DNA of 64,000 bases from Patescibacteria group bacterium. GTDB lineage: Bacteria > Patescibacteriota > Minisyncoccia > Phycocordibacterales > Phycocordibacteraceae. A model generated the notes under the pieces. It ran no database searches. It was given only the letters and a program-made list of their open reading frames with translations, and was not told where the DNA came from. The stretch spans positions 152,934 through 216,933 of the forward strand of contig JBBTSZ010000002.1 in assembly GCA_038064495.1 (NCBI GenBank), in the 5' to 3' direction. Every line of letters starts with the position of its first letter. Within the stretch, counting starts at the first letter, position 1. Below are positions 1-64,000 of the stretch, one piece after another. Position numbers and translations under genes: made by a program.

Positions 1-822
1 GTTTCTGAGGGGAAGATTTTCGCTGTTCTGGTCGGACAAAAGGAATACACGGCAAACTCGTATATCTTTGCGACCGGTGGTGTGTCTCATCCAGAAACGG
101 GTTCTACGGGAGATGGATTCCCGTGGCTCACGAAGCTCGGCCATAGCGTACAGAAACCAACACCCGGCATTGTGCCACTTTCGGTGCCTGATGCATGGGT
201 TCGCTCACTTTCAGGAATCTCCCTTGAAAAAGTGCGGATTACGTTTTTTACGAATGGAACGAAGTCCCTCACTAAGACGGGAAAAATACTCTGTACGCAC
301 TTCGGCCTTTCGGGTCCGCTCATTATGAATAGTGCAAGCGCGGTAGGGGACCTTCTTCACGCGGGTATTGTCACCGCCGAGATTGACCTCTTTCCTACGC
401 TTGATCAAGGTATTCTTGAACAACACATTCTCTCGCTTTTTGATGCAAACAAAAACAAAATGCTTAAGAATGTACTCAAGGAGCTACTCCCTCCCGGCAC
501 AAGTCAAAGCATCCTCACACTTCTTACTAGAGAACTCACTCCCGAGCGCACGACTAACAGCATTACGAAGGAGGAGCGCAAAGAGTTATCAAGACTTTTG
601 AAATCACTTCCACTTACGATCTCAGGGCTTATGGGCTTTGATCGCGCCGTTGTTGCTGACGGGGGAGTGACCCTTACTGAAGTGGATACCAAGACGATGC
701 GTTCCCGCATTGTGCCGAACCTGTTTATTATTGGTGATCTCCTTTCCATCTCACGTCCCTCAGGGGGCTACTCACTCCAGCTGTGTTGGACCACCGGATT
801 TGTGGCGGGAAGCTCAGCGTAG
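1..822 (+). CDS. HI0933-family FAD-dependent flavoprotein (5' truncated at window edge)
   Basis: Frame 1 is open from nt 1 (VSEGKIFAVLVGQKEY...ATGGVSHPETGSTGDGFPWL..LGHSV..PGIVPL), typical of HI0933-like NAD(FAD)-utilising dehydrogenases; stop at 820-822. Confidence 0.6.
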   Translation, partial: VSEGKIFAVLVGQKEYTANSYIFATGGVSHPETGSTGDGFPWLTKLGHSVQKPTPGIVPLSVPDAWVRSLSGISLEKVRITFFTNGTKSLTKTGKILCTHFGLSGPLIMNSASAVGDLLHAGIVTAEIDLFPTLDQGILEQHILSLFDANKNKMLKNVLKELLPPGTSQSILTLLTRELTPERTTNSITKEERKELSRLLKSLPLTISGLMGFDRAVVADGGVTLTEVDTKTMRSRIVPNLFIIGDLLSISRPSGGYSLQLCWTTGFVAGSSA

Positions 823-826
823 CGCT

Positions 827-1099
827 ATGGAGACTTCCTACGTTGTATACATTCTCACCTGCGCTGACGGGACTCTGTATACGGGAGTCACTACCGACAT
901 AGTACGCAGACTCAAAGAACATAATGAATCTGACAAAGGTGCCAAATATACTAAGACTCGTCGCCCGGTACTGCTCGGCTATACCGAAGTCTGTGCATCG
1001 CGGAGCGCTGCTCAGAAACGCGAATATATCGTGCGGAATTTGTCGCGAGCTGAGAAGATATCTTTAATCTCATCGGAGCGGAACGTAAAGCCACTTTGA
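827..1099 (+). CDS. GIY-YIG nuclease superfamily protein (UPF0213/YhbQ-like)
   Basis: METSYVVYILTCADGTLYTGVTTDIVRRLKEHN...YTK..RPVLLGYTE matches the GIY-YIG signature; ATG lies 5 nt after the upstream stop. Confidence 0.65.
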   Translation: METSYVVYILTCADGTLYTGVTTDIVRRLKEHNESDKGAKYTKTRRPVLLGYTEVCASRSAAQKREYIVRNLSRAEKISLISSERNVKPL

Positions 1100-1130
1100 C
1101 ATTGCTACAGCCAGAGCATACCTTAGTACA

Positions 1131-1340
1131 ATGACCGAGGGCATTAAAAATAGAGTACATATTGAGCGCATGGAGCGTGGTCTTACCCAAGAAGAATTGG
1201 CCCTTCGTCTCGGGGTCAGTCGTCAGACGGTTATTTCAATTGAAAAAGGAAATTACGCTCCATCAGTCATACTTGCTCTCAAAATAGCTAAGGTATTTAA
1301 ACTACCTGTCGAACGTATCTTTCGTATTTATGAAACATAA
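1131..1340 (+). CDS. XRE-family helix-turn-helix transcriptional regulator
   Basis: 69 aa; LTQEELALRLGVSRQTVISIEKGNYAPSV is a Cro/C1-type HTH. Confidence 0.75.
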   Translation: MTEGIKNRVHIERMERGLTQEELALRLGVSRQTVISIEKGNYAPSVILALKIAKVFKLPVERIFRIYET

Positions 1341-1689
1341 TATTCAGATTCTACTTGCCGTTGTTCTCATAGTATTGCTTATACTTTTGACGAACCCTTT
1401 TATGTTCTATATGCCAAGCGCGACTGGAATGCTCGTTCTGCTTGCTGCAACAGTACTTGGTGTAGTATGGGCAACATTTGTTATTGCTGAACAAGCAGGT
1501 GATGAGCGAGAAGAACAGCACCGCACGTATTCAGGTCGTGTTGCGTATATTGCTGGAGTACTCATGCTCACATTCGCACTTCTTTCACAGGGGCTTGTTC
1601 ATCATATCGATCCATGGATAGGAGCAGCGCTAGCCGTAATGGTAGTCGCGAAGCTCGCCAGCCGACTCTACGCTGATCACTGGAAATAG
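1330..1689 (+). CDS. small multi-pass membrane protein (partner of the XRE regulator)
   Basis: 119 aa, 3-4 hydrophobic helices, overlaps the HTH gene by 11 nt (operon pair). Confidence 0.5.
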   Translation: MKHNIQILLAVVLIVLLILLTNPFMFYMPSATGMLVLLAATVLGVVWATFVIAEQAGDEREEQHRTYSGRVAYIAGVLMLTFALLSQGLVHHIDPWIGAALAVMVVAKLASRLYADHWK

Positions 1690-1695
1690 GTGTGT

Positions 1696-1730
1696 AAAGG
1701 TGGCTTTACATTGATGTAAAGCCACCTATA
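1696..1730. promoter_or_regulatory. perfect inverted repeat AGGTGGCTTTACAT-TG-ATGTAAAGCCACCT between the XRE/membrane pair and the dipZ-like gene
   Basis: 14-bp perfect arms seen directly; no T-run follows, so it looks more like an operator or RNA hairpin than an intrinsic terminator. Confidence 0.4.
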
Positions 1731-1740
1731 CTAGAGCAAT

Positions 1741-3513
1741 ATGACATTTACATTCTTGTTCCTCGGAATTGCCTTTATTGCTGGAATCCTCACGGTACTT
1801 GCTCCCTGTATTCTTCCACTGCTACCAGTTGTGATTGGAGGGTCGGTAACAGGAGACACCAGTTTCAAACGAGCTTTTACGGTTGTGGCGGCGCTTGGGT
1901 TTTCCGTTGTTGCGTTTACGCTTCTCCTAAAAGTAAGTACGGCCTTTATTACAGTTCCGCCACTCTTCTGGCAGTTGCTTTCAGGAGGACTTCTCATTCT
2001 CTTTGGTATTCTCACGACGTTTCCAAATCTGTGGGAGAGTCTCGGTATCACCGCTCTCTTGAACATTAAGGGAAACCGACTCATGGCAACTGGTGACAAG
2101 AAACAGGGCTTCGTTGGTGATTTGCTCGTCGGCATTGCACTTGGTCCCGTGTTTACTTCGTGTAGTCCTACGTACTTCATCGTGCTTGCAACAATTCTTC
2201 CTGCAAACCCGGTCATTGGTTTTATTTATCTTCTGGCCTACACGTTTGGGCTCTCACTCTCTCTACTTCTTATTGCTGTTGTGGGACAACGCATCGTAGA
2301 CCGACTTGATCTAGCAGCAAACCCGCATGGCTGGTTTAAGCGAGGACTTGGCATTCTTTTCATCGTGATTGGTCTTGCGGTAACGTTTGGCATAGACAAA
2401 ATACTTGCCACCTCACTTCCACAGCAAGCCTACGGAATAACGGGTATTGAACAGAATCTCCTTAAGCTAACAAATGGAAAGAATGGGGATGCAACCTCAA
2501 CGCCAACGTTCGTTCCGCTAGGCACGTCAGCTACACCGCTTACGCAAATAGAAAAATCAACTCGATACGAAAAAGCACCAGAATTAGCTTCACCGAATGC
2601 GTATCTCAATACGGGAGGTGCACCGATTACGATCGGAGAGAATCGAGGAAAGAACGTCGTGCTTATAGATTTTTGGACCTACAGTTGTATCAACTGTCAG
2701 CGAACACTTCCGTACCTCAAAGCTTGGAATGAGAAATACAAGGACCAAGGATTGGTTATTATCGGTGTTCATACTCCCGAGTTCTCATTTGAACAAGTAC
2801 AGCAAAACGTAGCTGACGCGCTCAAACGTTTTGGCATAACCTATCCCGTGGTACTCGATAACCAATACAAAACCTGGAATGCATTTGGTAATCAGTATTG
2901 GCCACGCAAATACCTTATTGATATTGATGGGTATATTGTGTACGACCATGCTGGTGAGGGTAACTACGAGGAAACCGAGAAAGCGATCCAGCGAGCACTC
3001 AAAGAGAGGGCAGAACGTCTCGGACAGGACGGAAGCGGTATTCAGGGCACCGCTTCGGTATCGGCTACCGCGCCTACTTCCGCTTCGAGTCCAGAAACGT
3101 ACTTCGGTGCTTCACGAAATGAGTTCTTAGGAAACGGTAAGCCGGCATCGCCAACCAAGCAATCGCTTACGCTCCCGAGTAGTTTTCCCAAGAACAAACT
3201 ATTTCTTGGAGGTGAATGGGATATTCAATTTGAGCACGCCATAGGATCGTCTGGAGCAGATGTGGTCTATACCTATACTGCAAAAGAGGTCTACCTCGTT
3301 GCCAGTAGTGATGCGGGGGCCGAGATAGAAGTCATGCAGGATGGGAAACCACTCGGAACTATTTCTGGAGCAGACGTGAACGCATCGGGCATCGTTCCAG
3401 TAAAGGAAAGTCGTTTATACAAACTCATTAAGAATGATGCTTCAGGAACGCACACACTCAAACTCCACATGAAGAGTGGTAGCGTACGCTTCTATACCTT
3501 CACGTTTGGTTAG
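1741..3513 (+). CDS. DipZ-like fusion protein: CcdA/DsbD-type transmembrane electron transporter + thioredoxin-like domain (CINC) + C-terminal extracytoplasmic domain
   Basis: N-terminal ~230 aa polytopic with paired Cys (CILPLLP.. / TSCSPTYF); redoxin domain FWTYSCINCQRTLPYL; architecture resembles mycobacterial DipZ. Confidence 0.75.
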   Translation: MTFTFLFLGIAFIAGILTVLAPCILPLLPVVIGGSVTGDTSFKRAFTVVAALGFSVVAFTLLLKVSTAFITVPPLFWQLLSGGLLILFGILTTFPNLWESLGITALLNIKGNRLMATGDKKQGFVGDLLVGIALGPVFTSCSPTYFIVLATILPANPVIGFIYLLAYTFGLSLSLLLIAVVGQRIVDRLDLAANPHGWFKRGLGILFIVIGLAVTFGIDKILATSLPQQAYGITGIEQNLLKLTNGKNGDATSTPTFVPLGTSATPLTQIEKSTRYEKAPELASPNAYLNTGGAPITIGENRGKNVVLIDFWTYSCINCQRTLPYLKAWNEKYKDQGLVIIGVHTPEFSFEQVQQNVADALKRFGITYPVVLDNQYKTWNAFGNQYWPRKYLIDIDGYIVYDHAGEGNYEETEKAIQRALKERAERLGQDGSGIQGTASVSATAPTSASSPETYFGASRNEFLGNGKPASPTKQSLTLPSSFPKNKLFLGGEWDIQFEHAIGSSGADVVYTYTAKEVYLVASSDAGAEIEVMQDGKPLGTISGADVNASGIVPVKESRLYKLIKNDASGTHTLKLHMKSGSVRFYTFTFG

Positions 3514-4841
3514 CTCACTTCTCCGAGGTAGGGAAGGGGGAATATCTTCTCACGCTCCTTTCCGGTAAAAAGTGCATCACTTCGTTTCTTGGACATGCTT
3601 CCCATACCGCGACCTCCTGCTGCCGCTTTACCCGCTTCTATCGCCTTCATAGAGGAGCCCAAGTAAACCGAGTGTCGGCCGTAGCGTTCGTTTAGGGTAT
3701 CAACATTTTCAAAGATGCGTGCCGTACCTTCTACCTTACCCGGGTCACTAAATAAATCGAGCTGCACCTCACGCGCCTCGTGGAGTCCGGTAAGGGTTAT
3801 TCCCGTTGCTCTGTACGTGGTGCCTTTACGAAAGACTTTGAGAAAAGAAGGTTTGAGTGCCTCAATAAGTTCGTGAGGGTTACTAGTGGGGTGGGCGAGT
3901 GTAAGCTGTGCTGCGCGGTAGCGGAAGCTTGAAGATTTTAGAAAAAACGAAAACCCCGTGGCGGAGAGTCCATAACGACGAGCCTTTACGCACGCGCCCT
4001 CCATGTTCTTGGAGAGTTGTGAATACAAAAAAGCAGGGTCGCCCGAAGCAGGTGAGAAGGAGCGAGTCTTTTGTATGGAGTGGTAATTGTCCTTAGTTTC
4101 AGTGACAAGTTCTAGTACGGAAACACCGGAAAGCTCCTGCCAGATTTCAAGAGCGGGTTTAGTTACGTGAGCACGCACCCACACCTCATTTTTCTGTACG
4201 AAATCAAAGGCTGTCTTAATACCGAGCTTATTCAAATGCTCGGTTGTGTTTGGACCAATACCCCAAATCTTTCCAATCAGGGTATTTTTGAGGAACGTAT
4301 CTTTCTCCACCAGACGAATTGGTGTGAAGCCATTTGGCTTTGCGTATTTAGAACCCACCTTAGCGAGTACCTTGGTTGGAGCGATTCCTACCGAAAAAGT
4401 TATATCCAGTTCGTTTTGTAGGTCGTTCTTAATCTTCAGAGCAATCTCCTCATAGCCCATATGGTGGAGACGTCTGAGTCCCGTGATGTCTCCAAAGCAT
4501 TCATCAATGCCGTATTCTTCTACTTGAGGAGTGTAGCGTCGCATGATTTCATACATGCGCAGTGAGTAGAGGGTATAGAGCTCGTAGTCAGACGAGAGAA
4601 TAATCGCGTCCGGACAAATCTTGTGCACGTCAGCCAGACGGATACCACGCGAGACGCCACGAGCTTTCGCCTCGTACGTTGCTGCCGACACTATCCCGCG
4701 CTCCGCTCCCGTGACAACTGGCTTTCCGCGGAGCGCCGGGTTACGAGCAACTTCGCACGCGGCGAAGAAACTGTCACCGTCGACGTGTACTATCGCTTTT
4801 GGATAATAATATGAGCGCCCCCAACCCACCTCAGCTACCAT
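3510..4841 (-). CDS. Y-family translesion DNA polymerase (DinB/UmuC type)
   Basis: VHVDGDSFFAACE...GIDECFGDITG...SVGIAPTKVLAKVGS are Y-family palm/finger motifs; lies immediately downstream of lexA on the same strand. Confidence 0.8.
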   Translation of the reverse strand: MVAEVGWGRSYYYPKAIVHVDGDSFFAACEVARNPALRGKPVVTGAERGIVSAATYEAKARGVSRGIRLADVHKICPDAIILSSDYELYTLYSLRMYEIMRRYTPQVEEYGIDECFGDITGLRRLHHMGYEEIALKIKNDLQNELDITFSVGIAPTKVLAKVGSKYAKPNGFTPIRLVEKDTFLKNTLIGKIWGIGPNTTEHLNKLGIKTAFDFVQKNEVWVRAHVTKPALEIWQELSGVSVLELVTETKDNYHSIQKTRSFSPASGDPAFLYSQLSKNMEGACVKARRYGLSATGFSFFLKSSSFRYRAAQLTLAHPTSNPHELIEALKPSFLKVFRKGTTYRATGITLTGLHEAREVQLDLFSDPGKVEGTARIFENVDTLNERYGRHSVYLGSSMKAIEAGKAAAGGRGMGSMSKKRSDALFTGKEREKIFPLPYLGEVS

Positions 4842-4992
4842 AGGCGCTTTGCTCGTTCGGCATATTTCTCGAAAGGACCGGAATGATTCTCTGCTGAGAA
4901 TCTTCCTCCTGCTCGGCTCGTCAGCCTGCGCAGAGCCCTTTCTCGTAACATCCCTTCACTCGCATGGAATGTGCCAATCATATGCGTTCCCA

Positions 4993-5559
4993 CTAGTATT
5001 TGCGGACAACGCCAGTAACCACCGCCTCAATCGTCAGATTTCCTTTTGGATACATAGGCTTGAAGGCAGCGTTCGCGGGTTCAAGGTAATAATGTTCACC
5101 TGATTTGCGGAGATACTTCATCGTGTATTCGCCTTCAACAGACGCGATAACAATTTGTCCGGGCTTATAGGTAGAGCGACGCTCAACGATAACGAGGTCT
5201 CCGGGACAGATGCCGGCATCAATCATGCTTTCCCCTTTTACTTTGAGAATGTAACTACTCTCTTTGTTTGGCGTGAGGTATTCGTCAAAGTCCATGACAT
5301 CAAGCAGCTCTTCTTCAGCAGCGGAAGGGAAGCCGGCCTCAACCAGACCAAGAAGGGGAACACCAGAAAGGGCACGCCCCGGCGCAAGTCGTCCGAGCTT
5401 ATCTTTAATGAGAATGCCGTCTTCAACGAGTTTGTTAATAAGTTTGTAGACCGAGTTTTTAGAAGCAAGACCAGTCGCTGACATGATTTCCTTATAGCCC
5501 GGCATTCGCTTATGGCGCTCGTAGAAGCCAATAATCTTTCGTTTGTAGGAGTCGTACAT
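4993..5559 (-). CDS. lexA: LexA repressor (winged-helix + S24 peptidase)
   Basis: N-terminal wHTH; C-terminal S24 domain with GESM (Ser) and K dyad, VIVERR...GQIVIA motif. Confidence 0.85.
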   Translation of the reverse strand: MYDSYKRKIIGFYERHKRMPGYKEIMSATGLASKNSVYKLINKLVEDGILIKDKLGRLAPGRALSGVPLLGLVEAGFPSAAEEELLDVMDFDEYLTPNKESSYILKVKGESMIDAGICPGDLVIVERRSTYKPGQIVIASVEGEYTMKYLRKSGEHYYLEPANAAFKPMYPKGNLTIEAVVTGVVRKY

Positions 5560-5565
5560 TCCTAC

Positions 5566-5595
5566 AGCATAGGTGAACTATGGTTCACCCGTCAA
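5566..5595 (-). promoter_or_regulatory. lexA promoter (-35 TTGACG, -10 TATGCT) with the SOS box in the spacer; near-leaderless
   Basis: On the minus strand: TTGACG-N18-TATGCT, then ATG 6 nt later; the spacer is the palindrome GGTGAACTATGGTTCACC. Confidence 0.5.
5572..5589. promoter_or_regulatory. LexA operator (GAAC-N4-GTTC Cheo-box type), perfect 18-bp palindrome GGTGAACTATGGTTCACC
   Basis: Seen directly, 13 nt upstream of the lexA start codon; matches the Gram-positive-type SOS box consensus GAAC-N4-GTTC. Confidence 0.65.
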
Positions 5596-5671
5596 GCCTT
5601 ACCGAAGAACAACCACGATCATCTTTTTGATGCTATACATAAAAGCGGAATCTTGGGACAAGGAGAATGCA

Positions 5672-6025
5672 ATGCACATTGTTGAAAGCGGAGAACCAGA
5701 CCTTACGGCTGTAGCTCAGGAAATTATGAAGCCTTTACTCGGTTGGCTGGAAAGCATCAACTGTACTCCAGCCAGGTTTAACGAAGTCATGCGCAGTGAA
5801 GAGTATTCTCATGACTCACGATTGACCTCACTCGGCATCACTCAGACGCAATTCGAAGAGGGTATAGAGACTATCCAGTCTCTCCATCTTTATGCCTTGA
5901 TACTCGGCATAAAGAAAGAAGAACTCTGGGCTGGTTTTGAAACCCACCAGTATTTTGCGCCTCGATGGCTCATCGAGAATGTCGAGAACGCTATGCGAGA
6001 TAATTTTGCTGGCAGTTGCGGCTGA
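5672..6025 (+). CDS. hypothetical protein, divergent from lexA and sharing the SOS-box region
   Basis: ATG at 5672 preceded by AGGAG (5661-5665); 117 aa with no recognisable motif; the longer ORF from 5573 would overlap the operator. Confidence 0.5.
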   Translation: MHIVESGEPDLTAVAQEIMKPLLGWLESINCTPARFNEVMRSEEYSHDSRLTSLGITQTQFEEGIETIQSLHLYALILGIKKEELWAGFETHQYFAPRWLIENVENAMRDNFAGSCG

Positions 6026-6047
6026 TATCCACGACAAGTCTTGGTTA

Positions 6048-6085
6048 AAAAGAATCGCCCCGGCACAAAGACGGGGCGATTTTCT
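6048..6085. terminator. bidirectional intrinsic terminator AATCGCCCCG...CGGGGCGATTTT between convergent genes
   Basis: GC hairpin with an A-tract before and a T-tract after. Confidence 0.6.
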
Positions 6086-6096
6086 TGGACGAACGG

Positions 6097-7587
6097 TTAC
6101 GTGTCCAAGAAGTGGTTGAAGATAGATGTTTCCTGCTGGAGCAAATGGGAAGGCCTGAATAGGTTATTCCACTCGTTCATGACCGATTCATCCTTGAAGA
6201 GATCCTTCAACAAAAGATTCCAGGGAATGATGTCATCCACCGACGCCTGAAGCGAATCAACAGGATACAACAAGCCAGAGCTGATAATATCCCGAAGGTT
6301 TGTGCTCGTAGGCACAGTTGGAACGAGCTCAAAGGACGTCAGGAACGCATCAGCCTTTTCAAGACTCTCTGCGCGTGCTTCCCGAAGTTCTTGCCGAGCA
6401 GGTCCCGGTTCAAACGCGCAGAAGCTTGCCAGCTGAACGATTCGATAGGCTTCGTTTGCAGGCAGAGCGCGCTCGGCGAGCTTTCCCGCAAGGAAGTTTT
6501 TCGCTTCGTCCGATGCATAGGTGCAACGGCTTGCTTGGATTTCTTCCAGCATATTGTCCGGATAGACCACCAACTTGGTGAGAACTTCGGTCATCACGTT
6601 GAGCATGCGCAGAGTGATATGGAACAGGTCAGGCCAGTCTACACGCTCCACACAGGATTGCTCAATCGCGCGAGCTTCCCATGTTTGAATCCCCGCAACA
6701 ATGGAAGCGACACGTCCACGCGCAAGGAGCACCATACCTCTCATCTGTTCCGTACGGATGGTGTTTTTCTTGTGTGGCATTGCAGAGGAACCTTTTTGGA
6801 GTTTTCCAAAGGGTTCATGCCATAACGGTTGTCCGCTTCTCGCTCCGAGCCGAATATCCAGTGCTATTTTGCCAAGAGTCTCGCACAGTACCTGAAGGCT
6901 CTGCGCGAGCGGAGCGTAGATGCTCCGCGGCATGATCTGTGTTGCGCCGACATACGCAGAGAGACCGAGGATGTTGAGTGCCTCTTTTTCAATTCTCGGG
7001 GTGAGACCACCGCCATAATTGCCGATCGCGCCTGAAAGTCGTGATTGCATACAATAGCCGACGCCGACTTTCAGTTGGTCACGAGCGAGCTGTAAGTCGG
7101 CAACGTAGGTGAGCAGGCGTCCACCAAAGGTGCGTAACTTTGCAGCTTGTCCGTGTGTGCGCTCAAGGAATATCGTGTATCGATAGTCTTTCGCCATCTT
7201 TTCAAGACTCTCGAGAAGTGCCGAAAGTTCATTATCGACATATTCGTGCGATTCACGTAGCGCAATGGCGAATGCCGCTTCTTCCGTGTCGTAGCTCGTC
7301 ATATCCTTATGAAACTCCGACTGGAGCTCGTTTGGAATGAAGCGTTGACGCTCTTCAAGGAAGGCGTTCAGGTCATGGTGGAGAACGCGATCGCGTTCGA
7401 GCCACCAGGCAACGTCTGGCGCATTGTTTGCGAGCGCCAGCTCAATCTGGTTGTAGACCGACGCGTCGGTAAGTTTCAGATTGACGCGTGCCTTGATAAC
7501 AGCAAGTTCAACCCGTTCCCAACGAAGGAGCTTTTCAGCATCGCTCCAGAGATAATCGATTTCCGGGTTTGAATACCGAGGAATCAT
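6097..7587 (-). CDS. purB: adenylosuccinate lyase, with a ~50 aa C-terminal extension
   Basis: Fumarate-lyase signature GSSAMPHKKNTIRTE; overall PurB-like. Confidence 0.85.
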   Translation of the reverse strand: MIPRYSNPEIDYLWSDAEKLLRWERVELAVIKARVNLKLTDASVYNQIELALANNAPDVAWWLERDRVLHHDLNAFLEERQRFIPNELQSEFHKDMTSYDTEEAAFAIALRESHEYVDNELSALLESLEKMAKDYRYTIFLERTHGQAAKLRTFGGRLLTYVADLQLARDQLKVGVGYCMQSRLSGAIGNYGGGLTPRIEKEALNILGLSAYVGATQIMPRSIYAPLAQSLQVLCETLGKIALDIRLGARSGQPLWHEPFGKLQKGSSAMPHKKNTIRTEQMRGMVLLARGRVASIVAGIQTWEARAIEQSCVERVDWPDLFHITLRMLNVMTEVLTKLVVYPDNMLEEIQASRCTYASDEAKNFLAGKLAERALPANEAYRIVQLASFCAFEPGPARQELREARAESLEKADAFLTSFELVPTVPTSTNLRDIISSGLLYPVDSLQASVDDIIPWNLLLKDLFKDESVMNEWNNLFRPSHLLQQETSIFNHFLDT

Positions 7588-7605
7588 GTTTCTTCTCCTG
7601 TAATG

Positions 7606-7630
7606 TGCAAAAACCGCCTTCTGGCGGTTC
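7606..7630 (-). terminator. intrinsic terminator downstream of the RND gene
   Basis: Minus strand reads GGAACCGCC-AGAA-GGCGGTTTTTGCAC. Confidence 0.55.
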
Positions 7631-7663
7631 CACGCTACTTATAGCACTATCCGCCCACAACTT

Positions 7664-10600
7664 CTATAGAGCGGTTTCCTTGTGTGCGTATAGTTCACGA
7701 ATCTTCTTTCCTGGCCAGCGGTAGTACAAAACAGGAATGAGCACGAGGGTAAGAAGGAGCGAGAAGGCGAGGCCCGCCATGATGGAGAAGGCGAGTGGTG
7801 CCCAGAATGGTGAGGCGAACACAAGTGGAATCATACCAATCACCGTCACCACCGTGGTGAGCAAAATAGGACGAAGACGTGTGGACGCCGCTTCAATAAC
7901 CACTTCTTCAAGGTTCATCTCCGGATGCTCGCGGTGAATACGCGCGATAGAGTCCATGAGAATAATGGCGTGGTTGATGATGACGCCAGCAAGCGCAATC
8001 ACCCCGAGCATAGACGTAAGTGAGAGCGGCTGACCGACAAGGGTGAGGCCAACGAACACACCTACGAGAGAAAGAGGAATGATGGAAAGAAGATAGAAGG
8101 ACTGGCGGAATGAATTGAACTCAAGTACGAGAATGGAAAGCATGAGTGCTGCGCCTGCGATAAGTGCGAGGAAGAGTTCGGTAAACGATTTACCAACATC
8201 CTCAGACTCACCACCAAGCTTTACGGTCACTCCTTTACCAATGAGGTTCGACGTCAGTTTTTTCTGGAATTGGTTGGTTAACTCAATAGCATTTGCTTTA
8301 GGGCCCACGTCCGCTGTAACGGTGGCAATGCGGTGGCCTGCCTCGTGATGAATAGCAGTCTGCGAAGGTTCATACGTAACAGTAGCAATGGTTGAAAGTA
8401 CTACCGGGCCCTTACTACCCGGGATGAGAAGATCACGAACGGCATCAATAGAGGTGTGCGTCGTTTCAGAAGGATCTCGGTAGTTCGGGTTGAGCGCAAG
8501 TTTGGTACGCACCTCAATGTCGTTCTTTCCGGTCTTAATAGTTGTCGCCTTGGCACTGAAAAGCGCAGTGCGGAGTGTGTCTGCAACCGTGAGTGGAGAA
8601 ACACCGAGCTCAGCCGCCTTACTGCTATCAAGAGAAACGACAAACTCGGCACTCGCTTCTTTGGAAGAAGCAGTAATATTCACGACGCCGGGCATATCCG
8701 AAAGAATGTGCGCAGCATTGTCTGCGGTTGTAGAAAGCTCGCCGAGATCATCTCCACTCAAAGTAATGGTGATAGGTGACGCTGCTGGAGGTCCGCCTGC
8801 TGGTTCACCAACGGTGACAGCGGCTGAGGTGACGGTTGCAAATTGTGTACGAAGCTCCGTGACGAAGTCGGCACTAGACTGTTTATGACCTTTCGGCAGA
8901 TTCACCGTGATGTTACCGATATTGGTTCCTGAAGAAGGTCCACCACCGAGAGCGCTTGCAAAGGAACTACCCGCACCCACCTCCGTTACGAAGGAAGCGA
9001 CATGTTTGTTGCCGTAGAGCTGTTCTTCTATCTCACGAACGGCGAGGTCTGTTTCGGTTAGTTCAGTGCCTTGTGGCTTTTCTATTTGCACATAAATAGT
9101 GTCAGCATCTTCTCCCGGGAAGAATTCAGATTTTAGAAGGCCGGTTACGGGAAGCAAAAGAGAGAGAATAAAGAGACCAACCATCACTTGGAGGAAACGG
9201 TTCTGGTCATGTTTACTCCGAAGCATCTTGTACAAGAAGTTCTGATACCACTGCCTCGCCACACGGTTGTATTTTTCCTGACGCTCAGTGAGTGCATCAT
9301 GAGACGTTTTGACGTAGAACATGGCGAGAAGTGGTACGAAGCCAAGTGCCACAAAGATTGACGCAAGGAGTACGAAAATAACCGTAAATGGTATGGAGGC
9401 AAGGAACTTTCCGACGATACCGGAAAGGAAGAAGAGAGGAATGAACACCACGATGGTGGTGAAGGTTCCTGCAATAAGGGGCCAGGCATACTCACGAATG
9501 GCAGAGACTGCCGCTGCGTGTTTATCACCGTGTTTACGTACGTGCGTATGGAAAGCCTCCACCACCACAATGCCGGAGTCCACCAAGATACCGATGGCAA
9601 GAATGAGTGAGAATAACGAGACGTTGTTGAGGGTGTTGCCGGACGCAAGGAGTCCAATGAAGGCAACCAGGAAAGAAAGCGGAATGGAAGCCGCTGCAAC
9701 AAGAGACTCACGCCAGCCGAGCGTGACGAGAAGCACGAGCATCACCAGAATAACGGTTTCAACACCAGCACGCGTAAGCTCGGTGAGACTTTTGTTCACT
9801 TCCTCAGCTGCGTTGTAAGAAATGACAATATCGGTACCGGTGAGGAGTCCCTCTTTCTTCAAATCTTCAAGACGCTTTTCTACCGCGTGACCGGTGGCAA
9901 CAATGTTCCCACCACGACTCTTGTGAATGGTGAGGGTGAGGGAAGGCTCTGCTGGCTTCCCTTGAACGGATACGCGAGAGAAGGTCGTCGGGTCTTCAAG
10001 ACCATCCACCACCTCTGCCACGTCTCGCACATGGAGGGTTGCGCCACCGGGGCCGAGCAGTGCCACGTTACCAACTTGATCGGTAGAGGGAACGCCCGAT
10101 TCAAAACGAACGGCGTAGTTCACACCGTCTACCGTGATAGAACCCGCAGGCGAAGCGACACCTGCAGAGCGAATCGCGTTTGTGACATCACTGAGTGAAA
10201 GATTGTACTGGCGAAGTCGCTCTGCTTTCACAATCACCTGAACCTCACGTGCACGTACGCCCGAAACACCTACCTTTGAGACTCCAGAAACACGCTTCAA
10301 TTCGTCCGAGACATTCTCACCAAGCGCGGTGAGTTCTGCAGGTGCGAGATTTCCCGATATGGAAACGATAAGAATCGGTTGGTCCGCAAAGTTGGTATCA
10401 GAAACAGTCGGGTCAAGTGCCTCAGCAGGCAAGTCAGGACGTACTTTGTCCACGGCGTCCTTCAACAGTTGAATGGACTTATCAATATTGGCTGAAGAAT
10501 CAAATTCAACAGACACGATAGAAATGCCAGCTCCTGAGGTGGAAGTGACTTTTGACACGTGTTCAACGCCAAGAACCCCATTTTCAATCTTGTCGGTAAT

Positions 10601-10789
10601 GAGTCGTTCAACGTCAGCAGAACTCGCTCCGGGAAGTACGGTGGAAACAACACCGAGTGGGATTTCAATATCAGGCGTTGCTTCTTTTGGAATGGCGAGC
10701 ACGGCGTAGAAACCACTCCCGAGAAGGACAATCATCAAAAAGACCGTAAAGGTACTTTTTTTAAGAAAGAAGCTCCAGAAGTTTGTCAT
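7664..10789 (-). CDS. RND efflux transporter permease (AcrB/MMPL superfamily)
   Basis: 1041 aa with 12-TM/two-large-loop RND topology and typical RND TM4 and TM10 motifs. Confidence 0.9.
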   Translation of the reverse strand: MTNFWSFFLKKSTFTVFLMIVLLGSGFYAVLAIPKEATPDIEIPLGVVSTVLPGASSADVERLITDKIENGVLGVEHVSKVTSTSGAGISIVSVEFDSSANIDKSIQLLKDAVDKVRPDLPAEALDPTVSDTNFADQPILIVSISGNLAPAELTALGENVSDELKRVSGVSKVGVSGVRAREVQVIVKAERLRQYNLSLSDVTNAIRSAGVASPAGSITVDGVNYAVRFESGVPSTDQVGNVALLGPGGATLHVRDVAEVVDGLEDPTTFSRVSVQGKPAEPSLTLTIHKSRGGNIVATGHAVEKRLEDLKKEGLLTGTDIVISYNAAEEVNKSLTELTRAGVETVILVMLVLLVTLGWRESLVAAASIPLSFLVAFIGLLASGNTLNNVSLFSLILAIGILVDSGIVVVEAFHTHVRKHGDKHAAAVSAIREYAWPLIAGTFTTIVVFIPLFFLSGIVGKFLASIPFTVIFVLLASIFVALGFVPLLAMFYVKTSHDALTERQEKYNRVARQWYQNFLYKMLRSKHDQNRFLQVMVGLFILSLLLPVTGLLKSEFFPGEDADTIYVQIEKPQGTELTETDLAVREIEEQLYGNKHVASFVTEVGAGSSFASALGGGPSSGTNIGNITVNLPKGHKQSSADFVTELRTQFATVTSAAVTVGEPAGGPPAASPITITLSGDDLGELSTTADNAAHILSDMPGVVNITASSKEASAEFVVSLDSSKAAELGVSPLTVADTLRTALFSAKATTIKTGKNDIEVRTKLALNPNYRDPSETTHTSIDAVRDLLIPGSKGPVVLSTIATVTYEPSQTAIHHEAGHRIATVTADVGPKANAIELTNQFQKKLTSNLIGKGVTVKLGGESEDVGKSFTELFLALIAGAALMLSILVLEFNSFRQSFYLLSIIPLSLVGVFVGLTLVGQPLSLTSMLGVIALAGVIINHAIILMDSIARIHREHPEMNLEEVVIEAASTRLRPILLTTVVTVIGMIPLVFASPFWAPLAFSIMAGLAFSLLLTLVLIPVLYYRWPGKKIRELYAHKETAL

Positions 10790-10827
10790 GTCTCTATCGT
10801 GCCATTCAAATACGACTGGCTCCTCAG

Positions 10828-12378
10828 CTACGGTGTGGTTGCAACCTGGACTTTCTGTCCATCGGAGAGTCCGCGTGCGTCGGTGACAATGCGAAGATCA
10901 CCCGGAAGTTCAGATCGGATTTCAATCTTGTTGCCACGTACGTCCCCAATCTCAACGGCATGTGAGACCAGGCGACCATTTTCTCCGATAGAGAACACCA
11001 CGCGGGCTGATGGTGTGAGTTTAAGTGCGGTGAGCGGAAGCAAAGTCGGGCCAGACGCTCCGGGCGTGGTTGGTGCAATACCCGTTGTCGGAAGAGCAAC
11101 ACGAACGGATTGACCATTCACAAGTCCACTACCTGAACTCACTGCCATGTGCACTTCTACCTGCTTCGTGACGGGATCAAGGGCTGGTGAAATGGAGGTA
11201 ATCGTTGCGTCATGTTTGTCTTCTATCTTTACTTTGCTTCCAACCGCAAGGAGTGTGCGGTTATCTTCAGAAACAAACGTCACAATTTCAAGTGCGCCAT
11301 TTTGTGCAACGGTTGCTACGTGCTGAAGTGGAGTCACGTAGTCACCAACACGTATTGGAAGGAAATTTACAGAGCCGCCAATTGGTGCGCGGATGAGTGT
11401 CTTCTCAAGTTGCGCCTGCGCAGCACGAAGTGCACCGAGCGCAATCTTCACACTCGCATTTGCTCCTGCACTCGCTGACGTCCCTTGGCTTTGATATGTC
11501 TGTTTGGCTGTGGTGATGCCGGACTGGATAGAGGCCACACTTGAACGTGCTGACGCGAGCGCGGTCAACTGACTTGCCGAGGCGTCGGTGTTGTAACGAG
11601 TTGCTGCTGTCGCGATGTCGGTAATGAGCGCATTTGCCTGACGAGTAACGACCTCCGCCTCAGTAAGTAATGTCAAAGGGTCGGAAGTTCCACTGGTCGC
11701 AAGGTGTGCACGCCATGCGTCCATAGAACTTTTAAGTTCTACTCGCTTGTTGGGGAAGTAGGAAAGGTCAAATGGATTCGGGGCAATCAGAAACAGTGGA
11801 CCTTGTGCACCAGGAGCTCCATAGAACGTATCTACATACGTATTCAGAGTTGAATCAAGAGAATTAAAAGACGAAGTGTAGGTATTACGAGCTGATGTGT
11901 TGATGTCACCAGGAGCCGTTCCTGAGCGTGCCGCGATAGCGGCATCATAGCTACCTTCAGCTTGAAGTACACTAGCTCGTTGAGATGCATTCTCAAGTTC
12001 AGCGAGCACATAGCCAGCTGGAATGCTTCCGCCAAGCGAAGTGCGAACGCTCGTCACCGTTCCGCCACTTTGCGCAATAATGCTCGCCTCAGTGATGGAA
12101 CGAACTGAACCAATAACCCCAACTGAAGAAGTGCCTCCGGAAAGTTCTGATACGGCAGCAACCGTAACGGTTGGAAGCTGAGTGAGGGCATCAACTTTTG
12201 GACTAAACAATCCCGTAATCAAGAAACCAAGACCAACAACAAGGGCTACCAGAATAGCCCCTACGATGATTTGCATGCGACGAGAGAGCGCACGGTAGCG
12301 CTTATACAGAGAAACTGCAGTCGTCTGCACCTTCGTCAGATAGGCTCTGACGGGTATGCGTGAAAGAAAACGCTTCAT
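10828..12378 (-). CDS. efflux RND periplasmic adaptor (membrane fusion protein, HlyD family), extended coiled-coil
   Basis: N-terminal TM anchor, long Ala/Thr/Ser coiled-coil, C-terminal beta-barrel/lipoyl-like segments; directly upstream of the RND permease. Confidence 0.75.
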   Translation of the reverse strand: MKRFLSRIPVRAYLTKVQTTAVSLYKRYRALSRRMQIIVGAILVALVVGLGFLITGLFSPKVDALTQLPTVTVAAVSELSGGTSSVGVIGSVRSITEASIIAQSGGTVTSVRTSLGGSIPAGYVLAELENASQRASVLQAEGSYDAAIAARSGTAPGDINTSARNTYTSSFNSLDSTLNTYVDTFYGAPGAQGPLFLIAPNPFDLSYFPNKRVELKSSMDAWRAHLATSGTSDPLTLLTEAEVVTRQANALITDIATAATRYNTDASASQLTALASARSSVASIQSGITTAKQTYQSQGTSASAGANASVKIALGALRAAQAQLEKTLIRAPIGGSVNFLPIRVGDYVTPLQHVATVAQNGALEIVTFVSEDNRTLLAVGSKVKIEDKHDATITSISPALDPVTKQVEVHMAVSSGSGLVNGQSVRVALPTTGIAPTTPGASGPTLLPLTALKLTPSARVVFSIGENGRLVSHAVEIGDVRGNKIEIRSELPGDLRIVTDARGLSDGQKVQVATTP

Positions 12379-12473
12379 AGTGAACTATAATATAAGCCTT
12401 TTTCGTATTTTTGTCAACTTTCACTCGGTTACGCACCGCGTAATCCATCTGTCATGAAATCACGAGTGGTAGT

Positions 12474-14162
12474 ATGAAATGTATGACGCAGAGCGAAGCC
12501 TTGGATATTTTAAAAACAGGTGCGAACGTGTTTCTCACGGGGGAGCCGGGGAGTGGCAAGACGCATACGCTTACCGCCTACGTCGCATGGCTTCGCAGTC
12601 ACGGCATTGAACCAGCCATCACCGCTTCAACGGGTATTGCTGCAACCCACGTAGGAGGCATGACTATTCATTCGTGGAGCGGTATCGGCATTTTGGAGCG
12701 CATGGATGCGGAGGATTTGGATCGCATTGCGTCAAAAGAGCATGTGGCAAAGCGCATCATGAAAACAAAAGTACTCATCATTGATGAGATTTCCATGCTG
12801 TCGGGTGCTGCACTCACGATGATTGATAGAGTTGCCAAAGAAGTTCGAGGCGACACCCGTGCCTTCGGTGGTATGCAGGTCGTGTTCTCGGGCGATTTTT
12901 TCCAGCTGCCACCGATTACCCGTGGCGGAGCAGTCGCTGAATTTGCATTCGCCTCACGCGCGTGGCGGGACGCAGTACCGCTGGTGTGTTATCTCACCGA
13001 ACAGCACCGTCAGGACGACCCACATTTCCTCTCACTCCTTGCAGCTATTCGTGATGGTTCCTTTGATCACACGCACGCTTCAGAAATCCTTTCTCGTGAA
13101 AGTGACGGGGAAGAGTTAGACACTGAAGTCCCACGTTTATTTACGCACAACACGGATGTGGACCGAATCAATAACGACCATCTTGCAAAACTTCCGGGTG
13201 CTTCGCACGTATTCACCATGCAAGACACTGGTCCGTCGGTTTTGACCGAAGCCCTGAAGCGTGGCTGCCTGTCACCGGAACGACTCGTTTTAAAAGAAGG
13301 CGCAATTGTGATGTGCACCAAGAATAATCCGATAGGTGGCTATGTAAACGGCACCCTCGGAAAAGTAATTGGATTTGTGCGTGGTTCGGGCGAACCAATT
13401 ATTGAAACGCATGAAGGGAAAGAACTCATCATTACTCCTTTGGAGTGGGCGCTTGAAGAATCAGGAAAGATACGCGCAAAAGTAAGTCAGCTTCCGCTCC
13501 GTCTTGCGTGGGCGATTACCATCCATAAGAGTCAGGGTATGAGTATGGACGCTGCTGCCATGGACTTGTCTCGCACCTTTGAATTTGGTCAGGGGTATGT
13601 GGCACTTTCCCGCGTTCGCTCGCTTTCTGGACTCACTCTGCTTGGCTGGAGCGAGCAGGCCTCCATGGTGCATCCGGAAGTTGCGCGCCTGGATGAGCGT
13701 CTCCGGGAAGAATCCATGGCAGCGATTGAGGCCTTTGAAACACTTCGTGAAGAAGGCGACCTCAAAACCATGCATCTGAATTTTATCCGCGCTTCTGGCG
13801 GTGTGCTTGAAGCAAGCGAAGATGGCGAGCGCCCTATGAAGCGCACCACGTACGACGAAACCCTCTCCTTAATCATGGAGGGAATGCCCCTTATTGATAT
13901 AGCAAAGGAACGAAAACTCACGATTGGTACGATTGCGGACCACGCCGAGAAACTTATTTTGAAAGACAGGCTGGATGTTCCCATGCTGCTTTCCCTGATT
14001 CCCGCACGCTTGATTACAGCACTTCCTGACATTCACGAGGTCTTTGAAACGGTGGGTGTGGAAAAGCTTGCTCCTGCGCACGCAAAGCTACGGGCTAAAT
14101 TTACCTACGACGAATTAAAGCTTGCACGTATCCTGTACGTAAAAGAGGCCGAGGTACAATAG
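12474..14162 (+). CDS. Pif1/RecD-like ATP-dependent DNA helicase
   Basis: Walker A GEPGSGKTHTL; VLIIDEISM (Walker B); IHKSQGMS and YVALSRVRS helicase motifs. Confidence 0.75.
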   Translation: MKCMTQSEALDILKTGANVFLTGEPGSGKTHTLTAYVAWLRSHGIEPAITASTGIAATHVGGMTIHSWSGIGILERMDAEDLDRIASKEHVAKRIMKTKVLIIDEISMLSGAALTMIDRVAKEVRGDTRAFGGMQVVFSGDFFQLPPITRGGAVAEFAFASRAWRDAVPLVCYLTEQHRQDDPHFLSLLAAIRDGSFDHTHASEILSRESDGEELDTEVPRLFTHNTDVDRINNDHLAKLPGASHVFTMQDTGPSVLTEALKRGCLSPERLVLKEGAIVMCTKNNPIGGYVNGTLGKVIGFVRGSGEPIIETHEGKELIITPLEWALEESGKIRAKVSQLPLRLAWAITIHKSQGMSMDAAAMDLSRTFEFGQGYVALSRVRSLSGLTLLGWSEQASMVHPEVARLDERLREESMAAIEAFETLREEGDLKTMHLNFIRASGGVLEASEDGERPMKRTTYDETLSLIMEGMPLIDIAKERKLTIGTIADHAEKLILKDRLDVPMLLSLIPARLITALPDIHEVFETVGVEKLAPAHAKLRAKFTYDELKLARILYVKEAEVQ

Positions 14163-14167
14163 AGGAA

Positions 14168-15178
14168 ATGAAGACACTCGACGTAAAAAGACCGCCGAGC
14201 GCAGGTGTCGTGACGCTGAGAATTGTTATCGGGTTTGTTGCCGTGGTCATTGTGCTTGCACTTGGGTACGCGAGTGCGTTCGGGCCCATGTGGAAGGAAG
14301 CGGAAAAAGAACAGTTCGTCATTACACCAGACAAGAGTGTTTCAGACGTAGCAACAGACCTCTACGAAAAAGGATTTATTCATAGTCCGTGGATATTCCA
14401 GATTGCATTTCTGAAAGCAACGGATGGAAAGGGAATTCGTCCCGGAGGCTACGAGATTAGTAAGGTTATGGATGCATGGTCCATTGCAGATGCGCTGGTC
14501 GCGCCACCGTACTACGCATGGGTGAAGATTCCGGTCGGTGTTAGAAAGGAGCAAATTGCAAACATTCTCTCGAGCGCACTGGCGTGGACACCCGAACAAA
14601 AACAAGAGTGGCTCACGATTACCGACTCCTACGGTAAGGACTACATAGAGGGCGTGTATTTCCCAGATACGTATCTCATTCCGAACGACCAACCACCCGC
14701 GCTCGTCGCTGCACGTCTGAAGGGTCGTTTCCAGGAAGCCTTTGCTCCGTATGCTGAAGAAGCAGTGAAAAAGAAACTATCGTGGCCGACGGTCCTCACG
14801 ATTGCGAGCATCATTCAGAGAGAGGCGGGAAGTGTTGAGGACATGTCCATCATCTCGGGTGTTATTCAAAAACGCCTCGCGCTTGGGATGCCGCTTGCGA
14901 TGGACGCAACACTCCAATACATGACTGGCTCAGATGAGCGTGGTTGGTGGGTGGCGCCTTCGTCAGCATCTACCTATCCCGACGGACCCTTTAATACCTA
15001 TAAAAGGAAGGGACTTCCACCCCACGCTATCGCAAATCCAGGACTTGCGGCAATTGAAGCTGCCCTGAATCCTACTGCAACGAATTGTCTCTTTTATCTG
15101 CACGACAACAACGGAAAGATTCATTGTTCCAAAACTTATAAAGGACAACTTTATAACGTAAACAAATACCTCAAATAA
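14168..15178 (+). CDS. mltG: endolytic murein transglycosylase MltG (YceG family)
   Basis: N-terminal TM, YceG-like domain (SIISGVIQKRLALGMPLAMDATLQY). Confidence 0.85.
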   Translation: MKTLDVKRPPSAGVVTLRIVIGFVAVVIVLALGYASAFGPMWKEAEKEQFVITPDKSVSDVATDLYEKGFIHSPWIFQIAFLKATDGKGIRPGGYEISKVMDAWSIADALVAPPYYAWVKIPVGVRKEQIANILSSALAWTPEQKQEWLTITDSYGKDYIEGVYFPDTYLIPNDQPPALVAARLKGRFQEAFAPYAEEAVKKKLSWPTVLTIASIIQREAGSVEDMSIISGVIQKRLALGMPLAMDATLQYMTGSDERGWWVAPSSASTYPDGPFNTYKRKGLPPHAIANPGLAAIEAALNPTATNCLFYLHDNNGKIHCSKTYKGQLYNVNKYLK

Positions 15179-15240
15179 TTGACGAGTCTGTATTTTAAGG
15201 TTATTCTGCTATCAATTGGCCACAGGGCCTCTTTATTTTT

Positions 15241-17025
15241 ATGGAAATCCGAAACATAGCGATTATCGCGCACGTGGACCACGGCAAGACCACGCTTACT
15301 GACGCCCTTATGCGCCAGACGGGCGCGGTGGCAGAGGGTGTTTCCATGGATTCCAACAAGCTCGAGCAGGAGCGTGGCATCACGATTTACTCCAAGAACA
15401 CCTCTATTGAGTACAAAGGAACGAAGATTAACATCGTAGACACTCCTGGACACGCGGACTTCGGTTCAGAAGTTGAGCGCGTGCTTCGCTCCATTGACTC
15501 CGTACTCCTCGTCGTAGACGCGCAGGAGGGTCCGATGCCACAGACGCGTTTCGTATTAAAGAAATCACTTGAGCTCGGTCTGAAGCCTATCGTTGTGTTG
15601 AACAAGATTGATAAGCCTGCAGCAAATCCGGCTCACGCAGAAGAAGCGGTACTTGAGCTTTTTCTTGAACTCGGCGCGAGCGACGCACAGTCTGACTTCA
15701 CCACGGTCTACGCTATTGGTCGTGAGGGTGTCGCGATGCGTAATCTTACCGACGAACGCAAAGACCTCACTCCACTGCTTGATGTGGTGCTTGAACAAGT
15801 ACCACCAGCTTCAACTCCTGAAGCCGTTACGAAGCCTGCAAAGCTCCAGGCATTTAACCTTGCCTACGACAATTTCCTTGGTCGTCTCGCTATCTGCCGT
15901 ATCTATGACGGTGTGATTAAGGCGGGAGACGCGGTGACCGTGAAGAAGCCAGATGGTACGGCTCGTACCGGGAAAATCACCAAACTCTTTACCTTTAAGG
16001 GTATTGAGCGTGTTGATGTGCCTGAGGCACAAGCAGGAGACATTGCTATCGTTGCGGGACTTCCCGACATTTTCATCGGAGAAACTATTTCCGTTGATGC
16101 GAACGTTGAACCACTTCCCGCGATTGCTATTGATGAGCCAACGATTACCGTGAACTTCCTCGTGAACAACTCACCGTTTGCTGGAAAGGAAGGGAAGTAT
16201 GTTACCAGCCGTCAGTTGCGCGAATACCTTGAGCGTGAGCTTGAAGTAAACGTGGGACTGAAAGTGGACTTCGTCTCACCAGATGCGTTTAAAGTTTCTG
16301 GACGCGGTGAACTTCACATCGCGATTCTTCTTGAGAACATGCGTCGTGCGGGTTACGAAATGCAGGTGTCTCAGCCACAGGTCATCATCCGCGAGGAAGA
16401 AGGCAAGAAGCTTGAGCCATTTGAAGAAGTCATTATTGATACGCCGAGCGAGTTCCAGGGAGCTATTATTGAGCGACTCGGTACGCGCGCATTCGTACTT
16501 CAGAATCTGGTACAACATGAAAATCAGGTTCGCCTTACCTTTGAAGGACCAACACGAGGCCTCCTCGGGTACCGTAACCAGTTTGTTGTGGACACGAAGG
16601 GTGAGGGTATCCTCTCGTCTCGCGTGCTTGGCTTCAAGCCATTTGCGGGCGACATCAAGAAGCGTCAGGTGGGTTCTATGATTTCCATGGCGACCGGAAA
16701 GGCTCTTGGCTACGCTCTCTGGAGCATGCAGGAGCGCGGTGTGCTCTACATTATTCCTGCAACTGAGGTGTATGAGGGTATGGTTGTTGGAAACACAAGT
16801 AAGGGTGAAGAAATGGTAGTGAACCCAACGAAAGGAAAGAACCAATCAAACGTACGCTCTTCTGGTATGGATGAGGCTATTAACCTCGTACCAGCTTTCA
16901 CACTCACCATTGAACGCGGTCTTGAAGTTATGGCTGAAGACGAATACTTGGAAATCACTCCACTTTCAGTGCGACTGCGCAAGCAGGGACTTACAGAGAC
17001 TGAACGCGCAAAAGCCCGCCGATAG
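15241..17025 (+). CDS. typA: translational GTPase TypA/BipA
   Basis: [36 protein letters not shown]-motifs; full-length BipA-like. Confidence 0.9.
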
Positions 17026-17026
17026 A

Positions 17027-17088
17027 GCTTGCTGAAAAGCACCCATCTGCGTTGTTGCTCGTTTCGCTCAAAGCCTCACTGTACTAGC
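17027..17088 (+). repeat. palindromic intergenic repeat, copy A (3' truncated)
   Basis: CTGCGTTGTTGCTCGTTTCGCTCAAAGCCTCACTGTACTAGCATGTACACCTCGGCTTTTC; same family as 35282-35356 (reverse), 39501-39572 and 47031-47106. Confidence 0.7.
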
Positions 17089-17497
17089 ATGTACACCTCG
17101 GCTTTTCTCTAAATTCCCTGAATCAGTTCCCCGAACTATTTCAGAGCGCCTAGCATCTGAACACTTTTCAACAACCTCTCGATAGGTAGTTCCGATTTCT
17201 GTAGTAATGAAATATCTGTATAACGTAGCGCGTATTAGAATAGGGAGGATGCTTAGAAGATAGGGTGCAGTGCAGGTCTCAGCGAGCGGGACCCGCACTG
17301 CAGCGTGTTCTGACGCACCTTGCGTAACAGCATTCTCCATGCTATAGTCAACATACAACTGGGCTCTATAGTTTTTCTGTCTTGAGGTTTCTAAAGAAAC
17401 GGCTCGAGACGAGGGATGACACTTCACCCTCTAAACTCTCGAGAACCGTTGTGCATTATTCCAATACGCATTTTTGCGTATTTAGAAACCAACATAC

Positions 17498-18892
17498 ATG
17501 AATCCAACCAACAGTAGGGGAGGTGCGCGCCCAAGGTCCTCTGGACCTCGAGGCCGCCGCCCCGACACCAGTAATGCCTACGAAGCAGGCATGAAGTTCG
17601 CCCAAATGGCGCCCATGGCACCAACTAATAATTACGTCCCTCGTCGCGAGCCAGCTCGTGCACGTTTCGCACGCCCTATGCGTGGCGGAAGCTCTTCCGC
17701 TCGTGGAGGCTTTTCAGGTGGCAGTCGAGGAGGTGGAAGCTTTTCTCGTCCAGCCTCTGGCAAACGCAACATGCAGGAAATGGCCGTGGACCTTTCAAAA
17801 CTCGTTAATAAGGCAACCCCGTCAGCAGACGTAGAAGTCTTTACCCCAAAACACGCTTTTGCAGACTTTGCGATTGATGAGCGCTTGAAAGTAAACATCA
17901 CGGCAAAGGGATATTTGAACCCAACGCCTATTCAGGACGAGGCTATTCCACACGTACTCAAGGGAGAGGATATCGTCGGCCTCGCTAACACCGGAACCGG
18001 TAAGACAGCAGCCTTCCTCATCCCGCTTATTGATAAAGTGCTCAAGTTCCGTACCCTCGGAAAGAATGAGCGGGTACTTATCATGGTGCCGACGCGTGAG
18101 CTTGCTCTTCAGATTGAAGCTGAATTCTTTGGCTTCACGAAGGGTCTTCAGCTTGCGTCCGTTACCTGTGTCGGTGGAGCAAACATTGTTCCGCAGATCC
18201 GCGTGCTTCGTCGTAACCCTGCTTTCGTTGTGGGTACACCAGGCCGTCTCAAGGACCTGATGGAGCGTAAAGACCTTGATTTGAAGGACTTTGCGACCGT
18301 CGTGCTGGACGAGGCTGACCGCATGCTTGATATGGGCTTCATTAACGATATGAAGTTTATTTTGAGCCACATGCAGGCAAAGCGTCACACGCTTTTCTTT
18401 TCAGCTACGCTTGACCGCGAAATTGAAAAGTTGATTGGTGATTTCTTGTCATCTCCTGCACGCGTCTCGGTAAAAACTCGCGACACTGCCGCAACGATTG
18501 ATCAGGACGTGGTCTACGTAAAGAAGGAAACCAAGTTCGACACGCTCGTTGAAATGCTTTCGTCTCCTGATATGGACAAAGTTCTTGTCTTTGGACGAAC
18601 GAAGCATGGGGTAGAGCGACTTGCTCGAGACCTTTCGCATCGTGGCATCAAAGCAGACTCTATTCACGGGGATAAAACTCACGGCAAGCGCCAGAAAGCA
18701 CTTGGTCTCTTCAAACAGGACCATGTGCAGGTACTCGTTGCGACCGACGTGGCAGCTCGAGGCCTTGATATTTCAGGTGTCTCACACGTGATTAACTACG
18801 ACCTTCCAGCAACGTACGAGGATTACACCCATCGCATCGGCCGAACGGGACGAGCGGGGAAGACAGGTAAAGCCCTAACGTTCATCAGTTAA
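17498..18892 (+). CDS. DEAD-box ATP-dependent RNA helicase with an N-terminal Arg/Gly-rich tail
   Basis: Q-motif, AxTGTGKT, VLDEADRMLDMGF (DEAD) and HRIGRTGRAG; the first ~100 aa are RGG/low complexity. Confidence 0.85.
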   Translation: MNPTNSRGGARPRSSGPRGRRPDTSNAYEAGMKFAQMAPMAPTNNYVPRREPARARFARPMRGGSSSARGGFSGGSRGGGSFSRPASGKRNMQEMAVDLSKLVNKATPSADVEVFTPKHAFADFAIDERLKVNITAKGYLNPTPIQDEAIPHVLKGEDIVGLANTGTGKTAAFLIPLIDKVLKFRTLGKNERVLIMVPTRELALQIEAEFFGFTKGLQLASVTCVGGANIVPQIRVLRRNPAFVVGTPGRLKDLMERKDLDLKDFATVVLDEADRMLDMGFINDMKFILSHMQAKRHTLFFSATLDREIEKLIGDFLSSPARVSVKTRDTAATIDQDVVYVKKETKFDTLVEMLSSPDMDKVLVFGRTKHGVERLARDLSHRGIKADSIHGDKTHGKRQKALGLFKQDHVQVLVATDVAARGLDISGVSHVINYDLPATYEDYTHRIGRTGRAGKTGKALTFIS

Positions 18893-18913
18893 AACTGAGC
18901 CCCCGAAGCCCAG

Positions 18914-18945
18914 AAACCCCGCAGTCGTTGACTGCGGGGTTTCTG
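18914..18945 (+). terminator. intrinsic terminator AAACCCCGCAGT-cgttg-ACTGCGGGGTTT
   Basis: Perfect 12-bp stem followed by a T-tract. Confidence 0.7.
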
Positions 18946-18989
18946 CTATACTAATTTTATTGGCAAATAAGGGCACATAATCATTACGT

Positions 18990-19703
18990 ATGGACACGGA
19001 TAAGACAGCGGGCGGCACAATTATTGAGAAATACCTCACTCCGATTGCGGTAGTGGTCGGTGCACTCATTATTGCTGGTGCGTTTGCGTTTGGAAATAGT
19101 GGCACAACCGCGAACCCTCAGCAGGGTCAGCAGGCGGTGAAGGTAAACATTAAGGATGTAAAAACAGAGGGCTCACCGTTCATTGGAGATGCGAACGCTC
19201 CGGTAACGATAGCTATTTGGTTTGATTACCAATGTCCTTACTGCAAAAAGTTTGAAGAGACGGTTACCAATAAACTCATTGAGAACTACGTGAAGACCGG
19301 CAAACTCAAGATTGTCTTCAAGGATTTCCAGTTCCTCGGTGAAGATTCTATGGTAGACGCAGAATTCGCTCGCGCTATGTGGGAGGCATATCCTGACCAC
19401 TACTACGAGTGGTACATGGCTATGTTCGCTGCACAGGATGATGAAGGTGACAAAGGCTTTGGTGATCTTGAGTCAGTGAAGACACTCACCGCAAAGATTC
19501 CGGGTGTAGACGTCGCGAAGGTGGTCAAACTCATGACGGACAAGAAATCAGAGTATGACACCGCGATTACTGCCGACCGTACCGAAGGTCAGGCTCTTGG
19601 TATCAAGGGTACTCCAAACGTTATTATCGGCACCAGCCTCCTTTCAGGAGCCCAGCCCTACGAGTCTGTCGCACCACTCATTGATGCACAGCTGAAGAAG
19701 TAG
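18990..19703 (+). CDS. DsbA-family thiol:disulfide oxidoreductase (membrane-anchored, CPYC)
   Basis: N-terminal TM, thioredoxin fold with WFDYQCPYCKKF. Confidence 0.8.
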   Translation: MDTDKTAGGTIIEKYLTPIAVVVGALIIAGAFAFGNSGTTANPQQGQQAVKVNIKDVKTEGSPFIGDANAPVTIAIWFDYQCPYCKKFEETVTNKLIENYVKTGKLKIVFKDFQFLGEDSMVDAEFARAMWEAYPDHYYEWYMAMFAAQDDEGDKGFGDLESVKTLTAKIPGVDVAKVVKLMTDKKSEYDTAITADRTEGQALGIKGTPNVIIGTSLLSGAQPYESVAPLIDAQLKK

Positions 19704-19743
19704 TCTCTCCTCACTCGTTTGAAAGAGAAAACAGCCCCTTCGG

Positions 19744-19775
19744 GCTGTTTTCTCTAATCTCACAAAGGGCTTTTC
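19744..19775 (+). terminator. intrinsic terminator CAGCCC-cttc-GGGCTG + TTTTCTCT
   Basis: Hairpin plus T-tract directly after the DsbA-family stop. Confidence 0.6.
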
Positions 19776-19806
19776 AGTCCTGCTAAGCCTGGTACACTAG
19801 CTTCTA

Positions 19807-20310
19807 ATGGCAAATGGCTATAACGAATGGAAGGTGGATATGACGAGCGGGAAGGATATCCCGCACTATTACGGGGATTATGTCCGCACGCTTTTTATTG
19901 TTATGGCAGTGGTCTCCTTTATCGCGACTCCGCTCTGGGGAGATTTACTCCCGTTTGGGGTGATTGCACAGACGGTGGCACCGCTTCTTCTCGTCTTGCT
20001 TGCAGGACTCACGAGTGCAAAAAACCACTACATCATGCTTATCAATGCGACCATTTCCGGCGTATCTGTCCTCTTACTTGAGTCGTATGCCATTATCATG
20101 CACCATACACAGTCCTCCGAACTTTTCTTTGCTCGAGAAGCCGGCGTACTTCTTATGCTCGGTTCTCTCTACTTCAGTATCAAAACATTTCGCGCCATGA
20201 TGAGCGGCAAGATGGGTCACTTTGATTCACTCTTTGAATTTGATGGCGCGACACCTCCACCAGTAGCAGACGATTCGATACACGCCGATATCAGTTCCTA
20301 TAATGAATAA
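19807..20310 (+). CDS. hypothetical membrane protein
   Basis: 167 aa with 4 predicted TM helices; no known motif. Confidence 0.45.
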   Translation: MANGYNEWKVDMTSGKDIPHYYGDYVRTLFIVMAVVSFIATPLWGDLLPFGVIAQTVAPLLLVLLAGLTSAKNHYIMLINATISGVSVLLLESYAIIMHHTQSSELFFAREAGVLLMLGSLYFSIKTFRAMMSGKMGHFDSLFEFDGATPPPVADDSIHADISSYNE

Positions 20311-20319
20311 GGTAGACTG

Positions 20320-20766
20320 ATGAGTATGAACCTCATCACCAAAATTAAATCGGTAGACTGGAATCACGTTACGAAATATTCTCAAATACTCGCCGTTGTA
20401 CTCTTTGTTGGTGTCTTCGGACTTGGTTTCTGGCTCGGAAAAACCTACGAGTATCGGGCTTTCACTAATTCTCTTAAGGAAGCTCATAGTAAGGCTGCTC
20501 CCGACAGTGGAAAATCAATTGCAGATGTTACCTACAGCTGCAATGCAGACAAATTCCTCCACGCACTCTATTTTGGTGACCACGTCAGTATCGCTGCATC
20601 TGACGGACGTAATCTCTATCTTCCGCTGACACCTTCCGCATCAGGAGCTCACTATACCAACCAGGACGAGTCGGTGGTTTTCTGGAACGAGGGGAATACA
20701 GCCTTTATTACCGAGGGTAAGAAAACCACTTTCGAAAATTGCATAGCCAAGCCCATCCCAGAATAA
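20320..20766 (+). CDS. MliC-family (membrane-bound lysozyme inhibitor of C-type lysozyme)-like protein, TM-anchored
   Basis: YSCNADK..., SASGAHYT (SxSGAxY core), VFWNEGNTAFI and a closing Cys (FENC) fit the MliC/PliC fold pattern. Confidence 0.55.
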   Translation: MSMNLITKIKSVDWNHVTKYSQILAVVLFVGVFGLGFWLGKTYEYRAFTNSLKEAHSKAAPDSGKSIADVTYSCNADKFLHALYFGDHVSIAASDGRNLYLPLTPSASGAHYTNQDESVVFWNEGNTAFITEGKKTTFENCIAKPIPE

Positions 20767-20828
20767 AGGACGGTGTGGATTCACACAGCTGTAAGATGAC
20801 GTCCTGTAGGGCGTCATATACTGTACCT

Positions 20829-21374
20829 ATGAAACATTCATTGCTTTCGGTGCTGTTTGCATTCGTACTCTTTACTCCCGTCACGCAAGCAGCGAGCGAT
20901 GTCTGTACCACCGACTATAGTCCAGTCTGTGGCGCACACCCAGTACAGTGCATTAAGGCTCCGTGCTATCCGGTGTATCAAACGTATTCAAATGCTTGCA
21001 TGATGGAGCGAGAATCAGCAAGTTTCATCCACTCCGGCACCTGCACATCTGAGGAGAATGGACCAGTATTGCCGGTTGAAGCATACACACCACCCAAGAA
21101 TTGCACCGCATGGTTTGATGGTTGTAATTCATGTAGTCGAGGTCCGAAAGGCACTGCCATGTGTACCTTGCGTGCGTGCCAAATAGGCTCGGAGAAACCC
21201 GGGTACTGTACCGCCTATGAAGAGCCTGCTCCCGTCGTAACCCCACCAAAGGGAGGTACGGGAGTGGTACATCCGACACCGCCTGTTACTGAGGCAACTA
21301 CAACAACGGAATCAACCCCACCACCTGGATTCCTCGAGAGGTTATGGAATTGGTTTTTGCACTGGTTTCGGTAA
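20829..21374 (+). CDS. secreted cysteine-rich protein with a Kazal-like protease-inhibitor domain and Pro/Thr-rich tail
   Basis: Signal peptide MKHSLLSVLFAFVLFTPVTQA; YSPVCG...TYSNAC matches the Kazal PVCG/TY-N-C core; a second Cys-rich module; ends with hydrophobic WNWFLHWF. Confidence 0.5.
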   Translation: MKHSLLSVLFAFVLFTPVTQAASDVCTTDYSPVCGAHPVQCIKAPCYPVYQTYSNACMMERESASFIHSGTCTSEENGPVLPVEAYTPPKNCTAWFDGCNSCSRGPKGTAMCTLRACQIGSEKPGYCTAYEEPAPVVTPPKGGTGVVHPTPPVTEATTTTESTPPPGFLERLWNWFLHWFR

Positions 21375-21479
21375 AATAGGACTATCCCCAGAGGCTCAAA
21401 AAGTAGCTTTCACTGTTTTAGAAAGATTTATACTTAAGGGGTAAGATCATAACGATCATTAAATAAATTACAAAACGCT

Positions 21480-21872
21480 ATGGCTAAAACGCTTGCGATT
21501 GTGTTCGGTATCGTGTTTGTGCTCGTCGGTGTGCTCGGCTTCATTCCAAACGGAATAGTAGGCGCAATGGGAATCTTTGAGACCAATACGTTGCATGACC
21601 TCGTGCACTTGCTCGTTGGTATCATTCTCCTTGCTGTTGCTTTCACGGCACCAATGAAGTCCGCTCTATGGCTTAAAATCCTCGGCGCGGTCTACCTCGT
21701 ACTTGCGGTACTTGGTTTCCTCATGATTCCTTCAGGAGGAATGCTTCTTGGTCTCGTGCAGATGAATGCTACTGATCACCTCCTTCACGCTGTGCTTGGT
21801 ATCGTGCTTATTGCTGCTGGCGCCATGGGTGGCGGTAGCAAACCAGCAATGATGCCTGGTTCTGCGATGTAA
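21480..21872 (+). CDS. DUF4383-family small membrane protein
   Basis: MAKTLAIVFGIVFVLVGVLGFIP... is the typical DUF4383 N-terminus with 4 TM. Confidence 0.65.
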   Translation: MAKTLAIVFGIVFVLVGVLGFIPNGIVGAMGIFETNTLHDLVHLLVGIILLAVAFTAPMKSALWLKILGAVYLVLAVLGFLMIPSGGMLLGLVQMNATDHLLHAVLGIVLIAAGAMGGGSKPAMMPGSAM

Positions 21873-21914
21873 GACAGACGCTACGCGTTGTCTTGCTGAC
21901 TGCGCTCGCTCAGA

Positions 21915-21942
21915 AAAAAGACCTCCACAAGAGGTCTTTTTT
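21915..21942. terminator. intrinsic terminator AAAAGACCTC-cacaa-GAGGTCTTTTTT
   Basis: Perfect stem flanked by A- and T-tracts. Confidence 0.75.
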
Positions 21943-21980
21943 CATTCACTCGCTTGTCAGTAAGCCTCGCTGTTTGTTTG

Positions 21981-22013
21981 TATATAAAAACCACCATGCC
22001 GAGACGATGGTGG
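21981..22013 (-). terminator. intrinsic terminator CCACCATCGTCTCGGCATGGTGG + TTTTTATATA (minus strand)
   Basis: Hairpin then a T-run when read on the minus strand, just downstream of the 22029 stop. Confidence 0.6.
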
Positions 22014-22028
22014 TGTGGTTGAAGGGAA

Positions 22029-22250
22029 TTAGGGAAGAATAGGACGTGCTTGAGGAAGTGGAAAGGGTGGTTGGCTTGGAGTACCGAGAGCTGCGGACTT
22101 TGCGGCATATCCAGAGGCAACGTTGGCTGACACTTCAGCTCCATGCAAGAACGAGACCATGGTGCTAATTCCTTGGGTGAGAACAGCGGGGGCGAGAAAT
22201 CGTAGAACAATAATCAAGATACCAAGACCAATAGCATTCCGTATACCCAT
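22029..22250 (-). CDS. small hypothetical membrane protein
   Basis: 73 aa with an N-terminal TM; supported mainly by its own downstream terminator; no clear SD. Confidence 0.35.
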   Translation of the reverse strand: MGIRNAIGLGILIIVLRFLAPAVLTQGISTMVSFLHGAEVSANVASGYAAKSAALGTPSQPPFPLPQARPILP

Positions 22251-22367
22251 ACAGATGTGGTGATGAGTAAATTGCAGTTCGTAACTGCAACGAGACAGGC
22301 AGGGTCTCTTGACTATATCTATGAACGGCTCCCTCTACCCTTAGAAACCAACGCTACCGATGAAAGG

Positions 22368-22916
22368 TTACGTAGTTGATGTGGTTGCAAGTAGGTCGGC
22401 AAATTCCTTCTGCACTTTCTGAAGTTTAGGAGCAATAATCACCTGGCAGTAACCCTGATTCTTGTTGTTGGCGTAGTAGTTCTTGTGATAATCCTCAGCA
22501 GGATAAAAGGTCGCGTTTTCTTCCACCGTTGTCACGATAGGGTCGCCTCCTTCGGCGGAGTGTTCCAATTCTGCAATAAAGGCTTTTGCCTCCTCAGCTT
22601 GTAGAGGGGTGGTAGGGAAGACCGCGGAACGGTACTGCGTACCGACGTCGTTTCCTTGTTGGTTCAACTGTGTGGCGTCGTGACTACCGAAAAAGACCGT
22701 CATGAGAGAACGGTAAGAAACGAGGGAGGGATCGTATTCAATACGGATGACTTCTGCGTGTCCGGTGGTTCCGGTAGAGACGTCTTGGTACGAAGGGTTT
22801 GGATTTTTTCCTCCGGCGTAGCCTGGCTCAACCTTTGAAACACCCTTCAGCATTTGGAATACTGCTTCGGTGCACCAGAAACAACCCCCACCGAATATTG
22901 CAACTTCAGTGTTCAT
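22368..22916 (-). CDS. msrA: peptide-methionine (S)-S-oxide reductase MsrA
   Basis: AIFGGGCFWCTEAVF active site. Confidence 0.9.
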   Translation of the reverse strand: MNTEVAIFGGGCFWCTEAVFQMLKGVSKVEPGYAGGKNPNPSYQDVSTGTTGHAEVIRIEYDPSLVSYRSLMTVFFGSHDATQLNQQGNDVGTQYRSAVFPTTPLQAEEAKAFIAELEHSAEGGDPIVTTVEENATFYPAEDYHKNYYANNKNQGYCQVIIAPKLQKVQKEFADLLATTSTT

Positions 22917-23332
22917 TTTGCTCCTTCCTCGAAGTCGAGGCAGACGGAATTAATGCAGTATCTCTTTCCGCCTGCTTCAGCAGGTCCGTCTTCAAACACG
23001 TGTCCGAGGTGTCCGTTGCACTGCTTACAGTAGACTTCGGTACGGTGCATACCGTGACTGTCATCTGAACGTGTCCCGACATTTTCCGCGACCGCAGGGT
23101 CAGTGAAAGAAGGCCAGCCCGTACCTGAGTCAAACTTCTGGTCACTCGTAAAAAGGACGTTTCCGCAGGCCTTGCACTTGTACATGCCGGCCTCGTGATT
23201 ATCTACATATTTCCCAGTAAACGGAGCTTCGGTCTCTCCTTTCCTGAGCACCGCATATTCCTCAGGGGAAAGTTTGTTGCGCCACTCTTCATCTGTTTTT
23301 TGCATGGGTTCCATATACTCCCATTCTATCAT
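22913..23332 (-). CDS. msrB: peptide-methionine (R)-S-oxide reductase MsrB (Zn type)
   Basis: CKACGNVLF...CKQCNGHLGHVFEDGP; overlaps msrA by 4 nt. Confidence 0.9.
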   Translation of the reverse strand: MIEWEYMEPMQKTDEEWRNKLSPEEYAVLRKGETEAPFTGKYVDNHEAGMYKCKACGNVLFTSDQKFDSGTGWPSFTDPAVAENVGTRSDDSHGMHRTEVYCKQCNGHLGHVFEDGPAEAGGKRYCINSVCLDFEEGAK

Positions 23333-23357
23333 TTTTGCTTATGCTAGTATTGAGGTC

Positions 23358-23798
23358 ATGACGCGCAAGAACCTCCTCTACACGATAGGTTTTTTTGCTT
23401 TTATAGGCCTTCTGGATGCCTGGTACTTGGCTGATATGGCACTTACCGGTGGAAGCCTTACCTGCACACTAGAAGGTCTTGATGGATGTAACGTGGTTGC
23501 ACAAAGTAGCTATTCACGGTTATTCGGTCAGCCGCTCGCGCTCTACGGCGTCTTTTTCTATGTGTTCTTCCTCATCACGGCCTCACTCGCGTTTTACAAA
23601 CCGACCCGTACCGTTGATCACCTCATCATTCTCCTTGGTATCGGTGGTTTTGCGTCCTCGCTCTACTTCCTCTATGTGCAGTTTGTCCTCATTCAAGCTC
23701 TCTGTGTGTATTGTCTCGGTTCAGCCATTGCATCCACGTGTTTACTTGCTCTGGCTATTCTCCTAAAACGTCGCGGACACAGCTTGACTATCCCTTAG
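23358..23798 (+). CDS. vitamin K epoxide reductase (VKOR)-family protein (DsbB analogue)
   Basis: 4-TM VKOR core with Cys pairs (CTLEGLDGC and the CVYC active-site motif). Confidence 0.75.
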   Translation: MTRKNLLYTIGFFAFIGLLDAWYLADMALTGGSLTCTLEGLDGCNVVAQSSYSRLFGQPLALYGVFFYVFFLITASLAFYKPTRTVDHLIILLGIGGFASSLYFLYVQFVLIQALCVYCLGSAIASTCLLALAILLKRRGHSLTIP

Positions 23799-23824
23799 CT
23801 CCACTCGTGGTATTATCGGGCCAT

Positions 23825-24979
23825 ATGGCAAGACGACTCGCCTTGGCCCTCATTCTCACGGTTCTCCCGTGGTCGGCTCATGCGGCAACCCTTGAATCTG
23901 GCCGGACCATTGTATTGTCTGAAGCTTCCTCTACAAACGCGTACCTTGCTGGTACGGATGTCACGGTCGTCGCACCACTTGCCGGTGACTTGCTAGCTGC
24001 AGGTGCAACTATTCACGCAAATGCTCCTATCGCAGGAGACCTTATGCTTGCAGGCGGAACGATACTCGTTGAAAAGCCCGTAGCGGGCGATGTGCGTGTG
24101 TTTGGTGGTGAAGTAACCCTTTCCGCCCCAATTGGTGGAGATTTGCTTGCAGCGGGTAATACCGTTATCGCGTCCACGAGTGCACGTGATACGCGTATTG
24201 CAGGCGCTACCGTAAAGCTCCTCGCAGGCGCCAGCGGCCCCGTACACGTGGTTGGTTCTGACATCACCCTTACGGGAGACTTTAGTGGGGACGTCACGAT
24301 TGAAGCCTCAAACAGCATCACGATTACGGACGGTACGCACATACACGGCGGTCTAAAGTACAACGCACCGGAACAGATTGTGATTCCAGCGACCGCTCTC
24401 GTTGACGGAGGAATCACCTATATTGGCAGTTCTGCATATCTTCCAACCAACAGCGAAGCACACACCTTTGCACTTGCCGGTGCCACCATTCTCTTCCTGG
24501 TAGGCATGATTGCGCTCAGCATTCTTGCCGGACTCTTTGCCGGACTCTTCCCGGAGTTTACTCACCAGATTGCTGAGAAAACGTTGTCAGCCCGACCGCA
24601 ACGGTTCGTCCTCCTCACCCTTCTTGGATTCGGCGTTCTCGTTGCAACACCGGTTCTTATTTTGATACTCGGCCTTTCGTTCGTGGGTATTGGGGTCGCG
24701 ATCGCCCTTACCGGCGTCTATGCACTCTTCATCATGTCTGCCTACGTCTATGCAGGAATTCTTGCAGGAGCTGCACTCTCACGGCGCTTCCTCAAGCGTA
24801 ACGTTATCACCTGGAGGGAAGCGGTGATTGGTACCTTCATCTTGTATTTCATCGGACTCATACCGTTCCTCGGCGGACTCATTAAATTTATTCTCATGAT
24901 GTCAGCTGGTGGAGCGATTGTCTCTATCGTCTACCACTTCACATTCAAGCGGGAGGAACAGCTCGTAGCTGAGGTCTAA
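23825..24979 (+). CDS. membrane protein: secreted bactofilin-like beta-helical repeat domain + C-terminal polytopic domain
   Basis: Signal peptide; ~10 tandem AGDLLAAGATI/VAGDVRVFGGEV-type repeats; then 5-6 TM helices. Confidence 0.55.
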   Translation: MARRLALALILTVLPWSAHAATLESGRTIVLSEASSTNAYLAGTDVTVVAPLAGDLLAAGATIHANAPIAGDLMLAGGTILVEKPVAGDVRVFGGEVTLSAPIGGDLLAAGNTVIASTSARDTRIAGATVKLLAGASGPVHVVGSDITLTGDFSGDVTIEASNSITITDGTHIHGGLKYNAPEQIVIPATALVDGGITYIGSSAYLPTNSEAHTFALAGATILFLVGMIALSILAGLFAGLFPEFTHQIAEKTLSARPQRFVLLTLLGFGVLVATPVLILILGLSFVGIGVAIALTGVYALFIMSAYVYAGILAGAALSRRFLKRNVITWREAVIGTFILYFIGLIPFLGGLIKFILMMSAGGAIVSIVYHFTFKREEQLVAEV

Positions 24980-24980
24980 T

Positions 24981-25451
24981 ATGGCGTTTCCAGCCGTACA
25001 TACTAAAGCACCGGACTTTACGCTCCCTGACCAAGATGGAAAGATGCATACCTTGAGCGCACTCAAAGGCTCATGGGTGCTCATCTATTTTTATCCGAAA
25101 GACGATACGCCAGGATGCACGAAGCAGGCGTGCATGCTTCGCGATGCTGAGCCGGATTTTTCAAAACTAAACGCCGTCGTACTCGGTGTGTCAGCGGACT
25201 CGATCGCAAAACACAAAAAGTTTGTGGACAAATATGGCCTCCCATTTCCGCTTCTTGCAGACGAAGATAAGAAGGTGGTGAAAGCCTACGATGTGTGGCA
25301 GTTGAAAAAGATGATGGGTAGAGAATACGAAGGCATTGTCCGGACCTCATTTCTGATTAATCCAAAGGGAGAGATTGAAAAGATTTACGAAAAAGTGAAG
25401 CCGGAAATGCATGCAGAAATGGTACTTGCCGACCTAAAGGAGTACGCCTAA
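24981..25451 (+). CDS. bcp: thiol peroxidase Bcp (peroxiredoxin Q family)
   Basis: FYPKDDTPGCTKQAC peroxidatic Cys motif. Confidence 0.85.
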   Translation: MAFPAVHTKAPDFTLPDQDGKMHTLSALKGSWVLIYFYPKDDTPGCTKQACMLRDAEPDFSKLNAVVLGVSADSIAKHKKFVDKYGLPFPLLADEDKKVVKAYDVWQLKKMMGREYEGIVRTSFLINPKGEIEKIYEKVKPEMHAEMVLADLKEYA

Positions 25452-25569
25452 AAAGCTCATATGCTTTGTTACGGGTCCCAACTGGCTCGTCCGCCGTATA
25501 GCACATACGTCTCCCTCGCCAGTTTTCCCGTGCCTCGCCTCTGAAGCTTTTTAAACGTACTCTAAGCCC

Positions 25570-26253
25570 ATGTCCCAACTTGTCATGAACCAGAAGAAGT
25601 TTGATGAGCGCAGAAAGCGTGCGGCAAAGATAGTCTCGTATTTAAAAAAGACCTATCCTGTCCCCAAGACGGAACTTGTCTACGATACTGACTTCCAGCT
25701 TTTGTCCGCAGTCATTTTGTCAGCGCAGTGCACCGATAAGAAAGTAAACGCGGTCGCAGACAAACTCTGGAAGAAATACAAAACAGTTGCCGATTTCGCC
25801 AGGATGGATAGGGAAGTGTTTGAGCGTGAGATTTCCGGCATTACCTACTATCGCAGTAAGGCGCGTTACATACAGGAGTCCGCGCAGCTTGTCGTAGCGA
25901 ATTTTGACGGTAAGGTGCCAAAGACTGAGAAGGAACTCATTACGCTTCCGGGCGTGGCGTACAAGACCGCGCACGTCGTTCTGAACGAACTCTTTAATAT
26001 CTCAGAAGGTATTCCAACCGATACGCATGTACGGCGCTTCGCGCTCCGATTTGATTTAGTAGACAATACGGTACTCTCAAAGATTTCCAAGGAGCTGGAA
26101 GCACTTATTCCGAAGAAAGACTGGAAGTATGTAAACAATGGCCTCGTACTCTACGGACGGTATGTCTGTAACGCCATTCCACATGATTGTTCAAAGCATC
26201 CACTCACCAAACTGTGGCCGAAGGCTGGTATGATATGGCCGAAGGCTAAGTAA
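25570..26253 (+). CDS. nth: endonuclease III-family HhH-GPD DNA glycosylase
   Basis: LLSAVILSAQCTDKKVN, LPGVAYKTAHVVL (HhH) and catalytic D; the C-terminal Cys cluster is incomplete. Confidence 0.75.
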   Translation: MSQLVMNQKKFDERRKRAAKIVSYLKKTYPVPKTELVYDTDFQLLSAVILSAQCTDKKVNAVADKLWKKYKTVADFARMDREVFEREISGITYYRSKARYIQESAQLVVANFDGKVPKTEKELITLPGVAYKTAHVVLNELFNISEGIPTDTHVRRFALRFDLVDNTVLSKISKELEALIPKKDWKYVNNGLVLYGRYVCNAIPHDCSKHPLTKLWPKAGMIWPKAK

Positions 26254-26255
26254 CT

Positions 26256-26858
26256 ATGAGTCCCCACGAAATTATTGGTATCACTGCGGGGGTGCTCGCG
26301 TTCGGTTCTGCTATTCCGTACATATGGGACATCATCGGTGGCATCACAAAGCCAAACACCGTTACGTATTTTGTCTGGACTCTTCTGCAAGGGATTGCTA
26401 TTGCGGCTCAGCTTGAGTTAGGAGCTTCATGGTCCATATTCCTGCTTGTAGGAACAACGCTGAACACCGGAATCATTTTCCTCCTCTCGTTGACTAAGTA
26501 TGGGTATAAAAAATACAGTAACGTTGATACCGTCGCACTTATTCTTGCGGGTATCGCCATTCTCATCCTTATTTTCACGGAACACCCGGTGCTCGCCATT
26601 TTGCTTCCGATTGTGGCGGACGCGATTGGTGCGGTTCCAACTGTTGTAAAAACCCGAAAATATCCGCATACGGAAGAACGCTTTGCGTGGTTCCTCATGA
26701 TTATTGCGTCAGCACTCGGTATTGTGGCAACTGAAAAGCTGGATTTTGCGAACCTCGCGTACCCATCGTTCCTCTTGTTTGAAGCTATTGTTATCTTCTC
26801 CCTCGCTTTCTTCACAAAACGAACGCTCGTTTGTCGCTGGGGCAGAGGCTGTATTTAA
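26256..26858 (+). CDS. hypothetical polytopic membrane protein
   Basis: 200 aa, 6 TM, no motif recognised; starts 3 nt after nth. Confidence 0.5.
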   Translation: MSPHEIIGITAGVLAFGSAIPYIWDIIGGITKPNTVTYFVWTLLQGIAIAAQLELGASWSIFLLVGTTLNTGIIFLLSLTKYGYKKYSNVDTVALILAGIAILILIFTEHPVLAILLPIVADAIGAVPTVVKTRKYPHTEERFAWFLMIIASALGIVATEKLDFANLAYPSFLLFEAIVIFSLAFFTKRTLVCRWGRGCI

Positions 26859-26924
26859 AGGACATATTGACAAACAGGACTAAATGACCTATAATATTAG
26901 GTAGACCAGTTGGAGGTATTTCAA

Positions 26925-27302
26925 ATGGATTTATTCACGAAATTTATTTTCGGGGCAATAATTCTCATCTTGTGTGCGTGTGTGGCGGGACTCGGCTTTG
27001 TCATTGGAGATGTGGTGTATTTGCCGATTCACCAAAGCCTTGGTCAGATTATGGTAAAGGATTATAGTCCAGCCTACACGACCATGATGCCCATGGTGGT
27101 TGGTAAGAATGTAATCCTCATGCCCCAGTCGCGTTCCGAGTCTTACTCAGTATGCATCTACGTGTTTGATATATCTCAAACAGACTGCCGGGATGTGTCA
27201 CATGATGCGTGGGAACGCGCTGGCGAGGGTACGCAAGTAACGGTTGCCTACACTAAGGGCCGATTCTCGCACAAGCCGACCATAACAGATGTTGCATTTT
27301 GA
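26925..27302 (+). CDS. small membrane-anchored hypothetical protein
   Basis: GGAGG 8 nt upstream of ATG 26925; TATAAT at 26891-26896; single N-terminal TM. Confidence 0.45.
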   Translation: MDLFTKFIFGAIILILCACVAGLGFVIGDVVYLPIHQSLGQIMVKDYSPAYTTMMPMVVGKNVILMPQSRSESYSVCIYVFDISQTDCRDVSHDAWERAGEGTQVTVAYTKGRFSHKPTITDVAF

Positions 27303-27342
27303 CCCACCAAGCGGAAAACTCGCTTCGGTGGGTTTTCTGTTT
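27303..27342 (+). terminator. intrinsic terminator CCCACCAAGCG...CGCTTCGGTGGGTTTTCTGTTT
   Basis: 11-bp stem and T-tract immediately after the stop. Confidence 0.7.
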
Positions 27343-27425
27343 ACTCAAGCTCGAGCAGGTTGCGTTTTTCCTGGAAATCAGGATAGTAGGGAGGGTTATA
27401 GATTTTTTAAACGTAGGAGGTGAAT

Positions 27426-27974
27426 ATGACGGAAGTTCTTGAGAAAACAGTGTTTCCAATCGACTACAGGGCTGTGTGTGCCTTGAACCAAGTCTCAGCC
27501 GCCACAGTAAAATCTTGCAAACAAAGCATCAAGGCTCTTGAAACACGTCGTTACCAGATGGATGGTATTGTCGGAATTACCTATGCACTACTCACGCATT
27601 GGAGCCAGAACGACCCAGGCAAGTACGGTCTGAGCATCTCGTTTCTTGGGCAAAACGAACATCGCGTTTTGGTTGAAGAATATCTACCTCCCGACATCAA
27701 ACGTTTTACAAAAGAGGAATGGGAAGCCGCTCCTCTGAGTGAGCGGCAACATGGATTTGATCCCAGACGCAAGGTCATATCACTCGCTGACGTACTTTGT
27801 GCCGAGTGTCCGGAATGTCATGAATCGCACCCAGTACTTGAATGGTACCGACAGACCTATGACGGCCCGGGTGGCGATGAGTGGTTAAAGCGACACATCC
27901 TGCTTTGTTGTGCCGACGTTGATTCGCCAAAGCAAATTGAACTTGACCGTAAGGTCTCTGCTGACCGATTCTAA
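27426..27974 (+). CDS. hypothetical cytoplasmic protein with a CAECPEC...CC cysteine cluster
   Basis: AGGAGG 7 nt upstream; 182 aa; Cys cluster suggests metal binding. Confidence 0.5.
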   Translation: MTEVLEKTVFPIDYRAVCALNQVSAATVKSCKQSIKALETRRYQMDGIVGITYALLTHWSQNDPGKYGLSISFLGQNEHRVLVEEYLPPDIKRFTKEEWEAAPLSERQHGFDPRRKVISLADVLCAECPECHESHPVLEWYRQTYDGPGGDEWLKRHILLCCADVDSPKQIELDRKVSADRF

Positions 27975-27988
27975 CAGCACATTCTACT

Positions 27989-28022
27989 AGCGCTCCGGCT
28001 CTGCTGGAGCGCTTCTGTTTTC
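27989..28022 (+). terminator. intrinsic terminator AGCGCTCC...GGAGCGCT + TCTGTTTT
   Basis: Hairpin plus T-tract. Confidence 0.6.
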
Positions 28023-28078
28023 TAGAAGCTAATGGGAATCTATGATACGGTCTGACTGGGATAGAAGGAGCTTTAGAA

Positions 28079-28381
28079 ATGGCATATGACGACCACTTGG
28101 AAGCAGAGTTTCAGAGCAATGATCGCCGGAAACGGGAGGCTCGAGAGGCTGCCGAAGCAGCAAAGAAAATAAAGGTCAAAATCGTCCGAGTGCGGGCAAT
28201 GATTGACCCGCAACACGATCTTTTCAATGTTGAGATAGTGAGCACGACGGGTGAATGGCGCGAAACCGTGGGTTCGGAAGCCGATCTCCGGTTGCTTCTG
28301 AAAGGTATTGAAGCTGGTGCCGCCATGGTCGGCGGTCACGCCACTATTGGTGACATTCCTACCGAACCCTTGCTTCTCTGA
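28079..28381 (+). CDS. small hypothetical protein (charged N-terminal helix)
   Basis: 100 aa, bounded by terminators on both sides. Confidence 0.4.
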   Translation: MAYDDHLEAEFQSNDRRKREAREAAEAAKKIKVKIVRVRAMIDPQHDLFNVEIVSTTGEWRETVGSEADLRLLLKGIEAGAAMVGGHATIGDIPTEPLLL

Positions 28382-28383
28382 AC

Positions 28384-28426
28384 AAAAGGCCGTCCGACAT
28401 ATCAGTTGGATGGCCTTTTTCTTTTT
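28384..28426 (+). terminator. intrinsic terminator GGCCGTCC...GGATGGCC + TTTTTCTTTTT
   Basis: 8-bp stem (one G-U) and a long T-tract. Confidence 0.6.
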
Positions 28427-28452
28427 ATATCTATCAGGAGTACGATAGGGGC

Positions 28453-29145
28453 ATGGAACGGAAACAGCCAGTCGCAGTCTTTGATATAGACGGAACCATC
28501 TTCCGCTCATCACTCTTAATTGAGCTTGTGGAGGAGCTGGTAAAGCGCGAGATTTTCCCGCAGTCAGCGAGCAAACTCTACGAGAATGCCTACGAAGACT
28601 GGCTCAATCGGAAGGGCGAGTACGGACCGTTCATTCAAAAAGTCGTGCTTGCGTTTGGCAACTATGCGAAAGGCATTCCATACGGCGACGTCGCAGACGT
28701 CGCCGGAGAAATCATTGAAGCGAAGCGCGACCGGTTGTATCGCTACACCCGTGACCTCATAGATGACCTTCGCAAGAAAGATTATTTTCTCCTCGCCATC
28801 TCACACTCACCAAAGTTTATTGTGGACGGATTTGCGTACGAGCTCGGCTTCAATAAATCCTACGGAACGTTCTATGATACCGGTGCAAGCAACCGCTTCA
28901 CCGGAGAAATCATTGATGAGCACATCATTATGAATAAGGCTGCCATCCTTGCGCGCGCGATGGAGAAGGAAAACCTGAGCGTCACGGGCTCTGTTGGTGT
29001 GGGGGACACCGAGAGTGATATTTCTATGCTCACCATGGTGGAGACACCGATAGCGTTTAACCCGAACCGGCTCCTGTACCGTCACGCCAAGAAGAACGAT
29101 TGGAAGATAATCGTTGAGCGTAAGGACGTGATTTATGAGATATGA
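28453..29145 (+). CDS. HAD-superfamily hydrolase, subfamily IB (phosphoserine-phosphatase-like)
   Basis: VAVFDIDGTI (motif I), ISHSP (motif II), GVGDTESD (motif IV). Confidence 0.75.
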   Translation: MERKQPVAVFDIDGTIFRSSLLIELVEELVKREIFPQSASKLYENAYEDWLNRKGEYGPFIQKVVLAFGNYAKGIPYGDVADVAGEIIEAKRDRLYRYTRDLIDDLRKKDYFLLAISHSPKFIVDGFAYELGFNKSYGTFYDTGASNRFTGEIIDEHIIMNKAAILARAMEKENLSVTGSVGVGDTESDISMLTMVETPIAFNPNRLLYRHAKKNDWKIIVERKDVIYEI

Positions 29146-29822
29146 GTGACCAAGAAGTGCAAGTGCACTCAGAAGAGACTAAAACCAGATTAAGTAATAA
29201 TAGGACTTTAATAATCCTAACCGTTTCCTTCATATGTCTAGCCATACTCTGTTGGCCGATTATTTCTTTGTTTCTATCACCTGGCATTAAATTTGATCTC
29301 CAACTCTTTGCATTGACAGTTATACTAGTCTCACTCTTCGTTTTCATCTTAGTAAGAACGATCAAGCGAAATCTACCAGAAGAACTACTCTTTGTCATAT
29401 TAGGTGTGCTTCTAAGCATCTTGTTCTTTCTGTCAGATGTTTCTAAAGATGATTTGAGTACCATACAGGATCTCGCGGCTTCCCATTCCTATAACTGCTT
29501 AGTTGCTGAGGGTATATTGAATGATAATAAAGTCATCAATTCGATTTCGTACAGCCAGTATGAACCGAGTATTCTTTTTAACGATTTGGGTTTTATCTTT
29601 GAAAAGTATGGTACATCCACTCAAGCGAGAGTCGGTATTGCAACTTACCAAATGAATTATTCCAATAAACTCTTAATTGGAACTACAAATCTGGACACGC
29701 CAGCTTTCTCAACAAGTACCTTAGCGGCAATTACATCTCACAAAACTCAATTAAGTGCACTTGCTACGGAGATAAGTAACGCACTCAATTGTTCAGCTAC
29801 ACGAACAGAGAAGAAACCTTAA
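29142..29822 (+). CDS. hypothetical membrane protein, visibly AT-richer than its neighbours
   Basis: 226 aa, 3 TM then a Ser/Thr/Asn-rich domain; overlaps the HAD gene by 4 nt. Confidence 0.5.
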   Translation: MSDQEVQVHSEETKTRLSNNRTLIILTVSFICLAILCWPIISLFLSPGIKFDLQLFALTVILVSLFVFILVRTIKRNLPEELLFVILGVLLSILFFLSDVSKDDLSTIQDLAASHSYNCLVAEGILNDNKVINSISYSQYEPSILFNDLGFIFEKYGTSTQARVGIATYQMNYSNKLLIGTTNLDTPAFSTSTLAAITSHKTQLSALATEISNALNCSATRTEKKP

Positions 29823-29848
29823 AGCTCTATCTTTGATATACTCCCAGC

Positions 29849-30085
29849 ATGACAAAACGCTTATATCGTAGCCGGACCAATAAAGTGCTCGCAGGCATTT
29901 GTGGAGGAATAGGGGAATATTTTGAAGTTGACCCAGTGCTTATCCGTCTTCTCTACCTCCTCGCCACTGTCTTCACGGGTGTGGTTCCCGGACTTCTTGC
30001 GTATGTGATTGCTATCGCGGTAGTGCCAGAAGCCCCGTTCATCACTCCATCCAAACCAGTCGCGGATGAACCGACAAAAGTTTAG
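29849..30085 (+). CDS. PspC-domain protein
   Basis: LYRSRTNKVLAGICGGIGEYFEVDPVLIRL is the PspC signature. Confidence 0.75.
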   Translation: MTKRLYRSRTNKVLAGICGGIGEYFEVDPVLIRLLYLLATVFTGVVPGLLAYVIAIAVVPEAPFITPSKPVADEPTKV

Positions 30086-30875
30086 GAATCTCGTTTGGAG
30101 TTATTACGAGGAGCACGGAAGAAACTCACTTCCGTGGAGAAAAACTAAAGACCCATACAAGATACTTGTTTCCGAGATGATGCTCCAACAAACCCAGGTG
30201 GAGCGGGTTATTCCGTACTATAAAAAATTTGTTCAAACATATCCGACCATACAAGCACTTGCTCGCGCACCACTGGCAGACGTACTGAAGATATGGCAAG
30301 GACTAGGATACAACCGCAGAGCCAAATTTCTGCATAAGGCCGCTCAACAAATTGTTTCTACATATAATGGGAAGATTCCTACGGATGCGGCTGAGTTGGA
30401 ATCAGTTTGGGGTATAGGTCCATACACTGCACATGCAGTTATGACATTTGCATTCAACCACGATGCTGTATTTATTGAGACCAATATACGTACAGTCATC
30501 ATCCATCACTTCTACAAAGATGACGAATCAATTTCTGAAGAAGATATTGCAAACGTATTAAAGAAAATGCTTCCACATGGAGAGGCACGGGCATGGTATT
30601 CAGCACTGATGGACTACGGTGCGTACTTAAAACGCTCAGGGGTGCGTATCAACACAAAAGCAAAAGGCTACACTAAACAATCAACCTTTATCGGCTCAGA
30701 CCGACAGGCACGAGGCGCAATTCTGAAAGAACTTTCAATAAGACCAGCAAGCGCGAAGCGCCTCTCGGGACTTCTTGGTGACGACCGAAAACCACAACTT
30801 TCACTGCAACTCGGAAAACTCTTAAAGGAAGGAATGATTCAGAAAAAAGGAACACGCTACCAACTCCCGGCCTAG
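30066..30875 (+). CDS. MutY/Nth-like HhH-GPD adenine glycosylase (no Fe-S cluster loop)
   Basis: LPWRKTKDPYKILVSEMMLQQTQVERV and GIGPYTAHAVMTFAF (HhH-GPD). Confidence 0.7.
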   Translation: MNRQKFRNLVWSYYEEHGRNSLPWRKTKDPYKILVSEMMLQQTQVERVIPYYKKFVQTYPTIQALARAPLADVLKIWQGLGYNRRAKFLHKAAQQIVSTYNGKIPTDAAELESVWGIGPYTAHAVMTFAFNHDAVFIETNIRTVIIHHFYKDDESISEEDIANVLKKMLPHGEARAWYSALMDYGAYLKRSGVRINTKAKGYTKQSTFIGSDRQARGAILKELSIRPASAKRLSGLLGDDRKPQLSLQLGKLLKEGMIQKKGTRYQLPA

Positions 30876-30876
30876 A

Positions 30877-32055
30877 TTATTTTATATCCGTAATGTGTAG
30901 CGCACTCGTCACACCAATTACCCCGATAATAAAGGCTGTGGCAACAAACAGAAGTTGGTAGCCAGAAACCGACAGAATAATACTTCCGACAATCGGTGCG
31001 ACGAGGGCTGCAACCGGGCGGGTCATGCGAAAAAGACCAACGGTTGAGGCATCTGCCTCAGAGACCCGGCGAAAGAAATGACCCTCAGACATTGCTTCCA
31101 CAAGGGACGCACCGATACGGCTAAAGATGAGAATAATTACAATCACCATGATGGTGGTTTGATTGGTGACGAGTGCGAGCGCCGCAAAGCCCGAAGCCAT
31201 CATCACAAAGCCGCCAATAAGGAGCTCTTGGTCACCCCACTTCTGGTCGGCAATCCAACCTGCAGGGTATTCAAGGAGCACAAAGGGCAGAAGCATGATG
31301 GCAAATATCCAGCCGAGCTGTTCCCACGGGAGTTCGAGTACGTGATGCAGATAGAGCGGGATGTAGAGTGGAGCCAAGTGATAAAAGAATTGAAGAGTGC
31401 CGTGAGCGAGTGTGACGGCACGAAGGTCCTTATCACGCAGAATGGCAACCCATGCGTCCACAATATTTATAAAATTTGGGTGTGAACCTTGAGGAAGACG
31501 CTTCATGGAAATGAGCGCGATAAATGGGAAGAGACTCGCAGCTGCTACCGCAAAGACACGCCAATACGCTTCACTTGAATCCATGAGTATACCGACGGCG
31601 AGTGGGGAAAGCACGAGTGCAACATTTCCTGCAGTGAGAAACATAGTGCGGATGCGTCCAGTCGTGCCTTCTTTTGCAATGGTGGCTTCAAGAAGCAAAT
31701 CAAGTTGGTACTGAATGAGTGGTGTCGTGGCGCAGGCAAGTGCAACGAGGAGAATCGCAGGAAGTGGCGTGGGACCGACTGCAAGCCAAGCAAGTGCTCC
31801 CGCTTCAACGGTCGCAAAGAAGACCGCAAGACGACGCGGACCGTACTTACGGACTAAATGTGGCATGAGTGGAAACGCAAACAGGGTGATGATGGCACCA
31901 AGCGAGACCACGAGACCAGTCGCCGAGTCCGGCATGAACGTCGCCAAGTACGGCGTAATGACGTAGATGATGAGAAAGAAATGCGCTGAGGCAAAGAAAT
32001 TGCCCAAACTCAAAATAGAACGCGTCTTCATTTGAGGTGATTGTAACATTGGCAC
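30877..32055 (-). CDS. MFS transporter
   Basis: 392 aa, 12 TM, MFS-type loop motifs. Confidence 0.8.
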   Translation of the reverse strand: MPMLQSPQMKTRSILSLGNFFASAHFFLIIYVITPYLATFMPDSATGLVVSLGAIITLFAFPLMPHLVRKYGPRRLAVFFATVEAGALAWLAVGPTPLPAILLVALACATTPLIQYQLDLLLEATIAKEGTTGRIRTMFLTAGNVALVLSPLAVGILMDSSEAYWRVFAVAAASLFPFIALISMKRLPQGSHPNFINIVDAWVAILRDKDLRAVTLAHGTLQFFYHLAPLYIPLYLHHVLELPWEQLGWIFAIMLLPFVLLEYPAGWIADQKWGDQELLIGGFVMMASGFAALALVTNQTTIMVIVIILIFSRIGASLVEAMSEGHFFRRVSEADASTVGLFRMTRPVAALVAPIVGSIILSVSGYQLLFVATAFIIGVIGVTSALHITDIK

Positions 32056-32059
32056 CGTA

Positions 32060-32347
32060 GTGGTATTGATGGAGTTAGAAGAGAGAAAAGTTATGCTGTT
32101 CTCAAAAGAAATGAACGACCTCCGTCGAGAAGTTGAAAAGGAGGCAGGAATGCAGGCGGGTCATGCGGGCAGCTACAAAGAAGCTGGTCACATGTGTGAC
32201 TCATATTCCTGCTCTTGCGGATGGAAGAGCACGGGGTATTTTGACGGGTATGAGTATGCATACGATGATTGGGTCAAACATCTCATTCAAAATGGCGTTG
32301 AGCTAAACTATCCGGAGGTTACCGAGGAGTTACGATTTAAGGGCTGA
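32060..32347 (+). CDS. small hypothetical protein (Cys/aromatic-rich)
   Basis: 95 aa; followed by a perfect terminator. Confidence 0.4.
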   Translation: MVLMELEERKVMLFSKEMNDLRREVEKEAGMQAGHAGSYKEAGHMCDSYSCSCGWKSTGYFDGYEYAYDDWVKHLIQNGVELNYPEVTEELRFKG

Positions 32348-32361
32348 GTCTGAGAAACAAA

Positions 32362-32386
32362 GGCGCCGCATATGCGGCGCCTTTTC
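32362..32386 (+). terminator. intrinsic terminator GGCGCCGCATATGCGGCGCCTTTT
   Basis: Perfect palindrome plus T-tract. Confidence 0.75.
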
Positions 32387-32393
32387 AATAGGA

Positions 32394-32428
32394 AAGCCCG
32401 CCAGAGGTCCAAAGACATGGCGGGCTTT
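32394..32428 (-). terminator. hairpin AAAGCCCGCC...GGCGGGCTTT downstream of the minus-strand gene 32436-33179
   Basis: 10-bp stem; only a weak T-tract on the minus strand. Confidence 0.45.
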
Positions 32429-32435
32429 GTGCAGG

Positions 32436-33179
32436 TTATGCAACTGCGAGGTGCTGCGTCCGGGAAAAGAATGTTCCGAACGAGCCTTTCCACAGGCCGA
32501 GCGACGTGAAGTTATCATAGTCAGAAGACATCTCGCGATGGAGCTCCTTCGCTCGGTCGATGAACGTCCCCGAAGGCATGATTGCTTTTTCGTGCGCGTG
32601 AGCAGCCATATCTTCCAAGGCTGCAATAGCGTCCGCAGTCTTCTCGAGTGTGAACGCTGCCTTTTTGAAAGCTACGTTCACATCCATCTGCAGAAGTTCG
32701 TCAAACGACACATTGAGGACCTTGCAGACAGCGGCAACGTCTTCAACAAACTCATGAAGCTTGTCTGCATAGTTGGCAGGAATATCTCCCTGCATCAAAT
32801 GCCGATACAATATCTTCATGAATCTCCCACAGACAGTGTCGGTCCGGATTGCTTCCGCTGGTTCCTGTGTGGTAAACACGAACGGAGCCAGCAGAACACC
32901 GAAGAGAAGCGTCCAGTAGAAACGAATGCCGAAGTATTCAGAGGCAGCGAGGTAAAACAGAAGCACGAGCGAGACATACAGCAAAGCACTGCAAATGGTC
33001 GCCCAGATTTTCGCGGCATGTGCCGCTCGCTTCCGTTCTTGTGGATACAGGAGCAAAGCAATCTGCTCCAGAGTAAAACCCTCGGTATCGCTCCATACCT
33101 GGGTGTATTTTTTCATATCCCCGCGTGCGACCGCAGAGACGACACGTTCAAAGAAACGCTCAGTAGACATGTCACGCAC
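32436..33179 (-). CDS. hypothetical membrane protein
   Basis: AAGGAG 8 nt upstream of ATG (33179); 2 TM; preferred over the overlapping antisense ORF 32427-33266. Confidence 0.5.
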   Translation of the reverse strand: MRDMSTERFFERVVSAVARGDMKKYTQVWSDTEGFTLEQIALLLYPQERKRAAHAAKIWATICSALLYVSLVLLFYLAASEYFGIRFYWTLLFGVLLAPFVFTTQEPAEAIRTDTVCGRFMKILYRHLMQGDIPANYADKLHEFVEDVAAVCKVLNVSFDELLQMDVNVAFKKAAFTLEKTADAIAALEDMAAHAHEKAIMPSGTFIDRAKELHREMSSDYDNFTSLGLWKGSFGTFFSRTQHLAVA

Positions 33180-33262
33180 TCCTTTTGGGTTGAATACCTT
33201 CGGTTCCTAGCAAGGAACCAGACCGGGTGTGACTATGCACTATTTAATATGAAGTGTCAATT

Positions 33263-35158
33263 TTAGACGCCAATAAGTACCGGAATCACCATCGGTGCTT
33301 TGTTGGTGCGAGCAAAGAGGTATCCGGATACCGTGTCGGACAACGTGTTCTTCACATAGTCCAAATCAACGGGATTCATGCCGTGCGTAGAGTCTTCCAC
33401 CGTCTTTTTGATAAGCAGACGTGCTTGATTCAAAAGGTCTTGGCTTTCACGAAGGTAAATGAATCCACGGCTGATGATGTCTGGAGACTTACGGAGCTTT
33501 CCGGTCTTCAGGTTCACGGTAGCAATGATGACGAACATACCATCCTTCGCGAGCATCTGGCGGTCACGAATCACCACTTCCTGCATGTCCCCAATAGAGA
33601 AGCCATCCACCACGAGTGGAGCAGACGGGACTTTTTGCTTGTGGAATTCAAGGCGCTCACCATCAATGATATCGATTACGGAACCATTGTCCGCAAGAAT
33701 GATGCTCTCCTTCGGTCGTCCTGCTTGCTCCACTGCTTTGGCATGACTCTTCGTCATGGAGTAGTAGCCGTAGGCAGGCATGAAGAAGGTTGCGTTCACC
33801 TGCTTGTTAATCCAAATGAGCTCACCGGTGTTTCCATGACCGGTTGAGTGCACATCGCTCGTGCGGTAGTGGATGAGGGTAACGCCATTTCGGTAGAGAT
33901 TGTCCTTCAACTTTTGTACATTGATTTCGTTTCCGGGAATAACCGAAGACGAAAGCACGACGGTATCGCGTTCGTTCAAGACAATGTTCTTGTGCTGCTT
34001 CGTCGCAACACGCATAAGGGCAGCGAACTCTTCACCCTGAGCTCCGGTTGCGAGGATGACGATTTTGTCTGGTGAGTAGTCGCCAATTTCTTGTGCCGGA
34101 ATAATGGTAGATGGGGCAAGCTTCACAAGTCCAAGCTTTTGACCTATTTCAAGGTTGGTCTTGATGGAACGTCCTTCAATCACAATCTTCTTCCCCATAC
34201 GCTCGGCAATCTCAATGATGTGAATCATGCGATCAAATTGCGAGGCAAAGGTACCAATAACGAGACGACCGGGAACGGTCTTAATAATTTCTTCAAGCGT
34301 TTCATACACCTTTCGCTCAGGGATGGAGAAACCGTCCTTCTCAGCGTTGGTGGAGTCGGCAATAAAGAGGAGATTCTTTTGCTTTCCGAGCGCTCCCCAC
34401 TTCTTCTGCTCGGCTTCGGTTGGAATACCGTTCTCATGGTCAAGCTTCAAGTCTCCCGTTGCAATCACGTTTCCATAGGGCGTCTCTACTGCAATACCCA
34501 TCGAGTCTGGGATAGAGTGCGTAACGGGGAAGAAGTGCACTTTGGTAGAGCCGATGGTGTGGGTTGAACCAGCCTCAACGACGATGAGGTTCGGCTTTGG
34601 CATATCCGGATATTCTTCCTGACGCTTGGCAATCATCGTAGCTGAAAGTTGCAGCGTGTAGATAGGCGGGTTACCAAAACGGTTCATCAAGAACGGGATA
34701 CCACCAATGTGATCCAGGTGGCCATGCGTAATAAAGACGGCGCGAACGCGGTCCATGTTTTTCTCAAGGTACTTCGTGTTTGGAAGGACGTAGTCAACAC
34801 CAGGTGAGGTGTCTTCTGAAACGAACTGGAATCCAACGTCAAAGACAAAGATGTCACCATTTGCTTCAATCGTGAACATGTTGCGTCCGACTTCCTCAAC
34901 GCCACCAAGTGGAACGACGCGAACGACGTTCAGGTCCGGCTTTTCAGGGAAGTAATCGGCAGTTTTCTTTGCGGCAGACGGAGACGGTCCCATTGGTCGG
35001 CGAAGCTGACGGCGAATGCCACGTGCGGCTTTGCCGGGACGACTTCCACCACCTGAGCGTGGTCGAGGAGCGCCGGTTGTAGGACGTGGTCCACGAGGCC
35101 TCTCACCGTCTGGACGGGGTCCGCGCGGTGCGGGTGCGGGAGCTGGTGCAGTACTCAT
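33263..35158 (-). CDS. rnj: ribonuclease J with an N-terminal Pro/Arg/Gly-rich disordered tail
   Basis: Metallo-beta-lactamase HGHLDHIG, beta-CASP and C-terminal domain; ~75 aa PAPAPRGPRP... extension. Confidence 0.9.
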   Translation of the reverse strand: MSTAPAPAPAPRGPRPDGERPRGPRPTTGAPRPRSGGGSRPGKAARGIRRQLRRPMGPSPSAAKKTADYFPEKPDLNVVRVVPLGGVEEVGRNMFTIEANGDIFVFDVGFQFVSEDTSPGVDYVLPNTKYLEKNMDRVRAVFITHGHLDHIGGIPFLMNRFGNPPIYTLQLSATMIAKRQEEYPDMPKPNLIVVEAGSTHTIGSTKVHFFPVTHSIPDSMGIAVETPYGNVIATGDLKLDHENGIPTEAEQKKWGALGKQKNLLFIADSTNAEKDGFSIPERKVYETLEEIIKTVPGRLVIGTFASQFDRMIHIIEIAERMGKKIVIEGRSIKTNLEIGQKLGLVKLAPSTIIPAQEIGDYSPDKIVILATGAQGEEFAALMRVATKQHKNIVLNERDTVVLSSSVIPGNEINVQKLKDNLYRNGVTLIHYRTSDVHSTGHGNTGELIWINKQVNATFFMPAYGYYSMTKSHAKAVEQAGRPKESIILADNGSVIDIIDGERLEFHKQKVPSAPLVVDGFSIGDMQEVVIRDRQMLAKDGMFVIIATVNLKTGKLRKSPDIISRGFIYLRESQDLLNQARLLIKKTVEDSTHGMNPVDLDYVKNTLSDTVSGYLFARTNKAPMVIPVLIGV

Positions 35159-35281
35159 AACAGTTGTGTTACTGATTTTATAAATTGATTTGCCTAGTTA
35201 GGTCACTAGTTTTTGAGCGGACGTTTGTCTGCACAAAAACTAAGTACGTAATCTGAGTTCTTTAAAAATGCTTAGATGCTA

Positions 35282-35356
35282 GGCACTCGCGAGCGAAAAG
35301 CTGAGGTGTACTCATAGTACAGTGAGGCTTTGAGTGATGCGAGTAACAACGCAGAT
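35282..35356 (-). repeat. palindromic intergenic repeat, copy D (reverse orientation)
   Basis: Reverse complement reads ATCTGCGTTGTTACTCGCATCACTCAAAGCCTCACTGTACTATGAGTACACCTCAGCTTTTCGCTCGCGAGTGCC. Confidence 0.7.
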
Positions 35357-35374
35357 AAGTATTTTTCAAGAAAC

Positions 35375-37090
35375 TTAGCGGGCGAAGAAGGGAAGCACCC
35401 ATTCTGTCCGTCTATGCCATGACGAAACAGTTGCAAAGCGGTCTGCAGGCGACGTGATTTGTGGAAGTACCACACCACCCAGGTCTTGAGGCACAGCATA
35501 CACGAAGTCTGGGGCGTGTGTGAAGAGTGCACCGTAGTCACTGGTAATCTCATCACTTATCTTTTGGAGACTCGCTAGACGCTTTGTTTCGTCACTTTCC
35601 TGACGATTCTTTTCAAGAAGCTGGTCCACGCTGCGGTTTGCGTAGAGTGCAATATTGAGGCCCGGGTCCTGACGCTGTGAGGAATCCCAGAAAGCAAAGA
35701 GGTCCTGATTGCGACCAATCACCATGCCAAAGAAGAGTGCCTCGTATTTCCGTGGACGGATGACTTCGTTTGGGAGCGCACTTGGTTCATGGAACTCAAG
35801 TGAGGTAGCTACACCTAGGGCCTGCCAGTCATCCTGCACACTTGCGGCAAGTGTCTTCAGCTCAGGCACGTTTGAGGTGGTGATAACCAAAGGTCCAAGC
35901 GTGAGCTTTTGCTTTGCATTTTTCCATACACCCGCCACTTCGTCGTATGCCCAGCCGTTATCGGTGAGCACTTTCTTTGCAGCGGCAACATTGTCGCCGT
36001 CTAGTGGAACTGGCTCACTGACACCTGCACCTGGAGGCACCGGCCCAGCTAGTGGTGTGGCGTACCCGCCGAGCAAATCCTTCGTGATGTGCGTGCGGTT
36101 GATGGCAAGCGAGAGGGCCTTGCGAACCTCAATTCGAGCAAAGAGTTTGTTCTGTTCAGGGTTCAAGAAGATGCCAAACACACGGGAGTAGGGCGCGGTG
36201 ATGCTGGTGTCCGAAGGAACCCCATATGCACTCTCCACCTTTCCATGCGCATACGCATTTTCTAGTTCGTCCGTAGTAACAAAGAACACAAAGTGCATGG
36301 AATTGAGATACGGCTTTCCGAGCGCGTACTGCTTGAAAGCTTTCACCTCAAAGTCGGTAATCATGTTGTCGCTGTCTTTGGTGATCTTCGTCACTTGAAA
36401 CGGCCCAGCGCCAACCGGATTCGTCATCAACTCAGAAAACGGAAACTGTTCATTTGGAATATTCTTCCAGAGATGTGACGGCAAAATACCGAGCGTCGTG
36501 TCTTCAAGAAACGGTGCATAGGCCTTCGGCAGGGTAAACACAACCGTTCGCGAATCAACTGCTTCTGCTCGGATGTTCGCCCAGTTTGCGAGTTCTGGCG
36601 ACTTGAGTGAAGGATCCTGCGCCTTGGTGACTGTAAAGACGACGTCTTGTGCGGTTACCGGAGTTCCGTCTGAGAACTTCAAACCTTCCTTCAGGACAAA
36701 GGTATATTCCTTACCGTCTTCTGAAATCGTGTAGCTCTCCGCAAGCACCGGGTGAAGACCACCCGGCCCCACACCCATGAGTCCTGCGTAGGTGAGTGCT
36801 ACCAAGTCGCGGTCTGAGTCCGTGAGTGCAAGCAGTGGGTTGATGAAGCGGGGAGGCCCGACGACACCTTCCGTCAAACTTCCACCATGACGAGGTACCT
36901 CTACCAAGAACGTACGCTCAAGAGCAATGATACCCACAAGACACGAAACAATGAGAACACCTCCAAGTACGAGTGTTAGAAGCTTGTCACTTGGAGAAAG
37001 ACTACGAAAGAAGCTGGAAAGTCTTTCCAGAACGAGAACCTGTCGACGGCGCGACAGGGTAGCAAGAATCCCAGAGAACCGACTATCCAT
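35375..37090 (-). CDS. ABC transporter substrate-binding protein, family 5 (peptide/nickel type), N-terminally TM-anchored
   Basis: SBP_bac_5-like sequence; the ORF extends to 37132 but that start would overlap secG by 35 nt, so ATG 37090 is preferred. Confidence 0.75.
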   Translation of the reverse strand: MDSRFSGILATLSRRRQVLVLERLSSFFRSLSPSDKLLTLVLGGVLIVSCLVGIIALERTFLVEVPRHGGSLTEGVVGPPRFINPLLALTDSDRDLVALTYAGLMGVGPGGLHPVLAESYTISEDGKEYTFVLKEGLKFSDGTPVTAQDVVFTVTKAQDPSLKSPELANWANIRAEAVDSRTVVFTLPKAYAPFLEDTTLGILPSHLWKNIPNEQFPFSELMTNPVGAGPFQVTKITKDSDNMITDFEVKAFKQYALGKPYLNSMHFVFFVTTDELENAYAHGKVESAYGVPSDTSITAPYSRVFGIFLNPEQNKLFARIEVRKALSLAINRTHITKDLLGGYATPLAGPVPPGAGVSEPVPLDGDNVAAAKKVLTDNGWAYDEVAGVWKNAKQKLTLGPLVITTSNVPELKTLAASVQDDWQALGVATSLEFHEPSALPNEVIRPRKYEALFFGMVIGRNQDLFAFWDSSQRQDPGLNIALYANRSVDQLLEKNRQESDETKRLASLQKISDEITSDYGALFTHAPDFVYAVPQDLGGVVLPQITSPADRFATVSSWHRRTEWVLPFFAR

Positions 37091-37097
37091 GGTGTAT

Positions 37098-37328
37098 TCA
37101 GATGAGGAACCCGAGGACTGCTGATGCGACAAATAAAATAGCCACGACTATTGTTGCGTTGAATAGAAATTTCTCCGCGCCGCGCCGCTTGTAGAATGTC
37201 GATGCGAAGTTATCGCCTCCGAATGCTCCTCCTAAGTTGGCCCCGCGCTGTTGAAGCACAATGCCGAGGATAAGGAGAAGGGAGAGGGTGATTTCCGCGT
37301 ATGGCAGTATTGCCTTAAGTAGCTCCAT
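37098..37328 (-). CDS. secG: preprotein translocase subunit SecG
   Basis: LSLLLILGIVLQQRGANLGGAFGG...FLFNATIVVAILFVASAVLGFL is the SecG signature. Confidence 0.8.
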   Translation of the reverse strand: MELLKAILPYAEITLSLLLILGIVLQQRGANLGGAFGGDNFASTFYKRRGAEKFLFNATIVVAILFVASAVLGFLI

Positions 37329-37399
37329 CTGTACCCCGAAGGGTACCACTTGCCCATGGGATGAGCAAGTGGAGCCGCTGGGGGCAAGATGCCGGAATC

Positions 37400-37427
37400 T
37401 TGATTTACTGAGCGACGTCACTATACT
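37400..37427 (+). promoter_or_regulatory. candidate sigma-70 promoter for groES-groEL (TTGATT-N16-TATACT)
   Basis: Seen directly ~90 nt upstream of the groES ATG; no CIRCE element recognisable in the leader. Confidence 0.4.
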
Positions 37428-37517
37428 GAGGACACGTCGGTTGTACCTACGATAGGTTCACCGAAAGGCACAAAATAGTGCTTTATTTATAAGCTCATCT
37501 AAGCTGTCTCATTTTCT

Positions 37518-39472
<1,955 letters not shown>

Positions 39473-39500
39473 AAAGGAGCACAAATAAAACTTCTAACTT

Positions 39501-39572
39501 CTTTGTTGCTCGCTTCGCTCAAAGCCTCACTGTACTATTGAGTACACCTCGGCTTTTCGCTCGCGAGCGCCT
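39501..39572 (+). repeat. palindromic intergenic repeat, copy B (full length)
   Basis: CTTTGTTGCTCGCTTCGCTCAAAGCCTCACTGTACTATTGAGTACACCTCGGCTTTTCGCTCGCGAGCGCC; flanked by imperfect IR CAAATAAAAC / GTTTTGTTTG. Confidence 0.75.
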
Positions 39573-39618
39573 CGAATTTAATCGTTTTGTTTGCACTCTG
39601 ACAAATGGTAAATGAAAT

Positions 39619-39645
39619 GGGCCGCGGAGTAACCTCCGCGGCCCT
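39619..39645 (-). terminator. intrinsic terminator GGGCCGCGGAG-taacc-TCCGCGGCCC (minus-strand gene)
   Basis: Perfect stem; the minus strand continues ATTTCATTT. Confidence 0.55.
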
Positions 39646-39651
39646 GATGGT

Positions 39652-39801
39652 TCAGGCGCCTGCCTGATTTTCCGAACGATCGTTCGCCTTGTTTGCTGCG
39701 CGCTTCTTGCTGGCAGCGACGGCGAGGCCACCGATGGCCACCGCGCCGATAAGTGCGACACCGACCGTCTTCTTGCTTGGCATGTGAGGCTTAACCATCA
39801 T
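39652..39801 (-). CDS. small single-TM protein (49 aa)
   Basis: AAGGGAG 9 nt upstream of ATGATG (39801); own terminator; hydrophobic core followed by KKR. Confidence 0.35.
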   Translation of the reverse strand: MMVKPHMPSKKTVGVALIGAVAIGGLAVAASKKRAANKANDRSENQAGA

Positions 39802-39893
39802 CTCTTTCTCCCTTACCTTGGATTGCTGGAACAACGAATTAACCGCCCATTCCTCATTTACTATACCATACCTAAAATGTTGTGCAACACTTG

Positions 39894-39920
39894 TTGACTT
39901 TTGGCAAATAAGACTATAAT
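39894..39920 (+). promoter_or_regulatory. candidate promoter for lemA-htpX (TTGACT-N15-TATAAT)
   Basis: Perfect -10 hexamer 20 nt upstream of the lemA ATG; GGAGG at 39921. Confidence 0.4.
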
Positions 39921-39940
39921 GGAGGTATAACCTTCTACCT

Positions 39941-40501
39941 ATGATTACTCTCTACATTCTTATCGGTGTTCTCGTTCTTGTTGTGCTCTTCATTATTGGT
40001 GCCTTTAACGGTTTTGTCTCAAAGGTTAACCGCACCAAAGAGGCTTGGGCAGATATTGATGTGCAGTTGAAGCGACGTTATGACCTTATACCTAATTTGG
40101 TTGAAGCCGTAAAAGGCTACGCTACCCACGAATCTCAAGCATTCCAGAATGTCACTGAAGCGCGTACCGCTGCCATGAGTGCAACGGGTGCGGTAGGAAA
40201 AGCGGAAGCAGAAAACACGCTTTCAGGGACTCTCAAATCACTCTTTGCAGTTGCTGAGGCCTACCCAGACCTAAAAGCAAACCAGAACTTCCTTCAACTT
40301 CAGAAGGAGCTCGGTGATACCGAAGACAAGATTCAGTCAGCCCGTCGTTTCTACAACAGCAACGTGCAGGACTTGAACACCGCAGTGCAGTCCTTCCCGG
40401 GTAATCTCATTGCCTCATCCTTTGGCTTTAAGGCTATGGATTTGTTTGAACTTGGTGCGGGCGAGGAGGCTGCTCGCGAAGCAGTAAAGGTATCCTTCTA
40501 A
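39941..40501 (+). CDS. lemA: LemA-family protein
   Basis: N-terminal TM plus LemA domain (RRYDLIPNLVE...RRFYNSNV). Confidence 0.85.
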   Translation: MITLYILIGVLVLVVLFIIGAFNGFVSKVNRTKEAWADIDVQLKRRYDLIPNLVEAVKGYATHESQAFQNVTEARTAAMSATGAVGKAEAENTLSGTLKSLFAVAEAYPDLKANQNFLQLQKELGDTEDKIQSARRFYNSNVQDLNTAVQSFPGNLIASSFGFKAMDLFELGAGEEAAREAVKVSF

Positions 40502-40530
40502 ACCGGAGCGCTATCAGCGCTTAACCACAT

Positions 40531-41433
40531 ATGAATCTCTACCAAGAACGGTCTAAGAATGTCTGGAGAACTGCTTTTTTGATGGCGGGCTTCTTGGCCT
40601 TTGTGCTTGGTATTGGGTACGTGGTTGCGTGGTACTACCAGTCACCAGTCATTCTCTACGGTGCAATTGTGTTTGCAATTGGAATGAACTTCTATAGCTA
40701 CTGGTTTTCCGGTAACCAGGTGCTCTCTATGACGAATGCACGTCCTGCGAGTCGCGAAGAATTCTTTGACTTCTACACGGTTACGGAGAACCTCGCTATT
40801 ACAGCCGGTATGCCCGTGCCAAAGCTCTACGTAATAGAGGACCCGGCACCTAATGCGTTTGCAACGGGCAGGGATGAAAAGCACGCGGTAGTGTGCGCTA
40901 CGACGGGACTTCTCGCTATCATGACGCGCGCAGAGCTTGAAGGCGTCATTGCGCACGAACTTTCACACGTTAAAAACCGCGACATCCTCCTCATGACGGT
41001 GGCCGTAACGCTCGCGGGTTTTCTTGCCATCATTGCGGACATGTTTCTCCGCATGTCGTTTATGGGTGGGGGACGAGACAGCGACAGCAAAGGAAACGCA
41101 TTATTCATGGTCCTAGCGGTTATTGGCATCATTCTTGCTCCCATCGCAGCACAACTCATTCAGCTTGCTATATCGCGCAGACGCGAGTTTCTCGCAGACG
41201 CTTCAGGAGCACTTCTGACGCGCTATCCAGAAGGCCTTGCTTCAGCACTCCGAAAACTGGACCAACACAACATGCCAATGTTACAGACGAGTCACGCCAC
41301 GGCGCACCTCTTCATTGATGACCCGTTTGGCGAGCGTAAGAGCGACTGGTTGAATAGTATTTTCTCTACGCACCCGCCAACTGCAGACCGCATTAAGGCA
41401 CTTCTTGGTGTTCGTCCTCAAGCAGACGCGTAG
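40531..41433 (+). CDS. htpX: zinc metalloprotease HtpX (M48)
   Basis: HELSHVKNRD zinc motif; 4 TM; conserved lemA-htpX pairing. Confidence 0.85.
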   Translation: MNLYQERSKNVWRTAFLMAGFLAFVLGIGYVVAWYYQSPVILYGAIVFAIGMNFYSYWFSGNQVLSMTNARPASREEFFDFYTVTENLAITAGMPVPKLYVIEDPAPNAFATGRDEKHAVVCATTGLLAIMTRAELEGVIAHELSHVKNRDILLMTVAVTLAGFLAIIADMFLRMSFMGGGRDSDSKGNALFMVLAVIGIILAPIAAQLIQLAISRRREFLADASGALLTRYPEGLASALRKLDQHNMPMLQTSHATAHLFIDDPFGERKSDWLNSIFSTHPPTADRIKALLGVRPQADA

Positions 41434-41470
41434 TTTTGCGGAAGGGTTTCGTGCTATAACAGATCGACAC

Positions 41471-41555
41471 GGAGGCGTCGCATAGCGGTCTAGTGCGCAC
41501 GCTTGGAAAGCGTGTGTGGGGCAACCCACCGAGAGTTCGAATCTCTCCGCCTCCG
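41471..41555 (+). tRNA. tRNA-Ser (anticodon GGA), class II with long variable arm
   Basis: Acceptor GGAGGCG/CGCCTCC, anticodon loop TTGGAAA, T-arm GAGAG-TTCGAAT-CTCTC, discriminator G; CCA not encoded. Confidence 0.85.
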
Positions 41556-41569
41556 CAAAATGAGAAAAT

Positions 41570-41592
41570 GACGCGCAAGCGTCTTTTTCTTT
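41570..41592 (+). terminator. short hairpin GACGC-GCAA-GCGTC + TTTTTCTTT after tRNA-Ser
   Basis: 5-bp GC stem with T-tract. Confidence 0.5.
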
Positions 41593-41606
41593 AATTTTGC
41601 GAGAGA

Positions 41607-41654
41607 AGCGGAGAGATTCGAACGCCGGAGCGGGTACCAGCTCAGCAGAGCTGG
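41607..41654 (-). repeat. inverted partial copy of the tRNA-Ser T-loop/acceptor block (GCGGAGAGATTCGAAC) followed by an 8-bp hairpin ACCAGCTC-AGCA-GAGCTGGT
   Basis: 16/16 nt identical to the reverse complement of tRNA-Ser 41535-41550; does not fold as a tRNA. Confidence 0.6.
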
Positions 41655-41707
41655 TCGCGAGGCGGTGGCTAGACCAAAGATGAGCGACGGCGAATCTTTG
41701 AGTTGAA

Positions 41708-41741
41708 GCCGAAAGCGTACTCGCGTTCTCTCCGCCTCCGC
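41708..41741 (+). repeat. 20-nt motif CCGAAAGCGTACTCGCGTTC + direct repeat of the tRNA-Ser 3' end (TCTCTCCGCCTCCGCA)
   Basis: 16-nt direct repeat of 41542-41557; the same 20-nt motif abuts the tRNA-Val 3'-end repeat at 58782-58801. Confidence 0.65.
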
Positions 41742-41766
41742 ACTCAAATGCAGTATCATATACCGC

Positions 41767-42246
41767 ATGAAGCAGCAGATTCTAAAGAGCGTACTCTTAC
41801 TACTCGTGTGTCTGTCCGTACTCGGTATCCTCATCCTGATAGGGAATAGCGTGCTGTCCTATAGAGGTGGCGTAAAGGACATTGCGTCGGTTATTGATGG
41901 ATTTCAGTACGAAATAGCTAAAACCGATAGTGAAAAAGAACGAGGTCTCAGTGGTCGTCCCTATATACAAGATAACTACGGCATGCTGTTTGTATTTGAT
42001 ACCCCGGGCAACTACGGATTCTGGATGAAGGACATGCTGGTTTCTATAGATATTATTTGGTTATCGGACAACGGAACGATTCTTGGCATCAATCCATCCG
42101 TTACTCCGGCTACGTATCCGAACGTCTTTTACCCGCCGTCACCCGTTCGGTATGTGCTTGAGACACGAACGGACTATGCGCACGACGCCGGATGGGTTGT
42201 TGGCTCTCGCGTCACATTACCTCCGCAGTACGCGCGAACACCGTAA
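41767..42246 (+). CDS. DUF192-domain protein (secreted/anchored)
   Basis: YGMLFVFDTPGNYGFWMKDMLVSIDIIWL fits the DUF192/COG1430 core. Confidence 0.7.
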   Translation: MKQQILKSVLLLLVCLSVLGILILIGNSVLSYRGGVKDIASVIDGFQYEIAKTDSEKERGLSGRPYIQDNYGMLFVFDTPGNYGFWMKDMLVSIDIIWLSDNGTILGINPSVTPATYPNVFYPPSPVRYVLETRTDYAHDAGWVVGSRVTLPPQYARTP

Positions 42247-42279
42247 CGAGACAAAATTGTTTTCTATAGTATAATTACT

Positions 42280-42710
42280 CCGGACTGGCCCAGACGATCG
42301 CTCGGGTGAAAACCCGGGAGGAAAGTCCGAACACAGGCAGATTTCACAATTTGCAGAAAGGTAGCGGGTAACGCCCGTCCGCCGTAAGGCGCGAGGTGCG
42401 AACAGTGACGGTTCAGGGCGAAAGACCTGAACCGTCTGATCTAGCCGAAAGGACAGGTCAGACGAGCTCCTATGGTGACATAGGAGGTGAAACGGCTAAA
42501 TCCTTACCCCTGTGCAAGGCCGTGCCACCACACCAACTTCTTTGTTAGTTATTTGCTTACTAGACATACAGTAAGTTGATTTCTAGTGAGAAAGTTGGTG
42601 TGGTGGAGAGCCGCTCGAGGCCATCGGTAACGATGGTCCCAGATAGATGGTCGTCCGCCTCAAAAGCTCGCTTTTGAGGCGACAGAATTCGGCTTATCGG
42701 ACCAGTCCAA
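42280..42710 (+). ncRNA. rnpB: RNase P RNA (bacterial type A) with a ~80-nt AT-rich extended helix insertion
   Basis: P4 GGAAAGTCCG; GGTAACGCC; AGGTGAAACGG; 3' GACAGAATTCGGCTTATCGG; P1 GGACTGG/CCAGTCC; inserted perfect 17-bp stem CCACCACACCAACTTCT...AGAAGTTGGTGTGGTGG (42527-42603). Confidence 0.85.
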
Positions 42711-42717
42711 TTACATG

Positions 42718-42746
42718 CAAAAACCCGCCTTTTCGGCGGGTTTTTG
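42718..42746. terminator. intrinsic terminator AAAAACCCGCC-ttttc-GGCGGGTTTTT after rnpB
   Basis: Perfect stem flanked by A- and T-tracts. Confidence 0.75.
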
Positions 42747-42861
42747 CCATTTCTACTGTCCCCACCGATTCTGCTACTCATTGCTATTTTCGCCCGTATA
42801 CTTAAAGGGCATTATTAGCGTGCTTAGGGTTAATCCCGTGATTACGGAGTAACAAAACAAT

Positions 42862-45324
42862 ATGCAAGATACAGAAACCCCTGTATCAACGACAGCGTCT
42901 AACCCTCGACGTTTCTCGTTTGATACAGCAGCGATATGGACTTTGATCGCCAGTGGCGCTCTTTCCACCATCGCATTTATTCCTTCACAAGCCGTTCCGT
43001 TCATCTATACGAAGATTTCAATCCTCGCTATTGGTGGACTCATCGCACTTGTGTTTTTTATTCTTGCGCGTCTGCGCAGGGGTAACGTCATTGTTCCACC
43101 ACTTCCGCTTCTTGGAGCATTGTGGTTGGTACCACTTGCGTACGCACTCTCAGCACTTTTCTCTGGAGTGAATCCGCAGGCCGCGTTCTTTGGCACTGAT
43201 CTCGAATCCGATACCCTCGGATTCGTCATCTTGCTATCGGCAATGGCAACACTGACCGCACTCGCATTCCGTCGTGGACCGCACTACCGTGCGTTCTTCA
43301 AGTGGGGTGCGATTACGCTCGGTGTCGTGCTCGTCGCCCAGTTGGGCTTCATCGTGGTTGGTAAAATCGCGCCGAAGCTTGTAACACCAACCGTTAACCT
43401 TGTCGGTACGTTTGGTGATATGGGTATGCTCGTTGGTCTTGGTCTAACATTAACCATGCTTGCACTACGCTTCCTTACGATTACCGGACGACCTCGTCTG
43501 GCGCTCTATATAGGGGGTGGCATTGCGCTCGCACTTCTCGCCGTGGTGAACTCTCAGATTGTGTGGGGCATGGTAGCGCTCGTTGCACTTGGTCTCTTTA
43601 TTGAGGCGATTATGCGCAAGCGTCCAACGGACGACGATGCTGAGTTTGATGGCGTGTCTATGGTTTCCGGTGAGCGTGATATGGATGCACCTGAGCCAGA
43701 TGGTTCAGCGCTTGGTGCACCACTCGTTACGCTTCTCATTGCGTTGTTCTTCCTTATTGGAGGTTCAACCATTGGGAATGCGCTCGTGACCGCACTGAAC
43801 GCGAGTGTGATTGATGTCCGACCATCGTGGCAGTCCACGTTTGATGTTGGAAGCCATACGTACGCATCTTCGCCAATTTTTGGTTCCGGACCAAACACGT
43901 TCGGTGCACAGTGGCTTAAGTTCCGTGACCGCTCACTCAACGACACCATCTTCTGGAACGTTGACTTCAATTCAGGTATTGGATTTATCCCAACCTCGTT
44001 TGTAACGACCGGAGTCGTTGGCGTGCTCGCCTGGCTCGCATTCCTCGGACTCTTCCTGTTCTTCGGTATCCGTGCACTTCTGTTCCGCACGCCAAGTGAT
44101 CCATTCATGCGATTTGTTTCGCTCGCATCTTTTACGGGTGTGCTGTATGTCTTCGTGTTGTCGGTACTCACCGTTCCGGGTCCGATTGTGCTGATGACGG
44201 GTTTTCTGATGCTTGGTATCTTCATTTCATCACTTCGCTACGGACGTGAGCGCAGGGAGTGGGGAGTTATCTTCGCCAAGAGTCCACGTGTTGGATTCGT
44301 GATTGTGTTCGGCCTCACACTCCTGCTCCTCGCTTCCGTTGTGGCAGCGTATGTGGTGGTGGAGCGCTACCTGGGTGACCTTGCGTACGCGCAAGCAACC
44401 TCAGCGTATGCAGCAAATGACCTTGGTGCAGCGACGAACGCGGTAAACCGTTCAATACTGTTTGCACCGAGCGAGCGTGCCTACCAGCTTGCCGCTGCTA
44501 TCGGTATTGGTCGTATGCGACAAATTGTCGCCGACACGACGCTTACACCAGCAAATGCTCAGCAACAGTTCCAAGCAGCACTCACCGGTGGTATCCAAGC
44601 AGGAGCAACGGCAACCCGTCTCTGGCCAAACAACTACCAAAACTGGGTAATGCTCGGCAACGTGTATGAGACGGTGGTACCACTCAACATCTCTGGTGCC
44701 TACGAAAATGCAAAAGCTGCATTTGAGCAGGCTCAGAAGTTGTCACCAACCAACCCAACCTTACCGTTCATTCTTGCTCAGCTTGAGATAGCAAAGGGTA
44801 ATGGTCCTGCTGCTGAAGCTGCTCTCGTTAGTGCCATCACCTTGAAGCATGACTACACGCAGGCCATCTTCCTTCTTTCTCAACTACAGGCTCAGCAAGG
44901 AAAGGCTAAAGAAGCGCTTGCTGCTGCTGAAGCTGCTGCTTACTTTGCACCGAACGACCCTACGATACTCTTCCAAGTAGGTATCCTTCGCTCTGCAAAC
45001 GGCAACACGGATGGCGCTATTGAGGCTTTGTCACGAGCGGTGCAAGTAAATCCACAGTACGCAAATGCGCACTACTTCCTCGGCGTAATGTACGCCTTGA
45101 AGGGTCAACTTGATAAGTCGCTCGCTGAATTGAACACCGTTGCTGGCTTCTCTGATGACAACGCCAAAGCAGTTGCCGCGGATGTTGCTACACTCACGGC
45201 AGGTAAGAATCCATTCCCACCATCCCGTCTTGGTGCGCTTGGTATTCCACAGCCAACCGTAGCAGAACCAGCTCCGAAAAAGGCTGAAGCTACGCCTCCT
45301 CCAGCAGGAACGACGACGCAGTAA
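42862..45324 (+). CDS. O-antigen ligase/polymerase (Wzy_C)-like polytopic membrane protein with C-terminal TPR repeats
   Basis: ~12 TM plus a large loop; C-terminal 300 aa TPR-like (NPQYANAHYFLGVMYALKGQLDKS). Confidence 0.65.
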   Translation: MQDTETPVSTTASNPRRFSFDTAAIWTLIASGALSTIAFIPSQAVPFIYTKISILAIGGLIALVFFILARLRRGNVIVPPLPLLGALWLVPLAYALSALFSGVNPQAAFFGTDLESDTLGFVILLSAMATLTALAFRRGPHYRAFFKWGAITLGVVLVAQLGFIVVGKIAPKLVTPTVNLVGTFGDMGMLVGLGLTLTMLALRFLTITGRPRLALYIGGGIALALLAVVNSQIVWGMVALVALGLFIEAIMRKRPTDDDAEFDGVSMVSGERDMDAPEPDGSALGAPLVTLLIALFFLIGGSTIGNALVTALNASVIDVRPSWQSTFDVGSHTYASSPIFGSGPNTFGAQWLKFRDRSLNDTIFWNVDFNSGIGFIPTSFVTTGVVGVLAWLAFLGLFLFFGIRALLFRTPSDPFMRFVSLASFTGVLYVFVLSVLTVPGPIVLMTGFLMLGIFISSLRYGRERREWGVIFAKSPRVGFVIVFGLTLLLLASVVAAYVVVERYLGDLAYAQATSAYAANDLGAATNAVNRSILFAPSERAYQLAAAIGIGRMRQIVADTTLTPANAQQQFQAALTGGIQAGATATRLWPNNYQNWVMLGNVYETVVPLNISGAYENAKAAFEQAQKLSPTNPTLPFILAQLEIAKGNGPAAEAALVSAITLKHDYTQAIFLLSQLQAQQGKAKEALAAAEAAAYFAPNDPTILFQVGILRSANGNTDGAIEALSRAVQVNPQYANAHYFLGVMYALKGQLDKSLAELNTVAGFSDDNAKAVAADVATLTAGKNPFPPSRLGALGIPQPTVAEPAPKKAEATPPPAGTTTQ

Positions 45325-45330
45325 TAGACA

Positions 45331-47010
45331 ATGGTTCGCAGGATTCTAAAATCCTTATCAGCACCAGTACGCGGCCTTCATCAGGCCGCGTACTTGCTTG
45401 CAGCACTTACGCTCGCGTCGCAGGTGCTCGCGCTCTTGCGGGACCGACTCTTCGCGCATCAGTTTGGAGCAAGTAGTACGCTCGACTTGTACTACGCGGC
45501 GTTCAAAATCCCGGACGTAGTGTTCGCACTGGTAGCATCCCTCGTCTCTGCGTACGTACTGATTCCTCGGATTGCGAAAGCGGATACGGCGCATGCACGA
45601 AAACTGATTTCAGAGTGCGCCTCCTTCTTGATTATTGCAGGAGGCATCATCTGTGTGGTCATCGCCATCTTCGCTCCAGAGCTACTTCATCTGTTGTTCC
45701 CGACACTCTCAATGGGTAGTCATGAAGCTGACTTTGTTCTGCTGACGCGATTACTCTTGATTCAACCGATTCTACTCGGACTCTCAGGCATATTGACGAG
45801 TGTCACCCAGATTCATCGACGCTTCGTGCTGTTCGCGCTTTCACCGGTCTTGTACAACGTCGGTATTATCGCGGGAACGGTCTTCCTCTATCCACGGTAC
45901 GGCATTCCCGGTATTGGCATCGGTGTGGTGCTCGGAGCGATTGCGCACCTAGCTATCCATATTCCGATTGTGGTAGACGCTGGACTGTTTCCACGTCCGA
46001 GTGTACCGACGCCGAAGCTGATGTGGTCCGTGATTAAGGACTCCGTACCGCGCTCACTCGCGCTCGGGATGAGCTCCGTGATTACGCTCTTGCTCATCTC
46101 ACTTGCCTCAAGGGTGTCAGAAGGTTCAGTCGCGGTGTACACGCTTGCGAGTAATCTGGAAGCCGTACCCCTCTCCTTGATAGGAGCGTCGTACGCAACC
46201 GCGGCGTTCCCCGTGATGACGCAAATGATGAGCGAGAATCGGCTTGAGGCTTACAAGACAACGCTTACCGCTGCTGCTCGTCACATCATCTTCTGGTCGG
46301 CAGTTATCACGGTGCTCACGATTGTGCTACGAGCGTACATTGTTCGCGTGATTTACGGTACCGGCGCGTTTGATTGGAACGACACGCGTCTGACGGCTGC
46401 GGTACTCGCCATCCTTGTTGTCGGTCTGATGGCACAGGGACTCATCCTGCTCTCAGCCCGTGCCTTCTATGCGGCACAGCGTTCTTGGAATCCACTTCTG
46501 GTGCAGCTTGCTGATTGTGGTATCTCAGTGCTCGCGGCCTGGGGCATGCTGAACCTCGCTACAAACGTTCCGATGGTGCGGTACTTCGTGGAATCGCTCT
46601 TTCGTGTTGGGGACGTGCCGGGCACGAGTGTACTCTTTATCGCGCTTGGCGCGACGGTAGGGCAGGTGATTATGGGTACGGTTGCGCTCGGTACGCTTCG
46701 CACCGTAGCGAAGGGAGTCGCAGAGTCCCTCACTCGGCCAATGTTTGAAGGATTTGGAGCAGCCATTCTTGGCGGAGCTGCCAGCTATGGTGTCCTTTCC
46801 TTCATGGGAACACTCGCACCACTCACCACGCTCCCTTCGGTCTTTCTTGAAGGAGCAGTTGCTGGTATGGTGGGGCTAGCGGTGGCTGGTTGTGTGCTGT
46901 CACTTCTTGAAAATCAAGAGTTTCGGGATCTCTCAGAGTCACTCAGACGGCTCACCACTAAGGCGCTTTCGCCACATGGAGCTATCAACGACCACGCAGA
47001 CATCTCCTAG
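45331..47010 (+). CDS. murJ: lipid II flippase MurJ (MviN)
   Basis: 14-TM MOP-superfamily protein with MurJ-type N-terminus (LRDRLFAHQFGASSTLDLYYAAFKIPD). Confidence 0.8.
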   Translation: MVRRILKSLSAPVRGLHQAAYLLAALTLASQVLALLRDRLFAHQFGASSTLDLYYAAFKIPDVVFALVASLVSAYVLIPRIAKADTAHARKLISECASFLIIAGGIICVVIAIFAPELLHLLFPTLSMGSHEADFVLLTRLLLIQPILLGLSGILTSVTQIHRRFVLFALSPVLYNVGIIAGTVFLYPRYGIPGIGIGVVLGAIAHLAIHIPIVVDAGLFPRPSVPTPKLMWSVIKDSVPRSLALGMSSVITLLLISLASRVSEGSVAVYTLASNLEAVPLSLIGASYATAAFPVMTQMMSENRLEAYKTTLTAAARHIIFWSAVITVLTIVLRAYIVRVIYGTGAFDWNDTRLTAAVLAILVVGLMAQGLILLSARAFYAAQRSWNPLLVQLADCGISVLAAWGMLNLATNVPMVRYFVESLFRVGDVPGTSVLFIALGATVGQVIMGTVALGTLRTVAKGVAESLTRPMFEGFGAAILGGAASYGVLSFMGTLAPLTTLPSVFLEGAVAGMVGLAVAGCVLSLLENQEFRDLSESLRRLTTKALSPHGAINDHADIS

Positions 47011-47030
47011 ACAAGCCTGTTAAAACCACT

Positions 47031-47106
47031 CATCTGCGTTGTTACTCGCTTCGCTTAAAGCCTCACTGTACTATGAGTACACCTCAGCTTATCGCTCGCG
47101 AGCTCC
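47031..47106 (+). repeat. palindromic intergenic repeat, copy C, nested in a 14-bp perfect flanking IR
   Basis: CATCTGCGTTGTTACTCGCTTCGCTTAAAGCCTCACTGTACTATGAGTACACCTCAGCTTATCGCTCGCGAGCTCC; flanks CAAGCCTGTTAAAA (47012-47025) / TTTTAACAGGCTTG (47120-47133). Confidence 0.75.
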
Positions 47107-47197
47107 TGTCATATGAGGCTTTTAACAGGCTTGGTCCAAGTTACTTGCCATAAGTACTCCTTGTGGCAAGTATAGTTGGACTGACCAACGTTGTGTT

Positions 47198-48985
47198 ATG
47201 CATATCAGAAATTTCTCAATCATCGCTCACATTGATCACGGTAAGTCCACGTTGGCTGACCGTATGCTTGAGCGTACCGGTACGATTGAAGCTCGAAAGA
47301 TGCGTGATCAGGTGTTGGACAAAATGGATTTGGAACGTGAGCGCGGTATTACCATTAAAATGCAGCCGGCGCGGATGAAATATAAAGCGAATGATGGAAC
47401 CGACTACATTCTGAACCTCATTGATACTCCCGGACATATTGATTTCGCCTACGAGGTCTCGCGTGCATTGTCTGCAGTTGAAGGCGTGATTCTCTTGGTT
47501 GATTCCACGCAGGGCATTCAGGCGCAAACACTCACTACGCTCGGCATGGCGCGGAAAGCCGACTGCGTCATCATCCCCGTTATCTCAAAGATTGACTCAC
47601 CATACGCACGCTCTGAGGAAGTGAAGCTTGAACTTGCGGAGCTTCTTTCGGTTGAACCCGACACCATTCTTGCAGTGTCAGGTCGCACCGGAGACGGCGT
47701 TATCGAACTTCTTGAAGCAATCATTGAACGCGTGCCGGCGCCTCGAGAAGGGAGTGGAGAAGCACGCGCGCTTATTTTTGATTTCTCCTATTCAACACAC
47801 CGCGGTGTGGCCGTCTACGCGCGTGTGTTTGACGGAGCGGTTAAGAAAACCGATTTACTCCGATTTGGCGCAGCCGGTAAAAGATTCGCTGCCCTTGAAA
47901 CCGGTATCTTTATGCCGGACGAGCTTCCGACGGAAAAGCTTGAGGCGGGTGAGATTGGCTACATTGTGACCGGCATTAAGGAGGCGGGAGTGGTTGCCGT
48001 AGGAGACACTATCATGGCTGATAAGCCTGGTGTGATGCCCCTTTCCGGCTTTGAGCGCCCCCGTCCGGTGGTATGGGCCTCGGTGTATCCAGAAAGCCAG
48101 GACGACCTCGCAGACCTTCGCCAGTCACTTGAACGCCTCAGACTTTCCGACTCCTCGCTCTCCTTTGAAGAAGAATCATCCGGCGTACTTGGTCGGGGGT
48201 TCCGTTGTGGGTTCCTCGGTATGCTCCATCTTGAGATTATTACGGAGCGTTTGAAGCGAGAATTTAACCTCACGCTTATCGTCACTATTCCGACGATTGC
48301 ATACGTGGTCACGGATTCAAAAGGGAAGCGGGAAACCATTTACACCGCATCCAAGTTTCCTGCGTTCGGCGACATTCAGACGATTGAAGAGCCGTGGGTG
48401 AATGTCGTACTCATCACACCTCCTGAATCACTTTCCGGGCTTTTGCAGGCATTTCACGACCACGAAGGTGCGGTGAAAGATACTGAGACCCACTTGGACG
48501 GGCGTATTGAACTTGCCGCTGAGATGCCGCTTCGTGAACTCATGCGTGGCTTCTTTGATAAAGTAAAAAATATCTCGTCCGGCTACGCTTCACTTTCTTA
48601 CGAATTTCTGGATGAGCGAGTTGCGGATGTGGTGAAGCTTGAAATCTTTGTAGCAGAAGAACCGGTTCCAGCTTTTGCGCGTGTGGTAGCACGCAGACGT
48701 GTGGTGGAAGAGGGTGAACGTATGGTGGAGAAACTCCATGATATTCTTCCGCGCCAACAGTTTGTGCTTAAAATCCAAGCTCACGCACTCGGGCGCATCG
48801 TGTCGTCACGCTCCATTTCAGCCGTACGCAAAGACGTAACAGGCTATCTCTACGGAGGCGACATCACCCGAAAAATGAAACTCCTTGAAAAACAAAAGAA
48901 GGGAAAGAAGCGTCGTGGGGTGCATGCAAAGATGGAGATACCGCAGGAAGTTTTTATGAAAATGGTCCAAGATAGCGAACGATAA
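47198..48985 (+). CDS. lepA: elongation factor 4 (LepA)
   Basis: IRNFSIIAHIDHGKSTLADRML..., DTPGHIDF; full-length LepA including the C-terminal domain. Confidence 0.95.
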   Translation: MHIRNFSIIAHIDHGKSTLADRMLERTGTIEARKMRDQVLDKMDLERERGITIKMQPARMKYKANDGTDYILNLIDTPGHIDFAYEVSRALSAVEGVILLVDSTQGIQAQTLTTLGMARKADCVIIPVISKIDSPYARSEEVKLELAELLSVEPDTILAVSGRTGDGVIELLEAIIERVPAPREGSGEARALIFDFSYSTHRGVAVYARVFDGAVKKTDLLRFGAAGKRFAALETGIFMPDELPTEKLEAGEIGYIVTGIKEAGVVAVGDTIMADKPGVMPLSGFERPRPVVWASVYPESQDDLADLRQSLERLRLSDSSLSFEEESSGVLGRGFRCGFLGMLHLEIITERLKREFNLTLIVTIPTIAYVVTDSKGKRETIYTASKFPAFGDIQTIEEPWVNVVLITPPESLSGLLQAFHDHEGAVKDTETHLDGRIELAAEMPLRELMRGFFDKVKNISSGYASLSYEFLDERVADVVKLEIFVAEEPVPAFARVVARRRVVEEGERMVEKLHDILPRQQFVLKIQAHALGRIVSSRSISAVRKDVTGYLYGGDITRKMKLLEKQKKGKKRRGVHAKMEIPQEVFMKMVQDSER

Positions 48986-48995
48986 AAGAACTCCT

Positions 48996-49055
48996 TCTAC
49001 GTTGTTGTGGGCCCCGCTTGGCTCATCCGCCGTACTATGAGTACGTCTACTTCAC
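48996..49055 (+). repeat. degenerate copy E of the palindromic repeat family
   Basis: CTACGTTGTTGTGGGCCCCGCTTGGCTCATCCGCCGTACTATGAGTACGTCTAC shares the CGTTGTTG... and GTACTATGAGTAC blocks. Confidence 0.3.
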
Positions 49056-49122
49056 CAAACTGCCCACGCCTAGTATCTGGAATCCTTTTATCGTTCGCCG
49101 AGTGCGTTGGTATACTGAAGGC

Positions 49123-49479
49123 ATGCCACGCCGTATCAGTAGTAAGCGCGTCTCTGAATACGTCATTGCGGGACTCCTCGCACTCCTCGTTCTGTGGCTT
49201 TCCTGGCTTCTCTTTGGCATTGCACGGAAGGAAGAGATAGCGCGCCGCGCGGTTGCTGATACGAAAAGTGACTTGGCCTCACTTGAAGAGCGAAAAAACG
49301 TGCTGGAACAGAATATTAATGAGCTCAAGACTCCCCGAGGGGAGGAGGCAACACTCCGGCAGACCTTTGGAGTGGCAAAACCCGGTGAAAGCGTGATTAT
49401 TGTGGTGCCTCCGAAAGAAGCCACAAGTACGCCAATACTCCCATGGTGGCGTAAGGTTCTTGGTAGATTTGGTCTGTAA
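49123..49479 (+). CDS. FtsB/DivIC-like septum-formation initiator (TM + coiled coil)
   Basis: N-terminal TM then a heptad coiled coil (KSDLASLEERKNVLEQNINELK); function inferred from architecture only. Confidence 0.45.
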   Translation: MPRRISSKRVSEYVIAGLLALLVLWLSWLLFGIARKEEIARRAVADTKSDLASLEERKNVLEQNINELKTPRGEEATLRQTFGVAKPGESVIIVVPPKEATSTPILPWWRKVLGRFGL

Positions 49480-49528
49480 CGTTATCCACAATGCCTTGTG
49501 CTATACTCTCGAAACATAATTTACGTAT

Positions 49529-49798
49529 ATGGAACAGAAGCCCGTCACAATTTACACCACCCCAACCTGTCATTTTTGCCAGATGAGCAAGGAATTCTTC
49601 AAGGCAAATAATGTTGCCTACACCGAGTACAACGTTGCTGCCGACGCTGAGAAGCGCGCTGAGATGATTGAAAAGAGTGGTCAGCGCGGTGTACCGGTCA
49701 TCTACATTGGAGACGAGATGGTCATCGGTTTTGATAAAAAGCGTTTTGATGAACTGCTTGGTCTTGGAAGTGCACCCACTGCAACCGAAGTAGCATAG
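49529..49798 (+). CDS. glutaredoxin-like protein (NrdH/YruB type, CHFC)
   Basis: VTIYTTPTCHFCQMSKEFF...GQRGVPVIYIGDEMVIGF. Confidence 0.8.
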   Translation: MEQKPVTIYTTPTCHFCQMSKEFFKANNVAYTEYNVAADAEKRAEMIEKSGQRGVPVIYIGDEMVIGFDKKRFDELLGLGSAPTATEVA

Positions 49799-49811
49799 CG
49801 AACGATGAAAC

Positions 49812-49843
49812 AAAACCCGCAAGCTTTCCGCTTGCGGGTTTTG
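49812..49843 (+). terminator. intrinsic terminator AAACCCGCAAGC-tttcc-GCTTGCGGGTTTT
   Basis: Perfect 12-bp stem with T-tract. Confidence 0.75.
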
Positions 49844-49957
49844 TGCTAGTTTGTCTGTACGCCCTTGTAAGCAGCTCCATAGGAACGGACTGCTTGCGAG
49901 TTCCGCGTTTGGCGCAAAAGGATAGCATGTGTACATACCATCCTTTTGACCTCATTT

Positions 49958-50032
49958 GTCCTCGTAGTTCAATGGATAGAACAAGGGTTTCCTAAACCCT
50001 AGATCCACGTTCGACTCGTGGCGAGGACACCA
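49958..50032 (+). tRNA. tRNA-Arg (anticodon CCT), CCA encoded
   Basis: Acceptor GTCCTCG/CGAGGAC, anticodon stem AGGGT/ACCCT with loop TTCCTAA, T-loop TTCGACT. Confidence 0.85.
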
Positions 50033-50062
50033 TAAAACAAAACCCCGCGCCGAAGCGCGGGG
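50031..50062 (-). terminator. intrinsic terminator CCCCGCGC-cgaa-GCGCGGGG + TTTTGTTTTAT (minus strand)
   Basis: Downstream of the minus-strand gene 50106-50471. Confidence 0.65.
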
Positions 50063-50105
50063 CACGAAAGTCTGGTTTGGCTCGGGCATAGATCCACAGA
50101 GCAAG

Positions 50106-50471
50106 TTATTCATCATCAGCGCCAAGTATATCTGATATCGATTCACCCCTCAGAACTGTCGTCATGAGGCTCCCGACCTGTGCGCTAGTAGGTAGCTGGT
50201 CGGCTGATATCATGAGGCCTTCTGAGGCTCTTACAGGATTTAGTGACGTCTCAGGCATCGGGAGAGCAAAGGCCGCCGGACATTTAGGACAGATTACAAA
50301 TCCGCCGATGTGCCGAATAATTAAATTCTGACTTTCCTTATCGTAATGGAGGCGTGCTCCACGATAGATGTCATGACTTCCGCACTTCGGACAGCCGTCC
50401 CGCATACCATCGGTTACAGATTCAAGCGAGAATTCAGAAAGAGCATTGTTAACAGGGAATAGATTGGACAT
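50106..50471 (-). CDS. zinc-ribbon protein (two CxxC pairs), hypothetical
   Basis: AAGGAGG 7 nt upstream of ATG 50471; CPKCGSHD...CPKCPAAF. Confidence 0.55.
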   Translation of the reverse strand: MSNLFPVNNALSEFSLESVTDGMRDGCPKCGSHDIYRGARLHYDKESQNLIIRHIGGFVICPKCPAAFALPMPETSLNPVRASEGLMISADQLPTSAQVGSLMTTVLRGESISDILGADDE

Positions 50472-50666
50472 ATCTTCCTCCTTGATCAGCAGACACCATA
50501 TTATCGTGTCCACAGTCTCAAGGATGAAGTGTGCAGTTCCGCACAGTCTGCTCCCGAACAGTACCGTCACAGGCATAATTGTCAAACGGAGGGCGTTCCT
50601 GCCGAGGGCACAAATTGACGATTTGACCCAGTGGTATAATAGCCACATACCAATTTAGCGATAGAT

Positions 50667-51119
50667 ATGAAGAAAATAGTGAACACGACCAGTCGTTTTT
50701 TTTATAATCCAAACTTTGGACTCCTCCTCATTCGTGTGGCAGCGGGTCTCATCTTCCTCACACACGGATGGATGAAGATTCAGAATATGGAGCAGACCGT
50801 CATGTTCCTTGGTCAGCTCGGCATTATCGCACCACTCGTGTACTTCATCTCATGGCTTGAAGTTATCGGAGGTCTCGCACTCATTCTCGGTATCGCGACC
50901 AGACTCTTCGGTTTCTTGTTCGGTGTGGAGATGCTTGTCGCGACCGTCATGGTTGGGCTTGGACGTGGTATCAACATTGAAATTGTCCTCTCGCTTATTT
51001 CGTTTGCAATTGCGCTTACGGGTAGCGGAAAGTATTCCGTATACAAGATGGAATGCGATCACTGTAGTGGTCTACTCTGTAATGGAGCTGCGGGCACGTG
51101 CACCGTCCTTCCTAAGTAA
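50667..51119 (+). CDS. DoxX-family membrane protein with a Cys-rich C-terminal tail
   Basis: LLLIRVAAGLIFLTHGWMKI...LEVIGGLALILGI is the DoxX pattern; tail CDHCSGLLCNGAAGTC. Confidence 0.75.
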   Translation: MKKIVNTTSRFFYNPNFGLLLIRVAAGLIFLTHGWMKIQNMEQTVMFLGQLGIIAPLVYFISWLEVIGGLALILGIATRLFGFLFGVEMLVATVMVGLGRGINIEIVLSLISFAIALTGSGKYSVYKMECDHCSGLLCNGAAGTCTVLPK

Positions 51120-51121
51120 GC

Positions 51122-51433
51122 ATGGAGACGCAGGGCCAGAGCGGGGTGCCCTACGGGCATCTAGAAGAACTACTCAAAAAGAATCTTGAGGTTGCGGAAG
51201 CGAACCATAAGATTTTAAGGCGCATGGAGCGCAATGCACTCATCGGTTTTGTTGCAAAGATAGTTATTTGGCTCCTCGTGCTTGGTGTACCTATCTTCTT
51301 CTTGAGCAGCTACCTCGCTCCGCTACTTTCTGCAGTCTCCGGTGGTGCTCCGGTAGAGCCGGCGGGCATCTTTGGACTCCCGTCTGCAGAACAACTCCGG
51401 CAGATATTTGAAGCCTACCGGGCCCAAAAATAG
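51122..51433 (+). CDS. small hypothetical membrane protein
   Basis: 103 aa, one TM, followed by a terminator. Confidence 0.45.
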   Translation: METQGQSGVPYGHLEELLKKNLEVAEANHKILRRMERNALIGFVAKIVIWLLVLGVPIFFLSSYLAPLLSAVSGGAPVEPAGIFGLPSAEQLRQIFEAYRAQK

Positions 51434-51450
51434 CAAGCAGCAGCATTCCT

Positions 51451-51479
51451 AAAACCGCCTTTTAAACAGGGCGGTTTTA
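51451..51479 (+). terminator. intrinsic terminator AAAACCGCC...GGCGGTTTT
   Basis: 9-bp stem with A- and T-tracts. Confidence 0.65.
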
Positions 51480-51508
51480 GGCTATTATGGCCAAGTTATA
51501 GCAATAAC

Positions 51509-51583
51509 GCTTGGATAGCTCAGTTGGTAGAGCATTCCCCTGAAGAGGGAAGGGTCGGCGGTTCGAGCCCGCCTCCAAGCACC
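51509..51583 (+). tRNA. tRNA-Phe (anticodon GAA)
   Basis: GCTTGGATAGCTCAGTTGGTAGAGC..., anticodon loop CTGAAGA, T-loop GGTTCGAGCCC, acceptor TCCAAGC, then A-CC. Confidence 0.85.
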
Positions 51584-51586
51584 TAC

Positions 51587-52672
51587 ATGGAATTCCTCCA
51601 GCGTACCCTCAAATGGGCGGAGCGAAACGAGCGACATCTCGGCGCCATTGTTTTTGTGGCAGGTTTCGTCACAGACCTCGTTACGTTCGGTGTGCTTTCT
51701 ATTGCACTCGTTAATATTGCGTTCCTTGCCTATCTCGTGGTCGCTATTATTTGTACGTTCGGAACACATCTTGTTTCGCATAGGAGCGAAACCCCGACGC
51801 TTACACGACGCATTTCTTCCGTTATGTTCCCGCTTGTTGCGCAATACTCCATCGGTAGCCTGCTTTCTGGTTGTCTTATTTTCTACACAAAGAGTGCAAA
51901 CGTGTTTGCTTCCTGGCCGTTCCTGTTGTTCCTCGTTCTCATCTTTTTTGGAAATGAATACTTCAGAACGTATTATAAGCACGTAGCATTTCAAGTGGTG
52001 CTTTTGTTCTTTGCTATGTACGCATATGCCATTTTCGCGCTGCCGCTCGTAGTCAATCAACTTGGTCCGTGGGTATTTGTTTGCTCAACGGTTCTTAGCT
52101 GTGTGTCGTTTGCTCTTTTCCTCTACCTCCTTAAGCGAACCCGGCCTGAAGAGTTTAGAAAAAGTTTTCAATATATTCTTCCGGGCTCACTTTCGGTGTT
52201 ATTTCTTATGAACGTGTTTTATTTTACAGGAATCATGCCACCCATCCCGCTGACTCTTCCAGAGTCCGGCGTGTATCACTCCTTCGCTCGGGAGGATGGA
52301 AACTATGTTGTTTCAGCAGAAGCAGAACAGCCGTGGTGGAACGTGAGCGAGCATGTGGTGCATCATGTGCCAGGCACACCGCTCTATGCCTATAGTTCGG
52401 TATCAGCACCGGTTCGTTTCTCTACTTATATCGTGCACGTGTGGGAACGCTATGATGCTCCAAAGCAGAAATGGGTGGAACGCAGTCGGGTGAGTTTTAA
52501 CATCACCGGTGGACGTGATGGCGGGTATCGCGGTTATTCAGAACTGGCGGATGCTGAGGAAGGAAAATGGCGGGTGCGTATTCAGACACCAGAAGGCCAA
52601 ACCATCGGAAGACTATCATTTACCGTTGTTACGGTGAGTGAGGAACCCTTGCTCCACCTCGAGCAAAAGTAA
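51587..52672 (+). CDS. hypothetical polytopic membrane protein with a C-terminal soluble domain (possibly DUF2914-like)
   Basis: ATG 4 nt after tRNA-Phe; 6-7 TM then a ~130 aa hydrophilic domain; the ORF 5' extension into the tRNA is rejected. Confidence 0.5.
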   Translation: MEFLQRTLKWAERNERHLGAIVFVAGFVTDLVTFGVLSIALVNIAFLAYLVVAIICTFGTHLVSHRSETPTLTRRISSVMFPLVAQYSIGSLLSGCLIFYTKSANVFASWPFLLFLVLIFFGNEYFRTYYKHVAFQVVLLFFAMYAYAIFALPLVVNQLGPWVFVCSTVLSCVSFALFLYLLKRTRPEEFRKSFQYILPGSLSVLFLMNVFYFTGIMPPIPLTLPESGVYHSFAREDGNYVVSAEAEQPWWNVSEHVVHHVPGTPLYAYSSVSAPVRFSTYIVHVWERYDAPKQKWVERSRVSFNITGGRDGGYRGYSELADAEEGKWRVRIQTPEGQTIGRLSFTVVTVSEEPLLHLEQK

Positions 52673-52707
52673 AACAGCCCCGGAGGACTGATTTCCTTTG
52701 TGCTGCA

Positions 52708-53208
52708 TTATCCAGCTTTGACTCGCAGTTTTGTCTGACGTGTCTTATCTAGTTTTGGAAGCACGAGCGTAAGAAGACCATCTTTTGAGGAGGCAGTAGC
52801 CGTATCAACATCAATCTCCTGGGGCAGGAGAATCGTGCGAGCGAAGGAACCCCAAAAGAGTTCACGGTTGAAGTAATCCGTATCGGTCACCTGGTCGCGC
52901 TCGTCACGAGAGCCGTCAATCTCAACCATGTCGCGACTTATTGAGACGTTCATCTCATCGGCTCGTACGCCTGCAACAAACGCACGAATCACAATTTCGT
53001 TTTGTGTTTGATAGACATCTACGGGAAGTTGTCCCTCTGCTTTTTCTTCTTCCTGATGATAGGAGTCGTGGATGGCAGGAGCTACTGCTTGTGGTCCACG
53101 CGAAGCGCGAGCAGGTGCTACAGTCATCTCGTCTTCAAACGCATCATAGTCATCCGCTGGAAGCGCGCCGGAGAGTTTATCAAAAAACGATCGTTTTTTT
53201 GGAGGCAT
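52708..53208 (-). CDS. Hsp20/alpha-crystallin small heat-shock protein
   Basis: Alpha-crystallin domain (PVDVYQTQNEIVIRAF...LLTLVLPK). Confidence 0.85.
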   Translation of the reverse strand: MPPKKRSFFDKLSGALPADDYDAFEDEMTVAPARASRGPQAVAPAIHDSYHQEEEKAEGQLPVDVYQTQNEIVIRAFVAGVRADEMNVSISRDMVEIDGSRDERDQVTDTDYFNRELFWGSFARTILLPQEIDVDTATASSKDGLLTLVLPKLDKTRQTKLRVKAG

Positions 53209-53214
53209 AGGATG

Positions 53215-53940
53215 CTAACAAGTGTTTGCTGGTAATGTGCGATACCGGAAGTATTTCAGTATCTCGAAAAGTGCTAGGAAGACGACTGCACCCGACCACA
53301 CAACCGAAAACGCAGTCAGTGTTTGGGAGCCATCTCGCTGAATTATAAGGAAATTAAAGGACGCGTGCAATGTAATAGCAAGGATAAGTCCAACGAGCAT
53401 GGCTGCCGTGCGTATCCTTCGGCGCATGCGATACGTAAAGGCAAGGGCAAAGCCAACAATGGATGAACAGACAACATGTACAAGCGTGGAGCCAATAAAG
53501 CGAAGATTCTCGGTGGCAATACCATCGGCAAGGTGGCCCATCGCAATTGGTTGGATGAGGAAGAGCATGTTTTCAATTGCTGCAAATCCGAGCGCAACCG
53601 TAATCATGTACACGACAAAATCAACTGACTCGTTTACCTCACGTCGCCAGAGCACGAGAGCAGCAGCAACCAAGTATTTCAAAACTTCCTCAATGAAGGC
53701 CCATGCAAGAATAACTGAGCCACCTGGTGGTGGAAGCTCCTTTGGAAGAGAGGTAACTGCAAAATGTTCAAGCGGAAGTGCGAGTGGTACGGCGAGCATA
53801 CCTGCGAGAACGGCAATGATAATCACGTGCCGAGGCTCTGGACAGCGCGCATCTTCTTTCAAAAGGAAGTAGAGCCAGACAAATGCAGGGAGAACGCCAC
53901 CAATAAAGGCGTAGCCAAGAGTGACAGGACTGAATACCAT
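53215..53940 (-). CDS. prsW: PrsW-family intramembrane metalloprotease
   Basis: FIEEVLKYL (EExxK), GFAAIEN, HASFNF motifs; 6-7 TM. Confidence 0.7.
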   Translation of the reverse strand: MVFSPVTLGYAFIGGVLPAFVWLYFLLKEDARCPEPRHVIIIAVLAGMLAVPLALPLEHFAVTSLPKELPPPGGSVILAWAFIEEVLKYLVAAALVLWRREVNESVDFVVYMITVALGFAAIENMLFLIQPIAMGHLADGIATENLRFIGSTLVHVVCSSIVGFALAFTYRMRRRIRTAAMLVGLILAITLHASFNFLIIQRDGSQTLTAFSVVWSGAVVFLALFEILKYFRYRTLPANTC

Positions 53941-53971
53941 TCCTATATACTACAACACACTTGATGATGCC

Positions 53972-56101
53972 TTACGATGGCCAGGAAGCGACCATGAGAA
54001 GGTCCTTCTCACCGGGTACGTGCTGCCAGATTTCTTCCGTCACAAACGGCATAAACGGGTGGAGGAGCTTGAGTGAGGTTGAAAGGAGTGAAATCAAAAC
54101 AACCTTTCTCATAGCTTTTGCTTCCTCGCTTCCCGTAGCAAAGATCACTTTAGATTCCTCCAGAATCTCTGCTGCAAGGCGGTCCCACACATAGTGATAG
54201 ATTTTGTCGGCCGCAAGATAGACGCGGAATGACTCAAGGTCTTTCGTTATGTCGGCTGAGATTTCCGCAAGCTCGTCTACGAGTTTGGCGTCTATCTCGT
54301 TTACATCTGCCCCCGCCTCACTTCCTTCAGTATTTTCAAAGATAAAACGCGAGATGTTCCACAGCTTATTTGCAAAGTGCTTGTAGCCCTTTACCTTGTC
54401 TTCGCTCATGGCAAGGTCCATACCAGGCGTGTTCCCGACGATAAGTGACATACGAAGTGCGTCAGTGCCGTATTTTTCCGTAAGCTCAAGCGGGTTGATC
54501 ACATTACCCTTGGATTTAGACATCTTCTTTCCTTTCGCATCGTTCACGAGTCCGTGCAAGTAGATATCTTTGAAAGGAACCTTTTTTCCAAGATAGAGTC
54601 CAAAGATAACCATGCGAGGAATCCATTTAAAAACCAAATCACGCCCGGTCTCCATAACGGAGGTGGGGTAGTAGGTGTCATAGTCCTTACCATCCGGATA
54701 TCCCGTTGTGAGAAGGGGCCATTGTCCGGAAGAAAACCAGGTATCAAAAGTGTCTGCATCCTTTTCCCAACCATCACCCTCCGGTTTCTCAAGACTTGCT
54801 CGCGCTTCGCCATCCTTAAACCAGGCCGGAATCGGAATACCCCATACGATTTGGCGTGAGATATTCCAATCAAGCGCGTTTTCCATCCAGTAGGTGAAGA
54901 CTTTTTCCTCGTGCGCTGGATAAAAGACCAGATCCTTTTTCTCCACTGCAGTAAGTGCGAGTTTCGCAAGGGGAGCCATTTTAACGAACCACTGGTCTTT
55001 GATTTGCGGCTCAATCAGAGTGTTGCACTTGTAGCAGCGCTTGACGACATTTTTGTAGCCTTCGTCAGTGCTCACGAGGAGTCCCTTTTCGCGTAGTTTC
55101 TCCACAATGAGTGGACGCGCTTCGGCAATCTTCTTTCCTTCAAATTCTCCTGAGATAGGAAGGAGTTTTCCACGCCAATCAATAATCTGCTCCATATCAA
55201 GGTTATGGCGCTCGGCAATCTCAAAGTCTATTTGCGAGTGCCATGGCGTAATCGTCATCACACCGGTACCAAACTCCATCTCAACTGCCTCGTCTTTGAT
55301 AATCGTTGCAGTAATCGGTCCGTTAATCCATTCCACATCAATGGTCTGACCATGCGTGTACTCGCTGTAGCGAGTATCCTTCGGATGCATCACTACGTAT
55401 TTATCTCCAAACTTCGTTTCAGGACGCACGGTACCAATAGAGAATGGCCCGTATTTGAAGGTATAAAAAGGTGTCTGCTCTTCAGTACTTTCTGTCTCAA
55501 CATCCGAAAGTGAGGTTTGATGCTTTGAACACCAATTAACCGTGCGCTTTCCACGATAGATAAGACCATCGTTAAACATCTTCACAAAAGTCTTTTGTAC
55601 CTCCTCTACCACATCAGTATCAAGCGTGAATTTCTCACGCGACCAATCACAGGAGGCTCCAAGTGAACGCACCTGGTTTTCCATGTGCGCTTTGTTTGCA
55701 AGCGTGAAATCCAGAATTTCCTTATAGAGTTCCTCCGGTTCCATGTTGAAACGGGAGCGACCCTCTTTTTCTAGTTTCTTCTCGTACACCACCTGGGTTT
55801 CAAATCCGGCATGGTCAGCTCCGGGAATCCAGAGCGCCTTGTATCCCTGCATACGCTTGAAGCGCGTCATGAGGTCCTCCATAGTTATCGCAAGCGCGTG
55901 CCCAACGTGCAGGGAACCGTTTGCGTTTGGCGGAGGCATGACAATGGTGAATGCCTCAGTACGGTCGCCCGGAAGATTGTCCGGATTAAAATACCCACTC
56001 TTCTCCCAGGCCTCATAGACGCGGGGTTCAGTCCCCACTGAGTCGTAGGGTTTTTTGAATTTCTCGTCCATTACTAACTGAATATAGCAAATAAAGCCCA
56101 A
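53972..56101 (-). CDS. valS: valine--tRNA ligase (compact form lacking the long C-terminal coiled coil)
   Basis: HIGH region PPPNANGSLHVGHA; GADHAGFETQ (ValRS type); KMSKSKGN. Confidence 0.8.
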   Translation of the reverse strand: MGFICYIQLVMDEKFKKPYDSVGTEPRVYEAWEKSGYFNPDNLPGDRTEAFTIVMPPPNANGSLHVGHALAITMEDLMTRFKRMQGYKALWIPGADHAGFETQVVYEKKLEKEGRSRFNMEPEELYKEILDFTLANKAHMENQVRSLGASCDWSREKFTLDTDVVEEVQKTFVKMFNDGLIYRGKRTVNWCSKHQTSLSDVETESTEEQTPFYTFKYGPFSIGTVRPETKFGDKYVVMHPKDTRYSEYTHGQTIDVEWINGPITATIIKDEAVEMEFGTGVMTITPWHSQIDFEIAERHNLDMEQIIDWRGKLLPISGEFEGKKIAEARPLIVEKLREKGLLVSTDEGYKNVVKRCYKCNTLIEPQIKDQWFVKMAPLAKLALTAVEKKDLVFYPAHEEKVFTYWMENALDWNISRQIVWGIPIPAWFKDGEARASLEKPEGDGWEKDADTFDTWFSSGQWPLLTTGYPDGKDYDTYYPTSVMETGRDLVFKWIPRMVIFGLYLGKKVPFKDIYLHGLVNDAKGKKMSKSKGNVINPLELTEKYGTDALRMSLIVGNTPGMDLAMSEDKVKGYKHFANKLWNISRFIFENTEGSEAGADVNEIDAKLVDELAEISADITKDLESFRVYLAADKIYHYVWDRLAAEILEESKVIFATGSEEAKAMRKVVLISLLSTSLKLLHPFMPFVTEEIWQHVPGEKDLLMVASWPS

Positions 56102-56110
56102 AACTGCTCC

Positions 56111-57298
56111 CTAACCTAGGTGCTGATTTCCTTCAGCCCGGAGGCCCTCTCGGTCAGCATATTCCTCGCGAAGCGCCTTATGGTAGCCTGCCATACCTAT
56201 CATGATGGCGTTGTCAGTGGTGAGTTCACTTTTCGGAAGTCGGAGCTGAACACCCCCTTGACTCCCTCCAAATGCCTTCTGAAAGTTCCGTTGGATATTT
56301 GTGTTCACAGAGACACCCCCGCCAAGCACGAGTGTACCTGCGTTAGTTTCTTCTATGGCACGGCATGTTTTTGCTAGAAGAACTTCACATACTGCGTCTT
56401 CAAACTCACGGGCAAGTTCGCCTCGCTCTATTTCAGAAAGCTCCGGATGGGCTTTGAGGTGATAGAGCACCGCGGTCTTGAGTCCACTAAAAGAGAAATC
56501 GCAATTTGGGTCGTGTAGCATGGGGCGCGGAAGCGTGGGTGTGTTCGCACTCATCTCATCAGCATGTGTGTGTCGCGTATGCTCAGCAAGTTGTGAGATT
56601 TCTGGTCCACCAGGGTAGGGAAGGTTAAGCATGCGCGCGACTTTGTCGTAGGCTTCACCTGCTGCGTCGTCCCTAGTTTCACCGATGCGTTCATAGACAC
56701 CCCACTTTTTCATCAGCAGAAGCTCGGTGTGTCCGCCAGAGATAAGGAGTGCAAGTACTGGGAAGGAGATATCGGTAATAGTAAATGAACCGTTTCCACC
56801 CTCGGCGAGCGCGGAGATAAGATGGCCTTCCATATGATTCACGGCAATAAGCGGTTTATTCCAGATAAGTGAAAGTGCTTTTGCAAAGTTAATACCCACC
56901 CACAGTGCTGGCTCAAGACCTGGGCCCGCAGTCACTGCTATCGCATCAATGTTCGGAGTTTCTATTTCAGAAAGTAATGCAAAAAAAGCTTGGTCGAGTT
57001 CAGGCTCACGTTCAAGAAGTGTACTCACTTCACTCTGAAGCCCGCCATCAAGTGCCTGCTTGTTCTCGACGAGAAGTCCAGCCTCTTCGAGTGCAGCTTC
57101 AAGAAGCGGTACCAGATTCTTTGCATGTTCGCGTTTCGCGACCGCCGGAAACACACCACCAAACTCGCGGTGGATATCTATTTGTGAAATCAGTGCGTTA
57201 CCAAGAACGCGGAAGGAGGCACTGTTCGCTTCGCCAGTACATTCAAGAATACTTACAGCGGTTTCGTCGCACGAGGTTTCAATTGCGAGTAGCTTCAT
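56111..57298 (-). CDS. tsaD: tRNA N6-adenosine threonylcarbamoyltransferase TsaD
   Basis: MKLLAIETSCDETAVSIL, Kae1/YgjD family His motif, GGVSVNT. Confidence 0.9.
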   Translation of the reverse strand: MKLLAIETSCDETAVSILECTGEANSASFRVLGNALISQIDIHREFGGVFPAVAKREHAKNLVPLLEAALEEAGLLVENKQALDGGLQSEVSTLLEREPELDQAFFALLSEIETPNIDAIAVTAGPGLEPALWVGINFAKALSLIWNKPLIAVNHMEGHLISALAEGGNGSFTITDISFPVLALLISGGHTELLLMKKWGVYERIGETRDDAAGEAYDKVARMLNLPYPGGPEISQLAEHTRHTHADEMSANTPTLPRPMLHDPNCDFSFSGLKTAVLYHLKAHPELSEIERGELAREFEDAVCEVLLAKTCRAIEETNAGTLVLGGGVSVNTNIQRNFQKAFGGSQGGVQLRLPKSELTTDNAIMIGMAGYHKALREEYADREGLRAEGNQHLG

Positions 57299-57415
57299 AT
57301 TCTTGAGAGCTGTGTAAAAGTCTTCAGATTCGAGGCGTTTTCGAGCGAAAACATGAGGCGTACAAGTCGTACGGCGAATGTTTGAGAGAAGGAAACAACA
57401 AAGAAGATGAGTCTT

Positions 57416-58273
57416 TTAGACATGCTCTCCGGTAACGGGAGTCCAGGGGAGAGGAGAACCCCACTCTACAAAAAAAGCAGCTGAGTCAGGATGACCGTTG
57501 CCACCATATTTCTGCGCAATCTTCGTGAGATCAATAGTGCCATCTCCTCGAAGTGAGACGGCAACACCGCCACTTTTGAGTTGCAACACGAGACCCATCG
57601 GACCCTGCTTCTTTGCGAGTGCGTTTCCATAGGCAGACACCATCGTCTTCATGGGGTGTACCTGGCCGACGAGCACCTCGTATCCTTCAAAGGATACGAG
57701 CTTTGCTCGGTCCACAGCTTGTTCTACGAGAAGATCAAAGTATTCACGGTAAGCGCTCGCTTTCGCAAGGAGTGCAGAAGAGCGCTCTGGGTCATCGAGG
57801 GTAGCAGCAAGTTCATCCCAGAACTCAAATGAAAATGGACTTACAGAAATGTACGAGAGAAGTGCCTTTGTTTCGGGGAGTTTGAAACGGAACAAGTCAT
57901 CGTCTTCTACATGAAGCAGAAGACGGGGAATCGGTGTCTCAGGATGGAAATAGCTCCAGGCAATAGTTGCACCAGAGTGGTCTGCGTCGTACACATGCTC
58001 CGGAATACTGGTTACGACGTCCTCAATGCCCTCATGGTGATCAAGGACGGTAAGTGTTGTTGCTTCACCAAGAATCTTTTCCATGACCTCTTTGGTGTAA
58101 CAGAAATCAATAAAGTAGACCATTGCGCCGGCAAACTCGTCTGGCACGGGTGCGCCATAGGAAACCGGTAGATATTCAGCGGAGGTACCGAATTTCTTCC
58201 AGGCAGCATAGGCACCCCCGAAGCCATCGGGGCAATTCGCGTGGTAACAGATAAGAGTTCGTGCGGTGTCCAT
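57416..58273 (-). CDS. DHH-family phosphoesterase (NrnA-like nanoRNase/pAp phosphatase)
   Basis: DHH motif (LDHHEG) and DHHA1 GGNGHPDSAA. Confidence 0.8.
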   Translation of the reverse strand: MDTARTLICYHANCPDGFGGAYAAWKKFGTSAEYLPVSYGAPVPDEFAGAMVYFIDFCYTKEVMEKILGEATTLTVLDHHEGIEDVVTSIPEHVYDADHSGATIAWSYFHPETPIPRLLLHVEDDDLFRFKLPETKALLSYISVSPFSFEFWDELAATLDDPERSSALLAKASAYREYFDLLVEQAVDRAKLVSFEGYEVLVGQVHPMKTMVSAYGNALAKKQGPMGLVLQLKSGGVAVSLRGDGTIDLTKIAQKYGGNGHPDSAAFFVEWGSPLPWTPVTGEHV

Positions 58274-58311
58274 AGAGCCACTCTAAAGCAAAGAATGGGT
58301 TCAGGGAAGCG

Positions 58312-58349
58312 TAATTAAAAAGATTCGGCCCCAGCACACGCTGGGGCCG
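58312..58349 (-). terminator. intrinsic terminator CGGCCCCAGC-gtgt-GCTGGGGCCG + AATCTTTTT (minus strand)
   Basis: Perfect 10-bp stem with T-tract on the minus strand. Confidence 0.7.
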
Positions 58350-58356
58350 AGAAAGC

Positions 58357-58647
58357 CTAGGGCTTCTTGAGCTCAATTTGAAAGTTGCGGGATTTGCCGT
58401 CTTCAGCAAGGCCCGTGTCGAAGAGCATGACGCCGGAAACGTCCGACATGAATTTCTTCGCCGCATCGTAGTCCGGGCAGATAAGGTCCAACCGCCTCGG
58501 ACCGTTTGTGCCCGGTACCTTGTTCACCACACGGCAGGAGTCCGAAGATTTCAAGGCCAGAACAACAAGCGGGTTGTCGCCAGCGAAAGCAGGAACGGAA
58601 AGAGTGCCTGCTGTTACCAAAAGAGTCAGTATCTTTAAGGTGCGCAT
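58357..58647 (-). CDS. small secreted hypothetical protein
   Basis: AAGGAGGGTG upstream of the ATG; signal peptide MRTLKILTLLVTAGTLSVPAFA; 96 aa. Confidence 0.55.
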   Translation of the reverse strand: MRTLKILTLLVTAGTLSVPAFAGDNPLVVLALKSSDSCRVVNKVPGTNGPRRLDLICPDYDAAKKFMSDVSGVMLFDTGLAEDGKSRNFQIELKKP

Positions 58648-58769
58648 GGCACCCTCCTTTCTAGTCTAATCTGGACGAACCATTCATCCGGGTATGGTAT
58701 ACACCCGGAGTGGAAGTGTGGCAATTGGGGGGATTCTTCCGCAACTCAAATCCTCGTCGCCACTCGGAT

Positions 58770-58801
58770 CTGCGCGGTGAGGGAACGCGAGTACGCTTTC
58801 G
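58770..58801 (-). repeat. 20-nt motif CCGAAAGCGTACTCGCGTTC + direct repeat of the tRNA-Val 3' end (TCCCTCACCGCGCA), read on the minus strand
   Basis: Plus strand TGCGCGGTGAGGGA (58770-58783) is identical to 58925-58938; motif at 58782-58801; same arrangement as 41708-41741. Confidence 0.65.
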
Positions 58802-58857
58802 GTCCCTACAGGACCTGTACACGTTGCGGATTTTGCTTCGCAACATGCTCGCAACAT

Positions 58858-58924
58858 CTTCGAATCCCTCACGCTCGTCTCCCAGACGAGCTACCGCGCA
58901 CAAAATCCCCTTACGGGTATTTTG
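58858..58924. repeat. inverted partial copy of the tRNA-Val T-loop/acceptor block, split by an 8-bp hairpin GCTCGTCT-ccc-AGACGAGC, forming an 18-bp stem with the tRNA 3' trailer
   Basis: Plus strand TTCGAATCCCTCAC[insert 58872-58891]ACCGCGCACAAAATCCCC-ttac-GGGTATTTTGTGCGCGGT. Confidence 0.6.
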
Positions 58925-58997
58925 TGCGCGGTGAGGGATTCGAACCCCCGACATCGTCAACGTCAATGACGCGCTCTACCAACTGAGCTAACCGCGC
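58925..58997 (-). tRNA. tRNA-Val (anticodon GAC)
   Basis: Minus strand GCGCGGT-TA-GCTCAGTTGGTAGAGC-G-CGTCA-TTGACGT-TGACG-ATGTC-GGGGGTTCGAATCCCTC-ACCGCGC-A. Confidence 0.85.
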
Positions 58998-59038
58998 ATA
59001 GCTCGCACAATACCGCGACTTGGCCTAGTATTCAATAT

Positions 59039-59662
59039 ATGAAAATCCTCCAGCTTCATGAGGTTGGTGTTGAAGCCGCGGCGAAAGAAGCCGCGCTTGT
59101 GTTACGTAAGGGAGGTATCGTCTTATATCCCACCGACACGCTCTATGGACTTGCCGTTGACGCAGGGAACATTCCTGCGCTTACTCGACTACGCGAACTC
59201 AAAGGGAGAGAAAAGAAGAAACCCATCTCCATCGTTGTTAAAAGTCACACGGTGCTTGAGGAATACGCTGAACTTACCGAGGAAGCGCACACTCTTGCTC
59301 AACGTTTTTTACCAGGACCACTTACGCTTGTCGTACCTGCTCGCCCGGCGGTTGCCGCAGAACTGCTTCTCAATGGTGCGGTCGGGCTCCGCATTCCAAA
59401 TCATCCGTTTACGACCGCTTTCTCAAGAATATTCGGTAAACCCTATACCGCGACTTCAGCAAACCGTTCTGGACTCATTTCTGCGACCTCGGTTGCTGAA
59501 GCAATTGAACAGTTTGGACCACGAGTTCAAGAAATAGATTTAGTTATTGATGCAGGAATTTGCGAGAACAATACGCCATCTACCGTTTTGATCTATCAAG
59601 ACGGGATTCTTCGTGTTCTTCGCGAGGGCAAAATGAGCAGGGAAGAACTCGGTCTTATCTAG
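59039..59662 (+). CDS. tsaC: L-threonylcarbamoyladenylate synthase (TsaC/YrdC/Sua5 family)
   Basis: YPTDTLYGLAVDA...KKPISI...PGPLTLVVP...GLRIPNHP. Confidence 0.85.
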   Translation: MKILQLHEVGVEAAAKEAALVLRKGGIVLYPTDTLYGLAVDAGNIPALTRLRELKGREKKKPISIVVKSHTVLEEYAELTEEAHTLAQRFLPGPLTLVVPARPAVAAELLLNGAVGLRIPNHPFTTAFSRIFGKPYTATSANRSGLISATSVAEAIEQFGPRVQEIDLVIDAGICENNTPSTVLIYQDGILRVLREGKMSREELGLI

Positions 59663-59754
59663 CCACCCGGGCCTCTTGCGCCCATAAGGTTCCGAGGTAT
59701 TGTATCGGTAGGCCAAAAACGTCGTGTTTGAGGCGTCCCAAAGAGGAGAGGATT

Positions 59755-60111
59755 ATGAAGCGTTTTATTGCTCTTTTTGCCACTATCGCCCTGTCTGTTT
59801 CGCCGGCCCTCGTGACCGCCGCGAAGTCTGCGCCGCAAAACGCTCGCGCACAATACGAGGCAGCTGAAGCAGCTGTCCTTGCTGCCTGCAAGGAAGCACG
59901 GATTACCAAATGCGACTTCGCCGCTCGTTACAAACTCGTGAAGTACGTTGAAATGGCTTCACGCAAGTTGCTGTTCACACCGGCTGGCAGTTACAAGAAT
60001 ACGACTGAGCAGAATCTGAAACTTGCGCGCAACATTCGCAAGAACAAGACTCGCTTCACGAACGGCGAATTCAACTTCACGCTTGCGCAAAGCTGGGAAG
60101 TGGTTGCATAA
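59755..60111 (+). CDS. small secreted hypothetical protein
   Basis: AAGAGGAGAGG upstream; signal peptide MKRFIALFATIALSVSPALVTAA; 118 aa. Confidence 0.55.
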   Translation: MKRFIALFATIALSVSPALVTAAKSAPQNARAQYEAAEAAVLAACKEARITKCDFAARYKLVKYVEMASRKLLFTPAGSYKNTTEQNLKLARNIRKNKTRFTNGEFNFTLAQSWEVVA

Positions 60112-60132
60112 CCACGTTTTTCCCACACGCAC

Positions 60133-60164
60133 AAAATACCCCGAGCTTGCTCGGGGTATTTTTT
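60133..60164 (+). terminator. intrinsic terminator AAAATACCCCGAGC-ttgc-TCGGGGTATTTTTT
   Basis: Perfect stem with T-tract. Confidence 0.75.
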
Positions 60165-60165
60165 C

Positions 60166-60194
60166 ATACAAAAGGCCGCCCCCGGAGGAGCGGC
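60166..60194 (-). terminator. intrinsic terminator GGCCGC-tcctccgggg-GCGGCC + TTTTGTATG (minus strand)
   Basis: Back-to-back with the plus-strand terminator between convergent genes. Confidence 0.55.
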
Positions 60195-60216
60195 CCTATG
60201 ATTTAACTGATACTGA

Positions 60217-60762
60217 CTATGCAGACACTGCCGTCAGGCGTGAGATATTTTCCATCGGATCGAATCTTGCTGGCAAAGTCTCAACTTCCTTGGTAAAGCG
60301 GCAAAGCATGTCGTTCATGAGTGGCATGAAAGCCAGGTCATGGACTAGGTTCAGTACACCGAGTCTGCCACCAACCTCAACTCCGATAAGTGCGTGCCGG
60401 GTAGACCAGCCGATGCACGAACTGAGATACTTGCCGGCTGTAAGTGTGAGAAGTACCTCAACTGAGCTCACCACAAATGGGCTCAGTTCGTCTGGCGACT
60501 TCGGCATTCGAGAAAGAAGTCGAAGTGTAGCAGTTTGGCAGCCGTGGCTGTCCATTTCATATGTCCGGTAGTGAAGGGCACCTTGCGGGTAATCTTTCGC
60601 GGGTGCATTTGGTTGGACTGACATAAGCGGTTGCACCCACTCGATTGCGCTTGCGCGGCGAATGTTCATCCGCTTACCTTGGTTGGTGGCGTAGTCGGCC
60701 AGTATCCCGTCGCGAACATTCTGCACCAGCGAAATGAGCTGGTTAATATCAACAGTGCTCAT
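60217..60762 (-). CDS. hypothetical protein
   Basis: AGGAGA 7 nt upstream of ATG 60762; 181 aa with no known motif; preferred over antisense ORF 60023-60571. Confidence 0.55.
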   Translation of the reverse strand: MSTVDINQLISLVQNVRDGILADYATNQGKRMNIRRASAIEWVQPLMSVQPNAPAKDYPQGALHYRTYEMDSHGCQTATLRLLSRMPKSPDELSPFVVSSVEVLLTLTAGKYLSSCIGWSTRHALIGVEVGGRLGVLNLVHDLAFMPLMNDMLCRFTKEVETLPARFDPMENISRLTAVSA

Positions 60763-60850
60763 CTGAATTCTCCTGTAGCAAGAAGACCAGTCTTCCTCGG
60801 TGAGTATAGGGCACTAAGCACCACAAGCAACTTTTCATAGCAGAGACCTT

Positions 60851-61573
60851 TCACAAAAGTTCACGCACCAGATTATGATATATGCCATCAATACTCCCCA
60901 TTATCCTTGCAAAATAAAGTCGCCCCGGGACACGCACGGCCATGGTTCCGTATGGAAGAGTAGTCCCTGGTCTAATTTTTTTGCTAGCTTTACTCACTGC
61001 ATTTGAATACCAGAATTTCTCTTTTGGAATGCCACTAATGTTTGACCAGTATCGCTTAGCCGTATTTGGGTCGATACCATCATATAAACGCAATTCACCG
61101 GACAATTTCTCTTCGGGTACATGTAGAGACTCTCGAATAAATCTCATAAAAACCTGAATCACTCTCGGATCAGAGTTTGTAAAAATCAAGCGAGGAGTTT
61201 TTCCAATTCCACCACTTTTCGTACCTTCACCCCAATAGAGTGTTGTTCCTATGAGAAAGATTTCACGTTGCGTAAGAGCTCCTACCAAATCCTTACCAGT
61301 AATATATGCCGTAGCATCGGCGTCACGTATCTTTCTTGACCTTTCATCATTAAATTTCTTAAATCCAGACCTCGCCGTTTTCTCGGTAGTATGTAGAAGT
61401 CTCTTTTTAGCATCAGCGGATAACGCAAGGTCCTTGAGCCAATGACTTAGTGTGCCACGAGAACTGACCTGGAGTTTTTCCTGAATTTCCCTATAGCTGA
61501 AACCTGAAAGACGTAGATTAATGGCCTTCTCCTTGGTTCCTGGAGGGACTCGTTGCCTATATTTTGAACCCAT
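60851..61573 (-). CDS. N-terminal HTH DNA-binding protein with a possible single-motif LAGLIDADG-like core (tentative)
   Basis: GFSYREIQEKLQVSSRGTLSHWLKDL looks like an HTH; FLIGTTLYWGEGTKS loosely resembles LAGLIDADG; adjacent to tRNA-Glu. Confidence 0.5.
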   Translation of the reverse strand: MGSKYRQRVPPGTKEKAINLRLSGFSYREIQEKLQVSSRGTLSHWLKDLALSADAKKRLLHTTEKTARSGFKKFNDERSRKIRDADATAYITGKDLVGALTQREIFLIGTTLYWGEGTKSGGIGKTPRLIFTNSDPRVIQVFMRFIRESLHVPEEKLSGELRLYDGIDPNTAKRYWSNISGIPKEKFWYSNAVSKASKKIRPGTTLPYGTMAVRVPGRLYFARIMGSIDGIYHNLVRELL

Positions 61574-61621
61574 ATATACATTTTAATAGGCACTCTAAGG
61601 AGTACCAATTATACTGTGTGG

Positions 61622-61693
61622 ACATAAATCATGACCCTACGGAGAATCGAACTCCGATTTCCTGCGTGAAAGGCGGGCGTCCTAACCGTTAGA
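61622..61693 (-). tRNA. tRNA-Glu (anticodon TTC)
   Basis: Minus strand GGCCCTA-TC-GTCTAACGGTTAGGAC-G-CCCGC-CTTTCAC-GCAGG-AAAT-CGGAGTTCGATTCTCCG-TAGGGTC-A; one C-A mismatch in the anticodon stem as I read it. Confidence 0.75.
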
Positions 61694-61757
61694 CGATAGG
61701 GCCACACTGCTATATCCTACATTTTTACAGCCTAAAATGCTAGGATTTGCGAACCCG

Positions 61758-61842
61758 GGAGAGGTGCGTGAGTGGTTGAAACGACCGGTTTCGAAAACCG
61801 GCATACCGCAAGGTATCGAGGGTTCAAATCCCTCCCTCTCCG
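61758..61842 (+). tRNA. tRNA-Ser (anticodon CGA), class II
   Basis: Acceptor GGAGAGG/CCTCTCC, anticodon stem CCGGT/ACCGG with loop TTCGAAA, long variable arm, T-loop TTCAAAT. Confidence 0.85.
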
Positions 61843-61845
61843 CTC

Positions 61846-61912
61846 TTGACAAAGAGTTATTGATATGTTTATATAATGTCAGATTTGGATTTTGAGCTAT
61901 TGTGGCTCAAAA
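61846..61912 (+). promoter_or_regulatory. strong candidate promoter TTGACA-N18-TATATAAT followed by 8-bp IR TTTTGAGC-N7-GCTCAAAA, driving the high-GC gene
   Basis: Perfect -35 starts 4 nt after the tRNA-Ser(CGA) 3' end; extended TATATAAT at 61870-61877; IR at 61890-61912; AGGAGG at 61935-61940. Confidence 0.5.
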
Positions 61913-61948
61913 CAAGCACATTCCCAAGCAAAACAGGAGGTACAGCAA

Positions 61949-62806
61949 ATGACACTTACCGAACTTCTGCAGATCGGCGACGAGGTCGTCTTTAAGGTCG
62001 ACCCCGAACGTCGCGCGTGGACGGACACCTACAAGGATGTTCCCGACGGCACCAAGGGTATCGTATGCGGCTTCTACGATGCCGTCATCTACGAATCTCG
62101 TGTGCCGGTTCTCGTGCATCAACCCGGCGTCTACCACCGCAAGGGCGCGGTGTCGGTCTGGCTTCGAGACGGCCGTGTCGTTCCCGGTGACTGGTCGATC
62201 GAGATGGTCGACAAGGACCAGGAGAAGCGTCGCGACGCCGCACTGCGTGGCGCCGACGGCGTGCTTCGCACCGAACAGGTACGCCTCGGCGACCTGCCGG
62301 AAACCAAGTTCTGGGAACAGGACAAGGTGCGTGTCCGCTTTCCGCATGACGGCAACGAGCACGAGATGGTCATCGGCCGTATCGACTACCATCACCTGCA
62401 CAAGTGTCGTGACGACGGCTCACCATGGCCTTTCTACGATGTGCGGCGGTACATGGAAGGTGGTCAGATCAGCGCCGAGGAGTCGTGGATTGAGCTCATC
62501 GAGCGCGGCAACGTCTGGAAGTATCACAACAACCAGCCGCTCTCGTTCGCCGATCTGAAGGAGGAAGCCAGCTTCTTCCAACTGGTCGGACAGACCGAGG
62601 AGATGCGCAATCCGGCGAACGGCTACTACAGCTGGACGAAGGATGAAGTGCTCGAGGCCATCAAGAATGGCACCGTGCACGGCTTCTCGGTCAGTAGCGG
62701 CTTCTTCGGCTCCGGTCCGCATATCAACGCTCAGCGCTTCAAGGACGAGGCGCTCGGCAAGCGAGTTGCGAAGGCTACGCTCGAAGGCTTTGACATCGCC
62801 GCCTGA
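61949..62806 (+). CDS. hypothetical protein encoded by a visibly high-GC gene (compositional island next to tRNA-Ser)
   Basis: AGGAGG 8 nt upstream; 285 aa with no recognisable motif; GC clearly above the flanks, giving rise to long overlapping frame-shadow ORFs. Confidence 0.55.
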   Translation: MTLTELLQIGDEVVFKVDPERRAWTDTYKDVPDGTKGIVCGFYDAVIYESRVPVLVHQPGVYHRKGAVSVWLRDGRVVPGDWSIEMVDKDQEKRRDAALRGADGVLRTEQVRLGDLPETKFWEQDKVRVRFPHDGNEHEMVIGRIDYHHLHKCRDDGSPWPFYDVRRYMEGGQISAEESWIELIERGNVWKYHNNQPLSFADLKEEASFFQLVGQTEEMRNPANGYYSWTKDEVLEAIKNGTVHGFSVSSGFFGSGPHINAQRFKDEALGKRVAKATLEGFDIAA

Positions 62807-62835
62807 ACAACCACTACGTGACTTCGGTCACATCA

Positions 62836-62878
62836 GGGCACCCATGGACTCTGTCCCTCTGGGTGCCCTTTCTTTTTT
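62836..62878 (+). terminator. intrinsic terminator GGGCACCCA...TGGGTGCCC + TTTCTTTTTT
   Basis: 9-bp stem with a long T-tract. Confidence 0.7.
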
Positions 62879-63007
62879 ATAATTTCTCTTCAAAACGGCG
62901 CGGATTTGCACACATCATTGGTCACCAGGGTTCAATTCAAAATACATTCGAACTTCGTTCAACACGCACCGCATCTATATTCAGAAATACTTGGTAAGAT
63001 ATCTGCA

Positions 63008-63490
63008 ATGATTAGTCTTTTGCGCAGTCTTTCGTACCTCCTCATATGTGTACTTGGATTGTTCGTGTGGTTTGGTATGTACCGCACCTGGCAACTGGAG
63101 CGAAGCCCCGACCAAGCCCGTTTTCTTGCAGGAACCATTCCCCAAGCATTCCCGGACGGTCTCTATACAGGAAGTGTTCCTGGTCACAAAGTCTCCTGGC
63201 TCGGTAAGAAATTTGATGCAATACATTGGTCAGGCATAAATCTTTTTGAAAACGGAAGCAGTACACCGAGCGAGAAATACCCGTTTGTCACGAGTGAGGA
63301 AAGGGGACTACGTGATACCTACACGAACGTTATTGTGATTGACTACGATATTGAAGAAAATCCCTTCTGGCTTCGTCCTATTCGCGACGAAATTGTCGAG
63401 ATTGGTCCGGGACACTTCCTTGGTAAGTTACAGGTGCGACTCATTCCGTGGTATCCCTTCACACTGGCTTTCTTTGAATTGAAGAAGTAG
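63008..63490 (+). CDS. hypothetical N-terminally anchored protein
   Basis: ATG 63008; TM (LLRSLSYLLICVLGLFVWFGMY); 160 aa. Confidence 0.45.
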   Translation: MISLLRSLSYLLICVLGLFVWFGMYRTWQLERSPDQARFLAGTIPQAFPDGLYTGSVPGHKVSWLGKKFDAIHWSGINLFENGSSTPSEKYPFVTSEERGLRDTYTNVIVIDYDIEENPFWLRPIRDEIVEIGPGHFLGKLQVRLIPWYPFTLAFFELKK

Positions 63491-63503
63491 GTAACATAAA
63501 CTC

Positions 63504-63812
63504 ATGAAAAAGAGCTTTACCGATAGGGTGTATGCGGTCGCAGCGACTATTCCGAAAGGGAAGGTGGCGACGTACGGACAACTCGCGAAGCTGGCAGGAA
63601 ACGCCAAAGCCGCACGAGCGGTCGGGAGCGCTATGCGGAACAATCCAAGCCGAAAGACGGTTCCGTGCCACCGCGTGGTGGGAAGCACGGGCGCTTTCAC
63701 GGGTTACGCATTTGGTAAAGGAATCCCAACAAAGAAAGCGTTACTCCTCAAAGAAGGAGTGAAGTTTACAGAGAATAAGGTGAATCTGAAGCTCTCACTC
63801 TGGAAGAAGTAA
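63504..63812 (+). CDS. MGMT-family protein (methylated-DNA-protein-cysteine methyltransferase DNA-binding/active-site domain only)
   Basis: IPKGKVATYGQLA...NPSRKTVPCHRVVGSTG (PCHRV active site). Confidence 0.8.
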   Translation: MKKSFTDRVYAVAATIPKGKVATYGQLAKLAGNAKAARAVGSAMRNNPSRKTVPCHRVVGSTGAFTGYAFGKGIPTKKALLLKEGVKFTENKVNLKLSLWKK

Positions 63813-63814
63813 TC

Positions 63815-64000
63815 ATGAATGTTCCGAAGGCTCCTCCGTGTGCCGAGTGCGGCAGCGACCCCGTGTTCCATCGAATGACGTATTACACGATACTCATTGA
63901 TGACACGATGCGTGGCATTCTTGACCCTGGATTTGTGGGTCGTTTTTTAAATCCGCTGGTTTTTAAGGTAGAAGAGGTGCTTAGTCCACTCTTCATCTCA
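63815..64000 (+). CDS. hypothetical protein, 3' truncated at window edge
   Basis: ATG 63815 three nt after the MGMT stop; open to the window end; contains a CAEC motif. Confidence 0.3.
   Translation, partial: MNVPKAPPCAECGSDPVFHRMTYYTILIDDTMRGILDPGFVGRFLNPLVFKVEEVLSPLFIS

Follow-up and report, generated by a model that had tools for sequence, protein, structure and literature searches.

The closest known system to the element described here is RtT of Escherichia coli (the tyrT repeats), which has the same architecture and no detectable sequence homology to it. RtT RNA (rttR; RF00391) corresponds to the 178-nt repeat units of the tyrT-tyrV tRNA operon. The units form tandem arrays whose presence is variable between strains (PMC3318445), and the RNA is reportedly freed from tRNA operon transcripts during tRNA processing (PMC4986893). 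In E. coli K-12, a 19-nt end of tRNA-Tyr (AATCCTTCCCCCACCACCA), starting in the T loop, repeats downstream of tyrV with a spacing of 178 nt, and the Rfam consensus is closed by a GGGGAAGGAU/AUCCUUCCCC stem, made of an inverted and a direct copy of the tRNA end. Integrative elements provide a second point of reference. The 3' ends of tRNA and tmRNA genes are classic integrase targets, and the T loop is a known crossover sublocation.

Within the 64,000-nt stretch of Patescibacteria DNA analyzed here (the window), a unit of comparable layout follows tRNA-Ser(GGA) (41471-41556, + strand; ARAGORN, and Rfam tRNA model at 55.6 bits; CCA not encoded). Read on the tRNA strand, the order is the tRNA (copy A), a hairpin, an inverted copy (B), a core, and a direct copy (C), with all Ser features on the + strand. 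Copy A comprises the last 16 nt of tRNA-Ser plus A (41542-41557). Its sequence, TCTCTCCGCCTCCGCA, has two exact occurrences in the window, there and at 41727-41742, with a spacing of 185 nt; the second is C, found by repeat search, which repeats the tRNA-Ser 3' end perfectly and in direct orientation, and the shuffle expectation is 0.04 matches even at 2 mismatches. Hairpin T1 (41570-41593; GACGC-GCAA-GCGTC plus a T tract) forms the tip of the long A:B palindrome, as judged by terminator scoring and folding, and its 41570-41583 portion scores as a terminator on both strands. B (41597-41623; TTTTGCGAGAGAAGCGGAGAGATTCGAAC) repeats the 3' part of tRNA-Ser and its trailer imperfectly and in inverted orientation, and pairs with A in the minimum free energy (MFE) fold; within it, the reverse complement of GTTCGAATCTCTCCGC (41608-41623) reads GCGGAGAGATTCGAAC.

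The core of the Ser unit has two arms, called by a covariance model (CM), family covariation, and folds. Arm P4/P3 (41624-41663; 63 bits with CM R1) consists of P4 (GCC:GGC), a GGAG/AG internal loop, and the P3 hairpin, ACCAGCTC-AGCA-GAGCTGGT (41636-41655), and is supported by a compensatory C-G to U-A change in P3 between the window and its ortholog in L156. Arm P1/P2 (41664-41710) is built as GGCT...AGCC around CAAAGAT-GAGCGACGGCGA-ATCTTTG. A small 20-mer hairpin, H1 (41709-41728; GAA-A-GCG-UACU-CGC-G-UUC), found by repeat search and optional in the family, leads into C. In the flank downstream of C (CTCAAATG...), the leading C corresponds to the one found after GCA at empty sites in relatives. 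The locus sequence is identical in two independent assemblies, and the element is therefore not an assembly artefact. As a terminator-like hairpin lies between tRNA-Ser and the element, and as no sigma-70-like promoter was found at the Ser locus, expression would need read-through.

An earlier note on this stretch, made from its letters, had reported the 16-nt repeat, the inverted copy, the perfect P3 hairpin, and a small terminator hairpin between the repeats. All four are present, with most of the note's coordinates off by one (41726-41741, 41607-41622, and 41635-41654 for the first three). The note was right that the hairpins are real; they are not isolated, however, as they belong to a conserved two-arm structured core that is the defining part of the element.

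A second element lies behind tRNA-Val(GAC) (58924-58997, - strand; ARAGORN and Rfam), whose 3' end serves as its copy A; its other parts are likewise on the - strand. T1, AAAATACCCGTAAGGGGATTTT on the tRNA strand, occupies 58902-58923 by sequence and folds. B (58859-58902) repeats the 3' part of tRNA-Val in inverted orientation, as segments 58859-58872 and 58894-58902 on either side of a further hairpin, Hx (58873-58891), which interrupts it at the T-stem/acceptor junction; an inverted tRNA-end copy at this locus had been overlooked in the earlier note. The core is reduced (58803-58858; CM R1 30.8 bits, E 4.8e-05), with a GTTGCG...CGCAAC hairpin and a short P1-like GGTCC-TGTAG-GGACC in the fold. 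H1 (58784-58802) is a 19-mer identical to that of the Ser locus, and C (58770-58783) matches the tRNA-Val 3' end in direct orientation at 13 of 14 bases. The shared motif, CCGAAAGCGTACTCGCGTT, has two exact occurrences in the window, 41709-41727 (+) and 58784-58802 (-), where the shuffle expectation is 0.07 at 3 mismatches, and adjoins a copy of the local tRNA 3' end at both loci. This agrees with the earlier report of a 20-mer common to the two tRNAs and abutting a tRNA-end copy, which had been placed at 58782-58801. As a hallmark of the element, however, the 20-mer fails: H1 is lacking in most family members, and elsewhere its stem appears in the compensatory variants GCG/CGC, GUG/CAC, and CAUG/CAUG.

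The covariance model recovers 179 copies of the element on ~140 CPR/Patescibacteria contigs, and a gapped core pattern matches at least 120 metagenome loci. The units share the order of parts seen at the Ser locus, with the first hairpin standing immediately behind the tRNA or tmRNA. In the sampled contigs, an element lies within 350 nt downstream of 117 of 190 tRNA/tmRNA genes (about half to 60%), the hosts being 31 tRNA species plus tmRNA. The insert measures 150-190 nt (170-185 nt in the att-site test) and has no ORF of its own. Searched as an exact 18-mer, the motif matches 22 CPR loci beside various tRNAs and tmRNA; the remaining 8 matches are non-CPR and lack the element context, and a back-of-envelope estimate puts chance 18-mer matches in the collection searched at ~17. 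The earlier judgment that the Ser arrangement is not a random scar holds up, as motif and tRNA-end layout recur beside many tRNAs in many genomes. Rfam searches at gathering and permissive thresholds returned only tRNA, tmRNA, RNase P, and chance miRNA-like hairpins, and literature searches found no earlier description in CPR bacteria. A role as 5' leader of the next gene was rejected, with that gene on the same strand in 55 cases versus the opposite strand in 56. Clustering of the ORFs around 24 and then ~130 loci revealed no cluster common to more than 9 loci, only local synteny. Identity between copies is 66% for the same tRNA type and 65% for the same contig versus 61% otherwise, a weak clustering signal.

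We consider it an even proposition that the Ser stretch is one copy of a widespread CPR family of tRNA trailers, an RNA module of the RtT type. Like RtT, the CPR element resides in the trailers and spacers of tRNA operons, on the tRNA strand; its unit ends in a tRNA 3'-end copy that begins inside the T loop; an upstream inverted copy is predicted to pair with this 3' copy and close a branched structure; and both tandem arrays and variable presence occur. Unlike RtT, it has a core with its own conserved three-way junction and sequence blocks, stands behind many different tRNAs and tmRNA with flanks matching each, has an inverted copy that is often much longer (up to ~45 bp, including the trailer and terminator tip), and lacks a tpr-like ORF. 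The RF00391 model (gathering threshold, 45 bits) has no match in the window at E<=10, nor in eight CPR loci at E<=1, while the control on E. coli K-12 gave 133-137 bits.

To characterize the core, a family alignment was evaluated against shuffled controls. The conserved part spans ~80-120 nt and is predicted to form a three-way junction, GAAUC-GAAA-(P4/P3 arm)-GG-(P1/P2 arm)-GAUUC, with two covarying hairpin arms. Paired cells amount to 93.5% versus 66.5% in shuffles, and both partners have changed in 26 of the 27 pairs. Covariation scores 0.541, compared to 0.136 in shuffles (none of 500 as high) and 0.04-0.09 when partners are slid. For L034 and L125, the single pair of loci compared, alignable DNA is confined to a tRNA-plus-element block (240 nt, 89% identical), and the core is conserved in place about like the tRNA itself. 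The same pair had been the best candidate for an element shared by different tRNAs and was discarded as such, the tRNA body being the same with a changed anticodon. Hammerhead, twister, pistol, hatchet, kink-turn, retron msr/msd, C/D box, and T-box structures, compared by eye, do not fit.

The structure is also strand specific. At P1 position 5, 121 of 132 copies have A.C when read on the opposite strand, equivalent to G.U in tRNA sense, and P1 position 7 on the tRNA strand is G-C in 63 copies, G.U in 45, and A-U in 9. The mean MFE is -38.6 kcal/mol on the tRNA strand versus -29.9 on the opposite strand, the tRNA strand being lower in 126 of 132 copies; composition-controlled z-scores are -4.6 versus -2.8 (lower in 57 of 60). 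Read from these alignments, the G.U patterns show that the predicted structure belongs to the tRNA-sense strand. An antisense small RNA whose 5' end would complement the tRNA, with -10-like boxes and a terminator in common, was also considered and rejected, as the G.U/A.C pattern, MFE, and z-scores all favor the tRNA strand. As between a mobile element and an RNA, the modeled structures favor a single-stranded molecule of tRNA sense, although G.T wobbles may also be under selection in a single-stranded DNA intermediate.

The copies of the tRNA end behave differently from the core. C begins at C56 in the T loop and extends to the discriminator, followed by 0-12 or more bases of trailer, and exact matches to the neighboring tRNA reach 31 nt, starting in the T loop and ending ..GGAATCG. 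Inverted and direct repeats alike are derived from the target and different for each tRNA, with aligned lengths of ~4-35 nt. B is present at 68 of 117 tRNAs with an element versus 8 of 73 without, and is frequently interrupted by Hx at the acceptor/T-stem junction. In folds, B pairs with a tRNA-derived copy; in the whole-transcript MFE fold of the Ser and Val loci the partner is the real tRNA 3' end, the pairing with the T-arm/acceptor strand that had been anticipated for the inverted copy. Such a fold, if formed, would be harmful to the tRNA. At positions where A and C disagree, B agrees with A (29:0 within the tRNA), compensatory B:C changes were looked for in outer B and C and none were seen, and in L031, C retains an older T-stem that mismatches its present tRNA. 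Because B follows A and the L031 copy keeps an outdated T-stem, the long closing stem, judged by sequence comparison, does not seem to have been selected as an RNA helix. Instead, it resembles the product of a templated DNA event, subsequently left to decay or homogenized.

The geometry of this stem resembles that of tRNA top-half mimics, such as the tRNA-like domain of tmRNA, Y RNA/YrlA, and viral tRNA-like structures, as B:C corresponds to the 12-bp acceptor-plus-T-stem helix of the neighboring tRNA and, in the fold, Hx emerges exactly at the point where a real tRNA's nucleotides 8-48 exit this helix. Unlike in these mimics, the helix frequently extends into the discriminator and trailer, leaving no free NCCA end in the model, and the core is inserted in the T loop. 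Only genuine tRNAs are detected by ARAGORN and by the Rfam models for tRNA, tmRNA, and Y RNA. The copies are not a primer-binding site of the LTR kind either, as they continue into the genomic trailer and do not stop at a mature CCA end.

Another conceivable account is that the whole unit is a functionless direct-inverted-direct triplication, left by replication template switching between the T arm and terminator hairpins. The order of the copies, the junctions at the terminator hairpin tip and T loop, and an outer repeat boundary that varies across the family while the inner one is fixed are what such switching would give. Left unexplained are the conserved, covarying core of 80-120 nt at the inner junction of every copy, the Hx hairpin common to elements at different tRNAs, and the strand-specific G.U pattern, and we regard this account as very unlikely.

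At the DNA level, the element varies in presence and in the number of units. Identical units stand in tandem in L128, and arrays occur in L052, L126, and L005. Empty sites, for which the earlier note had suggested looking, exist in relatives: tRNA-Ser(GGA) in L153, L155, and L157 has neither the element nor a second copy of the 3' end. In these respects the element is like integrative elements, which target tRNA and tmRNA genes and leave empty sites in relatives, and in particular like tyrosine-integrase elements of the T-loop sublocation, where a direct repeat stretches between the T loop and the gene 3' end and the gene is rebuilt by a copy borne on the element. Unlike them, it has no integrase, its cargo is only a structured core of ~100 nt, its flanks match dozens of tRNAs, and its copies are old and diverged. 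In the test for an integrase-borne element, the repeat and empty sites were found, and no integrase or recombinase was found beside the insert at ~130 loci.

The simplest integrative reading, an ordinary attL/attR footprint of a decayed, integrase-borne island or prophage that has lost its cargo, would explain why the direct repeat spans the T loop to the tRNA end and why gene content downstream of tRNA-Ser(GGA) varies among relatives in the manner of a hot spot. However, the same covarying core lies between the repeats at 31 tRNA species plus tmRNA, which independent deletion remnants would not have in common. The third, inverted copy belongs regularly to the element, units stand in tandem, and neither the loci nor the ten window ORFs, scanned with Pfam for recombinases, hold an integrase remnant. 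An integrase or phage with a motif-bearing attP, which the earlier note had suggested looking for, did not turn up among the loci, viral contigs, or window ORFs. Intact islands or phages with this core in an attP region beside an integrase gene are likewise missing from large phage and plasmid collections, which speaks against this reading. We assign such a footprint very little credence. A MITE was rejected as well: there are no element-specific terminal inverted repeats, fixed-length target duplications, or near-identical copies, those on one contig being ~65% identical except for tandem duplicates.

The main rival to an RtT-like module is a miniature, non-autonomous integrative element of ~150-190 nt that inserts in the T loop, an explanation we find possible though doubtful. 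It would exist as a single-stranded DNA (or RNA) circle forming a closed three-armed junction, whose long arm (S paired with its reverse complement, T1 at the tip) mimics the 3' duplex of a tRNA gene. Integration would take place between U55 and C56, either catalyzed by a recombinase of the host or through homologous recombination following DNA uptake; the element would bring A and T1 as a new tRNA 3' end and terminator, and the original 3' end would be displaced as C. This topology of A, loop, inverted B, cargo, and C results from hairpin-attP integration of the CTX phage type, and integration of a folded single strand, there or at integron attC sites, would be expected to give the order of site, loop, inverted site, cargo, and site. 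The order A, T1, B, core, C also fits Campbell-type insertion of a circle with one S and its inverted partner. Further in its favor, the flank after C starts GCAC, like the empty-site trailers of relatives, while the trailer after A (GCAAAAT) is element specific; B complements A and A's trailer and not the flank of C; perfect palindromes and repeats of 25-45 bp at some loci suggest recent templated events; and relatives with 79-85% HtpX identity differ by clean presence or absence. The choice of tRNA/tmRNA 3' ends matches established integrase targets, and strand-specific structure would suit a single-stranded substrate.

Several observations weigh against such an element. No integrase, transposase, or reverse transcriptase is linked to it at the loci or among the window ORFs, and viral contigs searched with the 18-mer and gapped core pattern contain zero copies. 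There is no sign of recent bursts; divergence within a genome or contig (~62-65% identity) is about the same as that between them, tandem duplicates aside. Segments specific to the tRNA are interleaved with conserved modules (acceptor complement, Hx, T-stem complement, core, C), and each move to a new tRNA would need to rewrite three separate segments. The core, moreover, is kept in place about as well as the tRNA, and precise loss via the direct repeats accounts for empty sites with no insertion activity needed. In its full form, with the unit as an integrated, gene-less, ~150-190-nt mobile element that forms a single-stranded circle and is moved by host recombination into the T loop of tRNA/tmRNA genes, we judge the claim unlikely. 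If true, ultra-small bacteria would harbor a viroid-sized parasite of their tRNA genes, made of DNA (or RNA derived), and such a gene-less element targeting the T loop would constitute a new class of minimal mobile DNA.

On the tRNA strand, the core is followed directly by a segment of 16-31 nt that matches the tRNA, and the T-loop TTCGA just 5' of the matched tRNA sequence would occupy the position of a target-adjacent motif. This would be consistent with a guide RNA, namely, a scaffold with a guide of ~16-20 nt to the tRNA end, like the reRNA of TnpB, other OMEGA RNAs, or the tRNA-homing crRNA of type V-K CRISPR transposons, steering a protein encoded elsewhere to tRNA genes. Yet ORF clustering at ~130 loci finds no effector gene near any copy, and no protein family of the TnpB/IscB OMEGA or CAST kind is linked to the element. 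The supposed guide decays and is not kept matched to its tRNA, as in L031, and its length is not fixed; its target would be an essential single-copy gene of the same genome; and such systems have no role for the inverted copy B. We regard a guide RNA as very improbable.

Returning to the RtT-like RNA module, the unit would be transcribed with its tRNA gene or by read-through from it, and the transcript would fold into the three-way junction closed by tRNA-derived stems. Since the unit ends in a tRNA 3' end, tRNA-maturing nucleases may free a discrete structured RNA, by analogy with RtT. The direct repeats A and C would permit tandem duplication and precise deletion, as is partly shown, so that clean empty sites and a patchy distribution would follow. 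The module may thus be gained, lost, and amplified via its tRNA-end repeats. CPR/Patescibacteria genomes are ~1 Mb with little spare DNA, yet ~60% of tRNA/tmRNA genes in the sampled contigs are trailed by a module of 150-190 nt. Should it be an RNA, it would rank with the more abundant structured RNA families of the CPR radiation still missing from Rfam, and the RtT principle, a structured RNA capped by its own tRNA 3' end, would have arisen or persisted in a distant lineage. This would give comparative leverage on what RtT-type RNAs do, the function of RtT being likewise unresolved (bioRxiv 10.1101/2024.07.17.603846).

The repeats also affect how these genomes are assembled and annotated. They create spurious ORF calls and can be mistaken for prophage att sites, and they break assemblies at tRNA genes, with contig L002 terminating within the palindrome.

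The 16-mer TCTCTCCGCCTCCGCA has two exact occurrences in the 64-kb window, one at 41542-41557, where it forms the end of tRNA-Ser(GGA) (41471-41556), and one at 41727-41742; 0.04 matches are expected by chance in shuffled sequence with 2 mismatches allowed. The earlier note had reported this perfect direct repeat one base off, as are most of its coordinates. Three further features are present as described there: a bidirectional terminator-like hairpin (41570-41583), an inverted copy of the tRNA-Ser end (41608-41623), and the core hairpin (41636-41655). The 19-mer CCGAAAGCGTACTCGCGTT also occurs twice in the window, at 41709-41727 (+) and 58784-58802 (-) (chance expectation in shuffled sequence, 0.07 at 3 mismatches allowed), and each copy adjoins a copy of the neighboring tRNA's 3' end, confirming a motif common to the Ser and Val loci. 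At the latter, tRNA-Val(GAC) (58924-58997, minus strand) is accompanied by a direct copy of its 3' end at 58770-58783, with 13 of 14 bases identical, and by an inverted copy split by a hairpin (58859-58902), which had been missed. The sequence is identical in two independent Hainich groundwater assemblies and comes from a Patescibacteria (CPR) genome, with HtpX homologs named Parcubacteria or Paceibacterota.

The Ser region belongs to a very large family. When the 18-mer ACGCGAGTACGCTTTCGG was scanned in one genome per species, 30 loci were recovered, 22 of them in Saccharibacteria, Paceibacterota, Minisyncoccia, and other CPR genomes. At these 22, the reverse complement of the neighboring tRNA or tmRNA 3' end is followed by ACGCGAGTACGCTTTCGG and then by ~90 nt of conserved sequence; the adjacent genes encode tRNAs for Trp, Glu, Lys, Arg, Ser, and Cys and also tmRNA. 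The other eight matches are non-CPR and lack this context, and a back-of-envelope estimate puts chance 18-mer matches in that collection at ~17. A covariance model built on 15 copies also recovers copies without the 18-mer. It identifies 179 copies in total on the sampled contigs, where an element lies 3' of 117 of the 190 tRNA and tmRNA genes having enough downstream sequence, the carriers being 31 tRNA species plus tmRNA; in the window, only two of the six tRNA genes have one. In the metagenome collection, a search with three core blocks separated by gaps finds at least 120 loci. The finding is genuine, beyond ordinary background, and larger than previously supposed. No Rfam family matches, and no copy was found among the viral contigs searched. 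In two loci, L011 and L016, elements without a detectable tRNA are followed by a common conserved sequence, GAGCCTTCTC[A/G]AGATAGAACC..., which is not recognized by ARAGORN or Rfam and could represent a tRNA-like gene of degenerate or unusual form.

On the tRNA strand, the unit opens with the tRNA itself, which supplies copy A (its 3' part, starting at C56). Next come hairpin T1 and then B, in which A and A's trailer are repeated in inverted orientation. After B, GAAUC-GAAA leads into arm P4/P3, GG, and arm P1/P2 (GGUCGC.../...GUGACC), then the optional hairpin H1, and last C, which repeats the tRNA in direct orientation from its T loop on. P4 pairs G-N-C with G-N'-C, with covariation between N and N', and leads to an internal loop rich in purines (GGA/GA). 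B is tied to the element: of 117 element-bearing tRNAs, 68 have an inverted match of at least 9 nt downstream, versus 8 of the 73 that have no element. In many units a hairpin, Hx, interrupts B where the acceptor meets the T stem, and Hx is itself conserved among some elements. The Hx sequence AGCCAA-CUGC-UUGGCU is found between the two parts of B in three elements (L034, L044, and L045) that follow different tRNAs (Arg-GCG, Arg-CCG, and Gly-UCC), indicating that Hx belongs to the element and is no chance spacer.

Covariation in the structure is strong. Among 118 distinct copies, in an alignment fitted to the model, which somewhat inflates the numbers, 93.5% of cells are paired versus 66.5% in shuffles, double changes occur in 26 of 27 pairs, and the covariation score is 0.541, compared to 0.136 for shuffles and 0.04 to 0.09 for slid partners. 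The tRNA strand is the one that carries the structure. One P1 position is A.C on the other strand in 121 of 132 copies, corresponding to G.U on the tRNA strand, and a second is G-C in 63, G.U in 45, and A-U in 9 copies on that strand; the remaining covarying pairs do not tell the strands apart (A.C, 35; G.U, 26). Cores are predicted to fold 8.7 kcal/mol better on the tRNA strand, which has the more stable fold in 126 of 132 copies; composition-controlled z-scores are -4.6 versus -2.8 for the opposite strand. We read the core as being under purifying selection. A leader of the next gene was ruled out, as the orientation of that gene splits 55 to 56.

The 20-mer that the earlier note proposed as a signature corresponds to H1 (GAAA-GCG-UACU-CGC-G-UUUC on the tRNA strand), a small hairpin inserted within the T-loop-derived part of the element. 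It does recur beside many CPR tRNAs, but its exact form is present in only 16 of the 142 copies found by the core pattern, and 88 have no insert at this point, reading ..GGAAUCGG.. instead. Elsewhere there are compensatory variants (GUG..CAC, CAUG..CAUG, and CCGCGG..CCGC), and in the model alignment the H1 stem covaries, one pair being GC in 15 and AU in 4 copies and another CG in 6, UA in 6, and AU in 4. Since the exact form is absent or replaced in most copies, the 20-mer marks a subfamily and not the element.

Relatives of the window's Ser locus, reached through HtpX homologs, retain the neighborhood GroEL-LemA-HtpX-tRNA-Ser(GGA). Three of them (L153, L155, and L157) are the empty sites anticipated earlier, having the tRNA with neither an element nor a second tRNA-end copy. 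The base after ...CCGCA is C both in empty sites and after copy C in occupied sites, whereas copy A in occupied sites has AAAAT after it; the indel thus spans one unit precisely, with the repeats as its limits. A fourth relative, L156, has an orthologous element with a compensatory C-G to U-A change in P3 and a terminator directly after C. This ortholog (L156:3507-3715) is chimeric, its first half matching the window's Ser element and its second half (GTGAGAGATTCGAAG...GGTCCTGTAAGGACC) resembling the Val element, which suggests recombination between elements at T-loop-like sequences. The tRNA-Ser(GGA)-DUF192 interval differs in gene content in every relative and the window, holding a UDG plus a deacetylase, a metal hydrolase, a 660-aa protein, or nothing, and the 3' flank of this tRNA is a rearrangement hot spot.

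Arrays are also found, with two identical 158-nt units in tandem after a tRNA-Pro (L128), three after a tmRNA (L126), and others in L052 and L005. Tandem units aside, same-contig copies (~65% identity) have diverged about as far as those from separate contigs. The sole DNA that aligns between L034 and L125 is a 240-nt tRNA-plus-element block, 89% identical, in which A and C have changed in concert, trailer bases included. Their tRNA bodies are near-identical (L034:1989-2061 and L125:3086-3158) and their elements orthologous, with anticodons Arg(GCG) versus Arg(TCT), an apparent anticodon shift inside one tRNA lineage. In L031, C retains an older T-stem and lags its tRNA. Wherever A and C differ, B sides with A, 29 to 0 inside the tRNA. 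We read these patterns as the making of A, B, and C together by a templated DNA event, after which tRNA function would hold A, while B and C would decay or be homogenized by unequal recombination. The main rival, a gene-less integrative element inserting in the T loop and bringing a replacement 3' end, would account well for the A-T1-B-core-C order, for the pattern of the flanks, and for the perfect palindromes, but we consider it less likely: there are no recent copies, and we see no credible route by which three interleaved tRNA-specific segments could be rewritten at each new target. Nor did a recombinase emerge, the integrase envisaged in the earlier note finding no counterpart among the ten window ORFs, which have no recombinase domain, or in comparison of the genes around copies, which linked no protein family to the elements.

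The nearest known system, itself of a poorly understood kind, is the Escherichia coli tRNA-operon repeat RNA RtT (RF00391). In E. coli K-12, the last 19 nt of tRNA-Tyr, AATCCTTCCCCCACCACCA, recur downstream of tyrV at 178-nt spacing, in a repeat that also begins in the T loop, and these units score 133 to 137 bits with the Rfam model, whose consensus is closed by GGGGAAGGAU/AUCCUUCCCC, inverted and direct tRNA-end copies around a branched interior. RtT is reportedly freed when transcripts of tyrT and other tRNA operons undergo tRNA processing (PMC4986893), is reportedly linked to the stringent response, and is missing from some strains (PMC3318445). In E. coli SK1144 (L158), two adjacent tRNA-Tyr genes without annotated rttR or tpr are directly followed by a fatty acid desaturase gene; compared with K-12 (L159), the array is therefore polymorphic in E. 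coli too. The CPR family shares this architecture and these dynamics but has no detectable homology with RtT; as far as architecture can say, it is RtT-like, yet not a member of RF00391.

The most likely reading, to which we give about even odds, is that the element is an RtT-like trailer RNA module. Such a module would be cotranscribed with the tRNA gene or reached by read-through, and many loci (e.g., L128, L034, and L036) have no T tract between tRNA and core. The transcript would fold into a three-way junction, from which the tRNA-maturing nucleases would release the module, as proposed because a tRNA 3' end closes the unit; tandem amplification and precise loss would be driven by the repeats. 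The inverted copy had been suggested to pair with its own tRNA, and in the best predicted whole-transcript fold of both window loci, A does pair with B, and the tRNA 5' strands pair with the distant C, so that the tRNA carries an insertion of three arms between U55 and C56. This predicted fold does not fit well with a trailer RNA, and folding during transcription together with termination at T1 would probably prevent it.

No sigma-70-like promoter was found at the window loci. Both element-bearing tRNAs, tRNA-Ser(GGA) (41471-41556) and tRNA-Val(GAC) (58924-58997), lack an encoded CCA, and of two without an element, tRNA-Arg(CCT) (49958-50032) encodes CCA and tRNA-Phe (51509-51583) ends in ACC, possibly a full CCA; as elements follow CCA-encoding tRNAs at other loci (e.g., L038 and L044), this pairing is not a rule. 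A contig from an independent assembly of the same population (L002) starts at window position 41600, inside B; such repeats fragment assemblies at tRNA genes. ORFs of ~80 to 110 codons run across the element at 41490-41834 (-) in the window and similarly in L003, L008, L012, L021, and L027; they cluster with one another solely through the conserved element DNA and are likely to be miscalled as genes. Just downstream of the DUF192 gene, which itself follows the Ser element, lies a bacterial class A RNase P RNA (42282-42712, +; 130 bits) that spans 431 nt versus 367 model positions and so carries insertions.

Follow-up and report, generated by a model that had tools for sequence, protein, structure and literature searches.

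Why does a tRNA-Val(GAC) gene in a Patescibacteria genome carry, directly behind it, an inverted and then a direct copy of its own 3′ end? An earlier note on the 64,000 nt of DNA in which this gene lies (hereafter the window) had proposed that the trailers of tRNA-Val and of an unrelated tRNA-Ser are two copies of one inserted element. Our analysis supports that proposal and adds four more loci outside the window. The module at the Val locus, together with its tRNA, spans 58,771-58,997 and is described here in the sense of the tRNA.

58997..58925, minus strand: tRNA-Val(GAC) (ARAGORN; Rfam tRNA model, 68.9 bits).
58938..58925, minus strand: last 14 nt of tRNA-Val, TCCCTCACCGCGCA, positions 60-73, the proximal copy of the repeated segment (Q).
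58924..58901, minus strand: spacer hairpin CAAAATACCCGTAAGGGGATTTTG, composed of CAAAATACCC, GTAA and GGGGATTTTG, the centre of a long palindrome.
58900..58893, minus strand: acceptor part of the inverted arm, TGCGCGGT, the reverse complement of ACCGCGCA.
58892..58873, minus strand: hairpin H1, AGCTCGTCTGGGAGACGAGC, composed of AGCTCGTC, TGGG and AGACGAGC, with 8 bp and a 3-nt loop.
58872..58859, minus strand: T-stem/T-loop part of the inverted arm, GTGAGGGATTCGAA, the reverse complement of TTCGAATCCCTCAC.
58858..58803, minus strand: internal region X, 56 nt, with a helix GTTGCG/CGCAAC that has a variable inner hairpin, then a second hairpin.
58815..58801, minus strand: hairpin GGTCC TGTAG GGACC, the distal part of region X (from the fold).
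58802..58783, minus strand: the 20-mer CCGAAAGCGTACTCGCGTTC (string search).
58784..58771, minus strand: distal direct repeat TCCCTCACCGCGCA of the tRNA-Val 3′ end (string positions).

In a base-by-base re-check, every string that the earlier note had quoted for the Val locus was found where it had been placed, including the 14-nt direct repeat of the tRNA-Val 3′ end, which overlaps the 20-mer by 2 nt, and the pattern stayed when the region was realigned. Two of the dimensions given there needed correction. The 20-mer lies 56 nt beyond TTCGAA, not about 75 nt, and the stem between the tRNA 3′ strand and the trailer is longer than the 18 bp claimed for it: the tRNA-Val 3′ half and its inverted copy form a palindrome that extends from T54 across the trailer as far as the GTAA loop (DNA fold z = -10.9), with H1 and a GT dinucleotide together as a side branch. 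The predicted fold also allows the distal repeat to pair with the inverted arm and so close the module. The whole unit measures 154 bp.

Exactly two occurrences of the 20-mer were counted in the window, one behind tRNA-Val and one behind tRNA-Ser(GGA); the chance expectation for such matches is about 0.01 even with three mismatches allowed. An independent assembly (L005) reproduces the window base for base, hence the feature is not an assembly artefact. The pattern shared by the Val and Ser loci is real and non-random. The second copy is laid out as follows.

41471..41556, plus strand: tRNA-Ser(GGA), host of the second copy (ARAGORN/Rfam).
41558..41742, plus strand: the second copy, a 185-bp unit.
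41570-41583, plus strand: terminator-like hairpin with a T-run, inside the spacer.
41608-41622, plus strand: inverted copy, ending GCGGAGAGATTCGAA.
41709-41728, plus strand: the 20-mer.
41727-41742, plus strand: direct repeat TCTCTCCGCCTCCGCA.

The two loci are less alike than had been described. An 8-bp hairpin splits the inverted copy at the Val locus, as claimed, whereas the 8-bp hairpin at Ser(GGA) (ACCAGCTC AGCA GAGCTGGT) comes after TTCGAA, within the internal region. Similarly, a common spacing of about 150 nt describes the 154-bp Val unit and does not describe the 185-bp Ser(GGA) unit. The earlier note was right that Arg, Phe, Glu and Ser-CGA, the remaining tRNAs of the window, lack the module: in the 400 nt downstream of each, no stretch of at least 8 nt from its last 26 nt recurs in direct or inverted orientation. 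Within the window the T-loop TTCGAAT is found only in the two tRNAs that bear the module.

Module copies were found at six Patescibacteria loci, and their host tRNAs number at least five (Val, Glu and three Ser isoacceptors). Exact-20-mer scans of one genome per species (185,579) and of the JGI metagenome collection gave a copy behind tRNA-Ser(CGA) in a Candidatus Saccharibacteria MAG (L001) and another behind tRNA-Ser(GCT) in L004, which comes, like the window, from Hainich H41 groundwater and whose copy is also present in L013 and L015. Sampling the neighbourhoods of homologues of tsaC, the gene that adjoins the window copy, gave two diverged copies without the exact 20-mer, one behind tRNA-Glu(TTC) in L027-L029 and L033 and one in L035 and L036 behind a tRNA-Val identical to that of the window. 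Six loci is a lower bound, since the large collections were scanned with the exact 20-mer only and two of the six loci lack it. Two further exact matches (L002 and L003) have no tRNA and were taken as chance matches. No match to the 18-nt core of the 20-mer was found in IMG/VR, and a viral origin was rejected on this ground. Relatives of L001 sought by way of its histidine-kinase neighbour showed neither synteny nor tRNAs.

Unit lengths of 154, 185, 151 and 167 bp were measured. Pairwise local alignments of the copies all score far above shuffles (z from 11 to 51), and over 120 nt the Val copy shares 82% identity with L004. Five units at four loci, two of them in tandem in L004, have the same 20-mer, which is divergent in L027; it is the sole block identical across the four canonical copies, with the other internal sequence barely alignable. 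The internal region comes in two types, one in Val, L004 and L035, where region X of Val has its homologues, and the other in Ser-GGA, L001 and L027. H1 is found with either type, which implies that the parts of the module are modular. The family falls into two subfamilies that align poorly with each other. All four exact-motif copies sit behind a tRNA with the T-loop TTCGAAT, and we considered this sequence as a required target; the tRNA-Glu copy, with TTCGATT, rules it out.

These shared sequences bear on one way in which such a locus could arise with no function at all, namely as a by-product of replication template switching at the tRNA trailer hairpin, of the tandem-inversion-duplication type. 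The direct-inverted-direct order is what that process would leave, the first junction lies at the loop of a hairpin and the palindromic TTCGAA marks where the inverted copy stops. Template switching does not, however, account for a common 20-mer, H1 and internal helices at unrelated tRNAs in different organisms, nor for the non-tRNA stretch of 56-86 nt that separates the inverted copy from the distal one. The shared non-tRNA sequence largely refutes this explanation, and we consider it highly improbable.

Folding predictions for the module indicate conserved structure. The module alone folds with z = -5.1 at Val and -5.5 at Ser, and a further fold gave z = -8.5. Between Val and L004, 8 of the 42 predicted pairs have changed on both sides and are still paired. 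H1 is 100% paired in Val, L004 and L027 with compensatory changes at five of its eight pairs, a degree of compensation that one shuffle in 500 and no slid control attained; its constant elements are AGC and a U-GGG-A apex, that is, a closing U-A pair and a GGG loop. The hairpin that precedes the 20-mer likewise keeps its pairing with differing sequences (GGTCC/GGACC, GGCT/AGCC, GGTCA/TGACC and CTCC/GGAG). Furthermore, the tRNA-sense strand is more stable than the antisense strand in all six copies, by 3.8 to 11.7 kcal/mol, and has at least as many G-U pairs in all six and more in five. From these predicted folds, the module most likely acts as a folded single strand, a tRNA-sense RNA. In the predicted thermodynamic optimum of the full precursor the 3′ half of the tRNA is sequestered, with the distal repeat paired to the tRNA body instead.

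The earlier note had asked whether the region might instead be a conserved tRNA-Val trailer of all relatives, with no motif shared outside this genome. The syntenic relatives proved to be empty and the motif was found elsewhere. L006 has tsaD, the DHH gene, tRNA-Val and tsaC in the order of the window and no module, and its DHH start codon lies 8 nt after tRNA-Val. Ordinary trailers without the module also follow tRNA-Val in L007-L011, L026, L027 and L037, and tRNA-Ser(GCT) is empty in L017. The reverse is seen for tRNA-Ser(CGA), which is empty in the window (61758-61843) and filled in its syntenic counterpart in L001. The absence of the module from orthologous tRNAs of relatives indicates insertion rather than a conserved trailer. 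Identity with the tRNA begins at T-loop position 60 in every copy, and the insertion point, as read from the sequence, is the border of T-loop and T-stem. The module supplies its own copy of positions 60-73 as well as a spacer hairpin, so that the tRNA gene is intact, with the tRNA end present once more beyond the inserted module.

Some copies have been amplified in tandem. L004 contains two exact 167-bp units, and the two-unit array is seen in three independent assemblies (L004, L015 and L013, the last with an N-gap inside it). The last, partial copy in the L004 array differs at the discriminator base, with CCAC vs CCGC. At the tRNA-Glu locus, L030 is 100% identical to L027 over 2243 nt and diverges 3 nt past the tRNA, possibly a polymorphism for the presence of the module, as the alignment suggests; three other contigs end inside this tRNA-Glu.

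Direct repeats of a tRNA 3′ end around an insert that restores the tRNA, relatives with empty sites and tandem copies would all be expected if the copies were relics or miniature derivatives (CIME-like attL-attR) of an island that a tyrosine integrase had placed at tRNA 3′ ends. In that case the direct repeat would be the att core, the 20-mer and the internal helices would be arm-type protein sites, and there would be no RNA function. The decay of the distal repeat in the older copies, L027 and L035, also suits a displaced and useless tRNA end. However, we found no integrase, transposase, reverse transcriptase or HUH protein among about 55 ORFs of the window or among the neighbours of L001, L004 and L013 by Pfam, and no integrase lies in or beside any of the six loci. 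An HTH-LAGLIDADG ORF beside the L013 copy was considered as a cis-encoded enzyme and rejected, as it has no detectable homologue beside the window copies. The exact-motif scans of the 185,579 species genomes, the JGI metagenomes and IMG/VR gave miniature copies only and no large element, and independent deletions would not have left a unit of 151-185 bp every time. The compensatory changes and the sense-strand bias indicate, furthermore, a folded single strand, and we know of no attP site with an inverted copy of tRNA positions 54-73. On balance we regard an island relic as unlikely.

The inverted copy deserves closer attention, as it is fitted to its neighbour. At every locus both tRNA-derived arms fit the resident tRNA, with a distal repeat that is shortened in L027 and L035. 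Reverse-complementary to tRNA positions 54-73, the inverted arm runs on imperfectly into the trailer; the direct arm covers positions 60-73. The inverted arm tracks the resident T-loop, reading ATTCGAA where that loop is TTCGAAT and AATCGAA where it is TTCGATT, as in tRNA-Glu of L027. At Val the inverted arm could also be taken as copied directly from the D arm and 5′ end of the tRNA (TGCGCGGT-AGCTC), a reading that fails for L004 and L027. In L027 and L035 the distal repeat has just 7-8 nt and the inverted arm matches the tRNA perfectly. Hence it is the pairing with the tRNA itself, rather than with the distal repeat, that is kept.

Arms of this kind raise the prospect of a non-autonomous mobile element with its own guide, in which the inverted arm steers a trans-encoded recombinase or nuclease to the chosen tRNA 3′ end. 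Two target-complementary segments would flank H1, the element would act as RNA or as folded ssDNA, and the 20-mer would be a handle for the enzyme. Such an element would explain why the target-complementary segments have been re-programmed for five or more tRNAs with H1 and the 20-mer kept fixed, why the inverted arm is perfect where the distal repeat has decayed and why the point of insertion, T-loop position 60, is precise in all copies; the 2243 identical bases of L030 and L027 that break off just past tRNA-Glu fit as well. On the other hand, no candidate gene for the enzyme lies near any copy, the copies of subfamily B have no H1 and there is no match to an Rfam family. IS110 bridge RNA guides are short and split between strands, and the complementarity seen here is one continuous 20-nt stretch to a single target strand. 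The action of the arm in trans is, moreover, hypothetical. We judge a guide of this general kind to be quite unlikely. A self-guided miniature element in particular, whose programmable inverted arm would home a trans-encoded recombinase to the T-loop and 3′ end of a tRNA with the 20-mer as its handle, is in our estimate rather unlikely.

Two features that follow the Val module bear on read-through transcription.

58647..58357, minus strand: 96-aa ORF downstream of the module and co-oriented with it.
58350..58325, minus strand: first terminator-like site downstream of tRNA-Val, after the 96-aa ORF (terminator scan).

The same scan found nothing terminator-like between tRNA-Val and the module and did not pick up the spacer hairpin at 58924..58901. 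Flanking genes are housekeeping genes (tsaC, tsaD, a DHH protein, an M48 peptidase and DUF192). In five of the six copies the following gene points the same way as the module, beginning some 25-125 nt past the distal repeat. A cis-acting RNA that serves either the tRNA, as a signal for 3′ processing or termination, or the next gene, as a leader that couples its expression, would make sense of this orientation. It would also suit the hairpin that comes directly after the tRNA in every copy and is terminator-like at Ser(GGA), and the alternative pairings, which resemble those of an attenuator. Nevertheless, orthologous tRNAs and downstream genes manage without the module, the genes next downstream are unrelated to one another (the 96-aa ORF, DUF192, a histidine kinase, a protein of unknown type and a tRNA) and tandem duplication has no obvious regulatory sense. 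We think a cis-acting RNA very unlikely.

Searches of Rfam with all copies, at gathering and at relaxed thresholds, gave only tRNA-derived or chance matches. Weak matches to sX4, YrlA, sRNA-Xcc1 and miRNA models are due to the tRNA itself or would be given by any long hairpin. A hammerhead or other ribozyme was also considered; GAAA is present after a hairpin, but there is no CUGAUGA before it and no Rfam ribozyme model matched.

The explanation that we prefer, and to which we give about an even chance of being correct, is that the module is a non-autonomous element which inserts at tRNA 3′ ends, amplifies in tandem and is read through into an RNA that mimics a tRNA end. Transcription from the tRNA promoter would read through into the module; at Ser(GGA) the terminator-like hairpin and T-run in the spacer would limit this. 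In the transcript the inverted arm could adopt either of two exclusive pairings, one with the 3′ half of the tRNA itself, giving a long hairpin, and the other with the distal repeat. The former is the predicted thermodynamic optimum of the full precursor, a point against this explanation. Were the tRNA to fold first as it is transcribed, the latter would be preferred and the tRNA left free. The resulting closing helix of 12-14 bp would copy the acceptor/T-stem stack of the resident tRNA, and enzymes of tRNA maturation (RNase P at the 5′ end, 3′ trimming and CCA addition) might then release a stable RNA some 130 nt long. L027 and L035, where the pairing of the inverted arm with the tRNA is kept, weaken the case for such a tRNA-like helix.

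Spread to new tRNAs and tandem growth of this non-autonomous module may both proceed by recombination within the common tRNA-end segment, with a mobilising enzyme that would be supplied from outside, as the module encodes none. Two routes could re-fit the arms to each new host. Gene conversion between the direct copies could be combined with hairpin-templated correction of the inverted copy, or the inverted arm could have a guide function.

The closest known system is the 178-bp repeat of E. coli tyrT/tyrV (rtT RNA, rttR, RF00391). Its unit starts in the T-loop of a TTCGAAT tRNA, at position 59 compared with position 60 here, its size falls within the 151-185 bp of the Patescibacteria units and each of its units, directly 3′ of the tRNA, finishes with a repeat of the 3′ end of that tRNA. 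An inverted copy (GGGGAAGGAU, also given as GGGGAAGGAT) closes the Rfam consensus with the tRNA-Tyr 3′ end, and the predicted folds of the Patescibacteria copies have a corresponding closing helix, which is weak in L027 and L035. Both systems form tandem arrays of variable copy number: 1-10 copies per E. coli genome, with none in 688 of 5426 genomes, and here two units in L004, L013 and L015 and one at each window locus.

In contrast, the module and the E. coli unit have no sequence similarity (local alignment z from -0.7 to +0.5), on which homology was rejected, and the RF00391 model gave no match on the module copies at E up to 10 or up to 1. To our knowledge rtT is found only behind tRNA-Tyr, in Enterobacteria, whereas the Patescibacteria module stands behind Val, Glu and three Ser isoacceptors with arms re-fitted to each; its inverted arm extends through the trailer as a long palindrome, and its invariant 20-mer and H1 have no counterpart in rtT. 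Judging by the layout, the module is the same kind of repeat as rtT, unrelated to it in sequence and not a member of RF00391. rtT RNA has been reported as a stable released RNA, and the Patescibacteria module may be released in the same way. According to a passage in PMC3318445 that cites Bösl and Kersten 1991, rtT RNA derives from one tyrT repeat unit; its function is still called unknown (bioRxiv 10.1101/2024.07.17.603846).

Other known elements resemble the module in part. Integrative elements at tRNA sites and CIMEs share with it the flanking tRNA 3′-end repeat, the reconstituted tRNA, the empty sites and the tandem copies. Unlike them, the module has no integrase, is smaller than a typical attP and combines a conserved folded core that shows compensatory changes with an inverted copy of the tRNA end. 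MITEs and REPINs are likewise short, protein-less, hairpin-forming, intergenic, multi-copy and dependent on an enzyme in trans. However, the ends of the module are copies of the neighbouring tRNA that vary by copy and not fixed terminal inverted repeats, it is found only at tRNA 3′ ends and it lacks the usual target-site duplication, with no duplicated flank outside the arms at Val, Ser-GGA, L001 or L004.

The IS110 bridge RNA, folded attC sites and the CTX phage attP have in common with the module a conserved scaffold with variable segments that match a target, a similar unit size and a hairpin with side branches and bulges. The module differs in having no recombinase gene, with no DEDD or serine recombinase gene found by Pfam at the loci scanned, and in its continuous 20-nt complementarity in place of short split guides. 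The integron R′/R″ boxes (GTTRRRY/RYYYAAC) are absent by eye from the borders GATTCGAA and GCGTTCCCT at Val and Ser, and the match to the attC-derived sRNA-Xcc1 was at chance level (Rfam, 17 bits, E = 2.2). Among tRNA-like RNAs (the tRNA-like domain of tmRNA, YrlA and mascRNA), the closing helix of the module could mimic the acceptor/T-stem stack and discriminator, and H1, with a GG-containing loop, would occupy the place of the D arm. The module nevertheless has no T-loop hairpin, L027 and L035 cannot form an acceptor-like helix with the distal repeat, and neither ARAGORN nor the Rfam tRNA, tmRNA and YrlA models recognised the module (YrlA, 14 bits, E = 4.3).

Known from the late 1970s onwards, the tyrT repeats of E. 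coli with their rtT RNA had seemed an enterobacterial oddity. An rtT-like architecture is now seen in an unrelated phylum, without sequence similarity and at no fewer than five tRNAs, with the arms re-fitted to each. What is new relative to rtT is this re-fitting, together with the invariant 20-mer, the conserved side hairpin and the long palindrome with the tRNA 3′ half. These observations suggest a general way for tRNA 3′ ends to seed structured repeat modules, and the covariation, empty sites and tandem arrays make up a comparative data set for its mechanism. The modules may also give rise to abundant tRNA-like small RNAs in organisms whose genomes are very small. If the self-guided reading were true, Patescibacteria would have a novel class of elements that home to tRNA genes under the direction of a guide, and such elements might explain the origin of rtT.

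In practical terms, the modules interrupt short-read assemblies at tRNA genes and yield spurious ORF calls. A 144-aa 'gene' call that overlies the L027 copy is one such spurious ORF.

At the tRNA-Glu(TTC) locus, two contigs were compared, L027, in which a diverged copy of the module lies behind the tRNA, and L030. The two share 2243 nt at 100% identity and then diverge completely 3 nt past tRNA-Glu (L027:2240-2420 against L030:2240-2266), one continuing into the module and the other into unrelated sequence that runs to the contig end. Three more contigs from the same population stop within tRNA-Glu. The break may represent a presence/absence polymorphism, or some other rearrangement at the same point. 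A public gene call on the minus strand (L027:2179-2613; 144-aa protein) lies wholly over tRNA-Glu, the module and tRNA-Ser(CGA), and is almost certainly spurious.

The tRNA-Val genes of the window and of L035, the contig with a second, diverged tRNA-Val copy of the module, are 100% identical, and the short tsaC/tRNA-Val intergenic region of both (window 58998-59038; L035 2309-2355) contains TTGAATACTAGGCCAA. Among the matches listed, the TsaC proteins of the two lineages are each only around 51-52% identical to the nearest homologue of the window or of each other. The L035 copy (2060-2115, minus strand) has neither the 20-mer nor a clean direct repeat of the tRNA 3' end; in their place stands GGAGAGAATCCCAGGATTCGAA, the reverse complement of TTCGAATCCTGGGATTCTCTCC, which could plausibly be the 3' end of some other tRNA. 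This copy may be chimeric, derived from two modules.

In L001, a Candidatus Saccharibacteria contig, the tRNA-Ser(CGA) that bears a 3' module also shows a mirror-image arrangement on its 5' side (L001:2400-2540). The first 18 nt of the tRNA together with the 10 nt upstream (CGAAGCACCTGGAGAGGTGGCTGAGTGG) recur 109 nt upstream, and an inverted copy, CTCAGCCACC, lies between this 5' segment and its upstream repeat. The region L001:2502-2670 matches Rfam family RF02223 (sX4) at 35.8 bits, which is below threshold. This family, listed as a proteobacterial 'sRNA', has a consensus that is itself a tRNA-Ser with its trailer; in it, a G-run downstream pairs with the T-stem 3' strand. Complementarity between a trailer and the end of its tRNA may occur more widely.

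Beside the tandem 167-bp units behind tRNA-Ser(GCT) in L013 and L004 lies an open reading frame:

ORF of 331 aa, L013:978-1973, the same gene also lying at L004:1-750; domains: HTH (N-terminal) and LAGLIDADG_3.

In L013 it stops 18 nt ahead of the tRNA-Ser(GCT), and no homologue was detectable adjoining the module copies of the window.

Downstream of the tRNA-Ser(GGA) module of the window, at a distance of 540 nt, is the following gene:

Window 42282-42712, plus strand, gene for RNase P RNA, bacterial class A, scoring 130 bits.

Its closeness to the module is probably a coincidence. Elsewhere in the window (3510-5559 and 12474-14162, ranges taken jointly), a DinB-type (IMS) polymerase gene adjoins a LexA-like S24 peptidase gene, and a Pif1-like helicase carries a C-terminal HTH_40 domain. 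These genes are ordinary, yet notable for so small a genome.

Follow-up and report, generated by a model that had tools for sequence, protein, structure and literature searches.

Immediately 3′ of a tRNA-Ser(CGA) gene in the genome of a groundwater member of the Patescibacteria (CPR), the DNA from 61844 to about 62940 is probably a horizontally acquired, moron-like and recombinase-free single-gene expression cassette (coordinates are those of the window, the whole 64,000-nucleotide stretch analyzed). Many CPR lineages have the same unit, at sites unrelated to one another; it is under purifying selection and has a GC content of about 58% regardless of host. Here it would have landed in the spacer 3′ of the tRNA, and its parts would be a promoter with a −35 and an extended −10, a leader containing a stem-loop and a CACAUUCC box, a ribosome-binding site, a gene for 285 amino acids, a UUCG hairpin, a two-tier terminator and the remains of a third hairpin. 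The features, with their basis, are as follows.

61631-61704, minus strand: tRNA-Glu(TTC) (ARAGORN, Rfam)
61758-61843, plus strand: tRNA-Ser(CGA), a host gene and left border of the insertion (ARAGORN; Rfam tRNA, 57.6 bits)
61846-61851, plus strand: −35 hexamer TTGACA, first conserved bases of the cassette (read from sequence; locus comparison)
61866-61877, plus strand: −10 region, with TG-n-TTATAT at 61866-61874 probable and TATAAT at 61872-61877 the earlier assignment
61890-61912, plus strand: predicted leader stem-loop UUUUGAGCUA-UUG-UGGCUCAAAA, earlier noted as an 8-bp inverted repeat
61907-62401 and 62420-62722, minus strand: shadow ORFs of 164 and 100 aa, not genes (ORF list)
61916-61925, plus strand: conserved leader box GCACAUUCCC (locus comparison)
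61935-61940, plus strand: Shine-Dalgarno sequence AGGAGG, 8 nt 5′ of the ATG (read from sequence)
61949-62806, plus strand: coding sequence, 285 aa (ORF list, homologues, dN/dS, AlphaFold)
62818-62831, plus strand: small 3′ hairpin GUGAC-UUCG-GUCAC (folding)
62835-62878, plus strand: intrinsic terminator, a two-tier hairpin at 62835-62869 and a U run to 62878 (folding, covariation)
62879-62940, plus strand: degenerate remnant of a third cassette module (alignment with the hairpin-3 module)

The gene and its reading frame

The GC content of the coding sequence is 0.605 (60.5%) in a window of about 50% GC. All other 858-nt windows have a mean of 0.499 (sd 0.024, maximum 0.571), which puts the gene at z = +4.4. 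Its GC3 is 0.77 as against a mean of 0.503 (sd 0.053) in the 51 other long ORFs, and by tetranucleotide deviation the segment 62001-63000 is the top outlier among the 1-kb windows of the 64 kb (z = 3.7). The original prediction, that this is the GC-richest gene of the window, is borne out, and the composition is significantly foreign. The sequence features that it listed were all found as well, at most a few bases from where it had placed them. The ATG at 61949 is the true start because all homologues begin at MTLxELL; these N-termini rule out an upstream TTG at 61892, which would give 304 aa.

As anticipated, the gene casts long frame shadows, with ORFs of 164 and 100 aa on the minus strand and a third, of 173 aa, in another plus frame (ORF list). 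The two minus-strand ORFs correspond to ENA gene calls on one public assembly, L022 (2900-3385 and 3413-3715, minus strand), and it is these calls that speak for 61907-62401 and 62420-62722 being the real genes and the plus-strand ORF being the shadow. The chance of that is close to nil. Homologues of the plus frame are full-length down to 31% identity, and between copies that frame shows purifying selection, with dN/dS of 0.10-0.21 at dS of 0.5-1.1. Its GC3 (0.75-0.77) exceeds GC1 (0.65), which in turn exceeds GC2 (0.39); the promoter, ribosome-binding site and terminator are all oriented with it; and its protein has a confident fold prediction. The conservation pattern already refutes the minus-strand reading, and there is an annotation problem in that antisense shadow ORFs have been called in place of the real gene in at least one public assembly.

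Promoter, leader and 3′ modules

The perfect −35 hexamer reported beside the tRNA is present, the spacing being 3 nt from the tRNA end given by ARAGORN and not 4. TTGAC(A) is found about 70-120 nt 5′ of the ATG in 24 of the 26 cassette-type loci, the other two having the variants TGACA (L015) and TTGTCA (L099), and the left edge of DNA homology between loci is this hexamer, homology beginning at TCTTGACA. An extended −10 is likely to be present too. Comparison with other loci disfavors the position first proposed, the TATAAT within TATATAAT, which at 20 nt from the −35 is too far away. The probable element is TG (61866-67)-n-TTATAT (61869-74) at 17-nt spacing, and the arrangement TGn-TAnnAT is also found in L008, L010, L013 and L039. 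A consensus promoter scan gave no call because the −10 is of this extended type. Transcription would start near 61882.

The inverted repeat TTTTGAGC-N7-GCTCAAAA is where it had been described, at 61890-61912, and its description as operator-like is what does not hold up so well. More likely, it folds as RNA into a stem-loop close to where the mRNA begins, since a G-U pair is tolerated, L039 has a compensatory variant and in L011 the stem is re-formed with another arm as partner. The stem-loop is predicted in the window, L040 and L038, and the sequence is identical in L010; its arms differ in L012 as well as in L011, and no leader hairpin is predicted in L008. The box GCACAUUCCC precedes family genes of both cassette clades (window, L038, L040, L047, L018, L019 and L020) and is kept even at 41-45% protein identity. 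The strong AGGAGG ribosome-binding site was correctly noted.

The same is true of the strong terminator after the gene, whose hairpin at 62835-62869, followed by the T run, has a folding energy of −31.4 kcal/mol (z = −5.1 against shuffles). Its stems are GGGCACCCA/UGGGUGCCC (outer) and GGAC/GUCC (inner), and its covariation, with four pairs changed on both sides, was reached by 1 of 500 shuffles. In the 0.925 Mb of DNA examined the terminator motif is found solely 3′ of family genes, and there is no exact match to it in IMG/VR. L020, whose protein is 41% identical, has exactly the same 31-nt hairpin core, and 48 of 49 aligned 3′-UTR bases match between that locus and the window. The UUCG hairpin is identical in the window, L008 and L010 and has one substitution in L040. 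Across clades at 41-50% protein identity, leader and terminator are conserved better than the protein.

Further 3′, the third module was identified against the intact hairpin-3 module of L008, L040, L041 and L019. Its right arm, AAAACGGCGCGGAUUUGC, is at 62892-62909; the left one is missing, and a deletion between two TTTTATAA repeats appears to have removed it. Because the module is degenerate over 62879-62940, the right border of the inserted DNA is placed only approximately. Rfam had no match for the leader, the terminator or the post-terminator region.

Relatives at unrelated sites and the tRNA border

The gene had been called an orphan, wrongly: it has about 150 (148) full-length homologues, and 674 clusters came up in a profile search. 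Copies 78-88% identical are present in metagenome-assembled genomes of Magasanik-, Nomura-, Parcu- and Paceibacterota and of Saccharibacteria, with a different neighborhood in each. The Magasanikbacteria copy has 88% protein identity, a gene GC of 0.58 in flanks of 0.30, and homologous promoter and terminator DNA; the Nomurabacteria copy is 86% identical, with a gene GC of 0.583 in flanks of 0.375; and further copies are in Parcubacteria (84%), Saccharibacteria (82%) and Paceibacterota (79%). Cassette copies thus keep about 58% GC in hosts of 30-54% GC. DNA homology between copies extends from the −35 hexamer to the terminator or slightly past it, here beginning right after the tRNA-Ser(CGA) gene. 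None of the neighboring genes is conserved with the cassette among 31 loci. The same junctions recur in independent assemblies, which rules out an assembly artefact; that L013 and L043 might be a single contig with two copies was considered and rejected. A distant relative is also present in a DPANN archaeon.

Cargo acquired horizontally was what had been proposed, and the comparison upholds it: the composition is foreign, and relatives hold the gene, with the same high GC, at unrelated sites and not in a conserved place. A native, vertically inherited CPR gene, made GC-rich by selection through codon usage for expression or amino-acid content, would fit the strong purifying selection, the strong expression signals and the finding that gene GC is above flank GC in most cassette loci. 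This reading is very improbable and already contradicted by the evidence. Neighborhoods are wholly different in each genome, identities of 82-88% span class-level CPR lineages, and promoter and UTR DNA is common to the copies too. In a rough NJ tree, which gives no direction for phage-CPR exchange, the gene is incongruent with taxonomy, Saccharibacteria copies falling in three separate clades. A scan of 185,579 species representatives, limited in sensitivity, yielded no more than 14 loci. The protein does not need high GC, because many family members are at GC 0.35-0.45 like their surroundings, and an explanation in which high GC is intrinsic to the family fails on that point.

The insertion event is deduced by comparison, no empty site having been found in a close relative. 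The gene downstream has relatives of only 54-65% identity that lack synteny, and L023, another contig from the same site, belongs to the same strain and also has the cassette. None of the loci compared combines a near-identical copy with a GC content that matches, as a donor would. At the nearest composition-matched loci the homologues are distant: L020 (flank GC 0.59, 41% identity), L027 (0.61, 43%) and L041 (flank GC 0.70, 75% identity over a partial match).

How the cassette came to abut a tRNA gene bears on a further alternative, that it is the remnant of an integrative island or prophage inserted by an integrase at the 3′ end of tRNA-Ser(CGA), the rest having been deleted. The tRNA-island signature seen in the original prediction stands as to position, the promoter starting 3 nt past the tRNA, and as to foreign composition, and the protein family is present in phages. 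No integrase or recombinase was found in the unit or among its neighbors, here or at other inspected loci. A direct repeat of the tRNA 3′ end, looked for downstream, is represented only by a 15/19 T-arm-like match at 62920-62938. This match stops short of the tRNA 3′ terminus, is not reproduced beside the tRNA-Leu of L008 and lies within DNA that aligns, weakly there, to the post-terminator extension of cassettes at other, non-tRNA sites. A tRNA within 500 nt was found in only 6 of about 24 cassette loci, which is above the 5-10% expected (binomial P 0.0016-0.028) and leaves three quarters of the loci with none. Five tRNA species are involved (Ser-CGA, Leu-GAG, Glu-TTC, Arg-TCT and Ala-TGC), and RNase P RNA, tmRNA and LOOT genes are also near cassettes, which suggests permissive spacers and not a specific attachment site. 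An island remnant is on balance improbable. The HTH gene at 60851-61573, which had been thought a possible part of the same insertion, is unrelated to it: the gene is a low-GC outlier (GC 0.425, GC3 0.35), and such a companion occurs in one other locus only, as a 30%-identical relative upstream in L066. Neighbors here include the tRNAs, Sua5 and an MGMT-like gene, and no phage genes were found around 61949-62806.

For the preferred reading, a moron-like cassette acquired without a recombinase of its own, the source is likely to be a phage-linked, high-GC reservoir. Distant relatives lie within operons of viral contigs of 60-500 kb at native GC, viral status being the IMG/VR classification together with two neighborhoods inspected. 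Members on viral contigs are without the cassette promoter or terminator; in cassette-type loci the promoter is present in 24 of 26 and the terminator in most. INPHARED phages gave no protein match, and the sole match in PLSDB plasmids (29%) is on a 1.3-Mb Rhizobium replicon. In groundwater Patescibacteria horizontal gene transfer and prophages have been documented as common (PMC12455944). The unit would move as DNA, whether through transduction by phages, uptake from outside or illegitimate recombination, and deletion in streamlined genomes would then trim away all but the working stretch from promoter to terminator, leaving the borders sharp. It speaks against this reading that trimming by deletion does not account for the leader and terminator outlasting the coding sequence in conservation.

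Sharp borders and a sporadic distribution across classes would also be expected of a new kind of selfish mobile cassette, either with end modules (leader and post-terminator hairpins) recognized in trans by recombination machinery of a phage or the host, or with a protein that spreads its own gene in a homing-like way. The gene is always alone, the modules are found only with it, and across the clades at 41-50% identity these non-coding modules outdo the protein in conservation. Such a cassette is nonetheless unlikely: L008, L040 and L019 have no terminal inverted or direct repeats in common, attC cores (RYYYAAC/GTTRRRY) were not seen by eye, the protein is without nuclease or recombinase motif or fold, the insertion sites are diverse, unlike those of homing, and every conserved module is a plausible expression signal.

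The protein, and systems with which the cassette may be compared

AlphaFold gives a confident model of the 285-aa protein (pLDDT 92.7) with two SH3/Tudor-like β-barrels (about 10-87 and 110-176) and a C-terminal α/β domain (176-285). Foldseek against PDB and BFVD gave weak matches to the barrels only (E 5e-3 to 1e-1), with whole-protein TM-scores below 0.25, and the C-terminal domain of about 110 aa, modelled separately, has no fold match in PDB. That the protein has no recognized motif agrees with the searches. Pfam, PHROGs, PADLOC and NCBIfam gave nothing usable for the single sequence or for all 51 alignment members, nor did sequence and profile searches of PDB. For nuclease domains (LAGLIDADG, GIY-YIG, HNH, His-Cys, PD-(D/E)xK, EDxHD) there was no Pfam, NCBIfam, PDB or fold match. 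PADLOC defence models gave no match at E ≤ 1, and neither a defence-island context at the inspected loci nor a catalytic motif in the protein was seen. The protein has a pI of 5.5, a net charge of −10 and no transmembrane segment. It would be soluble, mildly acidic and abundantly expressed, and would work alone. On the model, its two barrels may bind a protein partner, or possibly RNA. The least certain step is what it would do: it may be a phage-host conflict factor, acting in superinfection exclusion, defence or takeover.

Tandem Tudor/Agenet/SH3-like and KOW proteins (53BP1, SGF29, ADCP1, the Spt5 KOW domains) may resemble it in the two N-terminal barrels, by weak Foldseek matches, as do the phage Tudor-like domains Hva1_TUDOR and DUF4314. 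It differs from them in the TM-score below 0.25, in having no sequence-family membership and in its unmatched C-terminal domain.

Hendrix and colleagues reportedly defined morons, which occur in lambdoid phages and others, as autonomous units of promoter, gene and terminator. The cassette is like them in being a single gene with its own promoter and intrinsic terminator, off-composition, horizontally acquired and with relatives in phages. Unlike them it stands in the chromosome of a cell, outside any prophage, recurs in many hosts of phylum-level diversity and has a leader and terminator conserved above the protein. In the literature searched there is no mention of the locus tags or of a CPR moron of such a kind. 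With the tRNA-linked islands of tyrosine integrases it shares the position against a tRNA 3′ end and the foreign base composition; it is unlike them at about 1 kb, with one gene and neither integrase nor att direct repeats, and its other copies are at other tRNAs or none. Integron gene cassettes are also single-ORF mobile units with a structured 3′ element and no recombinase of their own. In contrast to these, the unit here has what is predicted to be a strong promoter, no attC cores were seen by eye in the 3′ regions examined, there is no array and no IntI nearby, and single units stand in unrelated housekeeping contexts. Free-standing homing endonuclease genes are comparable as solitary, intergenic and sporadic genes with their own expression signals, and differ in that the protein here has no nuclease motif or fold and the insertion sites are non-homologous between genomes.

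A more speculative thought, to which only a slim chance is given, is that of a long-lived ‘nomadic’ lineage of recombinase-free cassettes of ultra-small prokaryotes, with the leader and trailer RNA modules as functional parts, either protein-binding sites or handles for mobilization in trans. If so, a GC content that stays at about 58% when that of the hosts is anywhere in 30-54% would mean that residence is shorter than amelioration, in which foreign DNA drifts to the composition of its host, and the RNA modules could be sites for the cassette’s own Tudor/SH3-like protein, in autoregulation or in an RNP.

An uncharacterized family of hundreds of clusters, with a confident model and no annotation, deserves structural and functional study. 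The regulatory DNA would evidently work in many hosts, and its promoter, leader and terminator could become a portable expression module for CPR genetics. CPR bacteria, or Patescibacteria, account for a large part of bacterial diversity, their genomes are tiny, and how they gain genes is poorly understood. The cassette offers a traceable case: one unit of about 1 kb is common to CPR lineages that differ at class level, and large phages and a DPANN archaeon have distant relatives of it.

A high-GC gene with its own expression signals

Next to tRNA-Ser(CGA), in a window of about 50% GC, is a 285-codon ORF with the signals that the original prediction ascribed to it: -35 TTGACA, inverted repeat, AGGAGG and strong terminator are all present. 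The observation as a whole, of a high-GC gene with its own signals 3′ of this tRNA, is confirmed from sequence, composition and homologues.

Features of the locus (window coordinates)
60851-61573, minus strand, HTH neighbour of 240 aa with a weak N-terminal HTH_28 match
61631-61704, minus strand, tRNA-Glu(TTC)
61758-61843, plus strand, tRNA-Ser(CGA)
61846-61851, plus strand, -35 TTGACA, starting three bases past the end of tRNA-Ser
61890-61912, plus strand, inverted repeat TTTTGAGC-N7-GCTCAAAA
61935-61940, plus strand, AGGAGG
61949-62806, plus strand, ORF of 285 codons, from its ATG to its end

An A/T-rich -10 region is located between TTGACA and the inverted repeat. The TATAAT initially proposed as an extended -10 is present but is 20 nt from the -35, and comparison with other loci favours TG-n-TTATAT, an extended -10 spaced 17 nt from the -35, which explains why a consensus promoter scan missed it. 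A GUGAC-UUCG-GUCAC hairpin is 3′ of the ORF, along with a long hairpin and U run reaching 62878 (folding energy -31.4 kcal/mol, z = -5.1 versus shuffles).

The foreign composition proposed for the gene is borne out. Its GC content is 60.5%, against a mean of 49.9% for all other 858-nt windows (sd 2.4, maximum 57.1; z = +4.4), its GC3 is 0.77 against a mean of 0.503 (sd 0.053) for the 51 other long ORFs, and 62001-63000 is the most deviant 1-kb tetranucleotide window of the 64 kb. The second most deviant (z 2.8) is at 28800-30400, an outlier in the low-GC direction with 800-nt windows at 0.40-0.42 GC, where the plus-strand ORF 29142-29822 has a GC content of 0.376 and GC3 of 0.354.

Shadow ORFs were also correctly anticipated, and in a public ENA assembly of the same genome from the Hainich aquifer (L022) two antisense ones, 2900-3385 and 3413-3715 (minus strand, window 61907-62392 and 62420-62722), are annotated in place of the gene, so the true protein is absent from an exact-match protein index. 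That the plus frame is the coding one follows from homologues being full-length down to 31% identity, from dN/dS of 0.10-0.21 (dS 0.5-1.1) and from GC3 > GC1 > GC2. The gene is under long-term purifying selection.

The protein family and its viral relatives

The gene is not the orphan it was taken for. A search of 5.8 billion proteins yielded 148 homologues that are full-length (about 260-310 aa) and lack any Pfam domain, and those with a named organism are all from Patescibacteria/CPR MAGs. When 1.84 billion cluster representatives were searched with a profile, 674 clusters reached E <= 1e-3, of which 328 reached E <= 1e-30; the best 150 of the 674 are almost all single matches over the full length, about 190-370 aa long. 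The 285-aa protein itself has no match in Pfam, PHROGs, PADLOC, NCBIfam or PDB by sequence or profile. The sole match outside CPR, DPANN and viral material is a distant relative on a 1.3-Mb replicon of Rhizobium leguminosarum (NZ_CP140867.1 1145372-1145980; 29% identity over 82% of the query, E 4e-11).

The AlphaFold model, run with a 51-sequence alignment (pLDDT 92.7, pTM 0.83), has two beta-barrels (approximately residues 10-87 and 110-176) and an alpha/beta C-terminal domain. Foldseek against PDB and BFVD gave weak tandem Tudor, Agenet, SH3 and KOW-type matches confined to the barrels, and the C-terminal domain modelled separately (pLDDT 92.6) had no fold match, the best E-value being 0.08. 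The protein is soluble, with a pI of 5.5 and a net charge of about -10. Its invariant residues are chiefly Gly, Pro, Trp and Tyr, plus D125 and N221, and no catalytic motif was recognised among the conserved residues.

Within IMG/VR, ten contigs (60-500 kb) carry a relative at 33-49% identity, and a tenth match there spans no more than a 37-residue fragment (57% identity). On these contigs the gene equals its surroundings in GC and is within tight co-oriented arrays, one including small unannotated ORFs with Metallophos, dCMP deaminase and SprT-like genes, and another in which it adjoins CobT-VWA and CobS-like genes. Promoter, leader and terminator are absent at the inspected viral loci L027, L029, L109 and L078, and the viral locus L034 has TTGACA about 40 nt 5′ of the gene. 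Distant metagenome members mostly match flank GC (0.35-0.64), and so high GC is a trait of certain cassette lineages and not of the protein. We infer that the source is a phage-linked, high-GC reservoir, with phage-CPR exchange possible in either direction.

Spread and setting of the cassette

The closest copies are spread over different CPR classes.

Closest copies by protein identity
L008, Magasanikbacteria, 88%
L010, Nomurabacteria, 86%
L009, Parcubacteria, 84%
L011, Saccharibacteria, 82%
L012, Paceibacterota, 79%

Gene neighbourhood differs at each cassette locus, with no gene family found beside it more than once across 31 loci, and cassette genes have GC of 0.55-0.63 and GC3 of 0.65-0.85 in hosts with flank GC of 0.30-0.54 (0.58 versus 0.30 for the Magasanikbacteria copy). 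In a neighbour-joining tree the Saccharibacteria copies split into three separate clades. Since independent assemblies show identical junctions, the locus is not a chimera. Horizontal acquisition, as originally proposed, is thus strongly supported by the relatedness of copies across classes, their unrelated neighbourhoods and a GC unlike that of their hosts. Intermediate GC3 in some cassette-type copies (L014, L016, L043, L048, L049) is consistent with amelioration. A 35%-identical member is present at native GC (0.38 versus 0.37) in a MAG of a DPANN archaeon, Nanoarchaeia (L021 6001-6897), so the family extends to archaea of ultra-small size or to viruses of these.

Adjacency to tRNA-Ser is real, but as an insertion-site signature it is weak: of about 24 distinct loci, six have a tRNA no more than 500 nt from the cassette (Ser-CGA, Leu-GAG, Glu-TTC twice, Arg-TCT, Ala-TGC), against 5-10% expected from tRNA density (binomial P 0.0016-0.028). 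Other non-coding RNA genes are also near cassettes. In L001 the Magasanikbacteria cassette has tRNA-Leu(GAG) on one side and the RNase P RNA gene on the other (7656-7743 and 9140-9531), and LOOT RNA (L009 7683-7804) and tmRNA (L012 8337-8731) are 0.8-1.5 kb from theirs. A 55%-identical copy (L093 2211-2458) is 1.5 kb 3′ of a divergent Ser(CGA)/Glu(TTC) pair like that of the window, in mirrored arrangement.

No downstream repeat of the tRNA-Ser 3′ end was recovered, the sole repeat of tRNA-Ser sequence being a 15/19 T-arm-like direct match (61812-61830 versus 62920-62938) that stops short of the tRNA terminus, has no counterpart in L008 and is within DNA that aligns, weakly there, to the post-terminator extension of other cassettes. 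This and a second weak repeat (61734-61750/62893-62909) are probably chance, or part of the cassette 3′ extension. We read the adjacency as a preference of cassettes for permissive spacers beside RNA genes, not as integrase targeting.

The suggested inclusion of the HTH gene in the same insertion is rejected: the gene stands out by its low GC (0.425; GC3 0.35) and is absent from other cassette loci except L066, where a 30%-identical relative (402-953) is directly 5′ of the family gene. Its C-terminal part has a putative LAGLIDADG-like stretch, 'LYWGEGTK', read from sequence.

Borders and non-coding modules

DNA similarity among the window, L008, L010, L038 and L040 starts at TCTTGACA and extends through the terminator. 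In 24 of the 26 cassette-type loci TTGAC(A) precedes the start codon by about 70-120 nt, and the majority of these also have a strong terminator. A post-terminator module, ordered CAAGGGAGUAAUUCC, hairpin, GGGAUUUGUGYRYNCACUGGG, is common to L008, L040, L041 and the distant L019, and its hairpin shows compensatory change, GCCGUUUU/AAAACGGC at one locus versus GCCAUUUU/AAAAUGGU at another. The window keeps the right half alone (62892 to about 62940), the left having apparently been lost by deletion between two TTTTATAA repeats. The unit contains no recombinase, and no terminal repeat is common to different cassette loci. In L008 the Shine-Dalgarno/start region (5987-6001) is 14/15 complementary to the loop of hairpin 3, the post-terminator one (6955-6969), a match absent in L040 and in the window. 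A SAM riboswitch about 550 nt 3′ of the L040 cassette (5406-5517) belongs to a host gene past the insertion.

The non-coding modules are more conserved than the encoded protein. The window and L020 have the same 31-nt core in the terminator hairpin, and their 3′ UTRs match at 48 of 49 aligned bases, with proteins 41% identical. The terminator motif was found solely 3′ of family genes in the 0.925 Mb of DNA retrieved, and its outer stem covaries, with four pairs altered on both strands of the stem, a level attained by one of 500 shuffles. The leader hairpin and GCACAUUCC box are common to the window and clade-B copies with 41-45% protein identity. In close copies, identity is 95-97% for the 3′ UTR but only about 56-61% for synonymous sites. 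Such conservation may reflect a function beyond expression, or exchange of the modules by recombination.

The description that fits the unit best is that of a recombinase-free, moron-like expression cassette, from an uncharacterised family common to phages and CPR. Its protein might, on a loose reading, act by itself as a protein-binding factor in conflict between phage and host.
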